From Asterias rubens (taxonomy: Eukaryota), in contig NC_047081.1 of assembly GCF_902459465.1 (NCBI RefSeq), forward strand, positions 11,656,001-11,720,000: a stretch of 64,000 bases of DNA, written 5' to 3'. The notes under the pieces were generated by a model that was not told where the DNA came from, searched no databases, and was given only the letters and a program-made list of their open reading frames with translations. This document shows positions 1-64,000 of the stretch, piece after piece (position 1 is the stretch's first letter; each line of letters starts with the position of its first letter). A program made the position numbers and the translations under genes.

Positions 1-71
1 ATTCGAATACATGTAGATGTTAAATCGTTTACAGTACCCGCTGCCAAAACATAGGGTTCGAACTGCCTTTA

Positions 72-235
72 GCCACCGGGCAATCTCGGTGGTCTAGTTG
101 GTATGACACTGCTCTAGAATTGCAAAGGTCGTGGGTTCGAATCCCACCCGAGTAATATGCAGAACTTGAGTAAGTACTGAGTATACAATGCTAACACACA
201 TCGGTGTTTATGGGTAAAAAAACAAAATTAATATT
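72..235 (+). mobile_element. tRNA-derived SINE (head and part of body)
   Basis: A-box GGTCTAGTTGG and B-box GGTTCGAATCC; imperfect cloverleaf; non-tRNA body shared with the copy at about 12755-12885. Confidence 0.7.
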
Positions 236-339
236 CATTTTATTCTGCACTTGTGTCCTACCCGCTGGTGTAATGAGGAGAACATCTCCAAGTCATATTT
301 TAACTTAAACTAACAACTTTTTTTATTGTTGTCTCGCAG

Positions 340-3300
340 TTGAGAAGAGAGAAAGTTGATCTTGAGAACTGTCTTGAGCAAGAGCAGGAGGCATTAGTGA
401 ACAGACTGTGGAAGAGGATGGACAGACTAGAGGCTGAGAAAAGGTGAGTCCCTTAAGATCTTACAAACATCTTACCTTGAACCACGCCCAAATCCATGAT
501 TTGTCATCATGACATGAAGTCCCTTTATTTCCAGATTGTTGTCACTGAGCACATAAAGAAAACTGAAATCAGCTGATAAAGTTTACTTGTGTATGACTGC
601 ACTTTTGTATCTACTGTCTTTATTTCAATGCATTTTTACTTTTGTATCTACTGTCTTTATTTCAATGCATTTTTACTGTTGTATCTACTGTCTTTATTTC
701 AATGCATTTTTACTGTTGTATCTACTGTCTTTATTTCAATGCATTTTTACTGTTGTATCTACTGTCTTTATTTCAATGCATTTTTACTGTTGTATCTACT
801 GTCTTTATTTCAATGCATTTTTACTGTTGTATCTACTGTCTTTATTTCAATGCATTTTTACTGTTGTATCTACTGTCTTTATTTCAATGCATTTTTACTG
901 TTGTATCTACTGTCTTTATTTCAATGCATTTTTACTGTTGTATCTATTGTCTTTATTTCATTGCATTTTACTGTTGTACTGTCTTTGTGTCAATGCATTT
1001 TTTAATGTTGTATCTACTGTCTTTATTGCAATGTTTTTGCATATTTTACTGTTGCACATGTATTAACTGCATGTTTACTGTTGTACATATCTACTGCTTT
1101 TATGTTTAATGCATTTTCACTGTTGTATCCACTATCTTTATTGCAGTGCATTTTTACTGTTGTATCTACTATCTTTATTGCATTGCATTTTTACTGTTGT
1201 ATCTACTGTCCTCATGTCAAAGCATTTTTACTGTTGTTTCTACTGTCTTTATTGCAATGTATTTTTAATGTTGTATCTACTGCCTTTATGTCAATGCATT
1301 TTTACTGTTTTTTTGGTTTTTTTTAATCCTTTAATTAACACTTAGAGGTTTAAATTTTTTAATTTATCTTTTTCCCCTTTTACTCTTTTTAATATTTATT
1401 TTTTTTATTTTTAGGTTTGGTGTCCTTTTTGGGCTTAAATTTTTTTATAGTTTAGTTTGAGGCCTACTTTACTCTGTAACTATTTGCTTTTTTTATGTGG
1501 CTAAGAATTTTAGGCCTATTTTACTCTGTCTCAGGGGGAAAAGTTACTGATGGGGCTACCCCATAGTTAGTTTTCCACCAAACATTGTAGTGTCCACGTT
1601 ACAACATTTTCCAGAACATGCGTTACAAATAATTTTTCAATCATCACTTTTATTAACAGAATGCTTCAAGAAAAGCTGGACGAGCCAGTGTCTGCTCCAG
1701 CCTCACCAAGGGAAATCAAAAACGGGAACACAACAGAAAACTTGTCGATTTACGTCGACCAGCTACGCAGTGAGGTCAGGAAACTTAAAGGTCAACTAAT
1801 GTCATCGCAGATGGAACGTAAGGAAAATGGCAACAATTAGGGGAGAGAGAGAACAAAATTTGTGTTATAATTTTATTTATATTTAGGTTGACATTTATGT
1901 GATCCTGTTTCAGCAGTGAAACCAATGAAGACGTACATGTACCTTGCTCTCTGGCATGACTGTTGACTACAGGCCTGGATTTACACAGTGGCCACACACA
2001 GGCCATAGCCTCAATTGCCCCTGGTCTCGGCCTTGGTGCCCCTTCAGAAGTTTCCTAAAGACTTCCAGATTTTCCATTAGAAGTGCCCTTTGCAAATTTG
2101 CCTTTGCTCAATGAAAGATGAAATTCGAGGGCTGGATTGATGTTTCTGTTTTCAATATGGAGAGGTTTGCGGTAACACCATGTAATGACTATCTCTAATG
2201 CGTTGGGGTGGTTCTGAAAAGAACCAATTGGTTTCAACTCGACGTTTCGATCCGTATGCTCTGATCGTCGTTTCTGATTTCTTTTTATTCCTTAGATCAA
2301 GAGAGAATGAATCACCTCGTTCAAGAGGAACGAGAAATCAAAGAAGAGAACCTCCGTCTACAACGCAAGCTCCTGTTGGAGCAAGAGAGAAGAGAAGCTC
2401 TTAGCAGGCACCTCTCAGAGAGCGAGTCCAGTCTGGAGATGGATGACGAGAGGCAGTTTAACGAGATGGCGGTCCATGGAAGCCTCAGACCTCGGACGAT
2501 ATCAAGCCCCATCCCGTACTCTCCCAACCCTAACAGACCCATATCACCAGGTATGTGAAGAATGAATGTCTCCAGTAGGATGTCCTAGAGAAGGCCATCA
2601 ATAGGGTCTTACAAATAGAAGGCAATCAAATGTCTTGGACACAAGACAGCTCTGAGTGCCTTGTGTGCATCTTTTCTTAGATACCTGATGGCTCTTGCTA
2701 TATATGTGAGATCTTAAAAATCTTTAGATTTTGAGAAAGATTTTGCTAGGGTACAAAAATACGAACATTTTCACTTGATGCATGATAGAATTGCTGTAAA
2801 TATTTTGAAGAATGATACCTGAAGAATGTCGACTAACTTTTGATAAAACTGCCAACCGCCTTCCTTCCCAGAGAATGTTTTTGTGTTATTTACATTTCTG
2901 TAAACTAGACATTGCATTTGAACACCTGTATTCTTTCCCCCACTGAGTGTTACATGAAATGCCTTGAGATATTATTTGTACCTCCATCATTGTTAAACAA
3001 GGGCTTAATTTCATAAAGCTGTTTCAAAGCAGAAAATATCACAACAAATTTGTGCTAAGCAAAATAAATAGGATACCAGTCAAGGATGGTATGTGACATG
3101 TTATTTTGGCTGGTAACCGTACCCTGGAAAGCACCATTTTGTCATGCTCAGCTACTTTGTTTGTTTAAGCAGCTCTATGAAATTGGGCCCTGATCTTCGT
3201 GAGAGCCTGTACACTACACTGTACCACTAGAGGGCCCTATGGTACACTTGCTGCCAACTGACTTGATTTAGTGTTTACTCTTTGCATCATGTTTTTAAGT

Positions 3301-6300
3301 TTTAAGTAGTTATTTCTATTTGGCAAAATTGTGTGTCAAGCGTTTATTTGAAGGCATGTTGTTGACCCTTTTCTGTCACTATACAGCATGTTGCATGATC
3401 GTTGTAAACCCATTATGATTTCTGCATTTTGCTTTTTCTTCTTTCCTCTCCCCCTTGTATACAACCCACATTGTCCATGCCTGCCTGATGCCCGTACATG
3501 TTGTGTATGTTGCAAATGTTGTCTGCTGCAACCACCTTGCTGACTTCTTGAACTGACAGCGTTGCACACCACTTTCTCCCCTTCCTCGTCTCCAGCGAGC
3601 CGAAGTACGCCCTTTGCCGTGGGGCCACCCAGTCATCCCTCCCCCATCAGCCCATTTGGAACGTCCCCACCAATCGGACCAAGTCATCTGGTACATGTGA
3701 GTATTGGATGAGTTCATTTTGGTCCAAGGGTTAAACAATCTAAAGTAAATCATATGTTTTGTTATCTTACATGTACCTCCTTTTTCACACAGTTCAGTAC
3801 AGTGGAAATTCTTTGAGATGACAAGAAAAACATCAACTTCTACCCTTGAATTTTCAAATTTACAAAAACTTTATAGTACTGGTTTACTCTCACAACAAAG
3901 TTCCATTCAAACAAGAAATATTTATTACAAGAAACTTGGGAATAACAGAAATCAAAGATCACATGTTCAGTCATGTGTACAAGTTCTTGAAAACTGTATA
4001 CACAACTTTTAGAGTGCAGGTTTAGCAGCAAATGTCCTGTTCAGAGTGCAGTCGTTGGTTTCAGGCTAGATTCAAATAATTGGTTTTAGGTACAGGTTGA
4101 CGACTGTCTATACCCACACATTACCTCTGAACCCAACAGCCAAAGCCATGTCCGTCTTTGGCTGTTACTGTAGCAAGATCCATGTAGTTGTCTATACTTC
4201 TTCATTTTCGTAAGCCGTAGCCAAAGACGTCTCATTCAGACCTAGCTAATTTACCCTCCGTATTTACATCTTCAGATGGGCTCTTCATCGCCTCAGGTCC
4301 AGGTAAGGTCAACGACCCTCAATGACCCCTAACCTGTAGCTTTCAACTTTGACTCTTTATAATAATGTACTGTAACCTCTGAACTCTGTAAACAACAATA
4401 GCCTAACATTCCCTTGCCCTTATCCCCCCCCCCTTTCTAATCTACAATACCTGCTTTTACTTAAGGCTCTATCCGAATTGCCGGCTGTGGCTTTGCTAAG
4501 GGGGTTTCTAGGGCAGTTTTTTTATATTCTTCAATGCATGTACCATGGTGATCCAGCCACAGCCGCTAATTCGGAAACTGCCAGAGACGGCTTCAGGAGT
4601 CACTGTAAATTGACTCCGCCTTCTTAACACATTTGACCTTTGACATTCTTAAAGGTATTTTTTTTTTAAACAAAAACTGCTTCAATCATGACACCCTCTT
4701 ATAGTGATGAATAATTGAAACTGATATTTAATGAGTGCTTATCTTCACTAACAATATTAGACATGACCAAAAAGTCTACAAATTTGTCATACTTTCCTTT
4801 CCATAAAGGCCTTCATTTTTATCGAGATATTACTGTCTTTTAATCTTAGGTTTCACAATCTGTTTTTTTTTTCCCAATCTTTTCAAAACATAACCTAAAA
4901 TATCTTATTACAGAATAACGCCTTCATCATTCATCACAAAAGTTTATTTAATTATTTACCCATGGCTTTTGATTGGTCAGAGGATTTCGCTAAAACAAAA
5001 TTCAAAATCCCTTGATTCTTCATAATTTCTGCTTCACTTTTCCTACTGCTGACAGATTTTCCGGGTACAAGAATCTTTATGGGAATGTTCTCTTTCGAAT
5101 CCAAGTAAATGTTAAACATGTTTTCCAACTGGATATCATGGTACCAAACAAAATTTAACATTCAAACAAGACTTGTTTTCTTTTTCTTTATACATTTTGT
5201 GACAGTTAATACATGAATAGTTTTGGGTCATTTCCAGGCCTGGAACTGCATGGAGGCCACGGATGCCATGGCCTCTGTTGCACCTGGTTTTAGTCTTCAT
5301 GCCCCTCCAAAAGTGTTCCATAGACTGTAAAAACTTTCCAAAGAAAGTGCCCTTTGCATAATGAAAATGGCCTTGCCCTCTCAAAGGTGGAATTCCAGGG
5401 GTTGATTTCACAAAGATAGTCCCAACTTAGGACTAGTCCTGGGACTCTTGAGGAGTTAATAGCAGCTTACGTCCAGTCCTAAGTTAGGGTGACTAACTCG
5501 TCCTTACTTGAGATAAGACTAGTCTTATCTCTTTGTGAAATCCAGCCCAGGCCCGCTTTACCCATAGTGTATAATGCCCTTTCAAACACTAGATCCACAT
5601 CTCTCCTTGTAAGGAGTTGTTCTTAATTCTTGCCCCCCTTGTTTGCACCCCCTTCAGATGGGCCATCCATCTCAGTCCCAGCTTCAGGTGAGTAAGCCGC
5701 ATCCTTAACCCAACTTAAAAGAGATGTCGAGTCGGAAAATCATTTGCGAGAGACAAAAACAAGAAATGTATAACCTGTACACACAGTTGGTTTGGAAAAT
5801 TTTCCCGCTCACATGTTGGAGCCCTTCTCAACAAATGGTTCAAAATCCAGCTTTGAGAATTTTTGGAGGGAAGACTGCTTTGTGAACATTCAAAGCTTGG
5901 CAAGAAGTCCTAAGTTTTGACATATAGTTATCAAGTGTCAAACTTTGTTTAACCTTAGAGTCATATCCAGAGTGCCTATGGTGGCTGAGAAGCGATTGAG
6001 AAGCACCACAGTGGTCCTGGAGCATGCACTTCAGTTGGTTGCCTCCAATTTGCCTGTAAAAGTTGCCTCCATTAGTAGACTTTTGAGACACTGGCGGCAG
6101 CAGACATAACATTCCGTTTTTACGGCTCTGAGCATGTGCGCATATGCTTAGTATTGCGTGTGTAGGTCTGAGCATGCGCACTACTGTGAAAAAGGACTGT
6201 CTAATAGTCTCCCATTTTTCCTTTAAAAGTTGCCTAGTGTGACAAGGCCCATAATCCGACAGAATAGAAAGATCATACTGTGTGCTAAATTTCATCATTA

Positions 6301-8216
6301 TGGAGACGGACTTGAACACAAGCTCGTTCATGTTGTTTAGTTTATAAACAGCGTAAACATGAAATATCAAGAGTCCAGTTATTCTACCATCAAAAAATAT
6401 CTTATGGCCCGATGGTTTCGACTCGAGCAGAGTCTTTCTCGAAGTCTACCATCCCAAGATTTGTTTATGAGTGGTGAGCTTGGTTTCTGCTCGACATCTC
6501 TCAGAAGTTGGTCCCCGCTACCAATATCATTTACTAACCTCTTTAATGACCTCAAAATGGAATGAAGGATGTGATGGGAGGTGGCATCTAATCACACAAA
6601 AAGCTTTATTAATGGTTTCCTGACAAGGTTTTGTCATGGGCCTAACATTGTGGTAATTTAAATGCTCAGGATTCTTGGTTTTAATAATTGGATTTTAACT
6701 GGTGGGAAAGTTCCACAGTTCCAAATCAAAGGCAGTGACTTAATTTGACCTCCTGTGACACTTCCAGGAGTGTTTAATTTTTGGGGGAAAAGAACTCCAA
6801 AGTAATTTCCAGCAATATCCTTCCCTGTCTTGTAGAAAATATTCCTCAAAATCTATTCACTTTTTATCTTCAAGATCATTTTCTGAATGCATTGCTGTCT
6901 CCGACATTGCAGCATGGAAATGTGGATAACAAATTAATTATGTGATAATTTGTCTATGGAATGCAAGCATCCAAAACCCATGCTTGTACAAAACTCTGTG
7001 AAAAACACAGGCATGTAACTTTTTGGCTGATTTTCCCACGTTATGGCTTCTCAGCTGTGCCATTAAAAACTGGAAAACGGGGCACTTTCCTCTTATTTTG
7101 ACAAACTGCAGTTGCAATGTCTGAAACAAAATCTGATTGTTTGAAAATAGATTTGATAAATGAATTAAATTGAATCTACTTATAAATATGGAAGTAATTG
7201 TACATTTGTTGTTAACTTCTTATTATCTGGTCCCTTAAGATGCCTTGCCTAACCCTTCATTTGAAAAATCATCTAACTTTGGGTTCCATTCTCATCTTTA
7301 CAGCATGTGCATCCATAACTTTACCCTTGTAACCTTTTGAGTATAAATCTTGAATTCTGTATCCTTTTGAGTGTCTGTATTCATTTCATCTTTTGAACAT
7401 TTCAAAGAGAACTGAAGATGGTGTGATGGATCTTAACCAACATTTACACTGGGAGTAGTAGTGCATGGATTCATAAATCTTTATTTTGTTTTTAATTAAT
7501 ATTTTCATTATTATAATGTCTGAACAAACTGCATGACAACAAAGATTGAACTCTCCTGATGTATCTAGGTGCTTGACCTCCCAATGTGAAATGAGAGGTC
7601 AATGTCATTTGACCTTTCTTTGACCTTTCATTCTGGAATAAATCTGACGGTAGTCCTTGTGTTCTGTATATTCTGTTTCTCTCTAGACTTGTGTTTTTCT
7701 AGAACATTTTTGGGACAGTCTGTGTTTGGGGTGATACTAGAATCAAAATCCACACCCAGCCCCGTATGTTGGGCGGAGTAGAATGAATTGTCCTGCTTAT
7801 TTTGTGTGTTTTAATGAAAGCCAGGAAAGTCAAAAGTAAAAAATAAAAATGTTTTTAAAGGTAAATTCCGTAAAAGAGGAATATTTTGTACTATTTTTTT
7901 CAAATTTTAATTGGCACAGTCCCTACCCCAATTCTTTTTTTACTTTTGTTTGAATTATTTGTTTTTATTCAAGTTATTCATTAATGGAAATAATAATGGT
8001 ACGGTTTGTAGATACTTTTTGATTTTGTAGATTGTGAGAAATGTTATTTTTGTAGTTGTCTGCTAAGATTCTCTAATGATGCAACAACTTGATCAAACTT
8101 TATCTTCTTTTACTCCTCATCTACAGAGGCACCGAGTTGCCGTGGCAACAGGAAGCAGCAATTCAGGAAGTCACAACCCTGAGAAGTTTATTAAGCCCTC
8201 TGCTCCGACCTCATAG
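340..8216 (+). CDS. CCDC6: Coiled-coil domain-containing protein 6, 3' portion (5' exons lie upstream of the window). Exons: 340-443, 1660-1817, 2296-2550, 3560-3690, microexons 4276-4302 and 5658-5687, terminal exon 8127-8216 (TAG)
   Basis: Translation gives [35 protein letters not shown] / [18 protein letters not shown] / [37 protein letters not shown], matching the conserved CCDC6 coiled coil as recalled. All junctions are AG/GT with consistent phases (2,1,1,0,0,0). The last exon's NPEKFIKP resembles the vertebrate SPDKFKRP. The 3' exons are less certain than the first three. Confidence 0.93.
604..1310. repeat. 37-bp minisatellite (GTATCTACTGTCTTTATTTCAATGCATTTTTACTGTT), about 19 copies, in a CCDC6 intron
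   Basis: The unit recurs at 607, 644, 681 ... 940, then degenerates to about 1310. Confidence 0.95.
3001..3190. mobile_element. MITE, GGGCCCAATTTCATAGAGCTGC-terminus family
   Basis: Imperfect TIRs gggcttaatttcataaagctg / cagctctatgaaattgggccc; related copies at 12385, 26920, 41642, 49758 and 55298. Confidence 0.8.
4276..4302 (+). CDS. CCDC6: CCDC6 27-nt phase-0 microexon (MGSSSPQVQ)
   Basis: Upstream ctaat branch-like motif, pyrimidine tract and ttcag acceptor; donor CAG|GTAAGG; frame-preserving. Confidence 0.65.
5398..5548. mobile_element. MITE with GATTTCACAAAG termini
   Basis: gggttgatttcacaaaga ... tctttgtgaaatccagccc; related to the copy at 13616-13744. Confidence 0.75.
5658..5687 (+). 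CDS. CCDC6: CCDC6 30-nt phase-0 microexon ([10 protein letters not shown])
   Basis: Pyrimidine tract ending ccccttcag; consensus donor CAG|GTGAGT; frame-preserving; similar to the 27-nt exon. Confidence 0.7.
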
Positions 8217-11200
8217 GAGGGGGCGGAGCTAGTACACCACCTTTAAGAGGGGTGGAGGTGAACAAAGGAAGATGAAGACTCTATTCTGATGAAGACGGAA
8301 GATTTAATGGAGATGGAGGAATTGAACTCGTTAAGGAAACCCTCCGGATGAGAGGTTGCCATGGTGATTGTTGCTATGGAAACAGTGATACATCTGTTGA
8401 GATAGTGGTAACTTCGGAGTTGCTTGAGCAAAAATCATATCCCCATTTGTGATTAGATTTCCTATTGGTGTTGAAGTTACACCTCGATCTGGAGTAAAAT
8501 GTTGGTTTCAGATTTTGATCCAGATGGATGCATGCTAAAAGAAATCCCAAAGCCAGTGAGCTTCGGTCGAAATTTGTTCCACGAGTAAACTTTTTTCTAT
8601 GTTGAACTTTTTTTTGCAGTCGATGAAAATTGCAGTCGCTGAAAATCTGTACAAATTGTTTGTGTCGTTTCGACAGATGGTTCAATTTAGCGCAACATTA
8701 AACGAAAAGATCCTCCTGTTAAAGAGTTTTGTGTATTTTGTAGATATCACTAGATTGATTTGGTTTCCTTCAGCTGGTGAACTCGGCAAAGGAACAAACT
8801 CAAGCCATAAATGTTTTAGATATTTGCATAGAATAACCCAACTGCAAGATAATTGTTGGCATTGTATAAAAAAAGTATCAGTAGTAAAAACGCTTCATAT
8901 TTTTGCAAAAACAAATATTTTTGCATTTTCTCGGATGGATGACTGTACATTTGAGGCAGAATTAAAGTTTATTCCAAACTTTGACAGACTTCTGTAAAAG
9001 TTGTGACTTTAAAAGTTTAATGGCAATTTGCTGTCAGTTTGAAATAATCTGGATTCTTAAAATGATGATAAAAGATTATAGATATTTAAGAGAAAAAATT
9101 GTGTATATATATAAAAAATTATATAAGTTTGCCTGATGCTGAGTTTGTAAATGTGAGGAATTGGGGGGAAAAGGCAAGTGTGCTGAAAGATTGTAGACGT
9201 AATCGATGACATTGAAAACTTCATCAACTTTAACCCAAGAAAACTTTTTTTTATTAGTGTTACTAACTTTTGACAAAGTTATAACTTAGAAAAATTCTTC
9301 ATGATCATGAAGGGGCACAGCAATTTTCCTCTGGTTAGGGGCACGCACCAGGCCATGAGGAAAATTAAAATTTTCATTGAAACCTTGCAAAGGGCACCAC
9401 AGAAAAAGCACAGGGCACCACGGCAATGGCTGTGGGTGCTGTGGGTTAATTTGAGGCCTGTTGTAATGCTTTACTCAAAACGTACGTCAGTATACAGTGC
9501 AGCGTTGACTCTTTCTCTGCCAGTTTTCACTGTAAAACTGTATACAATTCAGATTAATTTTACTGGAAAAGATTGAAACACTTTGGTCCTGTCTATATTA
9601 GTGGCTTCAGAGTGGCTACGGCTTGAATGCTGAAAAAGCAGCTAACAGCCAAAGTCGCTTGATTCAAAAATGGCTTTTGTTTAAAAGGAACCCTGTCTTG
9701 ATTTTGTGGGGTAAAGGTGCCCATTTTTTATTGTGCGTTTTGAGAGAATCGTTAAAAATAAATGTAGATGTATGTTGTATTTAAGATGGAAATGTAAGTG
9801 CAAAAGAGTTTCTTAAAGCCCACAGTAGTGTAGCAAGGCGTCACAAGGGAGGACTGGGCATCACTGGGCTGCAACTAATGGTCCAAATGGGTTCAACTGG
9901 GTGTTGAAGGGTTACTGAGGTAATCTCAATACTTTGCATCAATGTATGATGAATTTATTTTACTTTTTTTAAGAAAATGATTTTTGATCAGTTCTTGGTT
10001 TTTGTTTTATAAGTTTTATACAAAAAATGAAATGAAAATGTTGAACTCACCACGCTGAAGTGCTGTTCTAATTTGTCTGGTTAGAGTTAATAAATAAAAT
10101 GGATCAGTTCAGTACAGGCTGACAGTTTTTATTCTTTACAACAGTTCACGTTATTCTCCAAGATAATTATTGTTATGCTAAACATTGTCCCTGAGAAAAT
10201 GTTACTTTTACATCATTAATGCAAGTTCTGTGGAAAGAAAGAGGTGTGTTTTTAACACCTGCATTAAATGCAGTGTATACTTTTGGTAATTGTCAAAGAA
10301 CAGTGCCCTCAATTGGTGTATCACACCATGCTTAAAATAACAATCCTGTGTAAATTTGTGCTGAATTTGTCATCGAAGTTGAAAGAAAATAATGAAGAGC
10401 AATAGTTGTGTAGCAGTAGTCTCCCGCAGAGCCGCAGTATCGTGAGATAGTTATGAGAAAGATGTTTTGCTGTGATTGCGACAGACTTTTAACGACCTGT
10501 CCATAATTTCGCCAACCAATATTGTGCACATGCGATACGCAATTTACATAATGTCTTAGGAAGGGCCTGTTGTGTTAACAAGCTATTGGACAAAAAATTC
10601 TTGTTTGAAATGAAAATTGCACTTTTGTTAAGGTGTATAAAAAGTGGCAATGAAAGGTAACCTAGCTCCTATCACGATATAGCAGTGTTTTGTATAAAGG
10701 CAGAAGCGATGGTAGAAGTTGCAAGCTGTTCCCAAAACTAGAATATTAGTGTAGAAAAAGACCAGCCAATGGTACAGAAAATGCCTTTGTGTTTTTCAGA
10801 AGTAAAAACAAACGTTTTATTCAGTATTTAAATAAAGCCCACTCACAACAAGCAAAATTTAACACACAAGAAGGGCATAATTCGGCCAGTCTGTAAATCA
10901 CTATAGATACTCAAGAAGTATTTAGGACTCGTTTATTGTATATTCTTTGATAAATTGTTCAATCAAAGAAAACATTGCTCAAATTGTAATTGTGGCTAAA
11001 AAATAATGTATGGATGTAATAGTTTCAAGTTTAACAGACTGCACTGTGAAAAGGTAAACTTAGAAAGATTCGTGTTTGGTCAACCAAAGATTGAATTTGC
11101 TCAATTCCTTTTGGTTCGTACCATAGAAATAGAACTCGGACTGAGACTCCGTCATATTGTAAAATCCATTCATTCCTGAACCAGTGTTTTCTGCAATCCA

Positions 11201-11968
11201 CAATGTACCCTCATCTTAACGGTTTTGCAGATTGAAACCGTGTTTAAATTGATGGCTGCTGCTTTAAAATATTCAAGCCAGTTCGGTGTTTTCTGGCAAG
11301 CTGTAATGCCCTTATTTTATCAAGTGCGTAGCCTTGTTTGCCTTAAGAACCGTCCAAGTTCCTATCGAGCTAAGTGGTGGGGGGTTGAGTTTAATTAGTC
11401 GCATTCTTAACATTTCTGCAATTGTTACAGTGCCTAAAGAGTAAAGTACCAAAATGTAATCACTTTTGCAAAACGTTTCTTTGTGAATCAGTGTATAGAG
11501 AAGATTGTCGTTGGTCAAAATCCATTAATTTTTGTTTTCTTGCCAATTTGTTGTTTCCATGAGCTTTGGGGTGAATCCATAGTGAAAGAAGGAAACTTGT
11601 TGCATTACACTTGTACCAGTCCTTGTTGTGGCCGTCTTGACCAAGAAAATGATCGAGCTTACTTGAAGCTTGAGAAAACTCCAAAGATGTAATAAGTTCC
11701 TTCAATCAGTAACTTTTGGCTTTGTCACAGGGCGTTTTAATTTGTGCAGTATGTTACCATAACTATGTGGCATTGCGTTTTCGTTCTTATTCACACACTT
11801 GAATGTAAATGTAATATAAAAGAGTTCTTAAAACAATAAAAAGAAGTTAAAAACCTGTACATTGAGTCTAATTGCCTTTAATTGCAGTAAATCATTAAAA
11901 TAATTTCAGATCATATTTAAAACCATTCCACAGTTTTCTCTAAAATCAATTCAGCATAAATATCCTAC

Positions 11969-14407
11969 TTAATATTTGGATCTTTCGAACCATCTTAGCT
12001 TGTGGGTGTGGTTAGTATCAGGGTAGCTCCCCCAACGTCCAAAAGGAACTACAATTATACTTGAGTTATCGTCGCTACCAAACTGAAGTGCTTGATCAGC
12101 AACAAAGTTTGCAGCTGATGGAGGGTCATGACATTGGCCAATGGAGTCGCATAGTTCCTGGTCGGTCATTACGGACGTGATACCATCGGTGACCATGACT
12201 AACATACTGTCTTTGCTGTGTTTTACCTGTTGGGTAATCAAGACAAATGGTTATTTGGAGATCAATTATTTACTACACTTTGGTATGAAATTCAATACTG
12301 CAGGTGGGTAGAAACAACCCAACTCATGTGGGATTCGAACCTAAGACCTGCCACATAGACTTCTTAATCTAGGACTCATTATAATGCTCAAGCAGAAAAT
12401 ATTGCTTAGCAATTTTCTGCTAGGCAGAAATAAGCAGGATACCTGCCACAAATTTTACTTGAAACATGGTAGTTTGGCTGGTAACCTTATACTGGTAAGC
12501 ACAGTTTTTATGTGCTTAAGAAGCTCTGTAATATCTCACCTCGACTGATTTTGTCTCTGGTTGTGCCGTGACGCCATACCTCTTCAATGATTCGTCACCA
12601 ATACTCCTGGTCATTGTCAAGACACTATTGACCAATGGTCTGCCATACTGGTTCCACCTTCAATAAAACAATAATACAATGGTCAGTTTCAGTTCTTAAC
12701 CCAAAATGTACAGAAAGAAATTGATCCCCAAAATCATGGATCATGGGTAAGTTTTGTATCTGCTAAGGTGGTGGGTTCGAATCCCACCCTCATAATATGC
12801 CTGTGATATGTTTTTTATTGGACTCGGGGGGAAAGTACTGAGTGTACATTGGTGTATTTGTAAAAAAACAAAATTAACATCTGCAGGGAGTCAATACTTA
12901 CGTAATGAATCCATTGCAGGCTTCTATTCTTTCTCGTTCAGCTTCGTCTTCGGGGTCGTGCTTGCGTGTGAGTCTCATGGCTTTCCCCTTACGGCACAGG
13001 ATCGCTCGACTGTCGCCAGCACTGGCAACGACCAGTTCGTTTCCATTACGGAGTAGACCGACTGTCGCAGTGGTTCCTGTGTTTTCCATGACTGGATCTA
13101 AGATGAGAAAGAATCAATTAAAAGCCAATCTGAAGAAGCTCCTAGCTTACGTTGTAGGAGTGAAACGTAACTGAAATAATAGTCAATAAAATCTCAACAT
13201 TACATTGTTTTGGGGATCAAAAAACGAACCTCATAATCCATTATTAAAAGCACTACTACAATATTGCAACCTTCATCATTATATTCCCCTTGTACAGCAG
13301 TAAAAATCAATACTGATTCCCATGATAATAAAAACGGGGCCAGACTATTGCATTGATTAGAATTTAGCAGTGATTACTCAGTCCAACAGAAACAGACAAA
13401 TGACCAAGTTATTTGGATGGTTCGGTGAAGCTAGGGTAAGAGAATCACCAGGCCTTGAATGTCGTTCTTGATATGGGCACAGAAATGTTCCTCTGGTGGT
13501 AAGGGGCACTTCTATGAGGAAAATTTGTATTGGAACTTTGCAAAGGACACATCAGCAAAAGCACAGGGCACCACGGCAATCACTGTGGGTGTCATGGGTT
13601 ATTTAGAGGTCTGGCGTCGATTTCACAAAGAGTTAGGACTCATCTTAGGATTAATCTTAAGGTCTGCATGCTTCAGTGCAGGGTTGGGACTCGTCCTAAG
13701 TCCTAAGATTAGTCTAAAGTTAGAAAGAGTTTTGTGAAATCGACGGCTGCATCACCTTTTAGTTCTATATGAAGGTGTCTTGCAAACCGGTTTTCCAGGT
13801 CTTCAAAGGCTCGGGTCAGCACAACCTGGAGATCATGTTCCTTTGCTAGCCAGTAGTTGATATGCTTGTCCATGTGCAAACAAGCATAATCCGCTGCAAC
13901 AGCACCCCCGTGCCCATCGAATATCCCAAAGTACAGAAGATTTGGTGCGAGTTCTAGAATACTGATGCGGTCCTCGTTCGTCATGCGGCGTCCGATCAGC
14001 GACTCCTTGCCGACATTGGAGATAGAAATCTTTGGAATTGGAATCCCATGTTTGATACTTTGCTGAAGAAGAATGGGCTCTTGGATTCGACCCTGCCACG
14101 TACCAAGGCTGTCCCATTCAGGATTGTCTGAGCTATTATGTGAAGAACAAAATCTTATCGATGAGTAGTGAGGTCTATGATGTCTGCTTCTTATACAAAA
14201 ACCGAGTGTTGCTCGATAGTAAATGTGACCAGCCTCATAATAAGTTCTCCTGTATAAATAGTTTGAGTTTGTTTTAAAATCCGGCAGATGCGTCTTCAAG
14301 CTTTTACATTTGTTGAGAGTTGAGATGTTTCTATGTTGAGAATCGTTTAAGCATCTTCTCTGGAGACATCTGGAAAAGACGCTCATTAGTCTGCTGGACC
14401 TCATCAT
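11969..14407 (-). CDS. PPM1K: Mitochondrial protein phosphatase 1K (PP2Cm, BCKDH phosphatase), about 407 aa. Exons (minus): 14407-13756, 13097-12902, 12657-12540, 12226-11969
   Basis: Basic N-terminal transit-peptide-like segment; PPM1K-type [29 protein letters not shown]; PP2C motifs [47 protein letters not shown]. Phases 1,2,0 are consistent. The first in-frame ATG is at 14407 (the ORF track starts at a TTG). An acceptor at 14429-14430 implies an upstream non-coding exon. Confidence 0.96.
12385..12530. mobile_element. Partial MITE (same family as 3001-3190)
   Basis: Shared internal sequence aagcagaaaatattgcttagc...ggtagtttggctggtaacc. Confidence 0.7.
12755..12885 (+). mobile_element. tRNA-derived SINE fragment
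   Basis: B-box ggttcgaatcccacc and body similar to the element at 72-235. Confidence 0.65.
13616..13744. mobile_element. MITE starting about 12 nt inside PPM1K intron 1
   Basis: 14-bp TIR gtcgatttcacaaa / tttgtgaaatcgac. Confidence 0.75.
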
Positions 14408-14429
14408 CCTCAATCCTTCTGCGGCAAAC

Positions 14430-15897
14430 TGAGTAAAAAGAAATCATGAGTGATTAAATACATGTACAAGATTCGTTGGCATCGAAAACAAGTATGATCT
14501 TGCTTTTGTGACAAGGAAGCTGTTGGAAGTCTCTTAGATGCATGCGCAAACACGCAATGCATCTTATCCTCGCATATGTGAGACTGCACCTTACAGGAAG
14601 GAAGGAAGTGATAACTGAATGATGAAACAGGGAAAAACTGTCAGGTACAGATGAGATGCAAGTATGCATGATCAGGAAGGGATCAGTCCCACCTTGGCTA
14701 ATGGAGACCCTTCCTTAGTCTACGATTCACACCCAACTAAAACCTTTCTCATGATGTTGGAATGTTTTTTTCTCAACAGCTCTCAGTCTCAGACTCCAGT
14801 ACTCTTTACTAATTTACTACCAGGTAAATTATTATGCCTTTGTGGTCATAATAAGTCTTACCGGAGACAATGGAATCCGAGACGAAAGCCGAACGAACAT
14901 CATAGTTCGAGGAGTCAGTGCAAGTTTCTTTTGCTCGGTAACGTAAAGTTACCGAGCAAAAGAAACTTGCACTGACTCGGTTATCGGGTTTATCATAAAC
15001 TTTATGACTTCACCTTCGTAACATGGCCAGTTTTCCACAAGGATAATGTCATGAAAGATGCCAAACATGACTACAAGCTAACAAAACAATCGTTTACCTT
15101 CGTTTTCCTTTGTAAAAGTGTTACTTTGGTGTATTTGAACGTCAAATCTGTCTACTCCATCTTACACATTACAGCTCACGTACACAACAATAACATTACT
15201 ATACCTGCCGAGAGAGGGCGCTGTAAAAATCCTGCAAACAAATCTGGCAGGGAAAACAATATTAATTTTGTTTATTGATTCATTTTTTTTATCAACATAA
15301 AACTGCATTCTTGCATTGTGATGCGATGGGTAAATTTTACTGTCAGTGGTTTGTGCAAACCTTGTGATTAAATTTGTTCAGTTAAATTATATTTTGCATG
15401 ACTTGTTGCTCGAACCATGGAGGTAGAAATAGCTCAAACTAAACATCTTGAGAAGGGACTACACGTAGGGGGTGTGCCCCCCTTCTTTTTGTAGTCCCTA
15501 CCCGGCGCATAAAAGTGAAACCCCATTCCATCTCACTACACCCCTTGTTTTCATGTTTCTTGAACAATAGTTTAAATAAAATTAAAATCATCCATTATGT
15601 AAACAAAACAAAAAATGTGGCCAAAAATAATAATCGATGTCCAGACGAGTAGCCTCCGCTCCAGTCGTCTATATCGATGTATGCAAAATCGACACACATG
15701 CGCATGCGAGTGCACTTTACACGCACAAAAAACACACACCAGCGCCGCGCGAGCTAGCTCGAACGAAATCATCGCACCACCGCCGGCCAAAAACACGACA
15801 GGTAGAAGATAAAACCTGACGTTTTTCTACAATTCTTCCCACATGTTATCCATCAATAAGACTTCATTAACGTCAGGAGCTGTGCAACAGTGTCAGG
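14430..15897. promoter_or_regulatory. Divergent (head-to-head) promoter region of PPM1K and the FZ-CRD gene
   Basis: The start codons are about 1.5 kb apart and point away from each other. CpG-rich patch at about 15630-16150; NRF1-like TGCGCATGCG at 15699-15708 and GCATGCGCA at 14540-14548. Confidence 0.55.
14912..14978. repeat. Perfect 31-bp inverted repeat with 5-nt loop
   Basis: gagtcagtgcaagtttcttttgctcggtaac (14912-14942), loop gtaaa, exact reverse complement at 14948-14978. Confidence 0.95.
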
Positions 15898-18800
15898 ATG
15901 CGTAGCAGACCTTTTGGTGCCACTTTGGGCCTAGTTTTGGGAGTTTTACTGCGTGGATGTGCAACATGTGTAGCAGGTGAGTAGCCGGTAATTTTACCGT
16001 ACTTGAGGGGTGTGTGCAACGGGGCGTTGCGGAACTTTGGACGGCGGTGCCTTGTCGTCTTTCTCGCGGTGCTCATCAATGGGTGATTATTGGGGCGTGT
16101 GTGATTACATGTGTTTTTGTGCATGGATGATTCGGCGCGGTGGTGGTTGGTGGGATATTGGGGTTGTGTATTATTATCACGGAGGTAGAACAATTACCTC
16201 TCCGTATAAATAATAAAGGGATTTAAAAAAACATTTAAAAAACATTAATAAGTTGATAAAATGGGGAATTATAAATATTAGTAATACTATATAGGCTAAT
16301 ATTAATAATTAAATATAAAAATATAAACAATAAAAATGGCTTTTAATTAATAAATAAAATATGTGAGGGTGGTGATCCTATATATTTTCTCTTTTACAGT
16401 TTGTATAAGATAATTTATTGTAGTCCTACAGTGTACACCTTTTGTGAAGTTTGTGAAATACAAAAAAAGGTAATAACCGGTGGTACCTAGTTGTTCGATT
16501 ATCATTTATTCAAATTTAAATTAAAATGTTGTTCAATAAAGGTGCCCTTTACTAAGGACACCTTAATAATTCCATTCTAGGTGTAAAATACATCATTCAG
16601 TTAAATCTATAATCTAGCCCAACCTTGTGCTATTTATTGTTCCCTTTTAATATCATAGTCGCCATTACAAAAAAATAAATGATGAGACAATAAAAGAGAA
16701 CCAACCTAGTGCTCAGGTATCGGAGACGGACAAGACTGTGACAATCCTAGCGTATGCTTGGTCACGTTCCTTAGACTGTTGGGATGATCAAGGGTTACAA
16801 TTATGCAACATGGCATTCCCGGAATTTAAAGAGACCCAGTGAAATACAAAACACATCTGTTGATTATAAATCAATATAAACAATAACAAATCTAATATAG
16901 AATCTAGATTATGTTTTCTGCTCAAAAAAATCAATACAAAATGTGCACGCATGAATATTAATTAAACAAGTTCTTGTGAAAGTCACAGAATTTTTCTAAA
17001 AGAATTTAGAAAAAAAGGTAATGTATGTTTCACATTTGTTTTTAAATGAAGTCCAGTGGGGCACCATTATTGAAATTGAATGGTCATCTGTACAAATTCA
17101 CGGACATCTTTACTGTCATTGATTTTCCTTTGTTACACAAAATATGCACAAATGATGAAAATCGCACATTGTACCTATACAAACTTTAAAGGGTGTCAAT
17201 TTTACACATTACAAAACGTAAACAGCGTAATGTTTTCTCAACATCTCCTTGAGTCTTCCAATTGTCTTAAGAGAATTAAGCAGTCACCAAAGGGTGATGT
17301 CAAAATCTGTCATTTGGTATTTCTGGTAGTGATGCACAGAGGCTCTCCTGAAATAGTTGGGAGGTTTCGTGTCTACAATTTTTACATTTAAATACACAAA
17401 ATCTCATCCCTATTTGCATGGAGCATCACTGTTGTAGCATAAAGCATTAGCCAGCAGTGACCAGTTAGCTTGTCAATTCACTAGCCCATCACCCTTTTCA
17501 CTGGTCCATACATGTATTTCAATTGAAGTAGGCATGCTTTTCAACACTGAACTAGCCAGTCAAACCACTTGGGAGTGAATTCTGACTGGGTATCTGACCG
17601 GGTATTTTAACTGGCATTTGGCCAGCTGAAGGAAGAATGCTGTATTGTACAAAGTCCACCTTTAACTTTAAAAGCAATTTACTTCACTGTACCCGGATAA
17701 TGGTTTGAAATCTGCATTGCATTGCTGTACATCATTTGCTCCTCATGATGCATCCTGCATCCAGAACGCATCACGAGCGCAGCATCTCACCAAAATTAGC
17801 CTCCATTTTCATCAATATCAAGTACTCCGATTGAATCAAATGGCCTTCCTTGTCTGTCTTTAAATTGATTAGTGCACCTTGCACTCTAGATGAAAATGAG
17901 GGGTTGGGGGGGGCGCTTTCCACCTGCTCACAAACCACATGCAGCCCATCAAGATCCATCATCAAATTTTGCGAGGACTTAAATGGCCTTGAGCGAAGCG
18001 AAATTACAGCTCACCATCATTTCTGACCTTGTTGCATTTTCCTGAAAATACGTAGAGGGTTGATTTTGGATGATGGCCGAGGTAAATCGTGCATCAATGA
18101 AATTGATTGGGCGATTGGATGTGTAATGAATCATGAACAAGCGTACGTGTAGTATCAACCATCCGTGTGTAAATCTTGTGTAACATAAGCAGAGATTTTT
18201 CATTATGAGTTTAGGCTTGCCCAATTTATTCTTTTTTTTTTTTACATTATTTATGTGTTACATTACAAGTCTCAAAATAACCCACGGCACCCACACCATC
18301 TGCCCTTTGCAAAGTTCCGATACAAATTTGCATTTTCCTCATACATGTAGAAGAGCCCCCTTACCAGTGAAAAATTGACTGTCCCTTTAAAGCTAAGTTC
18401 AAGGCCTGACAGTACCACATTTCAAACTGAATTTAAAAAAAATGGAAAACTAACAAAAACAAGATTTTTTTTTTAAATCATCCAACACTACCGTTGGGCG
18501 TTTATCTGCAGATAAACTAATTGTTTTTTTAATTTTACTGGTTTTTAAATCATTAATTTTTTTATTTCCTACAGTAAGTGGTTTATGTAGTGTAGGCCAG
18601 GTGCTTTGTATTGTTATTAATTTATTGCAGACCAAGTAATAAAAACCCAAGGGAAACTTGCTGGTTAGGTTTGTATAAAATTAATTGTATGTGTCAGGAC
18701 AAAATATAATTGAGTAGAATAGGATTTTAATTTGCAACATGGGGATTGAATGCTAATTGCATTGTTTACAGACTCAGAACATACGTTGGTAAGACCCCGC

Positions 18801-21800
18801 AATTATTGTGTAATTTTTATCAAAAAGCCTGACATGGGGATACACATTTTAGGCCATTTTGTAGCCATTTTGCTTCAAAACTGAGGCTGCAAGGATAAAA
18901 CAATTCGGACCTTATCAACATGTTGTAGTCATGTTATTACCTTGTGTGAGCCTCAAGATTCATTAGTGAGAACATAACTGGGAACAAGACAAATACTTAT
19001 AATCTGCAGAGTAAAGATATAGCCGGGTGTTCTTGGACGGAATCTAGATTTGTTGTTCCACTTGAAAGTTGGATCACAAAGAAACCTTGACTGAAGACTA
19101 ACTGATTAAAATTTTGTGCAGTCAATCTGTAGTAAATTCAATGCAGTTGTATGCAAACCACATTGATGTGAAATTGTTGCCCGGGGAAAAAACAGAATAA
19201 AACAATTGTGACATCCGTCAGAGACATAATTATTGATTCGATTTGATGAGTTATTTTCTTGAGTGTCTGTCTGAGTGAGAATTTTCACAGTCTGCCTGTC
19301 TGGTGACATCATGCAGCAGGTTTATAATGTACAGGCAGAATGCCTTAGAGGGGAATTCTTTTTTGAAATGGCTACAATAACTTGCTCAGTTTGCACAGGA
19401 GGCTATAATTGGCAGCCGTGAAGAGTGAGGCTTGGAATATAGGCATCTCTGAATTAGTCTGTGTGGTGAAAGCAGACAAGTCTGCATTTCGGTGTATGCA
19501 GTGATTCTAAAACAACTTGTAGCTGTCTGGAGAGGAGACTAGTTATGATGGGTTTTATATTAAAACAGCAGAAAATACTGCATCTAGGGAATCTGTGGAT
19601 GCAGTGATTCTAAAACAACTTGTAGCTGGCTTGAGTGAAGACTTGTTATGATGGGTTTATTCAAAAATCAGTGATTTTAAAACAACTTGTAGCTGGCTGG
19701 GAAAAGACTCAGTTATGATGGGTTTATTCAAAAAGCACTGATTCCCTGACTCTAAAACACTTGTAGCTGGCTGGAGAGGAGGCAAGTTGAGATGGGTTGG
19801 TGTATATTCCAAGCCCTGTGCTAGATTAGAAAGCTTACAAGACTGCAAAGGGAGTCTGCGGACTCAGCCATTCTAAAACCACTTGTAGTTGGCTGAAGAA
19901 GAGACTAGTTATGATGGCCATGGTTTATTAAAAAAGCAGACAAGACTGCATAGGGAGTCTGTGGACGCAGTGATTCTAAAACAACTTGTAGCTGGCTGAA
20001 GCTATGTGTGGCTTTATTAATGGAGATTATCTGCTGAAAGGTTCATATGGTTCATGGCTGATAACAATTCAAATGTACACTCTGCATACACTACAACACA
20101 AACTAACCCACAAATTTCTTGAACTCTAGACTTACATGTGTACATAAATCAACATTTTTTCTTCCAAACAACATTTTGTTAAAGGAATAAAAATCAAACA
20201 AATACAGAACCCATTGGAGCGTAGATCTAACCACAACACAAACAGGTAACAGTTTCTCCACTCCAACAGAGCCCAGGTTAAGTACTCAGTTCTAGACTAT
20301 TCCCCTATTTGTTGTTTCTTTTTTAAAAAGAGAAGTTTGACCTTTTAAAAACCCAGCGTTTATTGAGCTACTGCTGATTGTTTATTTATGGAGCCCAATA
20401 CGAATGTCAGGGTTGACTAGCGGGTTGAAGGCTCACCCGCCAATCTTTACAGCAGTCTCTCTCTCGGACTGATAAAACACAAAGAAAGACTTTTTAATTA
20501 GATTTGCAGACCTTCAGGTTGGGTTATTTGAAATTGAAGTGGACAGGAATGCCGTCTTGGGTTTCTGAGAGAGTACATTCTCTCTAAAGGCTCAATGTAT
20601 GTCTCAAAAGGAAATACCATGATGTAACCAGAGGGGGTGCAGGTGTGGGAGGCCCCCCCCCCCCAAAAAAAAAAAAAAATTAAAAAAAATTAAGATCAAA
20701 AGAAATCAAAAATGAATGGTTCAATACAGCCCCTTCTCCAAATTGTGTCTTTTGCCCCCGCAAATGGCAATGCAAGGCAATGACCAGGGGCACATCGTCA
20801 AACTTTTCATTCATAATGGGATTGACCAAATAAATTTCTTTTCTGTTTCATTTTTTATCATTTCAGGTTCATCTTGCCAGGATATAAGTTTAGACTATTG
20901 TAGAACGCTGCCGTACACGCAGACAGGGACGCCAAATATGTTTGGATATAACTCTCAGGAAGATCTGCCAGTCCACCTTGGTTCTTCATTCCAGACATTA
21001 GTTTACATCGGTTGCTATGAGAACCTCCATCTCTTCCTGTGTGCTGCGGCTTTCCCACAATGCACCTCTGATGGAGAGATGCTCCCCCCGTGTCGTTACC
21101 TTTGCGATGACTCATTTGAAAAGTGTGGACGCGTCCTACTTTTCTACCCAGATATATATCAAAATTTAAACTGTCACGAAATGCCAAACTCTACTGATCC
21201 GAATGTCTGTGTTGGATTGGACACCCCTAAGCAAAATGAAACAAGAGAGAGAACCACTGACAGTTTATCCAGTTATGAGACAACAGCAATTACCAAGATT
21301 ACAAACACCGAAATTTACACAAGTTTGGACACTTTGTTAGCCACTACATCGCAACCAGAGACCACACCCCTTGAGGATGCAGAAAAAAATGCAGCAAATA
21401 GCACTTTGGTGAATTTGACATTGTCTGACTCGGAGGTCGAAGGGCAGAGGTCAACTGAGAGCAGAGGGGAGGAGAAGTGGACAGACAGTGTGGACAAATC
21501 TGTGAAGACAGGTGACCTGTTTAATCAAAGTATGTCAAAGGTCAAATGCTAAAAATGGTCTTTACTGTAAACTTTAAAACAAGTATCAAACTAAATTTTG
21601 GAATATGACAAACAAATTCTTCTGTAAAAATTGTAACAATACGATGATCTTTGGCGTTTCTAGCATTTTTCCTGATTGTGTGTGTACATAGGATCATTGT
21701 ACTTCTTGTGTATACATGATTAATTGTGTAATATTGTAGGTGAAGTTTGTGGTAGCACCATGTGTAAATCTCATTTGAGTAGTGTTGGTTCTGATGAAAA

Positions 21801-24800
21801 GAAGTGTTTGACTCAACGTATCAATCAGTATGCTCTGATCATCTAGCTTATCTGTCACCCAGTTTATCCTGTCGCCCAGCTTATCCTAATCCTGTTCCTG
21901 CCTTCATGCACCATCGAGCCCAGCCCAACTACCAGTTTATCTCCAAAGCAGTACTTAAGCTGCACCTAGCAACAGAGTCCAGCATTCTCCTGAAGACAAT
22001 CAGAGCACTGATCAATACGGAGTTATCAACCAGCGAACTGGTTCTTTTCAGAACCAACACTGCTCAAAAGAGATTTACACATGGTATTACCGCAAACCTC
22101 ACTGAATTATACTTCCACCTTGCAAAGTTTCAAATTCTACTTTTTTGTGTAACACTATTTTTTTTTACTGATTGAGCTGTGTCAGTACCTGATTTTGGAT
22201 TTTTCTGGGAAGTGAAGTAAAAATTAATCTTTTTGGGTCACTGTTTTGTATTAATTGTCTACAGGTGGTTCCCACAACACTGTCCCATCTCTTGGGATCG
22301 TTCTCAGTACACTCTCCGCTGTGGGCATGGTGGTACTTCTGCTATTCTGCGCATTCTTCAAGTAGGTATAATTTTATCAAATTTATTCAAACAAATTTAA
22401 CTGATTTTACAAGTAATAAACCACAAGGGAAACTGCCTTTTTGGGTAGATTTTTTTTTAAATATTTTTGTCAACGTTATAATGTTTCCCTTTTAACACCA
22501 GCCTGAAAGGTACTTTTAAAAAAAACTGAAAATCTTGCCTTTGTCATGTCACAATCTGTTTCATTGTGCAAAGGTTTTTAACATTTTTTTACACCTTTTC
22601 ATGATGTTTTGACATTTACTTTCTATTGTGATGCATTACGCCACAACACCTTGTAAACCATTACATGCTGCTATGTAAAAGGAGTAGGTCTCATAATTCA
22701 AACATAGTCCAACATACCTTTTATGAAATTATTGTATGTTAAAGCGCCTTGAGCGTCACTAAATGACGTATATGCGCGCTATTTAAGAAGTCGCGTTTAT
22801 TATTTATATGTCAAAGGAGACTGGTAGAGCACCCTCAAATGTCCAGCTGAAACAATTAAACATTTTTAATCTTCAGTCTCTAGAAGTTTTAAACCTATCT
22901 AAATAACCATCATTGATATCTATTGAAAGGTGTACTATTCCAAAACTAATATATCATTCATTCACCCTGTACAATCTGGCATTCCCAAAGAGTGTTCAAA
23001 CAAGCGTGACATTTCATTCATGCTTGTTTTCTTACATTGTTTCCATAAGCCAGCGGTAGCATAACTTGTTCAAGGTCGGAAATTGTTCAAGGTATTTGAA
23101 AAAGCACGCCACTTAAATTTCATTCAGGTTTCTTTTAGCAAAATATTTACCCTCAAGGTGTGAAATTTTGCACCAAGAAAACCAGGTTTCTTTTTCTAAA
23201 TGACAAAAAATAACATTGACTATTTGGCGCTTTATGTCTTTATTGAATTTATGTTGGGTTTCCCACATGTCTCAGTAAAACTGCATGGAAATTCAAGAAT
23301 CCGATTTTTTTTTTTTTTTTCTTTTTTCCTCAAAATCTAAAATCTTAAAAAAACTGTACCTTGTGTACTAGATTTAGCCTTTGTACCACTGCCCTTGAAA
23401 ATGTTCCTACTTGTTTTCAAGGGCCAAATATCATGCCTGGTTTGTGTTGTTGAAGCAAAAATAATTTACACACGGACAGCAATATTCTTTCAGATACTGA
23501 TGGAAGGGGAAACACAGTAATGGCCCATCCTTATTCCTCACAGCTAGCCACCTCAGGCATAGAATTACAATTTGGGAAATCAACAGGGACTGTGGCACTC
23601 ATGTTAATGTTGCTTGCTTTCTACGTGCCCCAACTCCTTCAAACGCAACCCCCCCCCCTTCAACAGCATATTTGTGCCTCCAAACCTTTTAAGACAATTT
23701 GCGCTCAAACGTGTATGTACATGTACATAGGCGATCCTTCTTAAATGCGTATGGACCATCTTGAAAGGTTTTCTTAAGATGAGTTATCCCGTTACAGTGT
23801 CTATCTCGATACAACGTGATCAGGTGTGAAGAAACAAGTGTTCCGTGTGCCCTAATGGAGATTTCTCCTTTAACATGATATGCGCATGTAGAGAAAATGG
23901 ATGGAGTTTCAAACCCTCTTTAGACTGGTCTCTTTGTCGTATCCCCAGCTGAGCCAAAATGGCACAATGGAACTATGCGAAAGACATTGAAAACAAAACT
24001 GATAATCTTACAATGTCCCACTTTATCACACCTGAAGGGCGTATCAAAGTGCTCAGTATTTGTTTTCGTGCAAGGTATGCGAAGCAACAATTTCGAAGTA
24101 TGAGACCCTTACCTTTAAAAGCATGTAATGGTTTACAAAGTAAATCGTCCTTGCACCATTTTTAGGGTGCGAGTGAGTTAGCTTGAATACACAGAATACA
24201 CAGTTTATTACTAATTTTAACATGCTCATTTAATATTTGTGGAATTTTGTTTATATTCATCAAAAACCCATTTCAAATGTTATGAATTGCATATTTTGTT
24301 GCTCTATATTGTGTATATTTTTTTCTCATCATGTACTTTATTTAATGCACTTTTTATTTTTGCATTTTTGTATATTGATTGTCTCATTTTAAATTGAATT
24401 GCATTTTGTTGTTTCATTATATGCTGTGTATTTTTTGCTAATCTAGTACTTTATTTGATGCATTTGTATTTCTGTTCGTGTGTATTTTTATTGTATCAAA
24501 TTCTAAATTGAATTGCATTTTTATTGCCTCATATTTTTTATGCTGTGCATTTAATCTTGTATTTTATTTTATTTAATGCATTTCTACATACGTGTGTATT
24601 TTCATTGTCTCATCATATTTCAAATTGAATTGCATTTTTACTGTTTGCTGTATTTTATGTCTTATCTTGTGTATTTCATTGTAAATCCAATTAGTATTTA
24701 ATTACAATTGTCTTGCATTGAATTGATGCAACAATTAATTGGATTATTGTTGCTTCTAATTATTCTCTTCACAGGTGCATTTTGTTACATTGTACATGAT

Positions 24801-26243
24801 TGCTTGTTTTTGATACTTCACTTAATTGACATTAGATTAATCAATTTATTTTAACTTTTAAAATATGTTAAAACTTGAAACTTCAATATATTTGGATTGT
24901 AATGATTAACTGTTGTTAGTTTGACATTTAAGGCACAACAAAGGTTGCCCATGTCATTTCCCTTAAAATTGACACATCACATTATTGTAAATTTACTTTG
25001 AATGTTGTTCTGAAGTATTTCATAAACTAATATTCAAAAAAAAAAAAAATTCTTTCAATGTATTTTTAACCTCTTAAAGTGCCTGGGGACCCTGTTTTAT
25101 TTTAAGTATGGTTTACAAAAATTGTTTATAATTATTATTACTGTTTAGGTCACAAAAGTTGTAGTGTAACTGAATCAATCCTTAGGCAGGCCTAACTAAA
25201 ATACATCAAACTACAATTTACTTCTTAAAAGAAATAATTATTTTCCCTCTCATTAATTTGTTTCTCCTCCTCCCTGTCTTACTTTTAGAAGTTCATTTGG
25301 AAAATCTTTTGGAAGACGGCGTAAACCGAGGGACTCTGCATTTTATACCAACCCGGCATTTGATGATCTACCTCAAAGAGGTCCAAGGAATGTGGTAAGA
25401 AAATAAATAACTGATCTGGGGTTGATTTAAAAAAATGAGTAGAGTTGGATTTAAAGTTCCTGGTGCTCTACCAACTGAGCTATCTAGCCCTCTAAATTAT
25501 AACTACGATATCAACATCATGGTCTTAGCAATTATTTCTAACAGTAGACGTTAATATTTCAAGGAATTTCTTGACAGAGTGTATCGTTTTGAAAAGACAG
25601 AATTTTTCTAAATGACAGCCCCTCAATGTACATCTGAGCTTGAAACTGGACCACAGGCCAGAATTTTTAACCCAAATTTACACAAAGTATTTTGTTTTTT
25701 AAATAAATTAGTGTTACCATGTCACAACAATGTTGTAGAATGATTTTTGTACTCTCCCTAACAAATTCCATTCATTTTATGTTTTTTTTTTAGAACGGGC
25801 AGTCGATGGACTCCAGACAAGAGCCATACACGCTAGACGATTTGCCGCCCCATCCTGCCAGTATCAATGGATCACATTATCAGCCAAGCCCCGCCCACAT
25901 GAACCCCTACCAGCAGGAACCAGGCGGATACACGCAACAAAATTTGTTCACCGTCTTGGATTCCTCTCATAAAACCACCTCAGAGTCAAATCCTAAAATT
26001 TCCCATTTCTCTAAAACGGATCGAACACACAGCATGGAAGAGGATTGCAGTGCGTCTGGCGATTTGGTTTATTCAAATAAAGTCACAATAGTTTCCATGG
26101 ATGCAAACGCAAATGAGCATGGTGCTGTTCAGGAGGGCGGGGCGAGACCTAGAGCGCCCTCTGTTGATGGGCCTCCACCCAGGGTGACGACAACTATGGA
26201 TAAAAACGATGATATGATCATTGCAAATCCCATCGCCTGTTGA
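15898..26243 (+). CDS. Unnamed type I single-pass membrane protein with Frizzled cysteine-rich domain, about 458 aa. Exons: 15898-15976 (signal peptide), 20867-21511 (CRD + Ser/Thr stalk), 22265-22361 (TM), 25289-25394, 25794-26243
   Basis: Exon 1 encodes MRSRPFGATLGLVLGVLLRGCATCVAG with donor CAG|GTGAGT (phase 1). Exon 2 has 10 Cys in FZ-CRD spacing (CQDISLDYC..LPY..T..PN..G...GCYENLHLFLC...PQC...PPCRYLC...EKC...NC...VC). TM segment LGIVLSTLSAVGMVVLLLFCAFF is followed by basic residues (RRRK). The spliced CDS is 1377 nt with no internal stop. Confidence 0.88.
19470..20000. repeat. Diverged tandem repeat, about 6 units of variable length (about 67-120 bp), core gcagtgattctaaaacaacttgtagctgg
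   Basis: The core recurs near 19498, 19601, 19668, 19745, 19864 and 19965. Confidence 0.85.
24240..24720. repeat. Diverged AT-rich tandem repeat, unit about 115 bp
   Basis: aaattgaattgcatttt anchors at about 24280, 24391, 24505 and 24622. Confidence 0.65.
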
Positions 26244-26919
26244 TGTTAAATATTTAAAAAATATTACTAATTTTTATAAATGGAATTCCATAAATTAATT
26301 TAACGTATTCCAGCTCGATGTAAATCAAAGAGGCTCATGGTGTTTTGTAATTTTTTTTAATTCGTGTTAAAATTGTGTTGGGTTTGATTTCTACAATTCC
26401 TCATAATTTTGTGTAACTTATCCTTGACATTCCAGTAATATAAAGTACTATACAAAAATTTTAAGATTATAAAATAATAACTACTCCTTGAAGACAGTGA
26501 TTCCAAGCAACAAAAGGGGATCAGGTTGGCTCAGTGGTTCTTCACCCTTCCTTTTTCATCTTGTGATCCCCATCTCAAACTTATGGTTTTTTTATCTTCT
26601 TCAACAATGACCCCTTTCAGTCCCTAGAGGAATGTTTTTTTTTACTCATTTTCAATTTCTTCCAGCGTCATTAAACATGAACGACTCACCTATTGTTATT
26701 GCAGTATTTCTTTTTTGTTAAAAGTTCATCAAATTGCTTTGCTCTAAAAACATTGGGTGCTAAACATTTATAACAATTTCAAAAATATATTTTTTCTTCT
26801 GATGAGCGAGAACAGTTGGGAATCTTAATTGCTAAGCAAAGTGTGATGTCACAATACACATCTCTATGGTGATATTGACAACTCTTAAAATTAATCTCAG
26901 TGCTTTGTGAAATTGGGCC

Positions 26920-27107
26920 AATGTCCCAGTTCCATATAGCTGCTTAAGCAGAAAATATTGCTGAACAATTTTGTCTGCTTAGCTGAAATGAGCAGTGTAC
27001 CAGTCACAAATTGTACCTGTGACATGGTAGTCTGGCTGGTGAACTTATTCTGGTAAGCATCATTTTGTTGTGCTTCTTGTGATTAAGCAGCTCTATGAAA
27101 TTGAGCA
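26920..27107. mobile_element. MITE (same family as 3001-3190) downstream of the FZ-CRD stop codon
   Basis: tagctgcttaagcagaaaatattgct ... aagcagctctatgaaattgagc. Confidence 0.75.
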
Positions 27108-27658
27108 CAGGTGTTGCAACTGGTGTTCAAGTACAAAATGACCAAAAACAAATTCTACTCTTCCAATCTCGTACTACTTTCCTTGATTGGCCTACTCTGG
27201 AATATTTCCTTGGGGTGTTTATATTTTTCCTCGCAATATTCTGTAATATTCCATTTTTTCTCTGTGATTTTCCTAGGGTAATTTTATTACTGTCTTTTCA
27301 TCTATTTTGTTGAACTGCTGCAAAATTAACTTGGCTTTTAATTGGACCAAAATTTGTGATTGAAACATTTGTGTGAATAAGTTTTTTTATAGCAGCTTGA
27401 CGGAAGACTGGTTTTGTAAATGTATAAAACTGCTGGAAAGTTTACTTGTTAAAACCAAAGATATTCAAACTTGTTGTTAGGCGCAGAAGTTAATTTATTC
27501 TAATCTATTAGAAATATTTACTATATGTATATTTTGCTAGTAATTGTAATACAGTATGTAAATTGTTCAAAGGGTAAAACATTTTAAAATGTACAATTCA
27601 CCTTGGCATTGAGTGGTTTATGGGGCAATTTGGAGCAAGTAGTTGTGCGTTTCACATT

Positions 27659-27850
27659 GGAACGGCGTGCAGCATGCACACATTTCACAAAACTTACGGC
27701 ATTATAATTGGTGAAAAACACTGGAACGGCGTGCAGCATGCACACATTTCACAAAACTTACGGCATTATAATTGGTGAAAAACACTGGAACGTCGTGCAG
27801 CATGCACACATTTCACAAAACTTATGGCATTATAATTGGTGAAAAACACT
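27659..27850. repeat. Three near-identical tandem copies of a 64-bp unit
   Basis: ggaacggcgtgcagcatgcacacatttcacaaaacttacggcattataattggtgaaaaacact starts at 27659, 27723 and 27787. Confidence 0.95.
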
Positions 27851-28699
27851 GTACAGCATTCACTGCTTGAGCCGCCTGCAAGCTAAAATCCAAAATACCA
27901 TTTGCCCATAAAGATGGCGTCTATTGGTATTTGGTGACTTTCTACTTAACACAGTGGCTAGTTGAACAGGTTGAACAAAATAATAAGATTTAGAATATTA
28001 GTTATGTTATGGCAATGTTATTCAACTAGGAAAAAGTTCAACATTTGCTTTTTACTAACAGTAAAAATAGATACTAAACATCACATTTCTTGGACAATCT
28101 CAACTCAAAAGTCAATGAATGGATACCATGACTGAAGTTTTACTCATCTCTTACATATGTAGTTTCAACTCCTGTGAACATATTTTTAACAATAAAACAT
28201 TTTATTTGATGTAAGTTTTAGACCTATTTTTTACCTTTACCAAGGAATGTGTACATTGATTTTATTACTGTATGTGTTCCTTGTTAAAATTCCACAAAAT
28301 CTGCATTCTTAAAAATGTTTTGCATATATATAGACCATGTGAACTTTGTTTACAATAAGTGTGACTTTGTACATTCTTTGAGTATTCTGGCAGGCACAAT
28401 ACTGCACGGGTCATGGGAAAGTTGACATTTTGTGTCATAGGACCACGAAAATCCAAGAATTATGAAAGTAAAAAGCTGGCTAAGTTTTGAGATGTGCCCC
28501 CTTTCATCATATCAAAAGTTGATAAGAATTAGAAAGTGCAATCTCCATAAAATATACCATTTTATGACTTCTTCCATTAGGCTGCGTACAAATCCTGCCT
28601 GCAGGAAGTCCAGGCTTTGTGGCTTTTGTAAGCATGTGATGTCACAGGTCACATCGTCTATTCCCGACTTCAATACTTTTCTTTTCTCTAGCTGTAGTC

Positions 28700-29475
28700 T
28701 GCATTTTTGTGTTTCCACTGTTGTAGTCTTGGTTCAAGGCATTTCAATTTGTTTTCAATGTAGCTGTAGTCTTAGATCAAGGCATTTGTTGGTTCTCAGT
28801 GGTGCTTCTGTCTGTCTGAGTTCAAGAAATCTCCATTTCTTTCAGTGTTGTTGTACTCTTGTCTCGAGGCTTTTCTCATTGATATCAGTGTTGTTGTAGT
28901 CTTGGCTCAAGGCCTTGCTGTAATTTTTTTTTTCAATGTTGCTTTATTCTGGGTCCATTAAAGCCATTGGACACTTTCGGAACAGAAAAAAAGTTCACAG
29001 ATTTACAAATAACTTACAGGGTTTACAGAAAGTAATGGTGAAAGACTTCTCTTGAAATATTATTCATTGAAATGCTTTACTTTTTGAGAAAACATTAAAA
29101 CAATATAAATTCTCGATATCGAGAATTACAGATTTATTTTAAACACATCATGACATGACACGGCGAAACGTGCGGAAACAAGGGTGGGTTTTCCCAATAT
29201 TTTGTCCTGACTCTGATGACCAATTGAGCCTAAATTTTTACAGGTTTGTTATTTTATATATAAGTTGTGATACACAAAGTGTGGGCCTTGGACAATACTG
29301 TTTACCGAAAGTGTCCAATGGCTTTAAGGCATTGTAATTTGTTTTCCGTGTTGCTGTAGTCTTGGTACAATACCTTACAACATTATTTTGTTTTCAGTGT
29401 TGCTGTCCATGGTCTTGGTTCATGGCATTAGTATTTTTTTTGTCATTGTTGATTTAGTCTGGGTTCTTGATAGTC
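28700..29475. repeat. Diverged ~43-bp tandem repeat (gttgtagtcttggttcaaggcatt core) interrupted by a MITE
   Basis: The core recurs at about 28717, 28762, 28845, 28887, 28935, then 29346, 29396, 29445. Confidence 0.7.
28962..29323. mobile_element. TTAA-flanked MITE (Kolobok-like termini AG...CT)
   Basis: TIR agccattggacactttcgg / ccgaaagtgtccaatggct; TTAA at 28958-28961 and 29324-29327. Confidence 0.85.
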
Positions 29476-32171
29476 TTAGCCCAAGACGTGAGTGAACGAT
29501 AGTGGATAATGTGTTGGGCCTGTTGTAAATTGTTAATGCGCCTTCTTATGGCATGATCTAACCAACAAGTAAAGTTGGTGAGTGTACTTGTCTTTGAAAA
29601 TTATCAAAAGTATGCCTTATACGAATTTACTGTACTCAAAACAAAGTAATTAGGACAAAAAGATCAAATTTATCATGAAAATGATACTGCCTCTTTATTA
29701 GAATGCAATAATTAATATAAAATGTATCTCAATTGAGTTCTCTGTGGTTAAGTTGCAATGAACATGCTGTATACAGATATACAATTTCCACTTACAATGT
29801 CACGGGTCAAAGGTCACGGCTCTGCTTGCCAATCATTCACTTTCCATGAACGGAGAATAGTGATAGTGAGTGCAAAACTTTATGGTAAGCAGAGCCAAGA
29901 AATCTTGTCCTAATTTGTACACTTTTTTTATCTGTCAGAAAAAAAACAAAAAGTTACCTAATTATTTAAAGATGTGAAAAGGCAAAAACAACAAAATTTA
30001 AATTACATGTTTATATACAATCATTTCCCATTCAAAAGTTAAGCTACACACCAATTCCAAAGAGTTGCTAAGTAGGAAATATTTTACTTATTTGCTGAGC
30101 AGGAAAAATACAGGGTACAAGTCACAAAGAGTATACATGTACATGGCATTTTGGCTGGTTAGCGGTTTCTGCTAAGTAATTATTGTGAACCATGCTAAGC
30201 AAATACTATCACACCTTCATGAAATCCAATAATGGCAGAAATATAAGGTACACAAATTCTCATTACAATTTAGCACATTTTTGTTACTTGTTTGAAACTC
30301 AATCAATGAAAGATGTTTTGAAAATGACAAGTGAAGAAAAAAAAAAGGATCTAAAACAGCATAAAATAATAGAAACGAAATTTAACTGATTTACAAAATG
30401 ACCGTTAACTTACGAACACAACTACATGTTACAATCCAAACAAGTTACAAGTTTTGGGTTGAGTTTTTTTTCTAGCAGTTTTACGCAACTTTCTTTTTAT
30501 ATCTTCAAGTTTAAAACATTTCAAAAACAAATATTAAACAATGTTGTCAATCGTATGAAAACAAATACACTTCTCAAAAGCACATTCTTGCCCAGATAAA
30601 TTCCCAATAATTCTAGCCAGGCAAAATTAAGTTGTCCTCCTCATTACAAGTCTTGATTTTAATCCATAATGGCCACAACCCATATTGGCTGCAAAAGGCC
30701 GCCACAGGTCTTTACTTGTTTCCACTGTTTTCCTTGTTAGCATAGTATCTACATTTCTAAAAAGAAACTAAATTTCTGATTCGTGTTCTCTTTCTGGACA
30801 TTTTTTCCATGTTTACTGCAAATATTTGAGCAAAAAATCATTTTAAAAAGCTTTCATTACTTGGCTTATCCTGATGACCGTACAGAAAAGAATTGTTTCT
30901 AAATTGTTATTAATGTTAATCATACAGATTAATTAAGACAGCCTATAAACTATAAACCTGGTACCAGCATTAATAATTTCCAAACGAGAAAAGTCTGTGT
31001 ATAGAGTGCCTCTAAATAATGTTCCGGTAAAATATTTTAAATCACTTGAAAAGAGGATCGAGGTCAGTGAAATGCAATAAGCAGTTAGTTCTTGATTTGA
31101 TGTTTTTGTCTTGTATCAATGGCTAAATTTATGAGAATGGTCAAGACAACAAAAAATTGTCAATGACCTGATGTTTTGACTATAGCAGACTTTAGCTTTG
31201 ACTCAACCAGCAATAATTTAGTTATTTTATGCATTTGCTGAATTTTTTAAGGAAGTTTTAGAGTTCTAGATTGAATTTGTCTGATATTAAGTGTGCCAAA
31301 AATAGCTCTCAGAAGTATACACAAATCAACATCCAACACATTTTCTAAATGCCTTTTCGATCATAGATCTTCTAAACAATTTAAGCGACAACGAAATTAT
31401 CTCCTCAAAAAAATGACACAGACGAAACTTCACTTTACTCATTGACAAATTACGTGTTCTATTTTAACTACTTGCAATTCTTACATGCAAATAACAAGTG
31501 TTTTCAATGTAAATACAGCATATTTATCTATTTACAATAAATCACACAATAGATTTAATAATCTAGTGTTTTTCCTTTTCTTATTAATCAGCGCCATTAT
31601 GACTGTTCTCATGTAATTTATCCATACTCAAAACGATAAAATAAAACTTCAAAAATTCCCTCCAAACATTTTCAGTTTTTCAGACGGTACCGATCAACCT
31701 GAACAATACTTTACACCCTCAAAAACAAAAATACTCAAAAAAGTGTCGCTCGACGTCTTAGCTTTTTGTCCACCAACGCAGACGATAAAACAGATACAAA
31801 TAAAAACGGAAATCTCACAGTCGATCTGATTCTAGAACATTAAGAAATACTTCTGAAAATACTCACTTGAAAAAAAATAATAATAACGGCACTAGTTCAA
31901 CGAGACTGTCAGTTTCTTTCCTTCTGTACTAGACTCTATAACTTTAATTAACATGAATTAGTTAAATACAAGTATTGAGCCATTTAATGGCATGACATCT
32001 GTCCCCCCCTAGCCCCCTTCCCCTTCTACTAAGGGACCAATAATCTTGTCCCTTTTTCCCCTTTAATTCAGAGCACCTCTGAGTCGTGTTATTACCCACT
32101 GTACAGACCCCTTTAAACAGGATCTCTACACAAATCAATAAAGCTGTACATACTATGACCAAAGCTGACTA

Positions 32172-35100
32172 TCATACCACGAAGCGACTCTTTGCCATTG
32201 AACCCGTCTTGGACATTGTGTCTGCGTGTGCCTGTAACAAACGAAGAGAGAACAAAAGTTAGGAATAATTGTGTCTGTGGTGTCTGTATCGAACAAAAAA
32301 AGAACGAGATTTAGAAATAATTGTGTCTACGTGTCCCAGTGCCTGTATCAAACCAGAGGAGCACAAGAATTGATAAAAACTCAAGGTCCTTCAACACTCT
32401 CCTATGGGACACAGTACTTTACGTAGCACTATGTTATGGTTTTCAAGATGCTGTGGCGTAATATGCAGCTAATCAAACCAGGAGCACTGTGGTGAACCCC
32501 TTCACTTTTTGATAAGTGCACTGGGTTCTTTTACGCATGGAACCAAGAGCTTTTTAGTGCACTTTTAAGTTTCCTGGGTTTGTGATTACATTTGATCCTG
32601 ATCCACAATAACAACCTATCCTCATGCGCTGTGAGGCGCGCAAACATGCTACTTTCAGTGACAACCTTGCTAATTCTTTGCCAATACCAAGCAACTCACT
32701 TGCTGACTGACAAGACCCAAGACTTAGGACCAACTTACCTCGTATGATATTAATGTCTTTGCTGGAAGACTGAGTCTTTCCTTGAATCCTTTCCTGTAAG
32801 AAAAACAATAGGATGAACAACATTACTTTAAAATCACAAGTGGGGAAACAATTTGGCAGTGAGAGGTGGTGCGTCAAGCTTTTTTTATACATGTTGGAGG
32901 ACACTACTACGGACAAATATTTCTGACTACTACGAACACAAAATTTCTCACCCAATTTTCATAATTCCATCTTCCTGTTTGTGGTTGCCTGTCCAGACAG
33001 AGATTTTGTTGCCCTTGCCTCGGACATTGATGACCCCACCGTTGACCAACTCTCCTTCATCATCACAAGACTCTCCGATAAGAAACAACAACTGAGGAAG
33101 AAAACAAAACTACATCTTATCACATTTGTTATATTAATAACCCCTGGAGTTATTTAAATGAATTTTGGTGGCTAGTAACCGCAGTGCTAGAAAAAAGATA
33201 TCAAAGAGCATGGTTTCTTTGTATCCGAATTTTTCCATAAACACAAACGGTCTCAATTCAGATTTATAAGTCTATAACTTCTGGACCCTGACGACACGGC
33301 ATTAAACGATAGGGGACTCGACCTTCTCCAATAAGGACCACGCCCTGTGGAATTCACTTCCTGATAGCTGCAGAAATACAAACTCATTTAATCATTCTAC
33401 GCTAGAACTGTTGAAGACCCACTTGTTTCGTTGACAGTGATTTATATTTCAGACCATCTTTAATTTAGGTTTGTTGATCTGTGCTGAACACATCCTAGCG
33501 CTTTGCAATCTCTGGATTGAAAAGAGGCTCTATAAATGCAAACCTATTATTATTTTATTTAAAGACACTCACCGATTCTAACCAATATCGATCGACATCT
33601 TGTGGCTTAACCCGTCCTAGATTGAGCAACCAACGTCCTCCTTTTCTGTTCTTGTCATCCTCCCACATGGGTTTGATTCCTTCCTGGAAAGTCAAAGGTC
33701 AAACAACAGGTCACAATAGTCTTCAATCAAGTCCATGTCTTTTCAGAACAAAGTGACAGACAGTCAAATCTGTTTAGGATCGGACCTACTGCAACACTTA
33801 GAGGGAATGTTTACGTTTGGTAATCACTCGTTTTCTGATAATTTCAGATGGGACGTAAAGCAGTAGGTCTTGTGTGTTATGTAATGCACATGCTCCGGTA
33901 TTTCTGGTTTGATTGGCTGCATATTGCGCCACAGCACCACAAAACACTGAAGTGCCATGAGCCTACACGGAGTGGTGGATTTGAGCGCCATAAAGGAGCC
34001 ACTTTTTTATGTTTATACACTTATCCAAAGTTAATAGGGTATGGTTGTTGAACCATGCCCATCAGCTGTGAGTAAAAACTGAGTCATTAATTATAAACTT
34101 TTTTTGTCATTTTGACGGACCTTGAACAGCGAGTAGTCACATCCTGATTGGAGTTTGCTGGCAGACTGGATATGGTTGAATAACCTACGAGGACAAAAAG
34201 TAAACAATAATGTCAACAAATCATTTATAAGAGTAACTAAAAATATAAACATGAATAGTAAACTTGCGGGTACAACCATGAGTAAAATCTCTTTTGAAGG
34301 AGTGATGGCTCTGAAAAGAGCTGGTTTGGTCTTGACGTTTATTTATAGTTTGCACTTCATTTCATTATTTGACTGTGAAGCCAAGTACTCTCAGACAAGC
34401 AAACTTAATCACTAGCCAAGAACCTAATGGATAGAAGACAAGAAGTACAAGCTTCAGTTTTAGATGTGGCAGCGAACCCCTTGAGAATTATTCCAAGGAA
34501 AACTCATGCAGTTAGGGTAGGGACTGAAAACCCAATCCATGCAATGCATCCAGCAGGATTTGAACCAATCACCTTCGGACTAACGTGCCGGTCAGTTACA
34601 ATTTACCAAGTCAGTTTCACTTGTGGTTTGTCGTGTTATACTTTTATTTCATTTCAACTTACGCCCAAAAGTCCTCAACGGTATCAAAGGCAGTGATAAC
34701 CCTAAGATTATCGGCCCAAGACTTTGTTTTATCGTTCTTGAAGAACCAAAGAGCCCACTTGTTCTGTAGAGGATGTTTGATCTCTTGTTCGGGTGTCAGA
34801 AGGGCAGACTCTGTCTCTTCTGTTTTAATTGTCTTCTTGTCGTGAGGGGTTTCCTGGTGAAAACAAAAAGTATCAGTATGGATTTTAAATCGTAAGAAAA
34901 CAATGGAAGCTAAAGGGGACATTATGTTCTTTAGACTACGTTTCTATGTTTCCCATAAACGTTCAGCACGGTTTTGATTTGATTTCCCTTTCAAAGTTTG
35001 CTTAGCTAAGTAAAGTCAAGTATCCATTCTGACTGTCGATAAATTAAGAAGAAGAAGACACTCTTTCAACTTTATTTTCTCAGTTCAACTAAAAAAATAT

Positions 35101-35743
35101 TATTTTAATTATTAAAAAGTCCAGCTGCTGGCTTTGCTTTAGTAAAAATGTCTTAGCCTCTGCTGCTCTTGACAACTTGATCATCTGATTCTGAGTCTGA
35201 TTTTGATCAATGAAGAATTCAGAATTGAATTGGTTAGGCTATCCTGGACCTGGCTAATCAAATTGATCATAAATTGATGATGAAAAGTAATTATTCCTCA
35301 AATGTACAGTTTCTAATAAAATGGAAACAATGCATAGTTAATCATGCTCATTTTACAAAGTACAGCATAGGGCCTACATGACAAATACAACATTCACACA
35401 CAGGGCGTGATCATCATGAACGAAAATGATAAAGACAGGCTGGTGCATAGGAATATTATAAAATTATAGTGCACAGTTACTGCTAGCAGCTGCAAGGCAC
35501 AGAGCGTACAGTGCATGTGCACCACACAATACGGTGACATTGCACGTGTAGTCGCGATTCATTATTTGGCACAAAAAACTCTGTTTTCATCCATTTTCCA
35601 ATGAACACCCTCCCTCAAATTTCATCTAAACATCACATACAGCCGTACATTTCAGAAATTCGTGTTCCTATTTACCAAAATTTAAATCTACTTCATACAA
35701 ACGGGGAAATTACCTCATGAGATATCGCCACTGCGGAGGCCAT
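32172..35743 (-). CDS. EIF4E: Eukaryotic translation initiation factor 4E (class I), 216 aa. Exons (minus): 35743-35714, 34853-34663, 34184-34121, 33683-33573, 33091-32952, 32793-32739, 32231-32172
   Basis: KHPLQNKWALWFFKNDK, FDTVEDFWALFNHI, GCDYSLFKEGIKPMWED, GGRW, INVRGKGNKISVWT and C-terminal KSRFVV. All eight canonical Trp residues are present. The 651-nt spliced CDS has consistent phases. Confidence 0.98.
34440..34600 (-). mobile_element. SINE fragment in eIF4E intron 2 (family also at 44160 and 56410)
   Basis: Shared gactgaaaacccaatccat and a reverse B-box-like ggatttgaacc. Confidence 0.6.
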
Positions 35744-37485
35744 GTTCGCTGTAAAATCCAATATGGCGTTTAGTCACGTGGTACCGGCAAAATGCTTTCT
35801 AAAAAAAACTATGATTTGTTTTACTCACAGAGCGGTTTCAGGCGATGACTAAACACGAGTAAAAAGAGTTGGGTTTATCTTTAGTCATACGCTCGAATGA
35901 GGTCTATTCTTTAAAATATTTGGGGGTGCTTGCTTGTATTACGTGTCTGTGTTCTCGCGGCTGTACCCCGGTGTGGAAAAGGGGTGTGTCTTATTATTAA
36001 GATTAGGAATAAGAGTTATCCCCACCGTTGGGAGTGTATAACCATGGAGGAAGCCCCGTGCGGAACAGATCGCGGGTCGGGGTAGGGCAATTTTATTCCA
36101 ACCCAATTATTTTCATAAACTTTTATTGCAGCCCTAATCCTACAGGAGGGAGCTTGTCATGGTCTTCGCAAATTGTGATGTTGAAAACTCATAAGACCCA
36201 CGATCACCCAAGTTTGCTATGACCAATGAGGTAGTAGCGATGACCAAGCCTCACAAAGTATTATGGTCCAGTACCATTTAACCTTTGTTTTACCATAGAG
36301 CAAGGAATTTATAAAGTTCTTTTCTGGCATGCTGGTCTTTTGGGAATGTTATAAAAGTAACAGATGTACAAGTTTTGCGATGTGTCCCCCTTTTTCTCAA
36401 ATCAAAAGTTGATACAAATCAGCAGACCATGCAGTCTCCAAGTACTGTACAGGTGCATATAATATTTCCTTGTGTTCTTCATAATTAAATTGAGCTTTGC
36501 AAATTGCCGCGGCTGCTCATTAAATACTTTGTGGACGTTTCCTCAATAAGCGGCCCTATCTTTGGACAAAGAGAGAGTGTGTGGTTCTGCACTTGGAGAT
36601 CACTCGCTGTCGTCTTGTGATAGTTGTTGGGAACGATTCTTTGTTTATAATAATAATAATAATATAACGGTGAACCTCTACCCGGCGGGGTTCAATCTCA
36701 CTCGCCGGTGGGTGTTGGTGTTAGGGGGGGGGGGGGGTGTAGACGGGTCAGAACAATATTAGTGGTGGCACGTTTGTTTGTTTTTGAGCGGCTATTTAAA
36801 CCAGTCGGACCACGCCGAAGTCAATTTGGTTACTCTTTGGAGACTCAGTAGATCCATGGAGGTAGGACCCGAGGTGATTGTCAATCTGTTCGACAGACAG
36901 TGGAGAAAATGATATTTAAAAAAAATGGTGGCAGCATGCATGTTGGGGTACACCACGATGTCTGACACACAACACATGATAAGTAGATGGCACCATAGAT
37001 TAAGCTTTGAAATAATCATTTAATATAATTATGTGCATATGATGTATGCATGATGTGTGTATCCATGCATTACTCAGAAACCCCTATTGTTAATGGAAAA
37101 GTCCAACGGCATATCTGCAGGTGCACACGGCATGGAACACCTCTACCTCCATGGATGGGCACACGTACTGCGTAACAAGATGGCTATTTTTAGCTACGTG
37201 GTGACGTCATTGTGCTCGGCCTGGTGGCATGTGTGCGGGATATCCGTGGTGTGTTTGTGCTAAATGCAAATTTATGTGTAAAAGACTCGAGCACACAGTT
37301 CGTGCATAACGTGTACGGGTGTGTATGTGTTTTATACGAGGGTTCAGAGCATATTGTGTGTCCACAGCACACAGCAACCCAAACGCCATTTTGTAACATT
37401 TGGGGCGCGTATAAGTGGAGTCGTGGACACTGTCTCTGTTCGTTTTGAGGAAATTTTAGTAGAAAAACTCACAGGAGTTTTTGCA
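35744..37485. promoter_or_regulatory. Divergent promoter region of eIF4E and the SAM-domain gene
   Basis: The start codons are about 1.7 kb apart. Motifs: E-box CACGTG 35775-35780, YY1-like AATATGGCG 35760-35768, YY1-like CAAGATGGC 37176-37184, CRE TGACGTCA 37202-37209. CpG-enriched patches. Confidence 0.55.
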
Positions 37486-40400
37486 ATGTATGGAGGAGGA
37501 AGTAGGGGGAAGTGTCCAGAAAACTGGCAAACAGCCGAAATCTTGAAATGGATTCAAGACAACGACCATTCCAAAGGAGATATTAAAAGTAGAGTAATGG
37601 GGGTCGTGCAAGCCAATGACTTGGACGGCCACACTTTGAAGCAACTGGTGGCTGAAAAAGACGAGATTCAAAATCTGTTCCCAGCACTGAAGGAGAGACT
37701 GGCGTTTAAGTCTATGCTCAGGAATCTGTTCAAGGTAAAAAAAAAAAAAAATCAATTAACCCGATCCCGAGTGAGATTTTTAACACACAGATAGATTGGC
37801 CATCCTCACTTGGTGTGTAATGTGTATTCAGTGTGCTCTTTCAACTTCGTTTAAATAATATGGTAGCCATGGGACTGTGTTTGACTGTGATATGAAAGAT
37901 AACATATTATTCGCACTTAAATCACTGTACTTTTAATGTTATATTGTGGTGATAATAACACAATATAAACATTCAAATTGCATTATCTATCAACTCACCC
38001 AAAATGGTTTAGGCTATGATCTAACTTTTTATTTCTTTATTATAGAAGCCCCGTCTTGATAAATAAACTACAACAACTTAGATTTAAGAAAATTGTATAC
38101 ACTTTGTACCAAAACTGCCATAACCTATTATACGCATAAAAACAATAACAGCTAATTTTTTTATTGCAGTATAGTGTTTATGCTCTTTTCAATTTATTTA
38201 CCGACAAAACTACAAATTGTGCCAGTAAAAATTCAATTTGTAAACGGATGTAACTACAACTTGTAGGTAGTCTGAGGCCCCGATAACAAAACAGGACCAC
38301 TAAATATTATTACCTGTGCCAGATTTTGTGCGATCATTGTTGCAAGTTCTTGAAAGACGGTCAGTGACAAAATTAGGTAACTCGACGTTTTGACCATGCT
38401 CCCACTGGTTGTATTCAGGAGTATGAAAGCATTTAAATATTATGTGCATCTTATTTAAATATTTTTACAGTGAAACTAATTATATGACCTTAACAACTTT
38501 TTTTGTTATATGATAATTTAAAAGATGTTGATTTTTTGAATTTGTATTTCGTTTGTTCAATGTCAACAGGAAGTGGGTAAGGTGTTATCAATTGAACCGC
38601 CTAGCAACCTCGTCCCCAAGCATTCACCGCCCGCTCCCGTGATGGTAGCATCCTACCCTCATAAACTACAACCCGCAACCTCGTTCCCTCCTCTCCAAAA
38701 CAGTATTCGCTTCCCGGTGGTCACCACACCAACAAGAACATATCTCCCCCGAGAAGGAGGACCAACGCTTCCCGGCCGCCCCAGACTCCATCGTCCAGTG
38801 GACACGCATCAAGTGACGTCACAAAAGAGAATATTCATGGATAGGCCACCAATTGACTCAGTTTTGCCAAAGAAAATAAGGGATTTGATACACACTGAGA
38901 AAACCTTCACTTTGCCATCGTCGGTTCCTTTCTCCGTGAATACCTCCTCACCCATAAACATAACCACTCAGCCACTGTACTTTAACAGTCAATCTATGAT
39001 GTCTCCTCCACAAGCAAAGAGGCAAGCACTCTATCACAATGTCACCTCACCACCACCCATCTCTCGAAGTATCCCCTCATCCTGCTCTGCCCCAACTGTC
39101 ACCCAAACTGGCACCTCAATTCAGCTCCCTACCACTCCTCCTCAACCCCCGCCACAGAAGTCGCCTCAAATAATTTCCTCAGTCACTTCGTACGGCCTAG
39201 GTGTTGTACCAAGTGAAAAAACTCCTGCATCCAACTCATGGCTGGTCAGTAGCAGCAACAACTCGGAACCAAAAGTCTGCCCTACAGACTCGTCCTCCGC
39301 TGGATATTGTAGATGTATAAACTATCCGGCTCCAATCCCAGACTTTGAAGACGATATCCTGGAGTGCATGGCGAAGACGGGAGGGATTCGTCCTGTCGTG
39401 AGAAAGAGGATCATGCGGGACGCCTCCCAATTCTATGTCAGCATTACCATGGGGCAGAGACTCAACTCCAATGATTATGCCAACATTGGACGCACAATGA
39501 TTGAAAAGTTCCCGGCTTTGTCGTGTGGAGGTCTGATTCCTTGGGTAAGTTGTTTACAAACATTGCTGGGCCAGAATTTAGAATTTGGGACCAGGGACAT
39601 TTTGTTGTGTTTTAATGACAAGTAGCACCGACGCCCGACCATCTGACGTCACACTTCAAGGCCAGTGAACCTAGAGCCCGGGTTTCGGATCACCTTCGAC
39701 CTCACATCATTTCACATGGCCTTCATTGTTCTTGGTGGGGAATTACAGTTAAATCCCCTTGACATCAAAGATGGCGGCAAATGCGAGCCGCGGGTGTGTG
39801 ACGTCAGAAATTCGGTTTATGATGCACTCGAACCCAACGTAGATAGCAATACCATTAAAGGCATGTTCGTAAGAGAAATAAATCAGTTTTTTCTGCAATT
39901 TATAATGCCCTTAAAAATTATGTTTTGTTGTGCTCAATCAAAACGAATTGTACCTGGTAAAGTCTGCTGCCACCTAGCGGTTGAGAGATGTTTATAGTTA
40001 TGATAAAACAAAATCCACCTCGTACAATTATCGCATTATCAAATGGTTTCTTCAAGATAAAGTAACATTATAAATACACATTTTATTGACACAGTGGCAT
40101 TTTTATTATTTCTGTGTGACTCTTTTAAATGACGGTGTCCCATATTCTGTCCGCTGTAGATTCGGTCCCCCAATGGAAAGTTAACATTGGCTGGCTCTTG
40201 AGGAGGGTCCTAACTCGGAACAGGATTAACCCTAATCCTAGCGTTTCTATGGTTCTTCTTAAACGCCATTTCGGTCCAAATCCAGCAAAGTCCTATAATA
40301 TGTCAAGTCTATATGCACACATGTGATTTGGAAGGACCAAAATGGCTTCTAATCGCAAGTTTTCGCCCCTTTTTCAATTATACGAACGGCTTTTGGCTAC

Positions 40401-40765
40401 GACTTAAGAATATGGTTTCAGAATATACTCCTCAACTAACTCGCAGTCTAGCCAAAGCCATAGTCAAAGTTGGTGTGGTAGACATGGCTTAACATATTCT
40501 CTCATACATTTCCCATCATCAGGCACTGTTCAACAAAAGTCTCAGCCAATGCATCCGAAACCTTCGTCGCCGTTTGAAGAAAATCAACGGGGGATTCGAG
40601 TCACTGAACAAAGCAGGAGACGACCTCGAGTCCGGGAGTGCTGTTACGTTCGACCCCATTGATTTATCAGATGAAGAAATTGGAGAAGGGGAGGAGGATG
40701 GAGGACAAGATGTCTTCTTCATCAAGGAAGAGATACCTGTTTGGACTGAGGATCAAGTGCAGTAG
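37486..40765 (+). CDS. Unnamed protein, about 488 aa: N-terminal SAM-like domain, long Pro/Ser/Thr-rich linker, SAMD3-like central domain, acidic tail. Exons: 37486-37734, 38570-39544, 40523-40765
   Basis: Three phase-0 exons join without a stop. N-terminal PENWQTAEILKWI...NDLDGHTL...FPALKERLAF fits the SAM pattern (W..E+..W+ ... +DG..L). The segment PDFEDDILECMA...VRKRIMR...NDYANIGRTMIEKFPAL...W...L...IRNLRRR resembles the recalled post-SAM region of vertebrate SAMD3. Confidence 0.8.
39642..39808. repeat. Short palindromic element with 13-bp inverted repeat (tctgacgtcacac / gtgtgacgtcaga) in intron 2 of the SAM-domain gene
   Basis: Read directly; contains two CRE cores and aagatggcggc. Confidence 0.55.
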
Positions 40766-41641
40766 ACGTTTATCACTTCAAGAAATATTTCTGAGTCGGA
40801 GCTGACTTTCTGAGTCGGAGTTGACAAACTGGGTTTCCGGTCCAAAAAACAAGACTCAATGTTTTCATTTCTTGATCGTTTACAAAGTCAACTGATCTGG
40901 ATTCAGAGTCAGCTCTGCTGATATTCCGGGTTGGTTTAACCGAGGTCAGAGGTCAGGAAGAGACTGCAGTCGAACCAACCATGCATGTTTAGAGCGCCGC
41001 GCGGGTCCATTTTATGGACCTATTTTTATGATAGGGGTATAGCACTTAACTTCTTTCTTTAAAAAAACTGCATAAGCTTTCGTACATAGCAACATCTATT
41101 GCGTCGAATGCAATGATGGAGGGCACAAGCCAAAATAATGTACATTCTACAAGAAATAGTCAATGATTCCTATGTCGAGCCAGTGAGCAGTCACTATTAA
41201 AGACCATCTATTTGTGGTAGTTGGACAGGAAGCAATCATCAATAAAGTTCATGTTCTTTGTCATATTTTGTTCATCAGCTTCCCTCGTTTCATCCGTCTC
41301 TTACTTTCTTTGTATATTATGATTTATCATCTCTATGAAATGCGGACTTGTTGGTGATTACGTCAGTACACGCATGCCGACATCTGCATGCACGCCCAAC
41401 GTTTCACTCTTCTGGCTTCAATCCCTTTCTGTTGATCATTCTGTGTACACAATTTGCATTATACAACCAAAGAAAGGGAAATGTGCAAACTGAAAAGTGT
41501 TTAAAAAATCATTGGACACGTATATATAGCAGGGAACGTTTGAGCTATGGCATTGGTCCACGCAGAGCAGGCCCAGTCAATAATCTGATATCACTTCATT
41601 GACCCATGTATATGATTGACCTCAGTGAGGCGACTGTTCTT

Positions 41642-41876
41642 GGCCCAATTTCAAAGAGCTGCTAAGCACAAAATTCTGCTAAGCATGACATGTCTTCCTT
41701 AATAAAAACAGGATTGCCAACCACATTTCCACGTGATTTTCAGGATAAGCAAGCAACAGCTGAGTACCAGTAACAAGCAATTTGCAACAATTACAAATTT
41801 GGTTGGTAATCCTGTTTTTATCAAGGAAGAAATGTCATGCTAAGCAGTTTTGTGTGTGCTTAGCAGCTCTTGGGCC
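41642..41876. mobile_element. Palindromic MITE (GGCCCAATTTCA..GAGCTGCTAAGCAC family)
   Basis: Long internal inverted arms (aaaacaggattgccaacc / ggttggtaatcctgtttt). Confidence 0.8.
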
Positions 41877-41992
41877 CTGGCCTTGGACAACTTTTTGTTA
41901 TGTGTCTTATCTGAGAACATGTCCAGAGAGCGTGCTGAAAATTCCCGTCTTACGTCATCCAGATAGCTAAGCACGCCTACTGGCGATAGCTG

Positions 41993-42162
41993 AGGCCCTT
42001 TTCGAAACCACGGCTTCAGCTCCGGATTCTGTTCAGGTTGCTTGGCCCGCAGTTGTTTTGGCAATATTGCGCGTGCTTTGCGTATACGCACTCAGGGCTT
42101 CAGACGAAAAGACGGAGCCTGAAGCTGAATTAAAATGTAAGCCGTGGTTTCGAAAAGGGCCT
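41993..42162. mobile_element. MITE with perfect 24-bp TIR
   Basis: aggcccttttcgaaaccacggctt / aagccgtggtttcgaaaagggcct. Confidence 0.85.
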
Positions 42163-42339
42163 GAGACTGTAACAGTTGAAGCGAGCGCTCTAATATTATT
42201 TTCTAACTGCCGACTTGGACTTTGGACAAGACCAGTGTATCGTACATCGATACATTATTCTAAACGTTTATTCCTGGTCTATTGAGGTTGTGCTGGTGGG
42301 GGTTATATGACTTCGTTCTTGTGACCATCAAACACGAAG

Positions 42340-42432
42340 ATGAGCGGCGAAATGACTTCGGATGCCGGAAATATCCAACAGGAAACTGTTTTGAGTAATC
42401 CAGCTCCAACTAGCGTTGTTCACCCGTTACCA
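42340..42432 (+). CDS. ABCG2: Candidate alternative first coding exon of ABCG2 (MSGEMTSDAGNIQQETVLSNPAPTSVVHPLP), phase 0
   Basis: ATG in acgaagATGA context; 31 open codons; donor CCA|GTTAGT; in phase with the shared exon at 47546. Confidence 0.5.
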
Positions 42433-42485
42433 GTTAGTATACATATAATATGAAACATAGATGCATTCAGAGACGGTCTCATTAA

Positions 42486-42867
42486 AGGCACTGGACACTA
42501 GATTGGTAATTGTCAAACACAAGTCTTCTCACTTGGTGTATCTCAACATATGCATGAAATAACAAACCTGTGAAAATTTTAGCTTGATTGGTCGTCGGAG
42601 TTGCGAGATAACTATGAAAGAAAAAACACCCCTGTCACACGAACTTGTGGGCTTTCAGATGCTTGATTTCGAGACCTCAAAGTTTAAACTTGAGGTCTCG
42701 AAATCAGAAACTAGTGGAAAATTACTTCTTTCTCGAAAACTACGTCACTTCAGAGGGAGCGGTTTCTCACAATGTTTTATACTATCAACCTCTCCTAATT
42801 ACTGGTTAGCAAGTGATGTTTTATGCTAATCATTATTTTGAGAAATTACCAATAGTGTCCGCTGCCT
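42486..42867. mobile_element. TTAA-flanked MITE (Kolobok-like; AGGCACTGGACAC family)
   Basis: ttaa|aggcactggacac ... gtgtccgctgcct|ttaa; central palindrome gatttcgagacctcaa/ttgaggtctcgaaatc. Partial relatives at about 53880 and 61780. Confidence 0.85.
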
Positions 42868-44159
42868 TTAAGTCACCTGAGGACAAGTCTATACAATAAT
42901 GTTTCATCGTTGTGACAATAACTATTGCGTGTCTTTTTATATTTTCATTTCGGTAAGCGTCTTTTGTTGCAGACAAATTCATTACTTTGTGCATTGGGAA
43001 ATTCCCAATGTGTAGGCTCCCGGTTTGGAAGTATGATGGGTGGGTTCCCTCTTCATACTTTCTAAGCCAGAAAATTATAACGAGTTTTTAAAGCTCTTTT
43101 GCTTTATTAGGCCTAACCGTTAGTTGTTACTGAAATAAGGGATTCCTATTCAGAGATTAACTCATTAATTCACTGACTTGAAGTCGATTCCAATAATGGT
43201 GCATCTTGTCCAATGCATCCACACCCATAGTTTCCTTTAAGTTTTCATCTACTCTCTAAATGTAAAAGAGTGAAAAACACCACTGTTTACATTTCGAGCT
43301 GTCCCTTATATGGCTCTTCAAAAAGAGTGGTGGTTATTTCACTCGAGTGGTTTCATTCTATAGGACAGAGTGAAAAATCACTCAAAAAGATGCAAACTTC
43401 AATCTAAAAGAGTGGAAGACCACTCGAAAAAGGGTTGTCCTTCATATTATAATATTATGCTTCTATGTTTGCATCTTCAAGTCAGAAGGTTGACCCTATA
43501 CTCTTCAAGATCTTTCTATGCCTCAGTGTCTATTATCAGAGCCCGTTGGAATAATGTCTTCCCATTACCAAGGGATCAGGCCCTGCGCTTGACAACTCTG
43601 TGCATGGACCCCGATTCGAATCCCACCTCAGTTAAGAGCCCGGTGTCGATGCGTCTTCAGTCCCTCCCCCCCCCCCCCCATATTATTTGTGGGGTTTTCT
43701 TATATTATATTATCTTGTTATTCGGGTGTGTAAATTATACGTAATTTATCTGACTATGTAGATGATCTGACAATCAGCCTTCAAGAGAGCCGTGAACCTT
43801 GTACCTAACAACCATAGAGCTATAATAGCTCTATTATGCTAACAACAGAAACAGTCGGCCATCTTTGGTTTCCTATAATAGTACTAGCCAAGCGTAATGT
43901 GCAGTGTTTAATGTTTAATGGTTTAATATCACTCGTCACGAAGGCTCATCGCAAAATAATTTATCAGGAAACAAACATAATGCCATAATCCTCCTCCGTG
44001 TGGAGTGAAATATAACCATTTCAGATTTGCTTTTAATAAAAAGAGGTAATCTATCAAATTGACAATTCAACAAGACATGCAATAAAACCAGTCAAATCAT
44101 CGAGTACAGATTAGGAATGTTTAAACCTCTGACACCATGGATTAAATTTTCACATTTCG

Positions 44160-44405
44160 TTTATTCTGTTTGTAGAGCAACTCCCAGGAAAGCGAGGCCT
44201 ATCATGCTCCACTATAGCCAATAACCCAATGGACAGAATTAGACACTGAAGAAAGAAGTTTCAGGGGTTTGGGAGGAAAATCCCATGAGAATTATTTCAT
44301 GGACAAAACTTACTGAAAACCCAATCCATAGTTCCCCGGCGTGATTCGAACCGGGGTTCTAGCGGTGGAAGATCGCTAGAGATCCCAACGCCAATCCGAC
44401 CACCA
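44160..44405 (-). mobile_element. tRNA-derived SINE
   Basis: Reverse B-box gattcgaacc; shares ctgaaaacccaatccat with the copies at 34440 and 56410. Confidence 0.6.
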
Positions 44406-45024
44406 ATCCCCTCCATAACGGCTCGATTTTCAAGAACTGACGAGTGACGGTGTCACCCTGTCACACTCACAGGGTGCCACAGAGATTTTTTTTAAATGCT
44501 GTGTAATAAATAAAAAAATATCAACATTTTGAAGGCTGGACTAAAATGCTTCAGACAACAGTATTATGTGAAAACCTTCGAGTTGCAGTTTCTGTTGGTT
44601 CTTAATTGTTGCTGGTTGAATATCCAATCATTGAATATTCAATCCGCAATTTTTTGTTTTCTACTGCCAAGTGTCCTTTTTAAATATCGTTGAATAAATG
44701 AACCATTGCTAATTCTAAAAATAATGTACTTTGATTACATGCTTTAAAGCTTTGTTTTCCACGACCTACAGACTCCCTAGAATACACCAGAGAGCATCTA
44801 CGGATTAAAACAATATTCCGGGGCCCTAAGGCGGGCCCCGGTCCCCCCGCCGTGGTATGTCCGTCCTCCCCCCCCCCCCCCCACCTTTTAGGACGGATTG
44901 ACGCCCCTGCCATCTCAGCTTGCAAGTTTGAACAGTTCTTTAATCTGCGCGTTCCACGAAGCGACGGCTCCATTATTACAACACAGGGGCTTTGGGGTCA
45001 TGAAACTGTGAATAGCCTGTTCAG

Positions 45025-45052
45025 ATTACGTAACGTCGGTATGGCTATATAA
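45025..45052 (+). promoter_or_regulatory. ATTACGTAAC (PAR-bZIP/CEBP-type site) and TATATAA box upstream of the ABCG2 alternative exon at 45155
   Basis: ATTACGTAAC at 45025-45034 and TATATAA at 45046-45052, read directly from the sequence. Confidence 0.45.
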
Positions 45053-45154
45053 CACGCAATTATTTAATAGCATAGAGAAAGGACTTGTAAATGCTGTGCT
45101 GTGTTACTGTCTGTATGTTCGTCTTCATAAACCAACACAAGACCAAGACCAAAG

Positions 45155-45226
45155 ATGAGTGACAATTTAGAAGGTGCCAATAATATTCAGGGTATGAGTA
45201 TTTCTCCTATTGATGATGATGTACCG
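45155..45226 (+). CDS. ABCG2: Candidate alternative first coding exon of ABCG2 (MSDNLEGANNIQGMSISPIDDDVP), phase 0
   Basis: ATG in caaagATGA context; 24 open codons; consensus donor CCG|GTAAGT; TATA box about 105 nt upstream; in phase with the exon at 47546. Confidence 0.65.
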
Positions 45227-45415
45227 GTAAGTACCAAGCATGAAACATTGTATTCCTCTGTTATTCAATGTTGATAACAAAGGAGGGACGCTGCGGCGTT
45301 GAAGAATTCCGTGCATTGTTGGCGGTGCAATCCAGACGCTGTACGTTTCCCCATTAGATCCGAGCTCGCTGTACGGTTTGCCATCATAGATAGATAGATA
45401 GATATTATACACATA

Positions 45416-45566
45416 AATGAATGTTTATGAGTGCAATGGTGCGAATATGTTCATGAGTTGAAAGATGGAATGTTCTATTCAACGAGGCGGAGCCGAGTTG
45501 AATGGAACATTCCAGCTTTCAACGAATGAACATTTCGCACCATTGCACGAATGAAAAACATTCATT
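45416..45566. mobile_element. Fold-back palindromic MITE, about 150 bp
   Basis: aatgaatgttt..gtgcaatggtgcgaa..gttgaaag.tggaatgttc.attcaac around gaggcggagccga, then the mirror arm. Confidence 0.8.
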
Positions 45567-45609
45567 ATTTGTTTTTTATTCAATGTTGCAAATAGTGTAT
45601 AATACAGAG

Positions 45610-46130
45610 TAATATGGACAAGATAAAAGTAAATATAAAATATATTAAAAGATGAAACAATAAACAAAAGGCAACCTCTAGGTCCGGGGAGAAGCACAGC
45701 TTTTGTTCCCCAGCCTATGAACAGACAAACCCAAAAAACAGACAGACATTAAAAATACAGGACAAAACTAACAGGACAAAATTGACAGGTGTAAGACAGA
45801 AAATAAAGCCGTTACAATTTCTACATACAAAAATAACATCAGAATCTTAGTATTCATTAAGAAAACGAGTTTTAAGTTTTTGGGTAAAAGTTGAGAGAGT
45901 ACTCAATGATTTAAAAGAGTCATCCAGACTATTCCAAAATAAAGTGCCACGCTGGACAACACCATTTTTAGACAACGAGGTTCTACGATAGTTAACATAC
46001 AGATTTTTCCTAGCAGCGCTACGGGTATAGGAGTGGATGTTTGAGGCAAGTGTAAAACTGGAGTTGAAACATGGAGGTAACAGATTATTCATATATTTAT
46101 ACATAAACTTTCCACACGTAACCACCACTT
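45610..46130 (-). mobile_element. 5'-truncated CR1/L2-group LINE 3' end (ORF2 C-terminus plus 3' UTR)
   Basis: ORF 45847-46128 reads HSYTRSAARKNL...RGTLFWNSLDDSFKSLSTLSTFTQKLKTRFLNEY, the usual end of non-LTR ORF2, followed by an AT-rich tail. Confidence 0.8.
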
Positions 46131-46694
46131 AAAGATTTGACGGGGAGATCAGTGGTGTGAGTGAGATCGCGATCAAATTCTAACTTTTATCTAAAAAGAA
46201 ATACACAAAGTTGTAGGAATGGGCGTTTAATACACAAAGTTGTAGGAATGGGCGTTGCTTTTTTCCCCGTACTATATCACATCGACCAATAGTTTTGTCT
46301 TGTGGATGTCTTGACTACTATGAACGGACGGGTGGTTGAGCATGCGCCGACCGAGCGGATCCTCTCACGTGCATTTGTATGCAAGGCTATATATATAATA
46401 ATGAGCGCAAAGCTAAGGTCGTATTGGTTTGTGCCAGCGTTCGATCCGAGATCTAGTATAACATGTGATTGTGTGAGCACTTAACACAAGTTGACGACAG
46501 AGGACGACCTACAACATCAAACGATCAATAATCAACAGCTATAAAACGAAGTACAGTGGAGTCTAGATAACGTGTAAAGTTGTATTATTCTTTTAGTTTG
46601 GGACGATATATTGGTGGCATGATTTAGGTTCTCGAGTCAATGTAGGCTACGTATGTATTTCTCATGTAATTTCTGCACGCTGGGTGTTTAACAA

Positions 46695-49600
46695 ATGGCA
46701 AACGATCTGAAAAGCGACCGGAACAAGGGCACATCAAAGGTAAAATACGATTAGGTTAATGAAAGTATACTTCTACCCTCTAGAATCTAATAAGCCTCAC
46801 GGGAGCCTTATAGTTTCTAGAAGTAGTTAAAGTATATAAAAACGCAGGCTGAGACTAGCCCCATAAATTGTTTCAATCTAGACCCAGTAACTTGGGCGCT
46901 GTACCCTGTACTGTATTCCTTTTTCGAAATGTTGACATTTTCTGTCATCCTCATAGTCATACTACTACTACTAGTAATGTATGACAGAAAATGTATGACA
47001 GAAAATGTCAAAATTTCGAAAAAGGAATACAGCGCCCCAGTTAGTAACTAGTCTAGGTCCAATCATGGAGGAAGAAATGCACTCCGGATTGGACCAATTT
47101 TATGGGCTGGTCATTGATGGACAAAAACGAACTATGGAGTATGGTTTGTTTTGTGTTCAACTTCAATGTTGGACAAACGCTGTAAGGAATCCAATCAACC
47201 AATTATTATGGATAAAGTATGTAACTTTTATTATTTTGAAATTGGAAACGTACATTTCAAATGTATGACATTTTTACATTTTGTTTTGAGCCCCATTTGA
47301 TTTGGGTCCACTAGTTAGTATCCTAAAGGACTTTAGTGGGCCACTATAATAAGGATACTATAGTATTGGACCCACTCCCCTCCCCCCCCCCCCCCCCCCC
47401 CCCAACACCCCATGTTCCACTGAAAGCAATTTTCCCCATGGCCTATCCCGCTCACTTTTTTTCAGAATTGTTTTATTTACCAGCAAGGAAACAAATTGTT
47501 AATACTTGTTATTTAATTACTTTTTCTTTTTGTTATTGTTTACAGGAAAAGCTCGTACCGAATGGCTCGAATGTTATCTCTCCGCAGTATGGGAGTACTT
47601 TTGGGGACCCTAGTATCCCAAACAATGAGCCAGGAATGCAGCATCACCGGGCAAACTCGGTCAGTGGCTCGACGTTATCATTCCACAACATCAACTACGT
47701 CGTCAAGACCAAAGTGGACGGGAAGAAAATTGACAAAGTCATCTTAAATGAAGTCACGTATGTAAAACTTAGAGGGGGGGGTGTCTGTCTGGAGCCTCCC
47801 CCTCTCAGAACCCAAGCTCCACCCCTAATAAGATTGAAAAAACGCACGATGGTTCTAAGATACATTTAAAATAAAATTAAAATAACATAAAAAATTATGA
47901 GTAACACAGGAATGTCTTGCAATTTATGCTTGTGCTGCCCTCAGTTTTTGCTTTTGCTCAGCAGCATCTTCTACTCATTTATCATTAGCTTTATGAAATT
48001 AGGCCCTGGGCCCACTTTTATCAAGCTGTTTAGCAGAAAAATCTGGTCAGCAAATTTCTTGACTAAGAAAGCAAGAGATGACAAGGGTACCAGTTGCAGG
48101 AATAGTAATTGTATGGTATTTTGGCTATAGACATATCTTTGATAAGCAAGGATGTTTGAGCTTAGGATTGTACATGTCAGAGATTTGTCAGAGGTTTTCA
48201 CACGGTTAGATTAGATTAGATTTATTGTCCACGTTAAAAACATAGAAACTTGTCTTCCAATGGCCAAATACAAGTATACACAATCAATATCATAACTATA
48301 TAAATTACCAAAATAAGAGAAGTAGGAATACAAAGCAACAAACATTGCATTTTAAACTGTTAATCCTGCTCTACTAAATATCTTTCTTCAATGAATTCAA
48401 CCCATTTTACTTTTAAAAAGTGTACTTAATCAAATGGTCTCTGTTTTCTCCACTAGTGGGATATTTGGACCTGGAATGAACGCTATCCTTGGTCCAACAG
48501 GCAGCGGAAAAACTTCGTAAGCATTTTAAATATTTTTAAAGGATTTTTAGTGGCTTTAAACTTGGTATCATAGTGTCTTACATAGGATCTAGAAACTGTC
48601 CTAACTTGCAGCACCGTCAGCATAAAAGTGTGCATGAGTTAAATTCAGAAGCCTATCGCAAAGCCTGTTAATCTAAAACGATAACCAAACTTATATTCAG
48701 ACCATTTGAAAACCTGTAAAACTTTATCCCAATTGATCCAAGGTGTTACATAAATATTGATCCTAATTGTAATGAACTTTTGCAGACTGCTTACACAAAC
48801 CAAAAGGACATATTGTAAATGCAAAGAATTAATAATGGTCCGACAGACATTTCAAGGTCTTCCTCAAGCAAGCTTATTGTGTGACAGCAAAACCCAATGC
48901 AATGCAAACCCTGTGTTGTCATTTAGCCTTGAGACAGACTCTGCTGGGCTCCAAAATGTTCACCCATTCATCAATTTTATGCCTCAGACAGTACTAAGAT
49001 TGTAAACTTTGCACGATTGGTGGAAATTCGATAGTATGGTAAGGTTTGCGATAGCACCATATGTAATGATAACTATGGAACAATTTCGTCCAGCAATTTT
49101 GCTGAGCAAGAAATTTTGGTTGAACATATTTTGTGCACACTGAATGCTAATAATTGAGTAGCAAATCCTGATTTTTTGGTAGCAATTGAAAAGAACCTGG
49201 AACCAGAGGCTTCAACCAGTGTTTCGATCAGTATGGTCCGATTGTCTTTTAAAACAAAAAAAATAAATAAAAAATAGTCTTCTCCAGAAGCTGATTAGAG
49301 CATCTAAACGTTAAGTTGAAACCTACGGTTCTGAAACGTTGAGTTGAGACCTACGGTTCTCTTCAGAACCACCCCCAACTCAATTGGAGATTTTCATAAC
49401 ATTGTGTTACCGCAAACCTTTCTATAGTTTATGCATTATTTAACTAAGTTTTTGTGAAAGATTTCAAAAGGTTTCTTTCTTCCCCATAATTTCTTGACAG
49501 ACTTCTGGATGTATTGGCTGCAAGAAAAGATCCACATGGTCTGTCAGGGACCGTGCTTATCGATGGCCAAGCTCAACCTGAAAACTTCAAACTCGTCTCT

Positions 49601-52600
49601 GGCTACGTAGTTCAGGTAGGAGTTTAGATATTACACTAAGTTTGAAAAGAATATACTTAATTTTATTATTTTGTATGAATCTTTTATCATGCTTTTTGTA
49701 AACAGACCTTGGATAAAGCTAATGTACATACTTATAAAACCACTTTATGAGTGTATTGGCCCGGTTTCATAGAGCTGCTTCTAAGCACAGAAACTTGCTA
49801 AGCACAAATGTCACATGTACAGTTGGTGACTTGTATCCTGCCTACTTTTTGCTAAGCAGAAACTTTGTAATTAGTATTTTCTGCTGAAGCGACTATGAAA
49901 TTGAGCCGTTGTCTAATGTTTTTAATGGTATATTTATGACTTAATGTGTCATAGTGTTATGGTTATCACATAGTACAAAAACCCCAAAACAATCAAAATT
50001 TTAAACAGTTCATTTCAAAATCACATCATTAAGCTTGTCTCATTACTAAAACAATTCCACATTTTAGGATGATGTTGTCATGGGAACCCTCACTGTGAGA
50101 GAAAATTTGGAGTTCTCCGCAAATCTGAGGCTAGATAAGACCGTCACGAAAGAGGAACGGAAAATTCGAGTCCAAGATGTCATAAATGAACTTGGGCTGA
50201 ATCTTTGCGCTGATACAAAGGTAGGTTTTCCACTTCTTTATCTTTCTCGGGAACTCATTGAGCAAGTTCAAGTGTGTACAATGGTTAACTAAAAGTTGAC
50301 TATTTTGTCTCGAAACCAGATTTCAGTATTTTTACTGCATGATGAAATACATTATTAATAATTTAATAATAATCTTTTTTGATGTAAGTCAGCGGTTATC
50401 AAAGTCCAGAAGGAATATTTACCCGTTATTGCGCAAAGAAAACATCAAAGTTCATCAAAGCAAAAATAAATCAGTTGTGGAAGATAGCAATTTAGGCCAT
50501 GGTACGTGTTATTTTACAGCTCAGGTACAATTACGCAAGTACTGAAAAAATTGTTTCTCACACAGGCTAATCTGAAACAAGGAGGATGCTATGTATTTTT
50601 CCTTTTTTTTAATTCATAATGGCAGATTTGTCCTTAGAAGGACGAAACACTAGGCTGGTATTTCTTCAACAGTTGTTCATGTCCAGTTAAAAATACAAAG
50701 TCCAAATGAAATCTGTTATGGTCATTATTAAGGTGGTTTTGTCTGTGTTTGTTGGTGGCAGTGGATAACTATATAGTTGACAACAAAGATAAGTTACACG
50801 GCATTGTTATCAACCCATGTTGTGTATTTAACCTTTTATAGCTGCATTAGGCAAGTTGAAGTTATGAAACACCAGATATAAAAAACACACAAGCAAGTGC
50901 AGTGTATTAAGTTTGAGGTCAAAGATAAGCGTTTGGGTCCAGGGGCTTGTTATGTGACCTTACTCGGGTGAAACACTAAGTGAAGAAATACAGTGGTGGA
51001 CAAATTTAAATGCTTCATTTGTTGTTCCTGCTGGGATTACTACCAAGCAAATTGTGTGAAAGGTCAACAAACTATTGTTGCATTTCACTTGAATGGATTC
51101 TCATTCAGGAAGTTGGTAAAAGTTCAATTTAAAGTAAGGCCTAGCTACTTGAACAGCGACCACGTTTTCTGCAGGAGAATTTGCTGGCAAACTTCTCTAG
51201 TCTGCCCTCTGCATGTATTTTCACATGATCATGGCCCTTTGGTGTTTTAACACCCTTCTGTGTTTTAAAAAATTACCATGTCAGTTTCCCTTGTAGTCTA
51301 CCTGTAATACTTGATATTTTTTACATTTTAAGAACTGTTTCAAGTTTCATTTGTAATTTTCAGTTTTATGTTCAGTTCATGGAACGTAAGTAACACCATG
51401 CCCTTGAAAGGACATTGGGGGCTGTAGCTGAAGGCAAGGCTTTAGCCAGTATTTGGTGTAAAAAGATTCGGCAAATTGTTCACTTACAATACGTGTACAT
51501 AAGCGACAGACACAACATGGTGTCCAAATTTAAAACAGGGTGTCCACAGCTCCAGGCTGCCAGACACATAATAGACACCCAGACACCATTTCTACCTCCA
51601 TGCTATGATTATGGTCAATTGGTCTTTGTACTGAATTACTTAGTAGTTGGCGTAAAACAAAATTACCAGGGCAGTCTTGAAACTGTTCAAAACAGGGTGT
51701 CCTCCAAATTTAGAAGAGGTAGTCCGAAGGACACCCTGTTCTGGACACCCTGTTCTTGTCAACTGGTCCTCAGCTTGCTTATGAAGCCAGTAGTTGCGTA
51801 ACCTTAAATTACCAGGGAGTGTCGACCTGGAGCTCTGATTTCCAATGATGAATTTATTTCATGGTTAACACTCAGCTGGAGTACAGCCTTGAAATCCGGA
51901 TTGAATTCCTGTAAAGTATTTCCACTTTAGTTCCAATTTGCCTTGAATTAGAGATCATTATACCACAGCTTGTATGGAGAAGTCATTGAATGGTCGTGGT
52001 GATAGAAAGGTTAAAACAAGCTTGCCAACTCCATCAACCTACACCCCACCCCACCCCCCCCCCATCACCCCCCCCCCCTCCCAATCATGCTAAAAAGGTT
52101 CGCAAAGCTTAATCAAAAATCATGACATGATTCTCTCTACACCTAATTTGTGCAATATTTTTGGTTCCAAATCTAAAATGTTCAGTGTTCATACACATTA
52201 CGCTCTCTCCAGGACAGCCTGTTCGAGAGCGCTAACACTAACAGTAAAAACACCAAAAGAAAATTTCACGGAAAAAGTTGAAGAAAAAGAAATGTTTACT
52301 ATTATTATTATTAGTTTATCCACACCATATGCTGGAGGCTGAATTGCACAGTGGTTTCAGCAAGATAAAAACCCCTAAAATACACAGAATGTTTTATTTA
52401 TTTATTTTATTTATTTATTTTAAATCTTTAGACATACACAATAGTTACAATTTGTACAGGGGCTGTCAAGGTTAAAACAAAAGTGTGAAACTGTCATCAA
52501 AAGATGTGTAAAACTAGACCCCTGCCAACGATAAAAATATAATTATACAATATAAAAAGGTGATTGTACTGAAACATTTATGAGTGTGGATGCCAGCAAA

Positions 52601-55600
52601 ATGTATCAGATTGATGCCAAAGGTGATCTTTAAGTTATTGAAGTTGACATTCAACATTGTCCATAGATTAAGTGTAATTAATAATGTTGATTTTGTTATG
52701 TTATTTCCTTCCTCCATGATTGGTATCATTTAAGCCACAGGGAAAGGATTTCCTGCAGGCACAAAGTGTACACACAGCACTTTGGAAGACAACAATTGGC
52801 TTTAAATGACATTCCATGTAGATGACAGTTCACAACTGCTGTGAACAATTTTATGAACTTGTTGAATGTTTCACATTATTAGCTGTACAGTTACACGTAC
52901 GCTTTGTGTTAATTAGCTCACCTGGAAACTGCATTTTACTTGCCCCAGGGAAATTTTAGGCGCCCAGCTTTTTAACCATGTATTGTCATTTATAACTATG
53001 TGATGTATAAATGGAAAGGTTTACAAACTTTTGTTGAGTTTCCTCAGTAAGGAAGTCAGTAAAAGTTTAAATTGAAGAACTATGAGTTCACTAAGTCTAC
53101 AACTACATAAGTTTTTCTGTGTTTGTTTGTGGCAGTCAGGGAGACAATCTATCAAGTTGACTAAAAAGATAAGTTGCCCTATAAATTGTCAGGGTTGTTT
53201 AGATAAATGTTTATTGCTGCAACAGGCAAATCGATGTTATGAAACACCAGATAAGAAAAAGTCTTTCATAACTTGCACTCAATGCATTAATGCACTCGAC
53301 TTTAGAGGTAAATAATGAGGGTTTATTTCATAATAATAATAATATACACATATTGACTGGCAATGAAGTAACTAGTGTACGTCTATTCCCGAGGGACTTT
53401 GAGTGACCAGAAGAGGGGCCTATTTCCCAAGGCCGGGGGAAATAGGCCCCTCTTCTGGTCACTCACAGGCCCGAGGGGAAATAGATGTACACTAGTTATC
53501 GAATTATGCCAGTCAACATGTGTTTTATAACACAGCTCGGTCGTAAATGTGAAATAAGAACAGAAATCTGGAAAAGACAGGAAGTTTTGTAGTTCATGCA
53601 ATCTTACAATAAACAATACAGTAGAGGAATTTAAAAAGAGTCGATAAAAACACAAGAGGGGAGAGTTTACCAGCACGATTCACCCTCAGCCAAGATCCTC
53701 AGCATCTGGCTATAATTATTTGCAGTTAAAGCAATACAGTTATATAACTGGGCTAAACATTAAAACATTAATACAAAACCAGCGGGTTATGCAAATGAGT
53801 TATCCATTTCCAGATCATTGGTGCAAATCCCACTTTGTTCATCCTAACATTTTTATCATTATTTATACTACAACTATTAAAGACAATGACTGGACACCTT
53901 TGGTAACATTTGCATAAAATAACCTGTGAAATTTTTGGCTGAATCGGTCATCGGATTTTCAGGAGAAAAATGAAAGAAAAAACACCCTTGTTGCATTACT
54001 TGGCGTGCTTTCAGATATAATAAAAGGCTTCAGCTGAAGTCTTTTACTATATGAGTGAGAAATTAAATCTTTCTCAAAAACTTTGTTACTTTGCTTGTCA
54101 CCCAAAATTTGTTATGCTAACAATTATTTTGAGTAATAACCAGGCTCCAATGTTTAAATTAAAAGATAACTACAATTACAACGGGTTGATTTATTTGATA
54201 TTGTTTTTGTTTAACAGGTTGGGACAGAGTTCATTCGGGGTGTCTCTGGGGGAGAGAGGAAACGGACTAATGTTGGTATGGAATTGATCACCAAGCCAAA
54301 CGTTCTGTTTCTGGACGAGCCTACAACTGGTCTTGATGCAAGCACAGCTAACGCCGTCATGGTGCTACTCTCAAAGTATGTCTTACTTAACTCATACTCT
54401 ATCAATCCATCAAAAGCCAACATGTGTTTTGCTGGAATTTGATGCATACGATCAGCACACCCCCCAAAAAAATTGCCAATGCTCAAATTTGGGGTAAAAT
54501 TCTACAAGACTGTCTGGCTTGTTGTTGGACAAGTTTACTGGACCAGACTTTATTTTACACACCAAAAGGGGGGAGAATCTACAACTTGAGGGCCTTATCA
54601 AAAAGCAGGCCTGATACTTCACAGAGGCAAAGAAGGTGGTTGCCTCCATACCCCTGGTTACTGCCTTGGTGGCCATGAAATGACAGTAGAAAATTACAGT
54701 TTCCTCATAATATGCCCTTTATCAAGGAGAAAGTGCCTTGGTGTGCCCTTGCCCTTTCAAAAACGAAGCAAACAGGGCTGAAAAGGTCAAGGTGGAAATG
54801 CCATCCATTCAACATTACCTAAAGTTTGGATCCAAGTTTCATATCCTTTTATTAGTACCATGTATTAACTTTCATTTCTGCCAACTGTCCCTTGGGTAAA
54901 CTGGAACAACGCCTGCACTTAACCACTTCTACTTGAATGTTGGCTTATCAGACACCCTCAAGATAAAAACAAATAACAATTATTTTTTCTTTGGTTTTAC
55001 CCATTTTACCCATTTTACACCGATGTGTATCAGTACTCATTCGAGCCCTGTGAAAAAAAATGCCAGGAAATTTCCACCACAAAAATGTATCCATAATTTG
55101 TTATGGTTTTTTTAATTTCAAAGGTTGACCAAGCGAGGGCGCACCATCATCTTCTCCATCCACCAGCCTCGATACTCCATCTACAAGTTGTTTGACAGAC
55201 TGCATCTCTTGTCGCTAGGCAACACGGTGTATCATGGACCAGCCAAAGAGGCCCTGCAGTACTTCTCTGATAGCGGTGAGTGAAGTCACCATGGTTTGGG
55301 CCCAGTTTCATAAGGGCCTTAAAGGATTTGGGGACTTTTTGTAACACAAAACACAATGTTAACAGATTTAAATTAAACTTACACCGTTTGAAGATAATGA
55401 AAGCTAACCTTAAAATATTAGTTGCTGAGGTGCAGTAGTTTTTGAGAAATGAGTAAAACAATGAAAATACGAAAATACATGCTAAAATAATTTTCGTCTC
55501 ATGATCACTGAGACGAAAATTATTTATATGACATTGTTTTACTCATTTTTCAAAAAACTACAGCACCTCAGCAAGTAATATTTTCATGGAAGCTTTCTAC

Positions 55601-58600
55601 TATTATTATCTTCAAACTGTGTAAGTTTAACGTAAATCTGTGGACATTGTGGTTTTTGTCCTGCAAAAAGTACATAGACCCTTTAAGCAGAGAAAATTGC
55701 TTAGCATTTTTCTGCCATGCATGACTGAGCAGAATACCAGTTGGAGTTGTCATTATTACATGTTACATTGCCTTTAAGAGAATGCTTGACTCCAGATCCT
55801 GTTTCTTACGATCACGATTCCCCGCTTACGTGCAAGCGCCGAATTTCTGCGCTAGCCTTGTGAGCGTAGAATGCCTAATAAAGTAGAGTGCGCAGAATCA
55901 CAAATTTGTCGCTTGCCCGTGAAATATGCTTGCTGTAAGCACAGAATTCTCTGCTTCTGTAAGCGCCGATTCTGTGCTTACGGTAAGCAGAGCCATAAAA
56001 TTGGGCCCAGAACATACTGATTGAAACATTGACTTGAAAAGAGATTTAGACGTTTTCACTCGGTGTTACCACAAACCTCTCTTAGTCATATTCCTTTAGT
56101 TGTGATGTATCCGGTATTAATTTCTTGGTTTCTCTGGTTTACATTTCTCAGGTTACGTTTGTGAGGAACACAACAACCCTCCAGATTTCTTCCTGGACAT
56201 TATTAATGGAGATTCTACTGCTGTTACCATGGCAATGGATGAGGAAGATACTGCATACAGTAAGTTAGGGATAAGAAGAGGGGTGGGGTAAGAGTTGGAG
56301 GGGATTCAGTTGGACATTTTGTTATTTTGTTTAAAATTTATAAAAAAACACTTAACGGCACAATTAGCCCTGATAACATCAATAGGAAACAAGAAGAAAA
56401 GTTAAATTTTGGATGATGGGAAAAATCAAAATGGGGAAACCATGCAATAAGGTAGGGACTGAAAACCCAATCCATTATTTTAAAGTTTTGGTCTGAGGTG
56501 GGATTCAACCGGGGAGGTCCACAGCGGCGAAAGGCAGGGAAAGAAACCACTGATCCAGCCTAACATAATAAATATTATATGTAGAGACAAGGTAAACTTG
56601 ACTCATTGTTTTCACTGTATATTTGTAGTTTTTGTCAACTAAACTAATTAGTAGTTATACGCTAGTTAATTAACATATATTCTGTACGCCCAAATATCCA
56701 AATGTGTTTGATACTTGTGGAGAAATGTTGGCTTTATTCACAAATTCTTGACTCCACCAGCCACTGAGAAAATACTTCATGCACTCATTTCTTGATGATT
56801 GGATTTTGGTAACGTTCTTCTTTTTCACTCACTTCAAACTCAATTTTCTAAACTACAAAAATTACAAAATGCAGCTAGTCGCTTTGTCACACTTACCAGT
56901 CAACACACTCACATTACACCAGTACTGAAGTCACCTCACTGGCTGCCAGTCAAATCTTGCATTGCTTTCAATCTTCTGCTACTTACCTTTCATTGCATTC
57001 ATGGTTGCTCCTTTATATATTATTTCTTTGGTGAAAGCGTATACTCCTGAACGATCTCTTCGATTGTTATACTTGCTTGCTACTACATGTTCCTATGGAT
57101 TAGGAAATCATGGGGGTTGAAGTTTCAGTCACATGCTGGACCCACTCTCTCGAATGACCTACCACTTCAAATTCCTAATATTTCTTGTGTTGATAATTTT
57201 AAGATTAAAAACCATGGCTTATCTATAATTGTTCTTTGTCTGATTTTCCTCTTTCCCCTTTCCTTACTGCGTGAGGGTTCTCTCCCCTGTGCCTTGAGCA
57301 CCTTCATTTGGTGGGTTTTGTCGCCTTACACAAATTCTATATTAATATTATTCTTTACGAATAGTACTAATGTTAATAATTAATACTTCTTTACCGGGAA
57401 TTCTATTGCTAATAATTGGTACTTCTTCACTAACAAAACTAATACTCTTTCAATTGTTTGACTTCCTTTTTTAATGTTCAACTACCTGAAGCAGGCATCA
57501 ATTGTCGTGATGAAAATGATGGCCCTGAAAAACCCAAGATCACAGAAGTCTTCAAGACATCTAATCATGAGCGCAAGCTTGGGGAGTCGGCCAGCCAGAT
57601 CTACAAACAGTACACAGCCACAGATCAAGTCAACACCGTTGTTATTGAGTATCCAACTTCCTTTGCCACACAGGTAAGAGGTTATAGGCTGGAAAAGCAT
57701 AACGTTGTTCCTCAAAAAATACTGCTCACAATTTTTTTTTTGCTAAAGCAAAACAAAACTAGTGGGGTACAATTGCAACAATACAAACTTTATGAAGTTT
57801 TGGTTGGTGAGCAATTTTTGTTCAGGAAGATTTTTGTCAGGATTTTCTATGAATTCAAACAATATTTTTCTCAATGAAAGTGTTTGTAGAGGTCAAAGCT
57901 TGTCCTTATTAACGTCTGTAATCCCATACTTTTTCCGACACCTTGGTTTAAAAAAGGACTTGTTTCCCTTCAAAAATTAATTTCTAAGATTTGCAACTTA
58001 ATTCCAGCAGTAATACACATTCCGTCTTCATTTCTTTTCACAGCTCTATTACGTCTCAAAGAGAACAATCTTGAATATTCTGAGGAACCCGATGCAGTCT
58101 TACATCCAGGTAAACTACAAGAAAATCTTTTGTCATTTATGAGCTTGTCTTCTGTATTGGGTTAGGATGTCAGTGATTAACATCCCATCAAGAATGAAAG
58201 TTGTACGGAGACGTCAGAAACCCTTGTCACTTGTAACCCATCATCTTCTATATTTTACATCCAAATTGGATGTACAAATTGACAGCTTCTGCTGTCACTA
58301 TGACGGGATTGCTGGAAAGGTCATTTGTTGATTTGTACATGGCTTTATACAACCAAAGTTAGGCTTTGGTGCACAGAGTGTCTGGTTCCGTTTTGTGTTT
58401 GATTACAAGCACTGAAATCATAATTGTGTGTTCTAGAAGCCCAGCAATACCCTCATTCAAAGTGGGAAAAGATTTATATTTGCAATTTGCACACAGACTT
58501 GTTTGTTTCCCCACAGAATTCAGTTTTATTTAGTTTATTCAAGTGGTCCATTTTTACTGGTTGTATATTCACTTTGAAAGTTATTGTTTATTTTATTCTT

Positions 58601-61600
58601 CATTTCCTCTTTAGTTCCTTTTCATGATTATATTTGGTCTGGTCGTCGGTGGTCTTTACTTCCAACTTGATCTATCCACAGCAGGAATCCAAAACAGGTG
58701 AGCCACATTCCAGAAAAAAAAACACAATCTTGTCCATCCCCCCATTAATTTTTAGAAATACGGGCTCGACAGGGTGCATGTCTCTTCTGTTACCTGGCCA
58801 TTAAATTGGGCACATAACTTCACATACAATTTAACTCCAAAAATGGCGGACAGTAACAGCGTTTGACATCAGATCAACTGGTCAAAATGTGTTAACTACG
58901 TTCTTTTAAGAGTGATTATTTCTGCAATGACTTTCTTGTATTTTTTTTTTTTTTTTTTTTTAGGATTGGAGCATTTTTCTTTCTCATCATGAACATGGTG
59001 TTTAGTAACCTCAGTGCTGTGGAATTATTCATCAAAGAGAGGGTCATCTTTATGTAAGTCCACTATTTTTTTATTTTTTTTTACTTTGGAGCATACAACT
59101 TCAAGTTACTTTTATCGCTAACGTATGCCCAAGATAATATCGTTGCAAGGACACAGAGTGTCATGACTGTGATTCGAACCCACCCTCTGCTGATAAGGTC
59201 AACTGAACTCATCAATTTTATTTGGTAGTGATGAATGAATTTAACGGTGAAATTTTTCTAATTTTTTGTTTAAACCTTTGTTAGACATGAGTCAGCGAGC
59301 GGCTTCTACAGATGTTCCTCTTATTTCTTTGCCAAAGTCTTCTGCGATCTACTCCCGATGAGAATTATTCCCACCTTCATCTTCTGCTCCATTACTTACT
59401 GGATGATAGGTACAATCAAAGTTTACTTCTTTTTTTTCCCCAGCAATTTGTCTAATTTTGACTGGACAATTTGTGATTCCGTCAATCGTGATTTTAAAAG
59501 TCATGGGCTGGAATTCACGAAGCACAAAGATTCATCTTTAGATGAGTTGTCAGTATTACCATAGTGATTTGTATTGTGACATCACACTTTCCTTAGCAAT
59601 TAAGATTGATTCACAGTTAAGATTGATCTTAGCTCTGTGTAAATCGGCCCCACGGGCCAACTTCCATAGGCACAATCCTGGGTCCAATTTCATATTTTGA
59701 TTTGTGTTTTTGATTGATTGATTGATTGATTTCCCAACTTATCTTATATTTCAGGACTGAAAGCTGATGTGGCAGCGTTCTTCATTTACTGTCTGACTCT
59801 GATCTTGACGACAGTCACAGCCTGTGCCTTGTCCTTTGCAATCAGTTCCAGTGTATCCATCATGGCAGTCGCCACCTTGTTTGTTGCCGTCGCATATATC
59901 TTCATGATGGTAGGTTTATCTTTTAAGTCTACTGGAATATGACGCTTTGAGACGTATAGTTGTCAGCAGGTCTGCCAGGGCACGTCTCTGAGACTTAGAG
60001 GACCATTCTAAAGTCAAGTAATAGTTTTCTTGGCCAGTCTAAAGTCAAATCCCCAGACTTCTAGGGCCAACTCAAGTCAATTATTTTGGTATTTTGGGCC
60101 AGTCTGAAGTAAAATCCCAAGACTTATAGGGCCATTAGTCTTAAATCCTATGTCTTTCTAGGTCCAGTCTAAAGTCAGGTCACAAGACTTAAGTTTTCAG
60201 AAGTCAATAATTATCAAACAATAAGAAGCAGGACAGTTCTTTTCAGATTTTAGAAATCTCTTAATTCTGAATATACAATCCGCAATAGTAGAGAAGTCTC
60301 TCGGAGTCCAAACAAAGTTACTCTGCGCAAGTAGAATAAGAAGCAGAGACAAGTTCTTAAAGAACCTAATCTACCCAGCAAGTAGATATACACCTGGTAA
60401 TACCACAAAACAAATAATTTTTTTATACCTAAATAGCAATGTTGGCAAAAACTAGACATCTCATATATTTCTTTTCCTTTTGTTAATTCCCAGATCTTTA
60501 GCGGCTTGTTGCTGAACATATCAACTTTACCCGTCTGGCTCCAGTGGCTTCAATACATCAGTATATTCAGATACAGTCTCAATGTGAGTAGTCATGTCGG
60601 AGTGTTTTGGCCGGAGCGGTCTTGGTGCACCAGACTCTAACTCTGGTGTTGTCAGCTCATGACACTCGTTTCTTTACAGGGCTCAAATTTTCAAACAACA
60701 AGACGGCAGAATCTTTACTGGACTGGGATTTTATTTACAAGACTAGTACCAAAATGAGAACACAGTTTTTTCTTCATAACTGTTTTATTTGAACAAATAC
60801 TATGAGAAGATTTGTCTCTTCTCATTTATGGGTGATACTCAGTATTGAAAGATATTTGTGAGACTCAAACTCAGCATTTGAACATCATTCTTTTGAGACA
60901 AAGATGTTGAATTGATGAATTAAAAACAAGACCATCGGACTTGTCCTATTTTGAGTTTACTGGCTCAACCCTGAAATCCCTCGCTGGTGTAAAATCCCAG
61001 CTCGCCTCAACAGGGTTCTTAACAATGATTGTCTGCTTCGTTGTTTTGCTCGCTGGTGTAAAATCCCAGCTCGCCTCAACAGGGTTCTTAACAATGATTG
61101 TCTGCTTCGTTGTTTTGCTCGCTGGTGTAAAATCCCAGCTCGCCTCAACAGGGTTCTTAACAATGATTGTCTGCTTCGTTGTTTTGCTCGCTGGTGTAAA
61201 ATCCCAGCTCGCCTCAACAGGGTTCTTAACAATGATTGTCTGCTTCGTTGTTTTGCTCGCTGGTGTAAAATCCCAGCTCGCCTCAACAGGGTTCTTAACA
61301 ATGATTGTCTGCTTCGTTGTTTTGCTCGCTGGTGTAAAATCCCAGCTCGCCTCAACAGGGTTCTTAACAATGATTGTCTGCTTCGTTGTTTTGCTCGCTG
61401 GTGTAAAATCCCAGCTCGCCTCAACAGCGTTCTTAACAATGATTGTCTGCTTCGTTGTTTTGCTCGCTGGTGTAAAATCCCAGCTCGCCTCAACAGGGTT
61501 CTTAACAAAGATTGTCTGCTTTGTTGTTTTGATGGGGAATTAAATCGTAGTGCCTGTGTATTATGTTAGGCATGTAAAAGAGCTAACTAATCATCATGGA

Positions 61601-62275
61601 ATTTTTTTTTTTTTTTTATGAAACTTGTATTCATTGAATTTTCTTCCAGTCGTTATCAGTGAATGAATTGAAAGGACTTGTCTTCTGTGGTAATGCAACC
61701 ATCCCAGCAACTTGGTGAGTTGTCTGTTGTAATTTTAATTTAATTAACCTTTTAATTTTTTTTTAATTTTTTTTTTTTTAAAGGCACTGGACACATTTGG
61801 TAATTGTCAATTAGCATAAACTTGGTAATGAGCTATGTAGAGCTGTTAAATACTGTGAGATATTACTCTCTCTGAAGCATCATAGTTTTTGAGAAAAGGG
61901 TAACTTCTCACTAAAATATTTGAATCTAAGAAAGACTGCAGGCATGAAGCCTTTCTGTCCTTTCGTACAGTAGTGAAATCTGACCTGTTTGTCTGACTTC
62001 AGGATGTTTAGTTTCTATTTTTAGCATAAGTGCAAAGTGCTATGGCAACTGAAAAGAATTCTCCACTTTCTAAAATAATTGTCTAAAAAAGATTCCAAGC
62101 AATAACTCTTACTCGTTTTGTTTTTAGCGTGTCCGGTGAGGCTTATTTAGCGAATCAGGGAATCGACGACTCGGAATGGGGATTATGGGAGAATTTGGTC
62201 GCTTTGGGTTCCATTTCCCTCATCTGTCTCTTCCTGGGTTACGTACAGCTCCGACGCATCCGTAAACTGAAGTAA
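46695..62275 (+). CDS. ABCG2: ABCG2-like ABC half transporter, about 667 aa. Exons: 46695-46739 (one of three candidate first exons), 47546-47757, 48457-48516, 49501-49615, 50068-50220, 54218-54375, 55124-55275, 56152-56259, 57495-57673, 58044-58109, 58615-58697, 58964-59053, 59285-59409, 59755-59909, 60494-60583, 61650-61714, 62128-62275
   Basis: Walker [11 protein letters not shown]-loop GYVVQDD, signature VSGGERKR, Walker [13 protein letters not shown]-loop [19 protein letters not shown], six-helix TMD with [14 protein letters not shown] and WGLWEN. All junctions are AG/GT; the 2004-nt spliced CDS is open to TAA. Confidence 0.96.
46853..47112. mobile_element. Fold-back element in the intron after ABCG2 exon 46695-46739
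   Basis: Arms gactagccccataaatt...ttccttttcgaaatgttgacattttctgtcat and atgacagaaaatgtcaaaatttcgaaaaaggaa...tttatgggctggtc. Confidence 0.75.
49758..49907. mobile_element. MITE (same family as 3001-3190)
   Basis: ggcccggtttcatagagctgc ... ctatgaaattgagcc. Confidence 0.75.
52395..52730 (-). mobile_element. Degenerate LINE 3' end with (TAAA)n tail
   Basis: Minus-strand LNLW-type motif followed by a 3' UTR and a tttatttattttatttattt tail on the plus strand. Confidence 0.5.
53353..53515. repeat. Long fold-back (about 163 nt) with a perfect 28-bp core stem
   Basis: gagtgaccagaagaggggcctatttccc (53401-53428), loop aaggccgg, exact reverse complement at 53437-53464; outer arms aactagtgtac/gtacactagtt and tgactggca/tgccagtca. 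Confidence 0.9.
55323..55682. mobile_element. TTAA-flanked MITE nested in a GGGCCCAATTTCAT-family MITE (host about 55298-55750)
   Basis: TTAA at 55319-55322 and 55683-55686; the host sequence resumes as gcagagaaaattgcttagc. Confidence 0.75.
55795..56010. mobile_element. MITE fragment ending ccataaaattgggcccag
   Basis: The terminus resembles the family at 3001-3190; internal repeats of aagcgccga.t.ctg.gct. Confidence 0.6.
56410..56555 (-). mobile_element. SINE fragment (family of 34440 and 44160)
   Basis: aggtagggactgaaaacccaatccat ... gggattcaaccgggg. Confidence 0.6.
56800..57350 (+). mobile_element. 5'-truncated, frameshifted L2-type LINE 3' end
   Basis: [13 protein letters not shown]...[15 protein letters not shown]...[11 protein letters not shown] is the typical L2/CR1 ORF2 C-terminal block; the tail gccttgagcacc...gtcgccttacacaaattctatattaatatt is L2-like. 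Confidence 0.85.
59995..60200. repeat. Diverged short tandem repeat (ggccagtctaaagtcaa core)
   Basis: The core recurs several times between about 60000 and 60200. Confidence 0.55.
60980..61531. repeat. 69-bp minisatellite, 8 near-identical copies, in the ABCG2 intron 60584-61649
   Basis: The unit ctcgctggtgtaaaatcccagctcgcctcaacagggttcttaacaatgattgtctgcttcgttgttttg starts at 60980, 61049 and so on; 552 bp = 8 x 69. Confidence 0.97.
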
Positions 62276-62435
62276 GGGCCCATGCCCTAAGCTACCTACC
62301 CCAACCTTCTCCCACTTTAGCTGCATTCAGCTCCGACGCATCCGTAAACTGAAGTAAGGGCCCATGCCCCAATCTACCTACTCCCAACCTTCTACCTAGC
62401 TTGCATTCAGCTTAGACGCATCCATAAACTGAAGT
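62246..62435 (+). repeat. Tandem triplication (about 81 bp period) of the last ABCG2 codons and proximal 3' UTR
   Basis: cagctccgacgcatccgtaaactgaagtaa at 62246 and 62328; diverged copy at 62408. Confidence 0.9.
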
Positions 62436-63624
62436 GCCTACCATCAACATTCATCTGTGTAGGACGTAGGATAAAACTTATTCAAATAATTATTCTTAAT
62501 TCCCAATGCAATGACTACATCTTTTAACAATACTTAATACTCAAAGTAAAAAATAAAACCAGTGAACAAGAAAAAGTAACTGGAAATTGGCAGTGGATGT
62601 CAAGCTCATGAGAGGGAAAACTTTATGATGTAAATGTCAATATTATTGAAGAGAACTCTTCGAAAGAAGCTTTGAAGAATGTTTTCATCTCAACAAAATT
62701 GTTATGTACCTTTCAGATGCTATTTTGTAAAAGTGTTTTTATGAGAATAGGATTATGTTTACAAAGTATATTTTAGCAAAAATAGTTACTGTCTCTTTGA
62801 AATTTTAATAGTTTTAAGCAATGATGACTATTTTACAGTAATGTTTTAAAAGAAGAAAACTAATCCAAGCTGATGTGTATGACTATATTAAAGCTTCTAT
62901 CTCTCCCTGATTCTAGAGAAGTTCCCTGAAAATAAACCAATATTTCCAAGTTCTGACAACCTCCCTGCTAATGGAAACTTTTTTCCCTATTTTGTTGAAT
63001 GTAATTTTAAATGTTTCCTTGATTGTTTGATAAAAATGATAAAATAGACATCTTTTTTATCTGACAATTAACACCTGTTATCTCCATATTCTTTCCAAAA
63101 AGTTGACTTAATTGGATCATGCACAAACCAGTTGAGCTTCTGACGGCCCAAGGCAGACTAACTGCTGGACCATTAAGTTAATGTCCCAAAGTAATTCAAT
63201 GTAAATACAACCACCGGTGAAAAGGATGTTTAGTTCCGAGCAGAAATTTGTATATTTCAACATTTCATGCCATTGGCTTTTTAAGTCTGAATGACAGCAC
63301 AATTTTTATCCTAAGAATTTAAGTTTATAAAAATGTAATAAAATTAAAACTTTTATTAGTCACATTTGCCATTAAGATTAGTCGACAGGCATTGTAGAGA
63401 TAACTGTTCAGCTCAAAAACAAATATGGAGTATAGTCATAGTTGAAACTGTTTACATTATTCTGACTACGAAGTTAAGATAACACTATGCATTCTCCAGA
63501 AGACGGTCAGAGCACACTGACCAAAACGCCAAGCAAACCGGCTCTTCTCAGAGCCAGCACTACTCACAAAAGAGATTTTTACATGGTGTCACCGCAAACC
63601 TTTCTTACTTTTAGACTATGAATT

Positions 63625-63800
63625 TGGTGTGTGGTTCAAATCCCTGCCATGAAACTTTGTGTCCTTGAGCAAGACTCGTGCATCCTGGGTACTTGTTTAT
63701 TGCGAGGGCAGAGATGGTTCTTGTGGTTGATTTAGATTGGTGAGTTTGCACAGCACAGTCCTTACACTCCCAAGGGAGCTGAGATGGTTTTTAGGAATGA
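63625..63800 (+). mobile_element. SINE with B-box and gtgtccttgagcaagac central motif
   Basis: ggttcaaatccc B-box followed by the conserved-core motif common in metazoan SINEs; a reverse fragment lies near 59130-59200. Confidence 0.6.
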
Positions 63801-64000
63801 ACACTGCACATAGAATTAGATTTTGTTTTCAATTTAACACAAAGTTTATAACTTATTCGAACTTTATTTATAGGTTTACATGAATGTAATAAGCATCTTG
63901 TTATTATCTTATTATGCAATAAACATTCCAATTAACCTCAAGTAGAAATCTGTTTTAAATTTCTGTTTTTATTTCACTCTTATAATTAATTCTGCAGACA

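Follow-up and report, generated by a model that had tools for sequence, protein, structure and literature searches.

A sea-star gene for a single-pass membrane protein with one Frizzled-type cysteine-rich domain and an NPxF tail motif, and its hemichordate relatives

The window analysed, 64,000 nt of Asterias rubens contig NC_047081.1, holds at 15898-26243 a real, expressed five-exon gene on the plus strand (Table 1). It is LOC117304057, a conserved and transcribed locus whose product, named only 'uncharacterized protein' in RefSeq, is predicted to be a type I membrane glycoprotein. A first-pass annotation, made from the DNA alone, had described a signal peptide, a cysteine-rich domain (CRD), a stalk, a transmembrane (TM) helix and a cytoplasmic tail, and each of these was found where it had been placed. 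All introns are GT-AG, and the ATG is preceded, 9 codons upstream, by an in-frame stop. Intron phases were derived by hand from exon lengths and boundaries, and residue numbers refer to the 464-aa isoform unless 458 aa is stated.

Table 1. Features of LOC117304057, in window coordinates
Feature	Position	Strand	Content and evidence
Exon 1	15898..15976	+	Signal peptide with its start codon (M1 to the first base of G27); intron in phase 1
Exon 2	20867..21529	+	CRD and stalk; phase 1 to 1; alternative donor 21511 gives 458-aa isoform X2
Fz CRD, C30 to C141, 10 Cys	20875..21210	+	Pfam, PDB matches, AF2, Foldseek
Conserved 27-residue stalk element SEVxGQRSTxSxGxxKxTDSxDKxVxT	21430..21510	+	Invariant alignment columns 215-241
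Exon 3	22265..22361	+	TM helix 254-279; phase 1 to 2
Exon 4	25289..25394	+	Juxtamembrane basic cluster RRRKPR and YTNPAF (25344-25361); phase 2 to 0
Exon 5	25794..26243	+	Distal tail: PYTLDDLPPHPAS, YQQEPGG..QNLF, DLVYSN, C-terminal ANPIAC, stop codon
3'UTR	26244..27050	+	Minimum extent, from RNA contigs

Both gene models exactly equal RefSeq isoforms X1 and X2 (protein records P0209, P0152). The 458-aa product first proposed is thus a RefSeq isoform, but the RNA contigs, which come from two related organisms, use the downstream donor; the resulting 464-aa form is the one that is both RNA-supported and evolutionarily conserved, and it adds DLFNQS with one more sequon. Three of the four exon junctions are directly confirmed by RNA: X2 record 8 spans 21529|22265, 22361|25289 and 25393|25793, and X3 record 14 links the last three exons and continues past the stop codon into the 3'UTR. 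Support for the exon 1-2 junction comes from phase, from identity to the RefSeq proteins and from the exon structure of Patiria; X3 record 13 and X4 record 19 extend a further 171 and 188 nt 5' of the exon-2 acceptor, compatible with exon 1 plus 5'UTR. Beyond window position 26400, X2 record 12 continues for ~650 nt and X3 record 14 for 125 nt. A search for extra exons that would give the architecture of a known family returned none, either in the RNA contigs (from upstream of exon 2 to the 3'UTR) or in orthologues; neither transcripts nor orthologues have 7TM, NTR, kinase, protease, CUB or LDLa exons, and the idea that a 7TM, kinase or protease portion lies hidden was rejected on these grounds.

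Hydropathy, AF2 helices and conservation are the basis for calling the signal peptide and the TM helix. An AF2 helix at residues 7-22 lies within the signal peptide, and the N-terminus is kept in Patiria and Acanthaster. The only other hydrophobic segment is the single TM helix, modelled by AF2 as a helix at 251-277 (458-aa numbering) with pLDDT ~88; the intron downstream of exon 3 interrupts the codon of the first basic residue past it.

That the ectodomain holds one complete ten-cysteine Frizzled-type CRD, as originally proposed, is borne out by every approach used. The Pfam match to PF01392 (E 1.8e-20; 74 bits, cut-off 32.1) covers 109 of 110 profile positions, the ten cysteines fall between residues 30 and 141, and the AF2 model of the domain has pLDDT 93-98. 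A PDB search returned the FZD10, FZD7 and FZD2 CRDs at E ~1e-17, and the best 47 Foldseek matches to the model are all FZD CRDs, with TM-scores of 0.66-0.82. With its ten cysteines and alpha-helical Fz fold the domain is a member of the Fz/CRD superfamily. Outside sea stars, the best single-CRD scores belong to CRDs of the hemichordates Saccoglossus and Glandiceps (86, 83 and 79 bits), while all remaining CRDs, those of 7TM Frizzleds included, score 72 bits or less. The sea-star and hemichordate CRDs have the signatures YTQTGFPN and LCAA in common. A CRD tree (84 domains, 120 columns) is too poorly resolved to fix the position of the clade; it is compatible with grouping these CRDs, though weakly, and, weakly too, puts the clade nearer to corin/MFRP-type CRDs than to those of 7TM Frizzleds.

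The stalk (approximately residues 144-250) had been called mucin-like. It is indeed Ser/Thr/Glu-rich (S+T 32%, D+E 18%) and predicted to be disordered (pLDDT <50), but the label is loose because the segment is Pro-poor (3%). Several N-glycosylation sequons had also been listed; only N134 and N204 are invariant across the three sea stars aligned. One 27-residue element of the stalk, ~13 residues outside the TM helix, is conserved (70% identity to Patiria by tblastx).

The tail is 185 aa long and predicted to be disordered (AF2 pLDDT <50), and it has no Pfam or PDB match, in agreement with the description of a low-complexity tail free of catalytic domains. The short motifs that had been pointed out are all there: YTNPAF at residues 299-304, YxN sites at 299 and 408, and the C-terminal NPIAC, preceded by an alanine. 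A pattern scan of the tail gave no KTxxxW, Yxx-phi, di-leucine or ITAM-like YxxL motif, and the protein does not end in ETxV. Motifs of the form [FY]xNPx[YF] recruit PTB adaptors, as in LDLR-like uptake signals. By chance such a motif arises in 0.5% of shuffled tails; the one here is nonetheless invariant in three sea-star genera, and it appears as FTNPAY at an equal distance from the membrane in three hemichordates.

Asterias amurensis, Patiria miniata (LOC119732499) and Acanthaster planci each have an orthologue, and the tail motifs do not vary among them. In the four sea-star species the reading frame is intact and both termini are alike. The Patiria gene has the same exon layout as that of Asterias and a syntenic eIF4E neighbour. 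Identity to Patiria and Acanthaster is 53-67% in the CRD and proximal tail and 35-41% in the stalk and distal tail, and among the substitutions listed from sister-species transcripts those in the CRD, TM helix and tail are mostly synonymous.

The nearest relatives outside sea stars are uncharacterised type I proteins of three hemichordates: Saccoglossus (LOC102805162), Glandiceps (LOC144452126) and Ptychodera flava (an uncharacterised protein with many isoforms). These bear 3-6 CRDs together with Sushi domains (and an EGF match in Glandiceps), whereas the sea-star gene has one CRD and a disordered stalk. Common to both are a signal peptide, Fz CRDs of the subtype carrying the two signatures above, one TM helix, and a tail in which A-x-[FY]TNPA[YF]-D lies ~20 residues past the membrane and is followed by PYQ[EQ]EP..[EQ]N. 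This pair of motifs, the first juxtamembrane and the second downstream of it, is present and collinear in three sea stars and three hemichordates, the latter tails reading FTNPAY and PYQEEP. Three features of the sea-star tails are missing from the hemichordate proteins (PYTLDDLPPHPAS, DLVYSN and the ANPIAC C-terminus); conversely, two of the three hemichordate tails (Saccoglossus and Ptychodera) have a second NPxY instead. BLASTP of the tail against hemichordates gave E 2e-7 and 4e-9, and hhalign of the cytoplasmic parts alone gave 82% probability (E 1e-5), a similarity that resides in short linear motifs.

Gene structures were compared for Asterias, Glandiceps (computed phases) and Patiria (layout). 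The phases of Asterias and Glandiceps are equal throughout: signal peptide to 1, CRD 1 to 1, TM 1 to 2, NPxY 2 to 0, the final exon also agreeing. The intron of the TM exon falls in the same codon in both, and the equivalent hemichordate exon carries FTNPAY. Each CRD exon and each Sushi exon of Glandiceps is a phase 1-1 cassette. Together the shared tail motifs and the Glandiceps exon phases lead us to consider the sea-star gene a one-CRD member of a family defined by CRD(s), one TM helix and a disordered tail with [FY]TNPA[YF] and PYQ[EQ]EP..[EQ]N. We hold the description of the gene and its family assignment, taken jointly, with high confidence.

On these sequence comparisons, the link between the sea-star gene and the acorn-worm multi-CRD proteins is new, and the family, as found here, appears only in ambulacrarians. 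Word-seeded HMMER searches with the Patiria tail (targets of 268-854 aa) and the Glandiceps tail (452-1438 aa) hit only the three sea-star and three hemichordate species; no members turned up in echinoids, holothuroids, ophiuroids or crinoids, although these are word-limited tail searches and absence is not shown. A tblastx comparison with the Glandiceps locus showed no traces in the Asterias introns of CRD, Sushi or EGF exons that might have been lost; it matched exon 2 alone. The first-pass annotation had held that none of the CRD families has this architecture. Genuine and complete as the architecture is, that claim calls for qualification: RefSeq already lists the protein, uncharacterised, and hemichordates possess related type I proteins with several CRDs. 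No paper mentioning LOC117304057, LOC119732499, LOC110988158, LOC102805162 or LOC144452126 was found; the protein is absent from the main-text listing of an Asterias coelomocyte surface proteome, and at the level of a list comparison the novel sea-urchin Fz-CRD genes (PMC5778778, Table S1) include no evident counterpart.

Among known CRD proteins, the class F GPCRs share the domain's sequence and fold: the FZD10, 7, 2, 1, 8 and 4 CRDs align at 30-33% identity with all ten cysteines, and the first wall of the lipid groove retains its character. Unlike Frizzleds, the protein has no match to the 7TM Frizzled domain (PF01534), and it has neither their ETxV nor their KTxxxW, the latter being the juxtamembrane Dishevelled-binding motif. 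Like the secreted Frizzled-related proteins (sFRPs) and the sea-urchin sFRP-1 (four CRDs plus Ig), the protein presents a CRD ectodomain free of catalytic or signalling domains; those, however, are secreted and carry NTR or Ig domains, whereas here there is no NTR match and the protein is membrane-anchored with a trafficking-type tail. ROR and MuSK carry an intracellular tyrosine kinase along with Ig and kringle domains; the sea-star tail, predicted to be disordered, matches nothing in Pfam or the PDB. Corin, MFRP and TMPRSS-like proteins are also membrane-anchored with Fz CRDs, and some of them also bear an N-terminal cytoplasmic YxNPxF, but they are type II proteins with protease, LDLa or CUB domains, none of which occurs in the sea-star protein with its N-terminal signal peptide and C-terminal TM helix. 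With PTB-adaptor cargo (the LDLR family, Sanpodo) it shares the motif class; ectodomain and topology are unrelated, making this a motif-level analogy and not homology. Finally, engineered GPI- or TM-anchored Frizzled CRDs reportedly trap Wnt/Wg without signalling. They are artificial and have no endocytic tail, but they place a CRD at the surface without a 7TM core, as here, and offer a functional precedent.

From these parts a mechanism may be sketched. The CRD would capture an extracellular ligand, with a lipid-modified protein such as Wnt the leading candidate. The tail NPxF, which is non-phosphorylatable, would recruit a PTB adaptor of the Numb/Dab2/ARH class, one that binds independently of phosphorylation, and the adaptor would link the receptor to uptake through clathrin/AP-2 or to sorting in endosomes. 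Having neither a 7TM core nor a Dishevelled-binding motif, the protein would clear or divert the ligand it captures instead of passing a signal along the canonical Frizzled route. The trafficking half is the stronger: YTNPAF is exactly the Numb-PTB-binding motif of Drosophila Sanpodo (PMC3882786, PMC6912373), and this identity makes adaptor-driven trafficking well founded and, in our judgement, probable. The initial claim of a PTB-adaptor motif thus stands at motif level, with uptake in cells as a candidate function; NPxY/F motifs also serve non-endocytic adaptors. For the mechanism as a whole, with a family receptor that captures ligand and is taken up or sorted through a PTB adaptor, we would put the chances as evenly balanced.

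The ligand is the more doubtful half. In Fz8 the acyl-binding groove is made by Q71, F72, P74, I78, M122, Y125, F127, W129 and P130, with W129 and P130 forming part of the acyl channel (PMC6873803). The first groove wall of the sea-star CRDs is Frizzled-like in character (S-F-x-T-L-x-x-I). In the second wall, which is still hydrophobic and aromatic, one residue is deleted and the near-invariant W-P (W129-P130 of Fz8) is replaced by I-Y or L-L, whereas the hemichordate CRDs of the family retain W-P. The replacement and deletion suggest that acyl binding in the sea-star CRDs may be altered or lost, and Wnt is a possible but rather unlikely ligand of the LOC117304057 CRD.

Alternatively, the protein could be a lineage-specific surface glycoprotein, acting in adhesion, matrix or microbial-lipid recognition, that reuses a mobile Fz-CRD module for a non-Wnt ligand or a structural role and needs its NPxF solely for its own turnover or polarised sorting. 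The lost W-P motif fits this, as do the weak tree affinity to corin/MFRP CRDs and the wide occurrence in other phyla of multi-CRD proteins of obscure role; moreover, many novel Fz-CRD genes of obscure function are known in echinoderms and CRDs are regarded as mobile units (PMC5778778). Yet the fold and first groove wall remain Frizzled-like, and sea-urchin sFRP-1, a similarly lineage-specific multi-CRD protein, does modulate Wnt signalling and patterning (PMC5778778). We consider this explanation improbable, though the best of the alternatives.

Slightly less credible is a signalling or scaffolding receptor, in which ligand would lead to phosphorylation of tail tyrosines (YxN at 299 and 408, YQQEP) and docking of Grb2-type SH2 or Shc/IRS-type PTB proteins, as in kinase-less co-receptors or CED-1/Draper-type receptors. 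The two YxN sites, the YQ[EQ]EP shared with hemichordates and the second NPxY of the Saccoglossus and Ptychodera tails would suit it. Shc/IRS PTB domains, however, require NPxpY, and sea stars have, in place of the canonical NPxY tyrosine, a Phe (NPAF) that cannot be phosphorylated; DLVYSN, for its part, is absent from hemichordates, and there is no kinase or ITAM-like YxxL. That the locus is an annotation artefact, a pseudogene or a piece of a larger Frizzled or corin gene is very improbable: the exon 1-2 junction is the only one without direct sight in RNA, but spliced contigs run from upstream of exon 2 to the 3'UTR without extra exons, a stop lies in frame 5' of the ATG, the frame is open in four species, and identity peaks in the CRD and proximal tail.

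Echinoderm and hemichordate embryos use gradients of Wnt to pattern their primary axis, and the known extracellular Wnt modulators there (sFRPs, Dkk, sea-urchin sFRP-1) are secreted. A CRD surface protein with an endocytic adaptor motif would, if the uptake mechanism is true, add cell-autonomous clearing or re-routing of ligand. Its boldest form, which we regard as unlikely, is that ambulacrarians have a dedicated class of membrane-tethered CRD receptors acting as cell-autonomous, constitutively internalised Wnt sinks, with the sea-star single-CRD form shaping Wnt gradients in embryonic axis patterning and regeneration through Numb/Dab2-type uptake; were it true, these would be natural counterparts of the engineered tethered-CRD dominant negatives. 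The gene would also be a neat case from nature of exon shuffling among CRDs, with phase 1-1 cassettes in Glandiceps and a single CRD cassette kept in the sea-star gene. Patiria miniata, which has an orthologue, is an established embryological model. Should the CRD prove not to bind Wnt, the family would still be an accessible example of how a Frizzled-type CRD is adapted to a different ligand.

Translation of the three forward frames gave five coding pieces between 15.7 and 26.4 kb, which canonical GT-AG sites unite into a single open frame; an in-frame stop codon lies upstream of the ATG, and the window contains no N runs. The two donors of exon 2 yield products of 458 aa (donor 21511) and 464 aa (donor 21529; extra DLFNQS). 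The 458-aa product is letter for letter XP_033644435.1, isoform X2 of 'uncharacterized protein LOC117304057' in Asterias rubens RefSeq, and the 464-aa product is isoform X1 (XP_033644434.1). The annotated span of LOC117304057, 10,346 bases on LR699111.1, equals 15898-26243 of the window.

Exons of the CRD gene and its neighbours in the window
Feature	Position	Strand	Basis
Exon 1	15898-15976	+	translation and GT-AG sites
Exon 2 (two donors)	20867-21511 or 20867-21529	+	translation and GT-AG sites
Exon 3	22265-22361	+	translation and GT-AG sites
Exon 4	25289-25394	+	translation and GT-AG sites
Exon 5	25794-26243	+	translation and GT-AG sites
eIF4E-family gene, downstream of CRD gene	about 32170-35740	-	synteny with Patiria miniata locus
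PP2C phosphatase gene, upstream of CRD gene	about 11970-14410	-	Asterias annotation
DUF2046 gene, upstream of CRD gene			Asterias annotation

Four RNA runs, taken from two closely related organisms, supplied contigs that were mapped to 20600-26400. One (X2 record 8) spans the junctions 21529/22265, 22361/25289 and 25393/25793, and so uses the donor of the 464-aa form; the spliced form proposed in the first-pass annotation is the 458-aa one. A second (X3 record 14) has exons 3-4-5 spliced and runs beyond the stop into the 3'UTR. Contigs beginning at the exon-2 acceptor have 171 and 188 bases more on their upstream side, which fits exon 1 with a 5'UTR, and we infer the exon 1-2 junction, which falls outside the mapped interval. 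No extra exons of the gene appear in these contigs over 20600-26400. Contig depth reaches the thousands inside introns 2 and 4 (21570-22150, 22540-22930, 25450-25640), in stretches with many loose ends on all sides and non-canonical 'joints', which we read as expressed interspersed repeats (transposon or SINE-like) and not as mRNA of the CRD gene. Intron 1 holds two similar translated segments about 370 bp apart (19523-19648 and 19889-19996), both reading ...EETSYDG...RESVDAVILKQLVAG, which points to a repeated element.

Pfam detects one full-length Fz domain in the protein (PF01392, E 1.8e-20) and no second domain. Among PDB sequences, the CRD matches those of Frizzled-10, -7, -2, -1, -8, -5, -3, -4 and -6, and sFRP3. 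In an AF2 model from a 68-row alignment the CRD has pLDDT 93-98, and its best 47 Foldseek matches in the PDB are all Frizzled CRDs (TM-score 0.66-0.82), among them FZD4-palmitoleate, FZD5-PAM and XWnt8-Fz8 entries. The stalk (Ser+Thr 32%, Asp+Glu 18%, Pro only 3%) and the cytoplasmic tail of about 185 residues are disordered in the model, and a single TM helix is confidently predicted. The tail has no relatives in Pfam or PDB, and no enzymatic or Dishevelled-binding element was found in it. Pfam, the AF2 model and the RNA contigs agree with the architecture first proposed, an Fz CRD, stalk, one TM helix and a tail without catalytic domain.

Orthologues occur in Asterias amurensis (93-98% identity by region), Patiria miniata (LOC119732499, 488 aa) and Acanthaster planci (LOC110988158, 503 aa); the exons of the Patiria locus are collinear one for one, and the downstream eIF4E gene is shared. 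Identity to Patiria and Acanthaster is greatest in the CRD (53-56%) and membrane-proximal tail (60-67%), against 35-41% in the stalk and distal tail. The tail bears invariant sea-star islands: RRRKPR..AFYTNPAF.DLPQ, PYTL[DE]DLPPHPAS, YQ.EP.G..QNLF, DLVYSN and C-terminal ANPIAC. Conservation of the NPxF motif, on which the earlier reading depended, is thus complete across these sea stars, and [FY]xNPx[YF] matches in only 0.5% of shuffles of the tail. Within the otherwise fast-evolving stalk, a 27-residue element (21430-21510, SEVxGQRSTxSxGxxKxTDSxDKxVxT) is near-invariant. It lies on the outer side of the TM helix, about 13 residues away, and may serve for shedding, glycosylation or interaction.

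Exon 2 was searched exhaustively with HMMER against 1.84 billion representatives; besides the Patiria protein, the matches included many proteins with multiple CRDs. Requiring one C-terminal TM helix and an NPxY-type motif kept three of the 150 best matches, all uncharacterised enteropneust proteins: Saccoglossus kowalevskii LOC102805162, Glandiceps talaboti LOC144452126 and a Ptychodera flava protein. Each combines 3-6 Fz CRDs with Sushi repeats, followed by a single TM helix and a tail. Unlike the sea-star proteins they lack the 27-residue stalk element, the ectodomain there being further folded domains (with an EGF match in Glandiceps). In their tails, A-V-FTNPAY-D stands 20 residues past the membrane and PYQEEP.....ENK[YL] further along, both collinear with sea-star AFYTNPAFD and YQQEPGG...QNLF; BLASTP of the tails yields E-values of 2e-7 and 4e-9, and hhalign of the cytoplasmic parts alone 82% probability (E 1e-5). 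As independent evidence, the Asterias CRD, compared domain by domain, scores highest outside sea stars against CRDs from these relatives (86, 83 and 79 bits), with which it shares YTQTGFPN and LCAA signatures; every other CRD, 7TM Frizzleds included, reaches at most 72 bits. The Glandiceps gene has a phase-1 intron after its signal-peptide exon, and each CRD or Sushi exon is a cassette with phase 1 at both ends; the TM exon (100 nt) starts in phase 1 and finishes in phase 2, and the NPxY exon (127 nt) starts in 2 and finishes in 0. Asterias phases, derived from exon lengths, are the same: 79 nt (ending in phase 1), 663 nt (1-1), 97 nt (1-2) and 106 nt (2-0), and the intron after the TM exon splits the same codon in both, that of the first basic residue past the helix. 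From tail motifs, alignment scores, CRD scores and gene structure we therefore read the sea-star gene as belonging to this family and as reduced to a single CRD cassette. Tail-only searches, seeded on shared 5-residue words, found no further members. Directly past the Glandiceps TM exon (OZ203286.1, 19717-19900) lie two partial tandem copies of its 3' half, both ending in GT and with G-rich spacers between, which may represent decayed duplicates or offer the TM exon alternative ends.

The acyl channel of Fz8 bound to XWnt8 is formed by Gln71, Phe72, Pro74, Ile78, Met122, Tyr125, Phe127 and Pro130, with Trp129 close by (PMC6873803), and related residues are required in FZD4 (PMC5458758). In CRD alignments the first groove wall is kept in character (S-F-Q-T-L-V-Y-I). 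The W-P of the second wall, however, near-invariant across 68 aligned CRDs and present in the hemichordate relatives, is replaced in sea stars by I-Y or L-L beside a one-residue deletion. In a poorly supported tree of 84 CRDs, those of sea stars and the membrane-proximal ones of hemichordates group with the CRDs of corin, TMPRSS-like proteins and MFRP and fall outside the 7TM Frizzled cluster, which is itself well supported. Wnt is therefore a plausible candidate ligand that the CRD may or may not bind, and a ligand of another kind has to be taken seriously.

The final position of the YTNPAF motif is Phe in sea stars, from which we infer recognition independent of phosphorylation. Such recognition would point to PTB domains of the Numb/Dab/ARH type and not the Shc/IRS type, and hence to probable trafficking by clathrin adaptors. 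YTNPAF is identical to the hexapeptide of Drosophila Sanpodo, a [FY]xNPx[YF] motif that binds the Numb PTB domain and so governs endosomal versus surface localisation (PMC3882786, PMC6912373). The Frizzled-type CRD, on its flexible glycosylated stalk, would bind an extracellular ligand; YTNPAF would recruit a Numb/Dab/ARH-type adaptor without phosphorylation, coupling the receptor to clathrin adaptors and active internalisation. Unable to signal like Frizzled, it may act as a sink or re-routing device, as first suggested. Four type II membrane CRD proteins among the exon-2 matches (P0094, P0073, P0135 and P0043; P0094 and P0043 annotated corin-like) have YxNPx[F] (YDNPLF, YENPLF, YDNPGF) in N-terminal cytoplasmic tails, so a PTB-type motif beside membrane CRDs arose more than once.

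We found no published account of a family of type I CRD receptors with NPxY/F tails, nor of any of these sea-star or hemichordate loci. Large uncharacterised proteins with 5-15 tandem Fz CRDs (P0001-P0017 and others among the exon-2 matches) occur in very diverse animals: shrimp (Penaeus), coral and octocoral (Montipora, Paramuricea), pearl oyster (Pinctada) and teleosts (Oryzias, Nothobranchius); the multi-CRD architecture recurs across distant animals. In sea urchins, at least 15 Fz-CRD genes are classed as 'novel' and without known function; one of them encodes the secreted four-CRD protein sFRP-1, a modulator of Wnt patterning along the anterior-posterior axis, and CRDs have been termed mobile evolutionary units (PMC5778778). 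A new echinoderm CRD architecture is thus no surprise in kind, and the proposed receptor role is testable in Patiria miniata.
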